From IMG/VR virus record IMGVR_UViG_3300020045_016671, positions 1 through 27,632 of that record: DNA of 27,632 bases, one strand, 5' to 3'. The number at the start of each line of letters is the position of its first letter. Position 1 is the stretch's first letter. Both the position numbers and the translations under genes were made by a program. The notes below the pieces were generated by a model. It was given only the letters and a program-made list of their open reading frames with translations. It did no database searches and was not told where the DNA came from. Source of the DNA: a virus. Taxonomy: Duplodnaviria; Caudoviricetes. Shown here piece after piece: positions 1 through 27,632 of this stretch.

Positions 1-1
1 T

Positions 2-3000
2 CCAGAATTCAAGGCGTGGTTTGGAGATTCCAAGGTGGTGGATGAGAACGGGAAGCCGCTGGTGGTGTATCATGCAACCAGTAACGATTTTTCTGAATTT
101 TCTAACGCATACACCCGGGGGCAACTTGGGTTTCATTTTGGTACTCGCGACGCGACGGAAGAAATTCACGATAGAAACGCTTTTAATGACCGAGGGGGGA
201 ACGCCCGTACCATCCCGGTGTACTTGGCAGTCAAGAATCCTTTGCGTCTGTCTGACCTAGGAGCTTGGCAAGGCGAGGACATCGCTCGGATGGTCAACGA
301 CGCGATAGGTTCTAGTCTGCCGCTAAGTGCATCTGATCGTGCTATCCGAGAGGTTATCCAGCGAGCGGGATATGATGGGGTTGTGTACAAAAACGAATTT
401 GAGGACGGGGGCGGAGAAACGGACTCCTACATCGCCTTCTCCCCCGCCCAGATCAAGTCGGTGAACAACCGTGGCACCTACGATCCCGCAGATCCGAACA
501 TACTCCGCTCAATCCGGGTGGAAAGACTTGCAGAACAATATGCAAAGATGGAGAAGGAGGTCGATGCCGCCTTCGAAAACAATGACCCGAAAGCGGAAGA
601 ACTCGATGCTCAGTTGGCGGAAATGAAGGACCAACTGGAGGGGATGGTGGCAGAGCTTGAGGGAGACAATTCCGATTATGAGGAAACCTTTGAATATGAG
701 GTTGGAATTGAGGAAAACCTGGCGTACTCATACGCGACAATGGTCCTTGACAGGGGTAGGGGATACACCAGAGAAGACGCCATTGCGAACTTTCGGGATG
801 TCCTGGTGTCGATGGGGGCCAGGAAGTCTATCGAGGCTCCCGACGATGAAATATATGCAGCTGCAGAGGACGCATATAAGACCGTCCTCTTCCGCAGAAA
901 CAGGATAAGACAACCTCTGGAAGGCGCTCCGGACGCTCCTGCAAACTATTCAGTGCGAGTTGAACCTCCGAAGAAGACGATCAAGGCGTATAAGCTTTTC
1001 CGGACTCTCAAAAACCGGCCTGGCGAGATCTTCCCGTTGTTTATCGGGAAAGACGTCCCGACTCCGGTGGGAGAATGGATCCAGGCAGAGTATCGACCGA
1101 CACCCGGGTTCGCGCAGCGCCCAGGATGGCACGTCGGAACGCTTCCGATGGCAGACCATTTGATGAAAAAGGACGGGACCATGCAGTCCGGTCGCGTATG
1201 GGCGGAGGTCGAGATCCCGGCGGACGTAAACTGGCAGGACATTGCAAACCAGCAGCCGACAAAAGACATCCAGGGTATGACTCCGGAGGGTGGATATTAC
1301 CGCTTCAAGCGACCGGCGAACCAGGGTGGCGAATGGATGATCGCGGGATCTATCAAAGTGAACAGGATCCTGGACGAGGAAGATGTAAAATCGATCCTCG
1401 CTGTCACGCAGACCGGCCTAGAAACAGCGGGCGGGATAAAAGATTTGGTCGGCAAATACGAGAATGGTGAAGAAAACCTAACCATCGAAGATGTCGTCGA
1501 TGGTACAGAAGATATCCTGATCGAAAATGCCAAGAACGGCGAGGACACCGGGGAGGAGTATAAGCTACAGAAAGCTATAGCCAAATTCAGAAAGGAACAG
1601 GAATACGACTACAAGCACTCTGGTCGGGGTGATATGGACACCGCAAGAGACAAAGTCATGTCGTCCATCGAGCGCTATCTGGGAGGAGTTCCCCAGAGGT
1701 CCATCCGCATCAAGTCCGCCATCCACAAGGCGACCGGATTGACCAAAGTATCCGACGTGGTCCGTACCGACGTGGCATTCCGCGAGGTGCTGCGGAGATC
1801 TGCGAGAGCAGCCCAGGAGGCCTATAAAGCCGGGCTTAAAGAAGGAACCGAAGCAGAGAAGGCCAAGGCGGCGGAGAAGCTGGCCCAGGCCAAACAGGAT
1901 ATGAAGGATCTCCTGGCGCAGCGCAAGGAACGGGACGCGGCCAGGGCTGAAGCGCAGGGAATTATCAATGACATAAACAAGGTACGCCGGGCGCTCAAAT
2001 CCCTGCAGCCGGAAGCTCAGTCGGCAATCAAGCCGCTCCTGGACTCGATCGACTTCCAGGCGATGAGCAGCGACAAGCGCATCACCTACGAGACACTGCA
2101 GAACATCTACTCCGCCAATCCGCAGTTCACTCCTCCGGAGGAGACTGTGGCGAAGATGGAGAGGCTTTCGAAGACACCTATCAGAGATCTGACGATCGAA
2201 GACCTAGCCGGGATCCGCGACATGGTCCGGGAGGCGGAGGCGCTCAGTCAGGCAAAAGAGGCGGAGAGGAACCAGGCGCTGAAGGACATCAGCAAGATCG
2301 CCGACAAGACCGGGAACATCGCCGTGGACTATAAGAAGCAGATCAATGCGCTCCTGGCTCAGTTCGATTTCAAGAAGCCGACAGAGCAGAAGATGCAGGA
2401 ACTACGATCGCTGAAGGCCTTCCTGGACGCCAATGGAGTTCCGCTGGGGATCTCCGGGAAGTACCTGGCCGAACTGGAGCGCCTGGGCAAGACACCACTG
2501 AAGGAGCTATCGACATCGGACCTGGTCAGCTTGGCGAACACGCTGAAGCACCTCCAAGCGCTTGGACGGTTGAAGGCGGACCTCAAGTACAAATACCATG
2601 AAAGGGAGCGGCAGAAGGCTCTCACCGCACTGATCGCCGACACCCACAATATCGATCCATCGGTGGCGGACCTCGCGGACAAGACCGGCAGGGAGAAGCT
2701 CCGGATCGGATTGAAGTCGGCATACGTCCAGACCCTTCATACGACCAGGGTGGCGGATATGCTCGACGGGTTCGCCAACTACAAAAAGAACAATGCCAGG
2801 CTGATCAAAGAGCTTGGAGAAGCTGAAACACTGGCCACATGGACGGCGGTCCAGAAGAAGATCGCATTCCTGGCCGAACTGCGCGACATGGGCGTCCAGG
2901 AGATCACTCCGGAGATGGAAGTCCGGATGATGGTTGTCATGCGGCAGCGCGAGGGAGCCAGGTCGGCAGCAGCGAGATTGATCGATCACTATAAATTGGC

Positions 3001-4465
3001 CGGGATCCCGACGCTGACGGCCCAGGAAGAGGCGATCGTCGGTACCATAAAGAAGTACATCAACGCGCAGAAAGACGTCCTGTCGGCAACCTGGGAAGAG
3101 ATAAACCAGGACATCTTCCCGGAGATCGAAACGTACTACCTTCCCTTGAAGTATGAGAAGGAAGAACAGCTGATCCCGGACTCGACGGTGATGGGTGGAT
3201 ACCGCACGACGCATACCTTCGACGGGTTCAGCAACGCCAGGAAGCAAGGCGTCAAGAAGCTCCCGCGAGTGGATCTGATCACGATCTTCAGTGAGGCGCT
3301 CGATGAACAGCTTTGGTTCATGCACCTCCAGCCGAAGATCAACGACATCAGCCAGCTGGTCCTTACCGATGAGTACGGAGAGGCTGGCGGAGAGATGGCT
3401 AAGTCCTGGTGGCGTGATCATCTGGACATCATGGCCAGGAGGGGCTGGTCGAATTCGGCAAAGTCCTCCGCGATCGCCACGGCGCTGGGGACCATCCGGC
3501 ATAACTTGAACCGGTCGGTCCTGCTCTTCAAGCTTTCGACGATCATCATGCAACCGTTCGCGGTCTTCGATGCGATGGCATATGCGAATAGCAAATGGGG
3601 ACCGGTCGCGGCGGCAATGATCCTGGGTGAGGTGACGAAGAACTTCCTGGTCCCGGGTGCAGCGAAGAAGTACATCGAAACATCGAAAGAACTCCAGATG
3701 AGGAAGGGTGGAGAGCTTGCCCTGGAGGAGGAGCTTGCCACGGCACAGGGCTCCAGCATCATGGACAAGGCAACCAGGATCGGATTCTCGCTGATAAGCC
3801 GGGCGGACATCAATACCGCAGCCGGTGTCCAGCAAGCCGTCGAGAGGGTGATGAAGGAGCAGGGTGTGGCGGATCCCATTACCGAAGCTGAATTCATTAT
3901 GAACCTGGTAAGCGGAAATTCATCCACCAATCAGCGACCTCATATACTGGCCAGCGGCGAGGCTGCGCGCACCTGGTTTACCTTCGGGACGTTCATTATG
4001 AACCGATGGGGAATGATCGTCCACGACCTGGTGATGAGCGGACTTGTGAATAGCGAAGGCGTTGGAATTAAGTTGCTTACACTGGCGTCTTTGGGTATAC
4101 TCATGCTGGCCGGGAATGCGGAGGATGAGGCAAGAAAACTCCTCACCGAAATGACCCTGCAGCGCAAGATGAAGGAGAAAAAACACGGTATGTTCTTCCT
4201 TGGGCTTATGAACCTCCTATCAACAATGCCCGTCCTGGGCAATTTCATCAATGCGGCACAGATGGGAGTGTCTCCCGTTCCTCCGACAATGAGGGTAGGA
4301 GAGGAGCTTGTGAAGCGGTCCATGGAGCTTGCAAGCGATAAGGATCCGAAGGCGAAGGCGAAGGCCGCGATGAAGGCGGCAGAGGCAGGATTGACGATAA
4401 CCTACGGGATCCCTGGAACAGCACAGGCGTTCGACATCCTGGAAGGTGCAATGTTCAAAAAATAG
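2..4465 (+). CDS. Giant polyvalent internal virion (ejection) protein, 5'-truncated by the window; N-terminal ART-PolyVal-like ADP-ribosyltransferase domain, further modules, helical C-terminal core with hydrophobic segments
   Basis: Frame is open from base 2 (PEFKAWFGDSKVVDENGKPLVVYHAT...FHFG...PVYLAVKNPL...GYDGVVY...YIAFSPAQIKS...GTYDP), the motif series of ART-PolyVal domains in phage polyvalent proteins. More than 1480 aa, directly upstream of the tail fibre gene, ends TAG at 4463-4465. Confidence 0.8.
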   Translation, partial: PEFKAWFGDSKVVDENGKPLVVYHATSNDFSEFSNAYTRGQLGFHFGTRDATEEIHDRNAFNDRGGNARTIPVYLAVKNPLRLSDLGAWQGEDIARMVNDAIGSSLPLSASDRAIREVIQRAGYDGVVYKNEFEDGGGETDSYIAFSPAQIKSVNNRGTYDPADPNILRSIRVERLAEQYAKMEKEVDAAFENNDPKAEELDAQLAEMKDQLEGMVAELEGDNSDYEETFEYEVGIEENLAYSYATMVLDRGRGYTREDAIANFRDVLVSMGARKSIEAPDDEIYAAAEDAYKTVLFRRNRIRQPLEGAPDAPANYSVRVEPPKKTIKAYKLFRTLKNRPGEIFPLFIGKDVPTPVGEWIQAEYRPTPGFAQRPGWHVGTLPMADHLMKKDGTMQSGRVWAEVEIPADVNWQDIANQQPTKDIQGMTPEGGYYRFKRPANQGGEWMIAGSIKVNRILDEEDVKSILAVTQTGLETAGGIKDLVGKYENGEENLTIEDVVDGTEDILIENAKNGEDTGEEYKLQKAIAKFRKEQEYDYKHSGRGDMDTARDKVMSSIERYLGGVPQRSIRIKSAIHKATGLTKVSDVVRTDVAFREVLRRSARAAQEAYKAGLKEGTEAEKAKAAEKLAQAKQDMKDLLAQRKERDAARAEAQGIINDINKVRRALKSLQPEAQSAIKPLLDSIDFQAMSSDKRITYETLQNIYSANPQFTPPEETVAKMERLSKTPIRDLTIEDLAGIRDMVREAEALSQAKEAERNQALKDISKIADKTGNIAVDYKKQINALLAQFDFKKPTEQKMQELRSLKAFLDANGVPLGISGKYLAELERLGKTPLKELSTSDLVSLANTLKHLQALGRLKADLKYKYHERERQKALTALIADTHNIDPSVADLADKTGREKLRIGLKSAYVQTLHTTRVADMLDGFANYKKNNARLIKELGEAETLATWTAVQKKIAFLAELRDMGVQEITPEMEVRMMVVMRQREGARSAAARLIDHYKLAGIPTLTAQEEAIVGTIKKYINAQKDVLSATWEEINQDIFPEIETYYLPLKYEKEEQLIPDSTVMGGYRTTHTFDGFSNARKQGVKKLPRVDLITIFSEALDEQLWFMHLQPKINDISQLVLTDEYGEAGGEMAKSWWRDHLDIMARRGWSNSAKSSAIATALGTIRHNLNRSVLLFKLSTIIMQPFAVFDAMAYANSKWGPVAAAMILGEVTKNFLVPGAAKKYIETSKELQMRKGGELALEEELATAQGSSIMDKATRIGFSLISRADINTAAGVQQAVERVMKEQGVADPITEAEFIMNLVSGNSSTNQRPHILASGEAARTWFTFGTFIMNRWGMIVHDLVMSGLVNSEGVGIKLLTLASLGILMLAGNAEDEARKLLTEMTLQRKMKEKKHGMFFLGLMNLLSTMPVLGNFINAAQMGVSPVPPTMRVGEELVKRSMELASDKDPKAKAKAAMKAAEAGLTITYGIPGTAQAFDILEGAMFKK

Positions 4466-4475
4466 GAGGTGGATT

Positions 4476-6887
4476 GTGAAGAGAATACTTGGGATCCTGG
4501 TGGCCTTTTTTATGCTGGCTGCTCCGGCGCTGGCAACGGTGTCGACAGAAACAACGAAAGTGACATACACTTGCAACGGGACGGCAACGACCTATGCCTA
4601 CCCGTTCAAGGTTCTGGCAACGAGCGACCTCCTGGTGGTAAAGAGGACCGGGTCGACAGAAACGACCCTGGCATACACGACCGACTATACGGTGACCGGC
4701 GCTGGCGGATCCAGCGGGAATGTCGTACTCACCGCTGGCAGCAAGTGCGCCTCCGGGTACTCACTGACGATTCTCCGGAACGTGCCGATAACCCAGCTGA
4801 CAGACTATGTTGACGGTGAAGCGTTTTCGGCAGAATCGCTGGAAACGGCGCTTGATAAAGCGACTCTCCTCCTGCAGCAGCAGAAAGAGCAGATCGGTCG
4901 ATCCCCAAAACTGCCAACGACGTCTACGATCACCGATATCGCCCTGCCGAATCCCACGGCTAATAACTATATCGGCTGGAATGCGGGTGCCACGGGACTT
5001 GAAAATAAAGCGGTCCCTGTCGTTACCACGGCGACACAATATGAAGTTGACGCCATTATCTCCTACGGCTCTGGTACCTCTTATACCTCCGCCACGATCA
5101 ACGCGGCTCTGACGGCCATCGGGACTACGAACAAGGCGACTCTACTTTTACGACCCGGAACGTGGGTGATTGCGGCCGGGGATGCTGACCTGACCATCCC
5201 CGCCAACGTCACCATGAAGATGCCAGCGGGAGCCGTGATCAGTGTCGCCACCGGCGTCACCCTGTCCATCAACGGCCCCCTTGATGCCGGTTTGCATCAG
5301 GTGTTTTCTTGCATTGGAACCGGGCGGGTTATGTTTGGCGTGGGAGCGGTTAAGGAAGTGTATCCCGAATGGTTTGCAACAAACACTACCCCAGGGACCA
5401 CGGACATGACCGCCGCAATCAGGGCCGCGATCGTATCTGCGTCACGGTACGGTAAAGTTGTGCTCGATAACGCTTACAAAATAACGGGAGACGTTTCCCC
5501 TACGAATAAATCGGACTTGCTTATTACTGGCAAAGGGTCAATCTCTCTTGTTACCGGATCGGCAACGGCCGTATATGCTTTTGGTCTTGTCGGCACTATG
5601 GACAACGTGACCATCGAAGAGCTTTCACTTATTGGCGAAGGCGACGCGACGTACAACCAGACTGCCGTTGGGTCGGATTCCGGGCAGACGCTTTCCAATA
5701 TCACGGTTCGCAACCTCAAAATTACAAACTTTAATGTGGGAATTTCTGCAAACGCTCATATAGGTGGATCTGCAACAAAGTTCAGCATTTACGATAATGA
5801 GTTGACAAACATCCTAGGAACGACTGCCGGGAAAGGATACGGAATTCATCTTGCCAAGGCCACGCATACGAAAGTCATGCGGAACAGTATTGACAACTGT
5901 CAACGGCACTCTATCTACCAAGGATCGGGGGATAATGTTAATAACGTAATATCCGGTAACGTGATCACGAACCACCGGAAGGGCGTGGCGACGGGCGCAT
6001 ATCTCCCAGCCATCGCCATCGCCAGGAGCTCCGGGATTCGGTGCGACAACAACACGCTGGTCGATTTCTTCGACGGCGGCATCCACGTCCAGCAGGAAGA
6101 GAGCACGACGACAAGCGCCCAGAACATCTCCGTCGTCAATAACCAGCTCATCGGCCGGAAAAACGACATCCCGGGGATCGGCATCGGAGATCCCAACACC
6201 GGGCCGACCGCCTACTGGACCGAGCGGGTGGACATCAGGGGGAACTTCATCACGACAAACCGGGCATCCGTTGGCGGGTACGAGATCCGCGTCTTCAACG
6301 GGCGTCAGATCGACCTCTCAAATAACACGATCGTTTTGACGGGGGTGGCGAGCGCCGCCTACGCCTTCGGTATCGGGTCTAACACCATGGATGCCGCCAC
6401 AGATCTGGACTATGTCACCGCATCCGGGAATGCCGTCTTCGGCACGGGCGGCGATCTCTCCGCTGTCTATGGGTTCCAGTTTTCGTCCGAGGTTGACACC
6501 CTTGACTCTCACGTCACCGCAACGCGCAACACCTTCGGTGATGTCAAGGATTATGAGAATGACGCGGTAGTGGCGAACAAGTACTTGGTCTACGAGACGG
6601 GTACTGGCGGGAGGAAGGGGTTCTATGCCGCCGGAGATCTGACCCCATCCGTCTACGGTAAAAATTATATGGTTATCACTAATGGCTCTGCGAAGACTGT
6701 TACGAACCTGGATGATGGCGAGGAAGGGCAGGTCGTTCGTCTTTACTTCGGCGACGGGAATACCACGATCGGCCACTATGGGACGGGTTCGTTCTGGCTT
6801 GCTGGTGGCGCAGACAAGAACATGCAAGCTGGAGACTCGCTGCAAGTTATGCTTTATGATGGTTATTGGCGAGAGTTGGCGAACTGA
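4476..6887 (+). CDS. Tail fibre/tailspike: T7 gp17-like N-terminal anchor plus parallel beta-helix (pectate-lyase-like) body, preceded by a predicted signal peptide
   Basis: SD AGGAGGT (4464-4470) precedes GTG at 4476, so the ORF-track start at 4446 is probably too early. TVSTETTKVTYTCNGTATTYAYPFKV...DYTVTG...LTILRNVPITQLTDY...ETALDKATLLLQQ matches the podovirus fibre anchor. VYPEWF...TDMTAAIRAAI followed by Asn/Gly/Ile-rich beta-helix repeats. Confidence 0.85.
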   Translation: MKRILGILVAFFMLAAPALATVSTETTKVTYTCNGTATTYAYPFKVLATSDLLVVKRTGSTETTLAYTTDYTVTGAGGSSGNVVLTAGSKCASGYSLTILRNVPITQLTDYVDGEAFSAESLETALDKATLLLQQQKEQIGRSPKLPTTSTITDIALPNPTANNYIGWNAGATGLENKAVPVVTTATQYEVDAIISYGSGTSYTSATINAALTAIGTTNKATLLLRPGTWVIAAGDADLTIPANVTMKMPAGAVISVATGVTLSINGPLDAGLHQVFSCIGTGRVMFGVGAVKEVYPEWFATNTTPGTTDMTAAIRAAIVSASRYGKVVLDNAYKITGDVSPTNKSDLLITGKGSISLVTGSATAVYAFGLVGTMDNVTIEELSLIGEGDATYNQTAVGSDSGQTLSNITVRNLKITNFNVGISANAHIGGSATKFSIYDNELTNILGTTAGKGYGIHLAKATHTKVMRNSIDNCQRHSIYQGSGDNVNNVISGNVITNHRKGVATGAYLPAIAIARSSGIRCDNNTLVDFFDGGIHVQQEESTTTSAQNISVVNNQLIGRKNDIPGIGIGDPNTGPTAYWTERVDIRGNFITTNRASVGGYEIRVFNGRQIDLSNNTIVLTGVASAAYAFGIGSNTMDAATDLDYVTASGNAVFGTGGDLSAVYGFQFSSEVDTLDSHVTATRNTFGDVKDYENDAVVANKYLVYETGTGGRKGFYAAGDLTPSVYGKNYMVITNGSAKTVTNLDDGEEGQVVRLYFGDGNTTIGHYGTGSFWLAGGADKNMQAGDSLQVMLYDGYWRELAN

Positions 6888-6947
6888 AACTGTAGTCATT
6901 TAGGAGGATCGCCAATAATTACCGGATGACCGTGACTGCGAGGTGAC

Positions 6948-7409
6948 ATGAAAAAGTACCTACAGGACATTTATGACGCGAACAGGAGAGACTTCGGGAA
7001 CCTTTCCGACGATCAGATCCTCGCGCTGACCATCTATGCGGAGGCCAGGGGAGAATCCCTCGAGGGAAAAATCGCCGTCGGGTCTGTCATCCTGGAGCGG
7101 GTAGACCATCGAACGTGGGACGGTGACACCATCCATGAGGTTTGCCTGTGGCCCATGCAGTTCAGCTGCTACAACCCGGCGGATCCAAACCGGACCATGC
7201 TGAAAAAAATCACCGATACATGGAGGGACGAGATAGGCAAAAACAAGACACTGCAGGAGTGCATGGAGATATCACAGGGATTGATATCTGGATCCATTGA
7301 GCGGTATCCAAAGGCACTTGATTACTTTAACCCAGCGGTGTGCCAACCCGTATGGGAAAAGGAGAAAACCTTTGTTGCAGAAATCGGCCACCACAAATTC
7401 TATACATAA
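6948..7409 (+). CDS. Endolysin, SleB/Hydrolase_2 family cell wall hydrolase (lytic transglycosylase)
   Basis: LALTIYAEARGES.EGKIAVGSVILERV...EVC...QFSCYN...YFNP...W...IGHHKFY motifs; SD GAGGTG before ATG. Confidence 0.9.
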   Translation: MKKYLQDIYDANRRDFGNLSDDQILALTIYAEARGESLEGKIAVGSVILERVDHRTWDGDTIHEVCLWPMQFSCYNPADPNRTMLKKITDTWRDEIGKNKTLQECMEISQGLISGSIERYPKALDYFNPAVCQPVWEKEKTFVAEIGHHKFYT

Positions 7410-7422
7410 GGAGGATACCGCA

Positions 7423-7770
7423 ATGGTCCGTAACCACCACGATGACGGCTTGCCCTGCGCGACGTCATGCCGCGAGGAGATCCTGGCGAAGATAGGGAGG
7501 TGCATCGACGTCGCATCCCTATGGAAGTTTGCCGGGATCATGGTGAGCATTGTCACCACCGTAATTATTCTTAGCATCACCGTTCACTCATCTGGACAGG
7601 ACGCAAGAGACACGGCGGCAAAGAATAATTATGAACAGATACAAAAAAATACCATTGCCATTGCAGAGATAAAAAAAGACCTGGAGTTCATAAAGAACGG
7701 GCAGGAAGAGATAAAGAAAACTTCTGATCTACACTTTGATTCGCTGCTGAAAGAAATAAAAAAAAAATAG
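7423..7770 (+). CDS. Single-TM membrane protein with C-terminal coiled coil (lysis cassette; holin- or spanin-like)
   Basis: SD AAGGAGG before ATG 7423 (in frame with track ORF 7297..7770); TM segment FAGIMVSIVTTVIILSITV; heptad IAIAEIKKDLEFIKNGQEEIKK. Confidence 0.6.
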   Translation: MVRNHHDDGLPCATSCREEILAKIGRCIDVASLWKFAGIMVSIVTTVIILSITVHSSGQDARDTAAKNNYEQIQKNTIAIAEIKKDLEFIKNGQEEIKKTSDLHFDSLLKEIKKK

Positions 7771-7779
7771 GAGGACACC

Positions 7780-8043
7780 GTGAATCTAGAAAAAAAGGTG
7801 CTATACGCGATGCAAGCGGCAATTATGATGGTGGCGTTCGTCTACATATTCAGCATAACATTCTTGCCACTCGCTCAAACAGGACTCGATCACAGCAAGA
7901 CGGTCTTGGGGTTTATCCTAGGGACTGTCCTTGGGACTCTCCTGACCTATAATTGGGGGACGTCAAAGGGGTCCGCTGACAAAACGGAGGCGGCAGAGAA
8001 GCGGCTGGATGCAACAAACAAAAAGGAAGGTGGTGCAGAATGA
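7780..8043 (+). CDS. Putative holin, two TM helices
   Basis: SD AGGAGG and GTG start; two hydrophobic helices followed by YNWGTSKGSADK, resembling the Y(F/Y)FGSS.GS..K tail of small phage holins; located in the lysis cassette. Confidence 0.65.
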   Translation: MNLEKKVLYAMQAAIMMVAFVYIFSITFLPLAQTGLDHSKTVLGFILGTVLGTLLTYNWGTSKGSADKTEAAEKRLDATNKKEGGAE

Positions 8044-8411
8044 GAAAGATACAGGGGTATGCTGCCATATTTATGATCATGGCAGTGATAATGTTCATGG
8101 CTTGTGCTGGTCCACAGCCGGTGAAGCAGTACGAACTTGGGAAGGTGACGGCGGAGACTCTCCTCTATGAGGCGAGGATGGCACAGAACCGGGCTCAGAT
8201 AACCGCTGCTCAGTTCGACCAGGTGAAGAAGGTCTATGACCAGCTGAAACAGGCCCAGGATATCGCCATTGACGCCAGGAAGGCGATGATCACGTTCAAC
8301 ACGGTAGACAACCAGGCCAAGTCTCAGAAGTCCATGGAGGCCGTCCTGGCGCTTTCCGGAAGGTTCGTCGCGCTGGCCACAGACATCGGTCTGATTAAGG
8401 GGGTGAAGTGA
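8040..8411 (+). CDS. Lipoprotein (possible outer-membrane lysis/spanin-like function)
   Basis: MRK plus hydrophobic stretch plus lipobox-like FMA-C (Cys22); helical mature part; ATGA overlap with the holin gene. Confidence 0.65.
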   Translation: MRKIQGYAAIFMIMAVIMFMACAGPQPVKQYELGKVTAETLLYEARMAQNRAQITAAQFDQVKKVYDQLKQAQDIAIDARKAMITFNTVDNQAKSQKSMEAVLALSGRFVALATDIGLIKGVK

Positions 8412-8611
8412 TGGATCCCGCAACCATTATCACTATCGCAAACGCGGCCCAGCTGCTTTCCATCGGGCTGGATATCGCCTTGAAGGCGAACAGGGTTCTG
8501 AACACCACCGCTCCGGAGTCGATCGACGAGGAACTGAAGAGGCTGGATGCCGCCAAATTGCGTCCCAGCGAAGAGATCATCGCGGAGGCCGATAAGGCAA
8601 GCGGGAAGTGA
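8408..8611 (+). CDS. Small hypothetical protein, last gene of the lysis cassette
   Basis: Overlaps the lipoprotein stop; amphipathic N-terminus and charged C-terminus. Confidence 0.6.
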   Translation: MMDPATIITIANAAQLLSIGLDIALKANRVLNTTAPESIDEELKRLDAAKLRPSEEIIAEADKASGK

Positions 8612-9106
8612 TCAGATGTCCTCTGAGACAATCCTGTGGACTCTGACGCCTGGTAATTGATGAAACATGATCCGCCGGGAATCGACAGCCCGGCGGATCA
8701 GATCATGGGCAAGACCTGACTCGACGCTGATGGCGTTGACCAGGACAAGACACCACCCTGCGATCGACGCTTCGGAGTACTTCTCATTTCCGGCAGCGAC
8801 ACCCTTGATGGTCTGGTGACCACTGGCGGATCCGGACGTGAAGTTGAGCCCCTCATACTCGATGGCGATCTTCATGGCCGGGATCGCCCAATCAAACCTC
8901 CACTTCCGCTTCTTGTCGAACTGATACTCCTTCTCGACGTCCAGCTTCTGCGACAGGAAGATGAGATCGATCATCTGCTTGTACTTATTGGCATGGGTCT
9001 TCGGTTTGAGCCCGGCGCGTGGTACGGGTACTGACCCGGTATGGGGACAGTGCTGGCAGACCATCGAGTCCTTCCAGGCGCATCCGTTGCATTCTGCTTT
9101 CATCAT
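8612..9106 (-). CDS. PD-(D/E)XK endonuclease (Vsr/DUF559-like) with N-terminal Cys cluster
   Basis: EYQF...RKWRFDWA.P..KIAIEYEG...H...G...KY..A...GW motif; N-terminal CxxC..CxxC; SD GGAGG. Confidence 0.75.
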   Translation of the reverse strand: MMKAECNGCAWKDSMVCQHCPHTGSVPVPRAGLKPKTHANKYKQMIDLIFLSQKLDVEKEYQFDKKRKWRFDWAIPAMKIAIEYEGLNFTSGSASGHQTIKGVAAGNEKYSEASIAGWCLVLVNAISVESGLAHDLIRRAVDSRRIMFHQLPGVRVHRIVSEDI

Positions 9107-9120
9107 TCCTCCCGCACATT

Positions 9121-9157
9121 AAAATGGCCGGGAGCCCCTATCAGAACTCCCGACCAT
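9121..9157 (-). terminator. Intrinsic terminator-like hairpin in the leftward operon
   Basis: Minus strand ATGGTCGGGAGTTCT-GAT-AGGGGCTCCCGGCCAT followed by TTT; the G-U pairs form only on the minus-strand RNA. The U tract is short. Confidence 0.55.
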
Positions 9158-9181
9158 CCACAACATATAGCCCCGGCAGTT

Positions 9182-9529
9182 TCAGACGGCTTTTCTGCCA
9201 ACCAACATTAACCGAAGACTGTTCCTGCACTCCTTGAAATCGAAGTGCTTGACAATGGTGTACGATAACCGCTGCAGTTCATAATACCGCTCACCCATCA
9301 TGGCCACCAGGTAATCGATGAAGGCGGTATCGTCGACGTACTGTGGGACGTGGTGATCGACGCACAGGCCGATGACGGCCTCCGGAAGGAACGCGGTGGC
9401 CAATCGGTCGCGCTTGAATAGATGATGGCCAGAAGACGATCGTGAGAAGCAGGACGGGTATTTACAGAAGACGTCCCGCTTCACCACGATCTGCTGGATG
9501 AGCTTATAGCAATCGTCCTTGGCGCTCAT
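9182..9529 (-). CDS. NinG-like / HNH-type nuclease
   Basis: IV.KRD..C....C......GHH.F.R...AT.F...N/A...LC..HH pattern. Confidence 0.65.
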   Translation of the reverse strand: MSAKDDCYKLIQQIVVKRDVFCKYPSCFSRSSSGHHLFKRDRLATAFLPEAVIGLCVDHHVPQYVDDTAFIDYLVAMMGERYYELQRLSYTIVKHFDFKECRNSLRLMLVGRKAV

Positions 9530-9723
9530 ATGGAAAGGATCTCGATCTTCTGCACAGTCATTGCCACTTCGTCATCGGCGTCAGCAATCCTGTACAGTCC
9601 CTCGCTGGTGGCGATGATAATGACGTCCCGGTAGTTTACGATCCCGAATATCTTCTCCCCTGGAGGAAACGAGTGGAAAAGCTTCAGACCGGTCCTTGTT
9701 TGCACCATTCCTACTTCGTTCAT
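9526..9723 (-). CDS. Hypothetical protein
   Basis: Likely start MNEVG at 9723 after GGAGGGGGAG; ATGA overlap with the downstream gene. Confidence 0.55.
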   Translation of the reverse strand: MNEVGMVQTRTGLKLFHSFPPGEKIFGIVNYRDVIIIATSEGLYRIADADDEVAMTVQKIEILSI

Positions 9724-9725
9724 GC

Positions 9726-10082
9726 TCACTCCCCCTCCTTCTGCTGTTCCCACCACTCCGCTACCCTGACCATCATCCCCTCTATTTCGGAGGGAGAGGA
9801 GAGGCAGAAGAGCCATGCGGTTAATCCGCTATCCATTCTCCAAGAATTAAACTTTTTCGCAAGGAATAACTGAAACTCCTCCCACTCCCCACTCTCCACC
9901 AGCTTGCCATACACTTCTGCAAGGTCTTGGTGGGTGGTGAAGGTGCGGTTCCATTCAGCAAATCTCTTTTTCCATACGTTACAGTTCTTACATTGATTGC
10001 ACTCATTTACAAAAGATTCATGCCAGCACTCCCCAAGCACCTTCTCCGTGATGTAGCGTTTCTCATCGTCAGTCAGGTTCAT
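9726..10082 (-). CDS. Hypothetical protein (Cys/His cluster; resembles small phage ABA-sandwich-like proteins)
   Basis: SD AAGGAG; ITEKVLGECWH...C..C...NRTF; 118 aa. Confidence 0.6.
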   Translation of the reverse strand: MNLTDDEKRYITEKVLGECWHESFVNECNQCKNCNVWKKRFAEWNRTFTTHQDLAEVYGKLVESGEWEEFQLFLAKKFNSWRMDSGLTAWLFCLSSPSEIEGMMVRVAEWWEQQKEGE

Positions 10083-10215
10083 TTGTAGACTCCTTAATTT
10101 TAATCATATTTTTACATAGTAAATTGAAGGCGTCAAAACACTTAACGTGAATACCCCAGAAGTGACGTTGCCAGAAGCGCAAAGGCTTTCCGCAGTAACC
10201 ACAGATTATTGTCAT
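10069..10215 (-). CDS. 48-aa putative Zn-binding protein (not in ORF track)
   Basis: Manual translation MTIICGYCGKPLRFWQRHFWGIHVKCFDAFNLLCKNMIKIKESTNEPD; CxxC...HxxC; ATGA overlap with upstream gene; fills the gap. Confidence 0.55.
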   Translation of the reverse strand: MTIICGYCGKPLRFWQRHFWGIHVKCFDAFNLLCKNMIKIKESTNEPD

Positions 10216-10655
10216 CCCCTATCCTCCAATCCCCACTGGTGAATTAGACATTTGAGGAGGGCGAGTTCGGGTGGCAACTGATGGGAAATATGCTCACACG
10301 ATCCACGTTTGGCTATGGTGATTTCGCCATTGTAACCTGTGAAACATTCCACCTTACTCCAATCCACCATTCCCCACAGTCCTCTCTTTGCGTCGTGAAG
10401 GTCGTGGACTTGGGGGAGGCGGATAGCGACATCAGGGCAACATGGTTCAGGCTTTACCCACGCTCCTAATTTGTGTTCTTGGTCGTACATCTCGGAATCA
10501 AAATAACCTTCTTCAACTATCTTGATTTTGCAGTAGTCTCGATTGTCGCGTGGGCAGTGATACATATCACCATGGCTCCACTCTCCTATCCCCTCCCTAA
10601 TCTCCTTTTGACACAGCTTGCACAGGCGGATGTATTCTTTAAGGTTGGCGTTCAT
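10212..10655 (-). CDS. Hypothetical protein
   Basis: 147 aa; ATGA-coupled; SD GGAG. Confidence 0.65.
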   Translation of the reverse strand: MNANLKEYIRLCKLCQKEIREGIGEWSHGDMYHCPRDNRDYCKIKIVEEGYFDSEMYDQEHKLGAWVKPEPCCPDVAIRLPQVHDLHDAKRGLWGMVDWSKVECFTGYNGEITIAKRGSCEHISHQLPPELALLKCLIHQWGLEDRG

Positions 10656-10858
10656 CTTTTAACTCCTTCCGGTAAATCAGGTAGCCTGTTTAGATACGAA
10701 CTACACTTAAGCACCCTGTCTGAGTCCTTTGTAAAAGCTGTTGCAGGGTCTTTATCTATTCCCCACACTATCTTTTCAGGTGAGCACGTCGGAAACTCGT
10801 TCAAGCATGAATCACACTTATGCTCCCATTCCCACATATTCTGAAGGTTGGCGTTCAT
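10652..10858 (-). CDS. Small Cys-rich hypothetical protein
   Basis: Start MNANLQ at 10858 after GGGAGG (ATGA overlap); CDSC...FPTC...C motif. Confidence 0.6.
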   Translation of the reverse strand: MNANLQNMWEWEHKCDSCLNEFPTCSPEKIVWGIDKDPATAFTKDSDRVLKCSSYLNRLPDLPEGVKR

Positions 10859-11037
10859 GGATTCCTCCCTGCAAGATAGCCAAGAACAAAAGGCGTTGCT
10901 ATAGCTCCGAACATAGATGGAACTGTTGTCCAACTAAAGGTTGAGCATGATGTAGGCTGTCCGATGAACTGTACAGTTGTTCCGAGCATAAACACGATGT
11001 ACGCAATACCAAGTACGAACTCTAAGTTAAACTTCAT
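10855..11037 (-). CDS. Small two-TM membrane protein
   Basis: 60 aa with two hydrophobic segments; ATGA overlaps at both ends; SD AAGGAG. Confidence 0.6.
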   Translation of the reverse strand: MKFNLEFVLGIAYIVFMLGTTVQFIGQPTSCSTFSWTTVPSMFGAIATPFVLGYLAGRNP

Positions 11038-11414
11038 GGCTGCTCCTTTCTCACCCAGATCAGAAGATCAATCAGGGCGTCGGTGGGGTTGTCATTTGCA
11101 TAATCGCAAGATGCTATTCCATCTCTCATATAGGCCACATACGTTTGCTCTCCAATGTCTATCCCTACTATCTTAGACATTTCTAGGTAAGCTCCATATC
11201 GAACTGTATGTTCCTGATCCGGCAACTCCCTCCACACTTCGGCCATTAAAGGAGCGGGGATATACTTAACGTCTGTATCAGGGTGATAATAATCAACAAG
11301 TTTCCACGTTTGATCTATTCTGTTTTGTCTCCAATAGAACTCCGTATCCAACACAATCCCTGCATCGACAAGACGCTTGCTTGCTTCAAGGGTGGCGTAG
11401 TTAAGTGGGTTCAT
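11034..11414 (-). CDS. Hypothetical phage protein
   Basis: Y.TLE.SKRL.DAG......FYW...PAP..AE...ELP pattern common in small phage proteins; ATGA-coupled. Confidence 0.65.
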   Translation of the reverse strand: MNPLNYATLEASKRLVDAGIVLDTEFYWRQNRIDQTWKLVDYYHPDTDVKYIPAPLMAEVWRELPDQEHTVRYGAYLEMSKIVGIDIGEQTYVAYMRDGIASCDYANDNPTDALIDLLIWVRKEQP

Positions 11415-11689
11415 GGTTTCATCCTATACCCATTTACTGTATCCTCAGACTCACAAGCGTTCATCAAAGCAAAAGCTATTTGATGAGAAACCATTTTTAT
11501 TAAGTCCTCTCTGCGCCTGTCTTGTCGCTGTGCTTCAAAGAGAGAAACATGATCAATTTCTCTATCTTTGGGCAATGGTATAAGGGCATCTTCCGCCTGT
11601 CTTCTCCCTATGTCATAACGATAACGCTTTTCCTCTTTAGCCCATGGAAGCCTAACAATCACATCTATTCTCACCAAGTCGTTATCCAT
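11411..11689 (-). CDS. Hypothetical protein
   Basis: 92 aa, coupled to neighbours. Confidence 0.55.
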   Translation of the reverse strand: MDNDLVRIDVIVRLPWAKEEKRYRYDIGRRQAEDALIPLPKDREIDHVSLFEAQRQDRRREDLIKMVSHQIAFALMNACESEDTVNGYRMKP

Positions 11690-12065
11690 CTTCCTTCTCC
11701 TTCCCGACCAGTGCGGCCCCTATTGCGGAAATTAGGTGGCTATCCTCGTTAATTTCGCAAGGTAGCTTTGGTAATGCAGATTGCAGTAAATCACGCAACC
11801 TATCAATCTCCTTCTCCCGCTCGGCAAGTTCGGCCTTCAACCTGACCCTCTCAAGTATAATCTCCTGCGCTGCCTTAATAGACTCGTAATCACCATGAAC
11901 GAATAACTTTCCGTCACCGTTTCCAACTCCCATCGTGCAGGCAGTCATTGCTCGTAACCTGTCCCTCTCATCCTCGATGGCCTGGGCGTCGGAGTAGAGG
12001 ACGTAATCACCATTATCGTCTTCCTCTTCCCTTGAGTAGTATTCGTTAAATCTATATCTCTGCAT
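11682..12065 (-). CDS. Ead/Ea22-like accessory protein with coiled coil
   Basis: Start MQRY at 12065 after GGAGGTG; MQRY...E...GDYVLYSD N-terminus and LKAELAEREKEIDRLR coiled coil. Confidence 0.5.
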   Translation of the reverse strand: MQRYRFNEYYSREEEDDNGDYVLYSDAQAIEDERDRLRAMTACTMGVGNGDGKLFVHGDYESIKAAQEIILERVRLKAELAEREKEIDRLRDLLQSALPKLPCEINEDSHLISAIGAALVGKEKEDG

Positions 12066-12075
12066 CTCACACCTC

Positions 12076-12462
12076 CTACAATACCACCTCATGTGGTGCC
12101 GGTATGTAAAACCCAAGCTCATCTCCAAGGCGTCGGCACTTCGCCATGTAGTCCTCAAATTCCACGGTAGAAAGCTCTGTGGTGCTTCTGATCTTCATAA
12201 GGCCATGACTATCGACCGTGGAGAGGAACCGCTGCCGGAGGGCATCGTGCGCCTCTTCGTTGTCATATCCGGTGAACTCCGCGAAGTACGGCACCACCAC
12301 TCCACGATAGTAGCGATTCTGCGGCATGGACCGGTGCTTGACTTCTTTGGATACTTTTATGTCGACATTACAGTCCCCAAGACTGTGAAGATATTTATAA
12401 AAAGAGATATCCGCCTTGAGGTTCCCGGATTCAGTCTTTCCCTTGAACACTGGAGTGATCAT
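12076..12462 (-). CDS. NinB/DUF1367-like recombination-associated protein
   Basis: RS..QNRYY...EEAH..L...FL...RSTTELS..EF.DY....G..IP.P motif. Confidence 0.7.
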   Translation of the reverse strand: MITPVFKGKTESGNLKADISFYKYLHSLGDCNVDIKVSKEVKHRSMPQNRYYRGVVVPYFAEFTGYDNEEAHDALRQRFLSTVDSHGLMKIRSTTELSTVEFEDYMAKCRRLGDELGFYIPAPHEVVL

Positions 12463-13306
12463 CTGGTACTCCCTTCGCTCTTTTGTGAAAGTAATAATAT
12501 TGCATCAGTTCCCTTCGCTTGAGATCGGTCCATCCAAGCGCCTCTTGGCCTGGTGTTACGATGTTGTGCTGCAGCGCATCGAGGCGATGATACCACATTG
12601 GAAGCGGGTCGATGCTATGTGAACGGATGAACTCGCAACGCGCCCAGGCCTCCTGGGGAGTGTGATCTGGATTATCTTCGAACCCGATCATGGCATAGGA
12701 GCGTATCTTTTTGACGGGGATCTTGGCCTTGCGTAGCGTCTGGACGGCGCGCACCCAATCGTCAGCATAGGACATCGAGTCGAGCGCCAGGTAGACCATG
12801 GGGTTTTTTATCTCCCGGATCCGCCGGGCGTGATACTCATCGAGGATCCTGGTGTCGAGTCCCTGGCTGAAAATTGCAACTCCAAGGAGCGCCAGGCGAT
12901 CTATCATCACGTCGAAGTGTTCCCTTGACGCGGCCAGGGGGTTGTTATCGGTTATGACGGGTAGGTTTGGCCAATCGGAAAGCTCCTGGAACCGTCCCTC
13001 AACGCGAGGGACAGCACAAAACTTGCACCCGCGTATGCATCCTGACGTGGTCTTGGTGGCGCGTGAATTGATCTTCTGGAGAACTCCAGGGTACTCAGTT
13101 CCGATGCTCACGCCGGGGATCCCGGACAGATAATCCGGCATGAGTTGTGCTGCCGGTCCACCGACCACGGCAGAATCATAATATAGGTCACCGTGCATAA
13201 GCTCCTTCCGGAGGTCCGGAAGGTTCCAGGTGAATGGAACGGACACATACAAGGTCCGTTCCACTCCCCAGCGTGTTGGGGCCTTTGGCCACCAGTCACC
13301 CGTCAT
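12431..13306 (-). CDS. Radical SAM protein with remnant B12-binding-like N-terminus
   Basis: TTSGCIRGCKFCAVP (CxxxCxxC), DNNPLA, F.QGLD.R, Y.MIGF; N-terminal LYVSVPFTW...VVGGPA. Confidence 0.85.
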   Translation of the reverse strand: MTGDWWPKAPTRWGVERTLYVSVPFTWNLPDLRKELMHGDLYYDSAVVGGPAAQLMPDYLSGIPGVSIGTEYPGVLQKINSRATKTTSGCIRGCKFCAVPRVEGRFQELSDWPNLPVITDNNPLAASREHFDVMIDRLALLGVAIFSQGLDTRILDEYHARRIREIKNPMVYLALDSMSYADDWVRAVQTLRKAKIPVKKIRSYAMIGFEDNPDHTPQEAWARCEFIRSHSIDPLPMWYHRLDALQHNIVTPGQEALGWTDLKRRELMQYYYFHKRAKGVPDDHSSVQGKD

Positions 13307-13917
13307 TGCAGCTTCCTCAGTTTTTCTGTGACGTGCGCCAGGTCGACGCAGAAGTCATTCAGCGCATCGGCCATCAGTTTGATCCAGGCCTCATCCCTCC
13401 AGACCTCGATGATCAGTGGCGGGAGTCCTTCGTAGGCGGACATGAAGTAGCAGATCTCCCGCTCAGTGACGTAGAGGGACATCTGGCACTGGCCGAAGTA
13501 ATCTGTCGGAAGCTTCCCGGCCAGGAGATAACGGACGTGGGTCTTGATCATGGGGTTCTTCTGCTCCAGGACGCCATTGTCACCCACCAGGCCGTCAGGG
13601 CTGCAGTGGTACTGCTTCCATTCGTCCTTGAAGACGATCGCCACCTTGCGGACCTCGACTCCCTGGACCATTTGAAACAGCTTTCTGGAAGACTCCTCAC
13701 GCTCCGAACCGGCCAGCATGGCCTGTGACTGAAACGTGTCCTCCGCCTTCCCGGCGATAAGCTCTCCGGCCAGGGTGTAGAGGTAATCCTCCCGCTGCTT
13801 GGAAATATCACCCTTGGTGGTGATGATTTTGTCGATGCTGCTGGCACCTGGATTCCCCAGGCGCGCAGCAAACCACTCCGGTGACCGTTGCTCGTATTCA
13901 TCGATGATGATTGCCAT
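13303..13917 (-). CDS. YqaJ/lambda-exonuclease family alkaline exonuclease
   Basis: EQRSPEWFAARLG...AS...AM..G.E.E...CSPDGLV...LE.KNP...Y..Q.Q..LYVT motifs. Confidence 0.9.
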   Translation of the reverse strand: MAIIIDEYEQRSPEWFAARLGNPGASSIDKIITTKGDISKQREDYLYTLAGELIAGKAEDTFQSQAMLAGSEREESSRKLFQMVQGVEVRKVAIVFKDEWKQYHCSPDGLVGDNGVLEQKNPMIKTHVRYLLAGKLPTDYFGQCQMSLYVTEREICYFMSAYEGLPPLIIEVWRDEAWIKLMADALNDFCVDLAHVTEKLRKLQ

Positions 13918-14639
13918 TATTTTTTCGCTCCTTTCGCGGCCTTGATGCTGGACATCGCCGTGTTGAACTTGGAGGAGAGGATCTTCTCGATGGACTCCGC
14001 TCCAATGTAATCCAAAAACTTCACCTGGTCAACCGCTTTCGCCTCAAGACCGGCCTTGATCGTCGCTGCCTGTTCATCGGTGACGTACTCGATATCGGAC
14101 GCCTTCCCGTCATCGTCCATGTCGTTGGTGGCCAGGCCTGTGAGCGCCAGAACCGTGTACCGTTCAAGGTAGCTCACCGTGCTGGCCAGCGCCTGGATGG
14201 AATTCTTCCCGCCGGAATCGTCCGGGAACGCGACCAGGGACGTGCTTTCCGAATGACCCTGGACGTGGGTGATGGTACACGTCACCTTGATACCCTTTTC
14301 CAGCTGCTCCAGGTGCCAGGCAGCGGACAGACCGCACTGGCCAAGCGCCGAATTGATAATCCCGGTGACGTTCCCCAGGCTGGCGTGGTGATAGTCGACC
14401 TTGTTCCCGGCCTTGGTTGTGTACTTGACGTGCCGGTCCTTCTCGATCTCCGGGGGGTTCAGCTTGAACTGGCTCATCGCTGCCGTATAGGCCTTGCGCG
14501 CCTCCTGGGCCTCCCACCGCTGCTGGAGATCCATCAGCTTCTCAAGCCTGTCCAGGTCGGCACCCTTCTCGATCGCCAGGTTCAACAACATCGCGGGGGT
14601 GGTGCTTCCTACTACTGCCACTGCATTCGTATTTTCCAT
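13917..14639 (-). CDS. ERF family single-strand annealing protein
   Basis: LEKLMDLQ.RWEA..ARKAY..AM...Y.HA.L...V.C.ITH..GHSE...D.SG.KN.IQA..ST.SY.ERY...A..G.A...DDDG. Confidence 0.9.
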   Translation of the reverse strand: MENTNAVAVVGSTTPAMLLNLAIEKGADLDRLEKLMDLQQRWEAQEARKAYTAAMSQFKLNPPEIEKDRHVKYTTKAGNKVDYHHASLGNVTGIINSALGQCGLSAAWHLEQLEKGIKVTCTITHVQGHSESTSLVAFPDDSGGKNSIQALASTVSYLERYTVLALTGLATNDMDDDGKASDIEYVTDEQAATIKAGLEAKAVDQVKFLDYIGAESIEKILSSKFNTAMSSIKAAKGAKK

Positions 14640-14640
14640 G

Positions 14641-15738
14641 TTACATTGCCTCCGTTCTGGTTATAAAGGTTTCGACAAGAATGCTCAGTTGCACCCTGTA
14701 ATCCTCCAGGATCTTCTGGTACTCATCGGTCTTGAAAGCCGGAGCGGGACGCTCGACAGACTCTGCCTTCAAGAAATTGATCATCGCCTTCCGGTCGGGC
14801 ATCCTGGCGATCCGGCGCGCTTCCTTCTCCGCTGCCAGGCGCTCTTTCTCCAGGCGCTCATCTTCCGCCTTCTTTGCTGCAGCCTCTGCCGCCAGCCGGG
14901 CCTTCTCTTCTCCCTCCTTCCTCGCGGCCTCCAGTTCTTCGGCGCGCTTCTTGTCTGCGATCTCTTTCAGCCTGGCGTCCTCGATCGCCTTCACCCTGGC
15001 TGCTTCCTCATCGATGATGCGCTGCTTCTCATCTGCGAGGCGTTTCTCCTCTGCCTTGATGGCGTTCTCCCGGTCTACCTGTTCTGCAGCGATCAGGGCA
15101 AGGCGAACCCTCTCTGTCTCCTGCTCCGCGGCGACCTTGGCGATACGGGCCTCCTCTTCCTTCCGCTTCGCATCCTCCTCCTCCTGGAGCTTCCGGTCGG
15201 CAGCGATCATGGTGTTGCAGATAGTCAACTGCTCACTGAACTGCTCATCCGTGAAGGACCTGATCATCACATCCGGGATGGCCTTGAGTCCGGAGGATTT
15301 ACTGTCGAGGATCCAGGTGTGACCGTCGAACCCCAGTTTCATGGCGGCAAGCTGATCCCTGCGCCCCTGGATGCGGATCTCCTCGATGCGCCGCTCCTCT
15401 GCCTTGATCTTCGCCAGTTCGTCCTTGACGGCCTGTTCCTGCGTGTCCAGGTGGGTTTCTCCGACCAGCATCATGTCGATGATGCGCTTCTCTTCGGCGA
15501 TCACGTCCTTCTGGTACTTCACGGCGGACTCGCGCATGGCCTTGCCGTGCTTCATCACCTTATTACGCTGACCGACGTAGACCATCCGGAGGTCGTGGCA
15601 CTCCTTCAAGCCGACCTTGTCCTCGATTCCGTTGACCGTGATGGCCAGCGCCTTCTGGTTCATTTCCGCGATGGCGATGTCCTGGATCCCGATTACGTCG
15701 AACACTTTACCCTGCACCACTTCCAATGCTCCTGTCAT
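14641..15738 (-). CDS. Long coiled-coil protein of the recombination module (DUF1351-like)
   Basis: 365 aa E/K/A/R-rich coiled coil next to ERF; SD GGAGG. Confidence 0.6.
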   Translation of the reverse strand: MTGALEVVQGKVFDVIGIQDIAIAEMNQKALAITVNGIEDKVGLKECHDLRMVYVGQRNKVMKHGKAMRESAVKYQKDVIAEEKRIIDMMLVGETHLDTQEQAVKDELAKIKAEERRIEEIRIQGRRDQLAAMKLGFDGHTWILDSKSSGLKAIPDVMIRSFTDEQFSEQLTICNTMIAADRKLQEEEDAKRKEEEARIAKVAAEQETERVRLALIAAEQVDRENAIKAEEKRLADEKQRIIDEEAARVKAIEDARLKEIADKKRAEELEAARKEGEEKARLAAEAAAKKAEDERLEKERLAAEKEARRIARMPDRKAMINFLKAESVERPAPAFKTDEYQKILEDYRVQLSILVETFITRTEAM

Positions 15739-15899
15739 TTCCCTTCCTCCTTCGTGTTGTTGGGGAGTACCTTCTCAGATACCCACTGTATTGCGGACGC
15801 CAGGTCCGGGAACCACTTCTCGGTGAACGTCCCGAAGGGATCCTCTGGATCTATGACCGCGTGTACATTATACTTCCGCCTTGTGATTGTGATTTCCAT
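15735..15899 (-). CDS. 54-aa hypothetical protein (not in ORF track)
   Basis: SD GGAGGTG; MEITITRRKYNVHAVIDPEDPFGTFTEKWFPDLASAIQWVSEKVLPNNTKEEGK; ATGA overlap with the next gene. Confidence 0.6.
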   Translation of the reverse strand: MEITITRRKYNVHAVIDPEDPFGTFTEKWFPDLASAIQWVSEKVLPNNTKEEGK

Positions 15900-15910
15900 A
15901 ACGCACCTCC

Positions 15911-16276
15911 TCAGTCCGAAGAGTCAACGCTGAATTTGATCTGGCACTTCTCGCACCAATATTCTCCGACGCAGCGACCGGCGGATCTCCACTGAAGATC
16001 ATGCTTCGCTTCCTTGCAGATCCTGTACTCTTCGGGTGGCTGGCCAGGAGCCCATCCATTGACGTACCCAAGTTCCTTGTATCCAGACAGATCTTTCACG
16101 GTGTCCTCCTTTTTGATGTTGTACCAGGTGATGTGGTGGCAAAGCTTGCACGTTCCGCTATGCTCACCGTCACCGTAGGTGTTGCCGATGTTCTTCTCCA
16201 GGTGGACGAGCATCCCGCCGCACTTGAAGCAACGCGCCATGCTGTGGCTGGTGTATGTGGGGAATCTGTTCGTCAT
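15911..16276 (-). CDS. Double Zn-finger-like protein, first gene of the leftward operon; internal in-frame start at 16099
   Basis: ATG at 16276 after GGAGG; CFKC...CKLC and C...H...C...CEKC clusters. Confidence 0.6.
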   Translation of the reverse strand: MTNRFPTYTSHSMARCFKCGGMLVHLEKNIGNTYGDGEHSGTCKLCHHITWYNIKKEDTVKDLSGYKELGYVNGWAPGQPPEEYRICKEAKHDLQWRSAGRCVGEYWCEKCQIKFSVDSSD

Positions 16277-16314
16277 AATGGCCTCCAATTCAGTGCTATC
16301 GTTATGTTGGCTAT

Positions 16315-16343
16315 TTTCTACACCAGTTCAAAAAAAATGTCAA
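16315..16343 (-). promoter_or_regulatory. Leftward sigma70-like promoter
   Basis: Minus strand TTGACA (16343-16338), 17 nt, TAGAAA; AT-rich intergenic region. Confidence 0.55.
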
Positions 16344-16392
16344 GCTTTTTTTTACGGATGACAAGAAAATAATTTGCATAGCAAAATAGTTC

Positions 16393-16421
16393 TTGACATC
16401 GCATAAAAACGAGCGTACGGT
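16393..16421 (+). promoter_or_regulatory. Rightward sigma70-like promoter
   Basis: TTGACA at 16393, 17 nt, TACGGT; upstream of SD AAGGAGG and the HTH gene. Confidence 0.55.
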
Positions 16422-16446
16422 TTTCAAAAACGAAAGGAGGACCACA

Positions 16447-16656
16447 ATGGACGCAAGGGAATTCAATTATGAATCTGTTGGGCTGAAGATAAGACACGCA
16501 ATGTTGGACGCGAAGATATCTCAGAAAGACCTGGCAGACAAGATGGGGATCACCCGGCAGGGACTGTATTTCAAGATCAATACCAATTCCTGGACGGTTG
16601 ATGACGTGCGTAAGGTGGCGGAGATTTTGAACGTGTCTCCACAAAGTTTGATTTGA
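16447..16656 (+). CDS. Cro/XRE-family HTH transcriptional regulator
   Basis: IRHAM....ISQKDLADKMGITRQGLY.KIN...WT......VA..L.VS; SD AAGGAGG before ATG 16447; 69 aa with no peptidase domain. Confidence 0.85.
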   Translation: MDAREFNYESVGLKIRHAMLDAKISQKDLADKMGITRQGLYFKINTNSWTVDDVRKVAEILNVSPQSLI

Positions 16657-16669
16657 ACAGGAGGGTGCG

Positions 16670-17059
16670 ATGCGATCAAGAAATATAAAGCCAGCCCTGT
16701 TCAAGAACGAACTTCTCGCGGAATGCGATCCCCTGGCCAGGCTGATGTTCACCGGTTTGTGGTGCATGGCAGACCGGGAAGGACTCCTGGAGTACCGTCC
16801 GAAGAGGATCAAAGTTGAGGTATTGCCGTATGACAACGTGGACATCGAGAAGCTCCTGCAGCAGCTGGAAGACAGAGGATTCATTAAAATATACACAATA
16901 AAAACGAACAAGTACATCCAGGTGGTTAATTTCTTAAAGCACCAAAACTGCCACATCCATGAGCAAAAAAGCACCATACCAGCACCAGACTTATATAGTG
17001 CAAGCACCGTGCAAGCACCATGCAAGTACAAGTTGAACACCAGGGAGGCACCGGGGTAG
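16670..17059 (+). CDS. Phage replication initiator, N-terminal domain only
   Basis: R.RNIKP.LF.NE.LAE..PLARL.F.GLWC.ADREG.LE.RP.RIK..VLPYD...YIQ..NF.KHQ..H..E..S.IPAP is the N-terminus of a common phage initiator family; ends within iteron repeats. Confidence 0.75.
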   Translation: MRSRNIKPALFKNELLAECDPLARLMFTGLWCMADREGLLEYRPKRIKVEVLPYDNVDIEKLLQQLEDRGFIKIYTIKTNKYIQVVNFLKHQNCHIHEQKSTIPAPDLYSASTVQAPCKYKLNTREAPG

Positions 17060-17150
17060 CATGGTTGTTGCCCGGCTGATTCCTGATTCCTGATTCCAAA
17101 AAGATTTCACCAGGAGAAGATAGTAATATAGATTGTTAATAGTTTATAAA
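16970..17150. repeat. Putative replication origin: 11-bp-period iterons, CTGATTC x3, AT-rich tract
   Basis: Units at 16970, 16981, (16992), 17003, 17014, 17025, 17036, 17047, 17058 with consensus near AGCACCRTGCA; CTGATTC at 17076, 17083, 17090; AT-rich 17098-17150. Confidence 0.7.
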
Positions 17151-17161
17151 GGGGGCTTGGC

Positions 17162-17962
17162 ATGACAGAGAATTTTTTCGACTACTTTCCCGGCAGGAAA
17201 ACAGTCCAGACCTTCGATGACCGTGGCGTGAATAAGAGCTTGGCAAGGATCATCCATTTCGATAAGGTGAACTTGGGGATGATGAAGACACTGGAGCATT
17301 TGAACAGCAAAGGTGCCGGGATCTATATGTGCATAAACGAGACAGACGGGAAGGGGCGCAAGGCCTCCAACGTGATCAAGGTTCGATCATGCTATGCAGA
17401 CCTGGATGGATCTCCGGTAGAGAAGGCCATGGAGTACAGGCCATCGATGGTGGTGGAAAGCTCTCCAGGGAAGTACCATTGCTATTGGTTCACCCAGGAT
17501 GTACCGCTACAGGCGTTCAGTGAAGTCCAGAAAAACATCATTCGGGCGCTGGGATCTGACCATGCAGTCCATGACCTTCCAAGAGTTCTTCGGGTTCCCG
17601 GATACTTTCACAAGAAAAAAGAACCATTCCTGACCAGGATCGTATCGTACACAGGCGATATGTTCAAGTTCCGCGACCTGGTGGCGTTCTTTCCGCCGGT
17701 ACCGCGTCCGAAGTGGTCGGCTAAGAAGTACCAGATCGATAAACGGTCGGCGGATCCGGAAGGGTACAAAGGAAACTATGGAGCATCAAACGGATCGAGG
17801 AACGTGCATATCTTCAAGAGGATTGGTGGGATGATCAAGAGAGGGAAGTCCTGGGACTACATCGAGCAGGAGGCAGCGAAAGAGAACCAGGCCTGTAACC
17901 CACCACTGGAAGCTGAAGAATTCCAGGCACTGATTCGCAGCGCCAGGAGGTATTATGTATAG
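17162..17962 (+). CDS. RepB-type (AEP) DNA primase with C-terminal PriCT domain
   Basis: QTFDD...GAGIY..INETDG.GRK..NV..VR...ADLDG...VESSPGKYH.YW...D.PRVLRVPG.FH.K; C-terminal GSRN...N..CNPPL...E....I.SA. Confidence 0.85.
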   Translation: MTENFFDYFPGRKTVQTFDDRGVNKSLARIIHFDKVNLGMMKTLEHLNSKGAGIYMCINETDGKGRKASNVIKVRSCYADLDGSPVEKAMEYRPSMVVESSPGKYHCYWFTQDVPLQAFSEVQKNIIRALGSDHAVHDLPRVLRVPGYFHKKKEPFLTRIVSYTGDMFKFRDLVAFFPPVPRPKWSAKKYQIDKRSADPEGYKGNYGASNGSRNVHIFKRIGGMIKRGKSWDYIEQEAAKENQACNPPLEAEEFQALIRSARRYYV

Positions 17963-19469
17963 GAATATCTTCGACATAAAACCGATCGAACTGAAGCCGC
18001 TGCAGCAGTACTCTCTGGATGAGATCCGGAAGGCCATGGCATCGACGAAGAAGCTGATCTATATGGCAGCGACCGGCATGGGGAAGACGATCATCGCCGC
18101 GCAGATCGCAAAGAATGCCAGGGAGAAGGGCAAGAAGGTGGTTTTCATTGCCGACCGGATCGTCCTTTGCCAGCAGACGAGCGATGTCTTCCTGAGGTAC
18201 GGGATAATGCATGGCGTCATCCAGGCGCAGCATGAGCGGTTCGATATCGACCAGCCTGTGCAGATCTGCAGCATCCAGACGCTGAAGCTGCGAGGATGCC
18301 CGAAGGCTGATCTGATCATCATCGATGAGGCGCACGTCCTTCACGATGCCCACAAGGAGATCATGCAGGAGAACCCAGCAGCGTACGTCCTTGGCCTCAC
18401 AGCGACACCGTACACAATAGGCCTGGGGAAGTACTTCGACCGGCATATCCAGCCTGTGACCGTGAAGAGGCTGATCAAGGAGGGGTACCTGGTACCGTTC
18501 GACATCTACGGACCATCGATCGCTGATCTCAGTAAGCTGAAGGTGAAGGCGGGAGAGTACACCGAAGAGAGCCTGGCGGAGGCGTACGACAAAAAGGACA
18601 TCGTCGGTGATGTTGTTCATCAGTGGAAGAAGCTTTGCCCTGGTAAGAAGACAATCGTTTTTGGCGTTAATGTCGCGCACATAAAGCACCTCACAGAAAG
18701 ATTCATCGAAAATGGCATCTCAGCGGTGGTGATCCACGCGTACCAGACAGAAGAGGAACGGCACCAGGCGCTGGAGTCCTTCATAAGGGGTAACACGACG
18801 GTCCTGTGCAGCGTCGAGGTAGCGACAAAGGGGTTCGATTGCCCGAACGTCGAGGTGGCCGTCCTGTCCGTCGCAACGAAGTCTATGACAAAATGGACGC
18901 AGACAACGGGCCGGGCGCTGCGGACGTACGACGGGAAGGAAAGAGCGATCATCCTGGACCTGGGCGGGAACGCTGCGCGCCTTGGATTCCCGGATGATTA
19001 TGAGTTCTTCGGCCTGGATGATGGCACCAAGAAGAAAAAGCAGGAGCCGATCAAGAAGGAGCGCCTCCCGAAGGTATGCCCCAGCTGCGACTTCCTCAAG
19101 CCGATTGGCGTCCATACTTGTCCTGCCTGTGGGTTCACTCCGGAGAAGAAGAGCGATGTCGAGGCGGCAGATGGAGATCTCAAGAAGCTGCAGCGGAAGG
19201 CGAAGAAGGAATACACGATCGAGGATAAGCAGTTATTCCTGGCGCAGCTGAACACATACGCTGAGTCGAAGGGAATGAAGAGGAGCCCGAAGGGCATCTA
19301 TGGTTTCGCAATCTATGCCTATGCTGACAAATTCGGAACGCAGCCATCGGGAAAAGTGGATTGGACGATGAGGGCTCCGATAGGGGAAGAGGTCCGAAAA
19401 TTCCTTACCTGGAGGAACATTAAATGGGCGTATAGACCAGGACAACAATCACAAGGAGGTTCAAGATGA
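17955..19469 (+). CDS. SF2 DEAH helicase with C-terminal Zn finger
   Basis: TGMGKT, IIDEAH, GLTATP, TKGFD.P, Q..GR.LR, CPSC...CPACG. Confidence 0.92.
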   Translation: MYRNIFDIKPIELKPLQQYSLDEIRKAMASTKKLIYMAATGMGKTIIAAQIAKNAREKGKKVVFIADRIVLCQQTSDVFLRYGIMHGVIQAQHERFDIDQPVQICSIQTLKLRGCPKADLIIIDEAHVLHDAHKEIMQENPAAYVLGLTATPYTIGLGKYFDRHIQPVTVKRLIKEGYLVPFDIYGPSIADLSKLKVKAGEYTEESLAEAYDKKDIVGDVVHQWKKLCPGKKTIVFGVNVAHIKHLTERFIENGISAVVIHAYQTEEERHQALESFIRGNTTVLCSVEVATKGFDCPNVEVAVLSVATKSMTKWTQTTGRALRTYDGKERAIILDLGGNAARLGFPDDYEFFGLDDGTKKKKQEPIKKERLPKVCPSCDFLKPIGVHTCPACGFTPEKKSDVEAADGDLKKLQRKAKKEYTIEDKQLFLAQLNTYAESKGMKRSPKGIYGFAIYAYADKFGTQPSGKVDWTMRAPIGEEVRKFLTWRNIKWAYRPGQQSQGGSR

Positions 19470-20164
19470 AAGGCTTATCGTTCAGCGAACCGATGGTTAG
19501 GGCATGGATGGAGGGACGCAAGACGGTTACGAGGCGGATGATGAATCCGCAGCCGGGACGGGACATCACAGAACTACTCGAAGGACCGCCAGGAAGCGGT
19601 GTTTTTCTTGCCTACATCAAGCAAAAATACGGGCAGGAGTATGAAATTAAGCCCCGCTACCTCCCCGGCGAGACGGTCTATATCAAGGAGGTGTGGGGTC
19701 TCCTTGATGCCGATTTCCATCCCGTTCCATTGCCATACAGGAACAAGCCCTATTATGCCTATGCCCATATTGCCTACAAGGCCGACCATGTAACAGGGAA
19801 CGATGGCCCAGAAAGAGTGTCGTGGAAGTCACCCATGATGATGCCCTCTTGGGCCGCCCGAAGTCATGCCCGGATCATCAGTGTTAGGCCGGAGAGGGTG
19901 CAGGATATCACGGAGAAAGAGGCGATACGAGAGGGAATAGAGAGGGAGACTGCCCACGGTAAAGATTTGGGATGGAAGAATTATCTTTGGCATGGGCATT
20001 TTGGTAGTTATGGGATGGGAAACAAAAAAAGCGACGCATGGCCGTACCAATACAGCACATACAAAGATGCAGTAGGGTCATTCTCTTCCCTTTGGGACTC
20101 CATCCACCCCGGCAGTTGGGATAAAAACCCGTGGGTGTGGCGCATTGAATTGGAGAAGATGTAA
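19466..20164 (+). CDS. ASCH/PUA-like domain protein
   Basis: F...MVRA..EGRKT.TRR...PGE.VY.KE...W.SP..MP.WAAR...ERVQDI.E.EA..EG...F..LW.SI...W..NPWVW.IE. Confidence 0.8.
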   Translation: MKGLSFSEPMVRAWMEGRKTVTRRMMNPQPGRDITELLEGPPGSGVFLAYIKQKYGQEYEIKPRYLPGETVYIKEVWGLLDADFHPVPLPYRNKPYYAYAHIAYKADHVTGNDGPERVSWKSPMMMPSWAARSHARIISVRPERVQDITEKEAIREGIERETAHGKDLGWKNYLWHGHFGSYGMGNKKSDAWPYQYSTYKDAVGSFSSLWDSIHPGSWDKNPWVWRIELEKM

Positions 20165-20203
20165 AAACCGTAATCGAGACAATAGAAAGAAAGGGGATAA
20201 AAG

Positions 20204-20623
20204 ATGATCAACAAGGCGATTTTATTGGGTAGGTTGGGTAAGGATCCGGACGTGCGGTATATGCCGAACGGCAACCAGGTGACGTCATTCTCTGTGGCCA
20301 CCGACGAGAAGTGGAAGGACAAACAGACAGGGGAGTTGGTTCAGAAAACGGAGTGGCATTATATTACAACCTTTGGTAAACTGGCAGAAATCTGTGGCCA
20401 GTATCTGTCGAAGGTGAAACTGGTCTATGTCGAAGGGAAGATCCAGACCCAGCAGTGGACCGACAAAGAAGGCGGTAAGCACTCCAGGACTCAGATCGTG
20501 GCGGACACAATGAAGATGCTCGATGGCAAGGGTGATGGCCAGCAGAGCAACACCCAGGAGCGTCCTCCGGCGGATCCGGGAGCGAACCAGAACACAAACC
20601 AAGAAGATGACGTCCCGTTCTGA
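20204..20623 (+). CDS. ssb: Single-stranded DNA-binding protein
   Basis: INKAILLGRLGKDP.VRY...FSVAT.E.W.DK..GE....TEWH...VYVEG; acidic tail EDDVPF. Confidence 0.95.
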   Translation: MINKAILLGRLGKDPDVRYMPNGNQVTSFSVATDEKWKDKQTGELVQKTEWHYITTFGKLAEICGQYLSKVKLVYVEGKIQTQQWTDKEGGKHSRTQIVADTMKMLDGKGDGQQSNTQERPPADPGANQNTNQEDDVPF

Positions 20624-20634
20624 GGAGGTGACCA

Positions 20635-20799
20635 ATGCAGCCAGTGAAGATACCATCGTACATTCTGGATCAGAGTTATATGCGGCAGCGCCGGAAGAAA
20701 AGGCGCGAGAACATCATCCACACGCTGAAGGACATCGCGTTCCTGGCGATGTTGTTCATTGTGGCCTATGCCTTCCTGTACGCTTGGGGTGGCCAATAA
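20635..20799 (+). CDS. 54-aa membrane-anchored basic protein (not in ORF track)
   Basis: SD GAGGAGGTG; MQPVKIPSYILDQSYMRQRRKKRRENIIHTLKDIAFLAMLFIVAYAFLYAWGGQ. Confidence 0.6.
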   Translation: MQPVKIPSYILDQSYMRQRRKKRRENIIHTLKDIAFLAMLFIVAYAFLYAWGGQ

Positions 20800-20818
20800 C
20801 ATTCAAGGAGGAACTATC

Positions 20819-21139
20819 ATGGCAGTAAAAATCATGCACATCGGCGGAACGACGTTCATCGGTGATCTGGTCAACCTGGGCCGGGTACTCAAGAACCCGC
20901 GAGTGATCCGGGTGGACAGTATCCCATCGAAACTGGCCGGAGCGCCGGAGCAGAAGGTGGTGAGCTTCAACACGCTTTTTGATCATCCGGCATCGATGGA
21001 GGTTGGGTCATTCAATTACGCGTACCCGGCCAGCGCCCAGGTGGCGCAGATGTATAACCAGACCCTGGTGCAAAGGGCTCCGGCTCCGTTCGAAGGGAAG
21101 ACGGTGCCGCCGGAAGTAGACCCGGTGACGGTGCAATAA
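20819..21139 (+). CDS. Hypothetical protein
   Basis: SD AAGGAGG before ATG 20819; TAATG coupling with the next gene. Confidence 0.65.
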   Translation: MAVKIMHIGGTTFIGDLVNLGRVLKNPRVIRVDSIPSKLAGAPEQKVVSFNTLFDHPASMEVGSFNYAYPASAQVAQMYNQTLVQRAPAPFEGKTVPPEVDPVTVQ

Positions 21140-21768
21140 TGTGGTGCATGGAGCCCATGCCAGGGGATATAGTTCTGGCCAGGAAGATCGTCAAGGAGCA
21201 GCACGAACACGATATGTTTGGCGAGGCTGTCAGGGATAGGTTCCATGCAAAGTATGAGGCGAGGCTTCACGCGACGGTGGGGGAGATAATCTTCCGCCGT
21301 CGCTTTGGCCTTCCTCCTCCGGAACGGGAATCGTACGACAAGAGCGATGCCATCCTGGGGAACTTCCGTATCGATGTCAAGACGCTGATGCAGGGATCCC
21401 ATGGCAAGCCGCTGCCGGAATACCAGAACAACATCAAAGCGACTCAGATGGGGACGGTAAACACCCTGGTGGTGTTCCTTCGGTTCGTTGTGCCGGAGAA
21501 CGTCTTCTGGATGTGCGGCTGGTCGTCGAAGGCCAGGATCCGACAGCTTGGGAGTATCAAGGCGAAAAATGACACTTTGGACAACGGAAAGAAGTGTTTG
21601 GAGCCCATGTTTCAGATTATGAATGCCGATTTACATCACATGGGGATACTGTGGTACTTTTGCAACAACCACAAACCACCAGGTGGACTGATCGAATGGG
21701 ACGCCTGGAACACAGAACACAGGGGGACGCATTATGCCTCAATACGAACCCATGACAAAGGGGATTGA
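21139..21768 (+). CDS. Restriction-endonuclease-like PD-(D/E)XK protein
   Basis: VGE.......YD..D.......IDVKT...GW pattern. Confidence 0.6.
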   Translation: MWCMEPMPGDIVLARKIVKEQHEHDMFGEAVRDRFHAKYEARLHATVGEIIFRRRFGLPPPERESYDKSDAILGNFRIDVKTLMQGSHGKPLPEYQNNIKATQMGTVNTLVVFLRFVVPENVFWMCGWSSKARIRQLGSIKAKNDTLDNGKKCLEPMFQIMNADLHHMGILWYFCNNHKPPGGLIEWDAWNTEHRGTHYASIRTHDKGD

Positions 21769-21898
21769 TGCCATTGGAGAAATGATGATCCGGGGAAGAT
21801 ACGAGCAGGATGAGATCGTCGAAGAGGATCCGATCATCCCGAACGATTACCATACCGACATAGCCTGGGTGAGCGAGTACGTCCCTGGTGACGAATAA
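21734..21898 (+). CDS. Small acidic hypothetical protein (not in ORF track)
   Basis: AGGGGG before ATG 21734; MPQYEPMTKGIDAIGEMMIRGRYEQDEIVEEDPIIPNDYHTDIAWVSEYVPGDE; start uncertain. Confidence 0.4.
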   Translation: MPQYEPMTKGIDAIGEMMIRGRYEQDEIVEEDPIIPNDYHTDIAWVSEYVPGDE

Positions 21899-21900
21899 GC

Positions 21901-21930
21901 TTGACTTTTTTTGCGATTTATGCATATAAG
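21901..21930 (+). promoter_or_regulatory. Putative promoter for the packaging/late operon
   Basis: TTGACT, 18 nt, TATAAG in an AT-rich gap before the small terminase. Confidence 0.5.
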
Positions 21931-21975
21931 ACCATCTCAGATTAAGTCCTTCAACCGGGATGGAGCTTGACGCTT

Positions 21976-22569
21976 ATGGGTAGCAACGCCAGGGGATCAA
22001 AAAAACAGACTGCGCCATCAGCGAAACGTCAACCAGGATCCGTTGCTGACCTACCCACAAGCCTCCCCACTCCAGAAGGGCTCAAGACCTCTTTCGAAGG
22101 TACGCCCGAAGTACCCGGAAATCCCTCGACAGAACCAACAATCAGAAAGCATCCAGGAGGACGTCCATGTAAATTCACCGACCCGGCGGAAGTGCAGCGC
22201 CTTGGTGATGAGTACTTCGCCAAGATGGAGCAAGAGAAGAGGTACCCCACGATCACCGGGCTGGCGATTCACTTGGGAACCTACAGGGATACACTCATAA
22301 GCATGGGAAAGAAGGACGAGTTTTTCGACGTAATAAAAGGACTCAAGGAACGGGTCCACAACTTCGTCGAAGAGAGGCTCATGGGGAACAGCCCGACCGG
22401 CGCAATCTTCTGGCTGAAGAATTACGGTTGGCACGATACCCAGCAAACCATCTTCCCGGATAAGGACGGCAATCCCCAGGCGATCAATCCGACGTTCAAC
22501 AATACCGAACGAGCAGCCAGGATGATCTTCCTCATCGAACAGGCAACAAAGCGCAAGGGGAAAGAATGA
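21976..22569 (+). CDS. terS: Terminase small subunit
   Basis: GGRP.KF...EYF...PTITGLA.HLG..R.TL...EF.DVI...EE.L...GAIFWLKN.GW.D; precedes TerL; start is either TTG 21967 or ATG 21976. Confidence 0.85.
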   Translation: MGSNARGSKKQTAPSAKRQPGSVADLPTSLPTPEGLKTSFEGTPEVPGNPSTEPTIRKHPGGRPCKFTDPAEVQRLGDEYFAKMEQEKRYPTITGLAIHLGTYRDTLISMGKKDEFFDVIKGLKERVHNFVEERLMGNSPTGAIFWLKNYGWHDTQQTIFPDKDGNPQAINPTFNNTERAARMIFLIEQATKRKGKE

Positions 22570-24125
22570 ACCAGGCGCAATCCCACGTCGAGATCTTGAA
22601 CCGCATGGAAGGCCTCATGGCCACCCTCACGCTCGAGGAACAGGCGGAGATGGACCGTGGGCTCTTCGAAGAGACTCCATTGTGGGTGCCATTGCCTGGT
22701 CCTCAGACTTGGGCGTACAATTCACCGGCAGACATTCTCTTCTATGGGGGATCCGCCGGAGGGGGAAAGAGCGACCTTCTCCTGGGCCTGGCCTGTAACG
22801 AACATGACACCTCGATCATCTACCGGCGTCAGACCACCCAGCTGGTTGCGCTGCAGTCCAGACTCCTCGATGAGATCGTCAAGTCCCGGAAGGGATGGAA
22901 TGGCCAGGAAGACATCCTGCGCCTGTCTCCGACCAGGAAGATCGAATTCGGCAGCTGCAACAATGCCGGTGATGAGCAGAAGTACCAGGGACGGCCTCAC
23001 GCGCTGAAGGGGTTCGATGAGATAACCCACTTCCTGGAGAGCCAGTTCCGCTTCCTCATTGGATGGATGCGATCGACGGTGGTCGGTCAGCGCCAGAGAG
23101 TGGTGGCGGCAGGTAACCCACCCACTACCGAAGAAGGCCGATGGGTGATCCAGTATTGGGCTCCCTGGCTGGATGATAAGCATCCGAACCCGGCCATGCC
23201 TGGTGAGCTTCGATGGTTCACCACGATCGACGGCAAGGATGTAGAGTGCAAGGACGGGAGCCCCATCGAGGTCAATGGCGAGATGGTGCAGCCGATGAGC
23301 CGCACGTTCATCCCGTCCAGCGTCAAGGACAACCCCTTCCTGCTGCGAACGGGATACGCCGCGACCCTACAGGCGCTCCCGGAGCCTCTCCGCTCTCAGA
23401 TGCTCCTGGGCGATTTTAAGTCGGGGATCCAGGATAGTGCCTGGCAGATAATGCCGACAGCCTGGGTGGAAGCTGCCATGGACCGATGGTCACCTGACGG
23501 CAGGAAGAACAACCCGATGGACTCTGTCGGCGTCGATGTGGCCAGGGGAGGAACGGACTACACCGTCGTGGCACCTCGCCATGGCTCCTGGTACGCAAAG
23601 GTCGAGAAGATCGAAGGCAAAAAGACGCCGAATGGATCCGCAGCGGCTGGATTCGTCGTGGCTCATCTTCGGGACCGGGCCGTCGTTCATGTCGATGCGC
23701 TGGGCATAGGTGGCGAATGCATCGGCCATCTTGAAAGCGCAGGGATCCAGGTCGACGCAGTGGTGGGATACGATACGAAGACCGTTGAAGGTCAGCACGA
23801 TAAGGCAACACAGAAATTGAAGTTCCGCAACCGGCGCGCAATGATTCACTGGCGCTTCCGCGAGAGCCTGGACCCGGTGACGGGAGACAATATCGCTCTC
23901 CCTCCGGATCCCGAACTGAAGTCAGACCTCTGCAGCACATTGTGGAAGTTGACGCCTGGCGGGATCCTGTGCGAGGAGAAGGAAGAGGTCAAGAAGAGGA
24001 TCGGCAGGAGCCCCGACAAAGGGGACGCGGTCATCTATGCAGGGATAGTGACTCCGAAGCGAGGATCGATCCCTGGAGGCAAGAACATCACCCAGGCAGA
24101 GGAGTGGAACCCGTTCGATGAATAG
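22566..24125 (+). CDS. terL: Terminase large subunit
   Basis: YGGSAGGGKS Walker A, FDEITHF Walker B, GNPP, DNPFL, GVDVARGG.D nuclease motif, RSPD.GDA. Confidence 0.95.
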   Translation: MNQAQSHVEILNRMEGLMATLTLEEQAEMDRGLFEETPLWVPLPGPQTWAYNSPADILFYGGSAGGGKSDLLLGLACNEHDTSIIYRRQTTQLVALQSRLLDEIVKSRKGWNGQEDILRLSPTRKIEFGSCNNAGDEQKYQGRPHALKGFDEITHFLESQFRFLIGWMRSTVVGQRQRVVAAGNPPTTEEGRWVIQYWAPWLDDKHPNPAMPGELRWFTTIDGKDVECKDGSPIEVNGEMVQPMSRTFIPSSVKDNPFLLRTGYAATLQALPEPLRSQMLLGDFKSGIQDSAWQIMPTAWVEAAMDRWSPDGRKNNPMDSVGVDVARGGTDYTVVAPRHGSWYAKVEKIEGKKTPNGSAAAGFVVAHLRDRAVVHVDALGIGGECIGHLESAGIQVDAVVGYDTKTVEGQHDKATQKLKFRNRRAMIHWRFRESLDPVTGDNIALPPDPELKSDLCSTLWKLTPGGILCEEKEEVKKRIGRSPDKGDAVIYAGIVTPKRGSIPGGKNITQAEEWNPFDE

Positions 24126-24558
24126 CGAGATCCATGTACGAGAACTGAAGGCGGACAATGTGAGCGATTGGACGGCGATCGATTACACGGTCCACCGTGC
24201 CGCTCCTCCCGTCGAGGTCACTTCGGAAACGATCTTCCGGATCCGCGAGGCGATCAAGGCTGGTGAAATGAAGGCCTGGCTGTTCAGCAACGGGACGCCG
24301 ATAGGTGTGGCGCTGACCACGATACGCGAAGACGAGATCCTGGGACGCAAGGAGATGATCGTTTATGCCGCTGCCGGGCTCCGGGACATCTCAAACGACG
24401 AATGGATGGGCTGCTACGATAAGATGCGCCTCCATTCAAAATTACATGGATGTACGCACATCAGTTTCTACACCCACGTCGAGCGCCTGGTGAAGCTGGC
24501 GGCAGCGATGGGCGCAAGCGAGACTCTGCGATACGTCCAAATACCGATGGGAGGGTGA
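24118..24558 (+). CDS. Hypothetical protein, possibly GNAT-like fold
   Basis: W......IGV..T.I.......+.VYAAAG...GC..I.F.T pattern; position among podovirus virion genes. Confidence 0.5.
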   Translation: MNSEIHVRELKADNVSDWTAIDYTVHRAAPPVEVTSETIFRIREAIKAGEMKAWLFSNGTPIGVALTTIREDEILGRKEMIVYAAAGLRDISNDEWMGCYDKMRLHSKLHGCTHISFYTHVERLVKLAAAMGASETLRYVQIPMGG

Positions 24559-24559
24559 T

Positions 24560-24790
24560 ATGCTGGAAAGATCAATACGACTTGGAGTTGTGAACTGCTT
24601 TGGTGGTGGCGGAGGTGGCTATGTGGCACCCGCTCCGGAGCCTCCGAAGGCATCAAATGTGGAAGTGCAACAGGCCATGGAGAAGGAAAGAGCCCTGGCC
24701 AGGAAGCGCAAGGGTAGGAGTTCGACGGTCCTCACTGGCGGGACGGGACTCGCGGATGATTCCAATGGCAATATACTGCTGGGGCAATAA
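24560..24790 (+). CDS. Small virion protein of the type found before T7/BPP-1-like portals
   Basis: CFGGGGGG..APAPEPP...RKRKGRSSTVLTGG.G....LLGQ. Confidence 0.7.
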   Translation: MLERSIRLGVVNCFGGGGGGYVAPAPEPPKASNVEVQQAMEKERALARKRKGRSSTVLTGGTGLADDSNGNILLGQ

Positions 24791-25698
24791 TGACAAGCCG
24801 AAACCAAAAAGTCCCGATTGTCACGCTTCCGGTGGACATTCAGAAGTACAAGGATGCCGCCGTTGGCACGGACAACCCAATAGCGACAACTGAACAGTCT
24901 CCGATCACGGATCTGCCTGTCCAGATGTCGGACGGGGACAACGTGGTTGAGGGGTCGCTCGCTGATGCGGCGGTTGCGGCGGGGGCTGCTGGGAGTATAT
25001 CCGCGAAGCTCCGCAGACTGACTACCGACATCGATGCGCTGCTCACTGAACTGAAGCTAAAGGCAGACCTGACTGAAACGCAGCCCGTGGGCATTCTCGG
25101 GTATCGGTCAAGTGATGGTACGTTCCAGCCTCTTCGTCTGGACAAGGCGACGAATACTCTCCAGACCATCGAGTATGAACACCATGAGATTCATGCCGGG
25201 TCTTCGTTCACTTGCCACTTCAATAACGATGTTACGAACATCGGTGAGCAGACGGGCATCGCTTTCAATACTCCGAATACGACGAAGTGGCTACACATCC
25301 AGGTCACGGCAGTGGCAACGGGGGCGGCGTATATCTCCATCTACGAAGTGGCAGACCTTGATGTGGATGAGGGGACCGACCTTGCCGTCTATAACCGGGA
25401 CAGGAATAGTCTTACGGAATCGGAAGTTTCAAGCATAGAGACTGCGCCAGAAGCAGGGAAGGCGACAAGCTATAACGAAGCTCAACTCGCAGGGTCGACA
25501 CTCTCCACGGCAACCGAAATCATGCGGAAGTACATTGGACAAGCCGGGAAGAGCGGTATCGGTGGAGAGACAAGGGCGATCGGGGAGTTCATTCTGAAGC
25601 AGGGGACACAGTATGCGTTTGTGATTACAAGCTTGACGGCGGATGATGCCACGCACAATATCACGCTTGATTGGTACGAGCATCAAAGTATAACCTGA
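24790..25698 (+). CDS. Hypothetical structural protein (beta-rich C-terminal domain)
   Basis: 302 aa, TAATG-coupled, lies in the late operon; TIEYEHHEIH.G and W.E terminus. Confidence 0.6.
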   Translation: MTSRNQKVPIVTLPVDIQKYKDAAVGTDNPIATTEQSPITDLPVQMSDGDNVVEGSLADAAVAAGAAGSISAKLRRLTTDIDALLTELKLKADLTETQPVGILGYRSSDGTFQPLRLDKATNTLQTIEYEHHEIHAGSSFTCHFNNDVTNIGEQTGIAFNTPNTTKWLHIQVTAVATGAAYISIYEVADLDVDEGTDLAVYNRDRNSLTESEVSSIETAPEAGKATSYNEAQLAGSTLSTATEIMRKYIGQAGKSGIGGETRAIGEFILKQGTQYAFVITSLTADDATHNITLDWYEHQSIT

Positions 25699-27295
25699 TA
25701 AACATGGCATTCTCCTTCGCCATGGCATCGAGTCTACCCTTCCGGACAGCATCGATCTGCTGCTGGACCCTCATCACCTTCGCCGGTACGCGGTTCGAAT
25801 CCGCCAGGATCCGCCCGGCCTCATCCAGGTCGAAGTTATCGAGGACATCACAGGCCACCTGGGCGCGAATCTGGAGATCGACCAGGCCCGACAGTTCAGC
25901 CATAAACTTCCTCAGACCGTCCTTGGCGAAGCGTTCCCTCTGTGCCTGGGCCAGCGGACCCATGTAGATAGGATCGAAGCGTAGAGCGCCATCCTCCCCC
26001 TTCCCGTAGGCATCAAATAGCTCCTGCGGAGGGGTAGGCATCAGCGATCTGGACCGCTGAGTCTCTATCCGGTATGTATCATCCAGGATCCCATCGAGAG
26101 CGGTATTGAAGGATCCCAACTCCGCTCCCAGGACCGCTGCCTTTTCCGCCATCAGTTCGGACACCTCATAGGCTGTCTTGGCACCACCCGTCATCTGAGA
26201 CAGGAGCAGGAACACGTCCAGGTGGAATCTCTTCTCGATCTGCCGCTGCTTGGCCTGTTCTCGATCGATCCCCACCGGGAAGTCCTTGCCGGTATTCACA
26301 GGAGTGATCCTATCTGAAGGATTCTCCATGTAGTTGAGCCCCCTTGGCTTCAGCTGGACCTTGCCCAGCAGATATGATGGGACATTGTATGCAGGGTCTA
26401 CCGCAAGCTGGGCCGCGCCCAGGAGCGTTTTTGCCATCAAGTTCAGTGACCGGATATCCGGCATCGCCAGGGTGGCCGGGCTCAGTCCGTATGGATCCTT
26501 CCCGGTCTTCAGATATCGCCATACCTGGTACGGGAAGGCGTCGAACCCACCCTCCTGGCAGATATGGTTTCCTGCCGTCATCAGATAGACCTCTGCGAAC
26601 TTCTTGCTCTTCCGGTCCATCTTCCGATCGTCATAATTGTCTCGCGGGAATACCGCGTGAATCAGTTCGAATTCCTCAAAGGGATTCACCCTCGCAGCAT
26701 TCCGTACAGTCTCAGGACAGCCTTCCTGGCCAAACATCTCGACCATCTGCTTCGCGGTAAGCTTCCGTTTACGATGAAGGACATCAACCTCACCATATTT
26801 ATTCTCAGCGATGAATATCTCTCCGGGATGTACAGCTTCATAGACCACCCTCTCCCTGGCGATATCGTCCATCGCAAAGATCGCTGCAGTCCCCAGCGTG
26901 ATCCCGTCGTATATGAACTTCCACATCTCGTCGTAGAAGTTGGACCGGAGCAGAGTCATGTACATTCTGAACTCTGTCCGGTCCAGCCAATCTCTGATCG
27001 GGGGAAGCTGGTTCGCCTCCTGGACGTTCACCTGGTACTTGAACCAGGCGAACGCCGGAGATACATGGTACCCATGGATGCCCGAAGTCGCATCGACTGC
27101 CGCATTGACTGCGGTCCCGTCGTAGATCTTCGTCCCCTTCTTCTCCCCCTTCTGCAGGACACCACGGATGTCATCTCGATGAGGAGACACATAGTCCGCG
27201 ACCTCCTGCATCCGGTCGGCGAAGTTCGTTTTATTGGTTTCCAGCTTCGACTGTCTGCTGGTTACCAAAGTCTTCAGTTGCTGGTTTTGCTCCAT
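25661..27295 (-). CDS. Head-tail connector (portal), T7 gp8/BPP-1 type; inverted and probably with a non-native C-terminus
   Basis: E.ADYV.P...IYDGTA...WF...SNFY...GT....YG.VD...YG.SPA..A.PDI.SL...TA.EV......LG...Y.GPLAQAQ...R..R motifs. Confidence 0.9.
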   Translation of the reverse strand: MEQNQQLKTLVTSRQSKLETNKTNFADRMQEVADYVSPHRDDIRGVLQKGEKKGTKIYDGTAVNAAVDATSGIHGYHVSPAFAWFKYQVNVQEANQLPPIRDWLDRTEFRMYMTLLRSNFYDEMWKFIYDGITLGTAAIFAMDDIARERVVYEAVHPGEIFIAENKYGEVDVLHRKRKLTAKQMVEMFGQEGCPETVRNAARVNPFEEFELIHAVFPRDNYDDRKMDRKSKKFAEVYLMTAGNHICQEGGFDAFPYQVWRYLKTGKDPYGLSPATLAMPDIRSLNLMAKTLLGAAQLAVDPAYNVPSYLLGKVQLKPRGLNYMENPSDRITPVNTGKDFPVGIDREQAKQRQIEKRFHLDVFLLLSQMTGGAKTAYEVSELMAEKAAVLGAELGSFNTALDGILDDTYRIETQRSRSLMPTPPQELFDAYGKGEDGALRFDPIYMGPLAQAQRERFAKDGLRKFMAELSGLVDLQIRAQVACDVLDNFDLDEAGRILADSNRVPAKVMRVQQQIDAVRKGRLDAMAKENAMFIRLYFDARTNQA

Positions 27296-27311
27296 GGGTA
27301 TCCCCTATGCT

Positions 27312-27632
27312 CTATGCCAATCCAAGCGTATGAACCGCGTAGGTGACGTAAACCGTGACAACAGAATCATCCGCCGCGTTCCCCCCGATTTCTCCATCGC
27401 CGGAGTTTTTAAGCATGAGCTTCTTCCCGTTGAACGACGCCGTGGCAGCACCAGCGATGAGCTTCGGCGCAACCACCGTCAAAGTGTCAGCGGTCGCGGT
27501 AAGGAATCCGCTGGAAGTAATCGCTGCGGAGGCATCGACACCGGATGTCTCGTACTCGATTACCAGGTCATCACTGGACTCAGTAAACGCGTTGCTTCCG
27601 TAATCCAGCACAAGAGTGGCACCGATGAACTG
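27312..27632 (-). CDS. Structural protein fragment (head fibre/decoration-like), 5' end beyond the window
   Basis: Frame is open to the edge (QFIGATLVLDYGS...VTVYVTYAVHTLGLA); Ala/Thr/Gly-rich beta pattern; upstream of the portal. Confidence 0.55.
   Translation of the reverse strand, partial: QFIGATLVLDYGSNAFTESSDDLVIEYETSGVDASAAITSSGFLTATADTLTVVAPKLIAGAATASFNGKKLMLKNSGDGEIGGNAADDSVVTVYVTYAVHTLGLA

Follow-up and report, generated by a model that had tools for sequence, protein, structure and literature searches.

One gene of the window, by which we mean the whole 27,632-nucleotide stretch of tailed-phage DNA analysed here, encodes an 803-amino acid tailspike (positions 4476-6887) whose layout is a 20-residue Sec-type leader, a podovirus tail-docking domain, and a beta-helix body. 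We propose that this spike is exported by the Sec pathway, cleaved, folded in the periplasm, and attached to particles at lysis, and we assign this reading as a whole a probability of roughly 0.6. The protein family is already known; what would be new is the export route, and a full-text search, with most subscription journals outside its coverage, found no description of a Sec-exported tail-docking spike in the literature.

Translation start and leader of the spike gene

The open reading frame begins with a GTG codon that, as read from the sequence, has the only strong ribosome site in front of it, a Shine-Dalgarno sequence, AGGAGGT (4464-4470, + strand), overlapping the TAG stop codon of the upstream gene (4463-4465). 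When pairing with a 9-nt anti-Shine-Dalgarno motif was computed for five in-frame starts, it was strongest at GTG 4476 (-11.5 kcal/mol), compared with -2.4 kcal/mol at GTG 4446, -4.0 kcal/mol at GTG 4500, -4.9 kcal/mol at ATG 4512, and -1.7 kcal/mol at GTG 4539. These values agree with the first-pass annotation, which had placed a strong Shine-Dalgarno sequence before GTG 4476 and none before ATG 4512. The four other starts were ruled out by their ribosome-site pairing and by the starts of homologues, and the Thr position of the mature chain has no start codon.

The product of GTG 4476 is MKRILGILVAFFMLAAPALA followed, after the predicted cut, by TVSTETTKVTY. Its leader (4476-4535, + strand) has a basic n-region (K2 R3), a hydrophobic h-region with a 10-mer hydropathy of 2.97, Pro at -4, and an A-L-A cleavage site, just as had been described at first pass; the basic n-region, hydrophobic h-region, and small residues at -3 and -1 are those of a Sec/signal peptidase I substrate by our own rule, leader calls throughout being made with an uncalibrated combination of hydropathy and an A-x-A motif. 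A Tat substrate was rejected on the n-region, M-K-R-I, which lacks a twin Arg, and a SAR protein because the cleavage motif is conserved and the h-regions are strongly hydrophobic. A scan for promoters and terminators over positions 3,500-9,000 of the window gave no excess relative to shuffles. Near position 25,700, at a possible inversion of the portal, the contig is probably misjoined, 21 kb from the leader.

Tail-docking domain, body, and neighbouring genes

The tail-docking (anchor) domain (4536-4955, + strand), which contains Cys33 and Cys91 and is made of a beta-sandwich and a long helix, was identified from PHROGs, profile searches, and its predicted fold. Profile searches match it to the phrog_1640 tail protein (E 4.8e-35) and to the Carin-1 Dpo36 domain (E 2.6e-36). 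Its AlphaFold2 model (mean pLDDT 83), compared with solved structures by VIA-align alone, superimposes on Carin-1 chain 8CK1_B with a Z score of 15.9 (rmsd 2.0 over 120 residues) and on T7 gp17 with Z scores of 12.2 for 7BOZ (rmsd 3.0 over 124 residues) and 11.8 for 8E4G, at 20% identity to T7 gp17. This is the fold of fibre anchors that are bound to virions. The anchor had been called T7 gp17-like, which is correct at the level of the fold but does not extend to the Pfam family of the T7 gp17 N-terminal domain: PF03906 gives no match to the window protein at E 0.01, and it is on record for six among the 120 homologues listed. The closer relatives of this anchor are Carin-1 Dpo36, the epsilon15 tailspike, and HTVC010P-type fibres, T7 gp17 being a fold-level relative. 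Among 11 PHROGs families matched, ten begin at query residue 20-21 (for the most part at profile position 2) and the eleventh at 23; therefore, the family's own N-terminus lies directly behind the leader, and the earlier suggestion that cleavage would expose the native end of the family is supported, the residue after the predicted cut being Thr in 58 of 60 leader-bearing anchors.

Behind the anchor lie a linker and middle domain (4956-5465, + strand; boundaries approximate), the second part of which resembles the N-terminal region found in outer halves where relatives have split fibres: residues 207-331 share 37-39% identity with the outer halves at loci L132 and L136 (E 2e-17 and 3e-13). These are followed by a right-handed beta-helix, whose best Pfam stretch covers residues 405-556 (5688-6143, + strand; PF13229, E 6.2e-06), and by a phage depolymerase C-terminal beta-sandwich at residues 732-796 (6669-6863, + strand; PF25692, E 4e-06). 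Judging from its sequence, the beta-helix is likely a polysaccharide-binding or polysaccharide-cutting body; the family profile also matches the Sf6 tailspike, pectin lyases, and epimerases. A single-sequence search detected no similarity between the body of the window spike and any solved chain.

Upstream, a large gene with its 5' end cut off and its start outside the window (2-4465, + strand) occupies the position of a podovirus ejection protein according to gene order in relatives, and has an ART-PolyVal domain (PF18760, E 2.5e-19); its equivalents in relatives are leaderless. The anchor gene follows a large ejection-protein gene in the late operon of the window and of its relatives G001 and G003. 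Directly 3' of the spike gene is a lysis cassette (6948-8611, + strand), recognized by PF07486, phrog_938, and hydropathy, which consists of a leaderless cell-wall hydrolase (6948-7409; PF07486, E 8e-18; phrog_938 endolysin), two membrane proteins by hydropathy (7423-7770 and 7780-8043, holin-like), a lipoprotein-like and putatively spanin-like open reading frame (8040-8411; hydropathy, and a lipobox in the counterparts at L004 and L118), and a last open reading frame (8411-8611), all on the + strand. The spike gene thus has the docking domain, the place after the ejection gene, and the distal beta-helix, its activity predicted, of a podovirus tailspike, and lacks the leaderless M-T start typical of the Carin-1 Dpo36/epsilon15-type anchor family. 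Its product would be expected to work like a member of that family, differing in the leader.

A complex of the G001 anchor with the G001 adaptor was predicted, with weak support at a score of 0.43, compared with 0.00 for the best control, at a contact agreement between runs of at least 0% and a partner pLDDT of at least 83. The mark for this score is reached by 116 of 157 solved pairs and 2 of 215 mismatched pairs; at scores of 0.60 or under, it is reached by just 18 of the 157 solved pairs and by both mismatched pairs. Since the G001 pair resembles the solved structure 8CK1, its pass may reflect prior exposure of the prediction model to that structure.

Leaders among relatives

A survey of homologues found a hydrophobic leader on 60 of 267 distinct anchors, which is more than chance. 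In these leaders, the residue at -1 is Ala in 57 and that at -3 is Ala, Val, or Ser in 55, and the predicted cut is followed by Thr in 58, Val in one, and Leu in one, which rules out a lipoprotein processed by signal peptidase II, as the lipobox Cys is missing. Leaderless anchors begin with M-T in 170 of 187 cases. Mean identity to the window is 31% for the leaders and 62% for the anchors behind them; as far as sequences can tell, the leader is conserved in function and not in sequence. Of 18 distinct DNA contexts, 17 have their strongest anti-Shine-Dalgarno pairing at the start of the full leader, and the start of the eighteenth lies outside the 100 bases examined.

In a quick tree of the relatives, leaderless forms stand inside or beside the leader-bearing group, at identities of 91% (P0024/L117), 76% (P0038), 75% (L128), and 69% (P0025/L118). 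The expectation that homologous fibres conserve the leader is therefore borne out in part, by its exact register in the 60 anchors, but not for a minority of close homologues. Since P0024/L117 does without a leader at 91% identity to anchors that have one, this anchor does not depend on export, and the loss of the leader in close relatives makes export look, on these comparisons, like something that can be switched on or off in an ordinary spike and not like a need of the fold. In one split fibre (L132), the leader is missing from the anchor but present on the outer half, unlike in another (L136), whose outer half has no leader.

In the window, the 100%-complete genome G001, and the partial genome G003, one anchor-bearing gene each was found, all with a leader. 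No leader was found on the terminase, portal, scaffold, capsid, adaptor, nozzle, or ejection proteins of G001 and G003, which rules out assembly of the whole virion in the periplasm. The first-pass annotation had recommended looking for signal peptides on other structural genes, and this inspection of relatives located them on accessory late proteins other than the spike and on none of these core proteins. Open reading frames located up to 8 kb downstream have a leader in 13 of 41 cases when the anchor is leader-bearing, compared with 36 of 394 when it is leaderless (Fisher p 1.6e-4, for loci that are not independent). For a leader-bearing protein of 675 amino acids in G001, neither a match in the phage collection nor a Pfam or PHROGs family was found, and the Atlas offered only viral look-alikes that scored no higher than 0.90. 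The nearest integrated relative resides in a Smithella-like host, and 339 genomes of the host order yielded 13 anchors, with a leader on that of G005 only.

The cysteine pair and a candidate host oxidase

The anchor cysteines, at residues 33 (YTCNG) and 91 (SKCAS), had been suggested to form a disulfide in the periplasm. In favor of the bond, the two positions rank second of 7,260 pairs in covariation, with kinship handled by weighting only, and a divergent VKOR-like/thioredoxin fusion is a candidate host-side oxidase in 99 of 116 host-family genomes, although it does not reach the Pfam cut-off for VKOR. An association of the leader with the cysteine pair, on the other hand, fails a tree-aware test (four independent pairs, sign test p 1). 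The pair is absent from nine of the 60 leader-bearing anchors and retained by some leaderless forms, leader-bearing proteins have 0.76 Cys per 100 amino acids compared with 0.91 in others, and the Cys number is even in 21 of 47 leader-bearing proteins compared with 28 of 65 others. Cysteine content, parity, and the tree-aware test thus lend no support to a general rule that export exists for disulfides. Counts of known oxidases, with Pfam DsbB in none of five genomes (G005 included, G179 apart) and in one of 116 host-family genomes, and Pfam VKOR over the cut-off in none of the five and in six of the 116, had pointed to a host with no disulfide oxidase, an idea dropped when thioredoxin matches revealed the fusion. 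The virion proteins of phage Milano are not known to carry leaders. Disulfides are reported in the Milano virion (accessible portion of PMC10491603); therefore, cysteines alone do not call for export.

Comparison with known systems

T7 gp17 is not known to have a leader and is assembled in the cytoplasm. Carin-1 Dpo36 (8CK1), the epsilon15 tailspike, phiV10, and Pelagibacter HTVC010P-type fibres have the same N-terminal docking domain as the window spike, and share its position after the ejection gene and the Thr-Val start of its mature chain. They differ in the leader: 72 phage GenBank records carry this anchor by tblastn, all eight inspected begin with M-T and are leaderless, and the alignment of the Carin-1 chain starts at its own residue 2.

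Leader-bearing virion proteins do occur in cultured tailed phages. In Cellulophaga phages phi18:3 and phi10:1, leaders are present on 7 of 24 proteins annotated in GenBank as found in the virion by MS/MS, namely gp085-087 of phi18:3 (KC821620) and gp091-094 of phi10:1 (KC821618). We use these proteins as an analogy; the host belongs to the Bacteroidota, the leaders end with a cut between Ala and Gln, and the records are silent on export. Detection by MS/MS is no proof that these proteins are cleaved or that they dock.

Spanins, T5 Llp, and filamentous-phage coat proteins also use the host Sec pathway. Endolysins, spanins, and Llp differ from the window spike in that they are not virion parts, and the coat proteins of filamentous phages remain in the inner membrane, the site at which that virion is built, whereas the spike would be a soluble part of a tailed particle built in the cytoplasm. 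Phage use of this pathway is described for Lys44 of fOg44 and for SAR endolysins (available text of PMC6116005). The mosaic adhesive trimer fibres of Bdellovibrio are phage-like trimers in which a conserved beta-rich domain comes after a signal peptide (accessible part of PMC10769870), and therefore phage-like trimeric fibres can mature after export; these fibres are bacterial surface adhesins and not phage genes, and are likened to the spike by description only. Two and one signal-peptide proteins, their names absent, are counted for two Bacteroides phages in the accessible text of PMC5723332, which, like those of PMC3426561, PMC3517404, and PMC13576161, contains nothing on export of virion parts.

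Alternative explanations

An exported and cleaved spike might act chiefly in free form, as an enzyme in the periplasm or released from the cell, with its anchor a relic or only partly used; by stripping or masking host surface polysaccharide, it might then prevent re-adsorption of progeny, exclude superinfection, or ease release. The beta-helix and depolymerase C-terminal domains would suit this role, free depolymerase activity is described for phages (available text of PMC6116005), of 25 proteins related to the body or the C-terminal domain, nine have a leader and lack this anchor, and one relative (L082) persists, as a gene useful to the host might, in a tmRNA-integrated remnant whose attachment sites enclose no head genes. 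We nevertheless consider it unlikely, given that the anchor is kept at 62% identity while leaders drift at 31%, that the cut falls exactly at the first residue of the family, that the gene keeps the place of a fibre gene in the late operon, and that it is the sole anchor-bearing gene found in the complete genome, which would otherwise have no tail-docking fibre. Dual localisation, in which export is leaky or slow and the virion receives its spikes from protein that stays in the cytoplasm, either uncleaved or started at the weak ATG 4512, while the surplus is exported, appears slightly less likely still. The window does have an in-frame ATG eight codons ahead of the Thr, a Met occurs among the last ten residues of 23 of the 60 leaders, and the leaderless close relatives show that cytoplasmic assembly of the spike is possible. 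However, the other 37 leaders have no such Met, none of the 60 has one in its last four residues, and internal starts pair at -5.4 kcal/mol or weaker. The leaders also have a strongly hydrophobic h-region, which favours efficient targeting.

SAR domains are Gly/Ala-rich weak helices that are not cleaved, unlike the Leu/Ile/Phe-rich leaders described here, and signal peptidase I cuts on the periplasmic side. We thus regard it as improbable that the leader is a membrane tether or timer from which signal peptidase or membrane collapse frees the spike at lysis, in the manner of a SAR endolysin, so that particles are armed last; the canonical A-x-A sites and fixed +1 residue point to prompt cleavage, although exported and SAR endolysins offer a precedent (accessible part of PMC6116005) and the spike gene adjoins the lysis cassette. 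That the leader is an artefact of start calling or a chance open frame is most improbable: the start codon is GTG and the contig has a probable misjoin, but the misjoin is 21 kb off, the Thr has no start codon, the strong ribosome site stands before the leader only, and the leader recurs in 60 distinct anchors from several collections.

Proposed route and significance

Tailed phages are held to complete their particles in the cytoplasm before lysis. Since the docking spike has an ordinary bacterial secretion signal, its site of production probably lies outside the cytoplasm, and its addition to the particle would have to be a late step. In the reading we prefer, in which export is followed by attachment at lysis, Sec would export the spike and a cut would expose the usual Thr end of the family; export and cleavage of the leader-bearing spike we regard as highly probable. 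The spike would then fold as a trimer in the periplasm of a Smithella-like host, probably with a Cys33-Cys91 bond, a step that we favor with some reserve. Lysis would open the inner membrane, and the spike would dock onto finished cytoplasmic particles; attachment at or after lysis seems reasonably probable. As a first guess, the advantage may be that the spike reaches the disulfide-forming or modifying machinery of the host.

More broadly, there may be an even chance that many uncultured tailed phages are built in two compartments: the cytoplasm would hold the head, tail core, and DNA, and the periplasm a whole host-recognition kit, comprising the docking spike, outer fibre halves, and accessory appendages, delivered there by Sec, the two being joined at lysis. 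Host folding and modifying enzymes would act on the periplasmic kit, and a 20-codon leader, gained or lost gene by gene, would serve as an on/off switch.

The family is suited to tests, with a solved anchor structure, cultured leaderless relatives (epsilon15), and pairs of leader-bearing and leaderless forms up to 91% identical. If the docking spike is indeed addressed to the periplasm, annotation of such proteins (start calls and "secreted host protein" labels) and their production would change. The last assembly step would take place outside the cytoplasm, phage receptor-binding proteins would gain disulfide formation and other envelope chemistry, and host range would be tied to the export and folding machinery of the host, which would offer a new point for defence.

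The tailspike gene and its product

The window is the entire record of a podovirus (27,632 bases), in which Pfam and PHROGs identify small and large terminase subunits, a head-tail connector, and recombination, replication and lysis genes. The first-pass annotation had proposed that its tailspike is made with a cleavable Sec signal peptide and exported, and that it could join the virion at or after lysis, and the gene layout behind this proposal is borne out by the sequence and by ribosome-site pairing. A ribosome site, AGGAGGT (4464-4470, + strand), overlaps the stop codon of the large gene upstream (4463-4465, +) and precedes an 803-residue ORF with a GTG start (4476-6887, +). In the leader, residues 1-20, a basic n-region and then a hydrophobic stretch precede Pro-A-L-A, and TVSTET comes next. 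With what we take to be the anti-SD motif, GTG 4476 pairs at -11.5 kcal/mol compared with -1.7 to -4.9 for the four other in-frame starts, leaving GTG 4476 as the only start with a strong site. The sequence has no start codon at the Thr position.

Residues 21-143 match the "tail protein" profile phrog_1640 from profile position 2 (E 4.8e-35), and a profile of 36 leader-bearing relatives picks up the tail fibre Dpo36 of Carin-1, with an alignment that starts at residue 2 of the fibre (domain E 2.6e-36). By tblastn, 72 phage records were matched, including epsilon15, phiV10 and HTVC010P. An AlphaFold2 model of residues 21-200 has a mean pLDDT of 83, and the modelled anchor, the domain behind the leader, superimposes on 8CK1_B (Z 15.9, rmsd 2.0 over 120 residues); its ten top matches, which include T7 gp17 (Z 12.2), are without exception tail or portal-tail complexes of podoviruses. 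Pfam assigns the body a beta-helix and a depolymerase C-terminal domain. Judged from these profiles and the model, the protein is a tailspike with a tail-docking anchor and putative depolymerase activity, and it would work like Carin-1/epsilon15-type tailspikes but departs from their leaderless start.

Leaders among related anchors

Related anchors were collected from an anchor search (best 120 of 292 proteins found) and from locus searches contributing 3, 80 of 503, 33, and 80 of 558 matches. After removal of identical copies and of three listed proteins lacking an N-terminus, 267 distinct anchors remained. Leaders were called by our own rule rather than by SignalP. Among the matches listed, and counting the window, 60 of the 267 carry a leader, a proportion that does not stand for a family-wide frequency because the query sequences were leader-bearing. 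Position -1 is Ala in 57 of the 60, position -3 is Ala, Val or Ser in 55, and position +1 is Thr in 58, while 170 of 187 leaderless forms start M-T. Removal of the initiator Met is established for proteins that start in this way, so Met removal and signal peptidase cleavage would yield the same N-terminal end. Leader character is conserved across these sequences and leader sequence is not, average identity to the window's own being 31% for leaders and 62% for anchors. The strongest ribosome site belongs to the full-leader start in 17 of 18 DNA contexts, and none of the 60 leaders has a Met within its last four residues.

At least 11 changes of leader state are needed on a quick tree, built on 137 columns from the 185 anchors of the 267 that remained after thinning at 85% identity and with many of its forks left open, four of them forced by well-supported branches; shuffled labels give 38.8. 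The figure of 11 is probably low, because two anchors with cut-off leaders (P0020 and P0087) were scored as leader-bearing and leaderless P0024 was absent after thinning. Several leaderless anchors lie near leader-bearing ones by identity (P0024/L117, 91%; P0038, 76%; L128, 75%; P0025/L118, 69%), and the DNA of L117 and L128 has a ribosome site immediately 5' of the Met. With leaderless forms so close to leader-bearing ones, the spike can evidently assemble without export, in some lineages at least. The split fibres of L132 and L136 have leaderless anchors that are 90% identical to each other, and the outer fibre half has a leader in L132. In L136 it has none, and identical upstream bases and first two codons are followed directly by the mature sequence. 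Between the members of this natural pair (L132 8,746-10,338; L136 3,290-5,716), about 24 codons seem to have been cleanly lost or gained in frame.

Leaders on other late proteins

In two related genomes, G001 (44,165 bases, rated 100% complete) and G003 (54% complete; 68% and 69% identical to the window in terminase and portal), no leader was found on the terminase, portal, scaffold, capsid, adaptor, nozzle or ejection proteins. Leaders occur there on the spike and on two ORFs directly 5' of the portal (159 and 675 aa in G001; 179 and 688 aa in G003). The window, G001 and G003 each have one anchor-bearing gene, so the complete genome G001 has no leaderless spare spike.

Leaders are present on 13 of 41 ORFs up to 8 kb downstream of leader-bearing anchors, compared with 36 of 394 where the anchor is leaderless (p 1.6e-4); the loci counted are related to each other, and some of the ORFs encode lysis membrane proteins. 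At the fibre position, L176 has a run of six leader-bearing ORFs and L126 one of about seven, and runs also follow several leaderless anchors (L041, L086, L061, L007, L118). Most proteins in these runs have no family match; two (L061, L176) have beta-helices or BNR propellers, as in receptor-binding proteins. From their position, we infer that the run proteins are virion appendages. Late proteins that have leaders but belong to no known family are also encoded at the head end of the operon, ahead of the portal or behind the capsid genes (L195 7,971-10,944; L198 8,552-11,184; L197 12,872-16,462), and are candidate head fibres. The L086 record, titled Pelotomaculum and binned to a Bacillota genome, has four leader-bearing ORFs behind its leaderless anchor, and reflects either the wrong binning of a phage or the use of export where the host lacks an outer membrane.

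Other features of the window

In the ejection-position protein (2-4,465), other inserted domains (phrog_30118) accompany an ART-PolyVal ADP-ribosyltransferase domain (E 2.5e-19); this polyvalent protein is likely injected with the DNA. A lipoprotein-like ORF and the small ORF behind it (8,040-8,611), a pair that recurs after a holin-like gene in L004 and L118, are possibly an unusual spanin pair without family match. The replication-initiator homologue (16,670-17,059) has 129 residues compared with about 300 in PHROGs profiles, and is truncated or split.

The portal gene and the last ORF (25,661-27,632) are encoded on the minus strand and point towards the terminase block; in G003 they are in line. 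The portal matches its relatives, which are 566-569 residues long, up to about residue 529, and the GC skew reverses near 25,700, where a misjoin or inversion is probable. The two leader-bearing genes 5' of the portal in G001 and G003 are absent from the window. The C-terminal 106 residues of a gene upstream of the portal (27,312-27,632, - strand) belong to no family and match none of the relatives' proteins at that position; an appendage protein may have its variable terminus here.

Anchor cysteines and host

Of the 60 leader-bearing anchors, 51 have both anchor cysteines, as do 5 of the 207 others, two of these five having cut-off leaders. By covariation the cysteine pair is placed 2 of 7,260; P0018, inside the leader-bearing group, has lost both residues. 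The link between leader and cysteines is not significant once kinship is counted, with only four independent contrasts, and leader-bearing and leaderless forms do not differ in the number of cysteines over the whole protein, by content or by parity. A disulfide bond in the anchor is plausible from these patterns; as the reason for export it is a candidate only.

The L082 anchor region is 68-70% identical to the window's. L082 is bounded by a tmRNA gene and, about 14.4 kb from it, a repeated copy of that gene's 3' end, and it has an integrase. The host gene on its flank falls into one 90% cluster with a protein from Smithella, and the integrase clusters with one from Smithellaceae. These flanks, our sole guide, suggest such a host for the window phage. 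Anchors occur in 13 of 339 genomes of that host order, with a leader only in the genome of L082 (G005). The prophage remnant at this tmRNA gene (L082 802-15,600; 14.4 kb) retains its integrase, ejection and lysis genes together with the leader-bearing spike and another fibre-like gene; no head genes were seen in it. G005 also encodes a membrane protein (L219 651-1,718) in which VKOR-like cysteines are fused to a CxxC thioredoxin, and such fusions occur in 99 of 116 genomes of the Smithella-like anaerobic host family. The VKOR-like domain is divergent and scores under the Pfam VKOR cut-off; we infer that the fusion is a candidate disulfide-forming system in strict anaerobes.

Proposed export and attachment of the spike

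The intact docking fold, the exact N-terminus and the lack of a spare fibre are arguments for the proposed attachment to the virion. A predicted complex of three mature G001 anchors and two adaptors scores 0.43 (best control, 0.00). Of 157 solved pairs, 116 reach the mark on this scale, as do 2 of 215 mismatched ones, but those that reach it with a score of 0.60 or below comprise only 18 of the 157 and both mismatches. The modelled pair resembles the solved 8CK1, contact agreement between runs is at least 0% and partner pLDDT at least 83, and the model lends weak support to anchor-adaptor docking in G001. By analogy, though not in the same family, Sec-type leaders occur on 7 of 24 proteins that GenBank marks as virion proteins by MS/MS in two cultured Cellulophaga phages (parts of genomes). 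Exported endolysins, Bdellovibrio fibres and virion disulfides are described in those parts of the literature available to us; no description of a Sec-exported part of a tailed-phage virion was found in the literature searched, whose coverage is incomplete.

The depolymerase domain would suit an exported enzyme that acts free of the virion, a reading that we consider unlikely beside the signs of attachment. Leaky dual localisation of the spike, with leaderless relatives on one side and a single strong start on the other, seems somewhat less likely again. That the hydrophobic leader serves as a membrane tether is improbable, with Ala so regular at -1, and that it is an artefact of start calling is very improbable, with the full-leader start so regularly favoured.

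We regard it as the best reading, with a probability of about 0.6, that the spike would be exported via Sec, have its leader cleaved off, fold in its mature form in the periplasm and dock at lysis. The spikes of P22 and the fibres of T7 and T4 are the last parts to go on, and bare particles can be fitted with them in vitro, so attachment of the exported spike at lysis would be physically reasonable.
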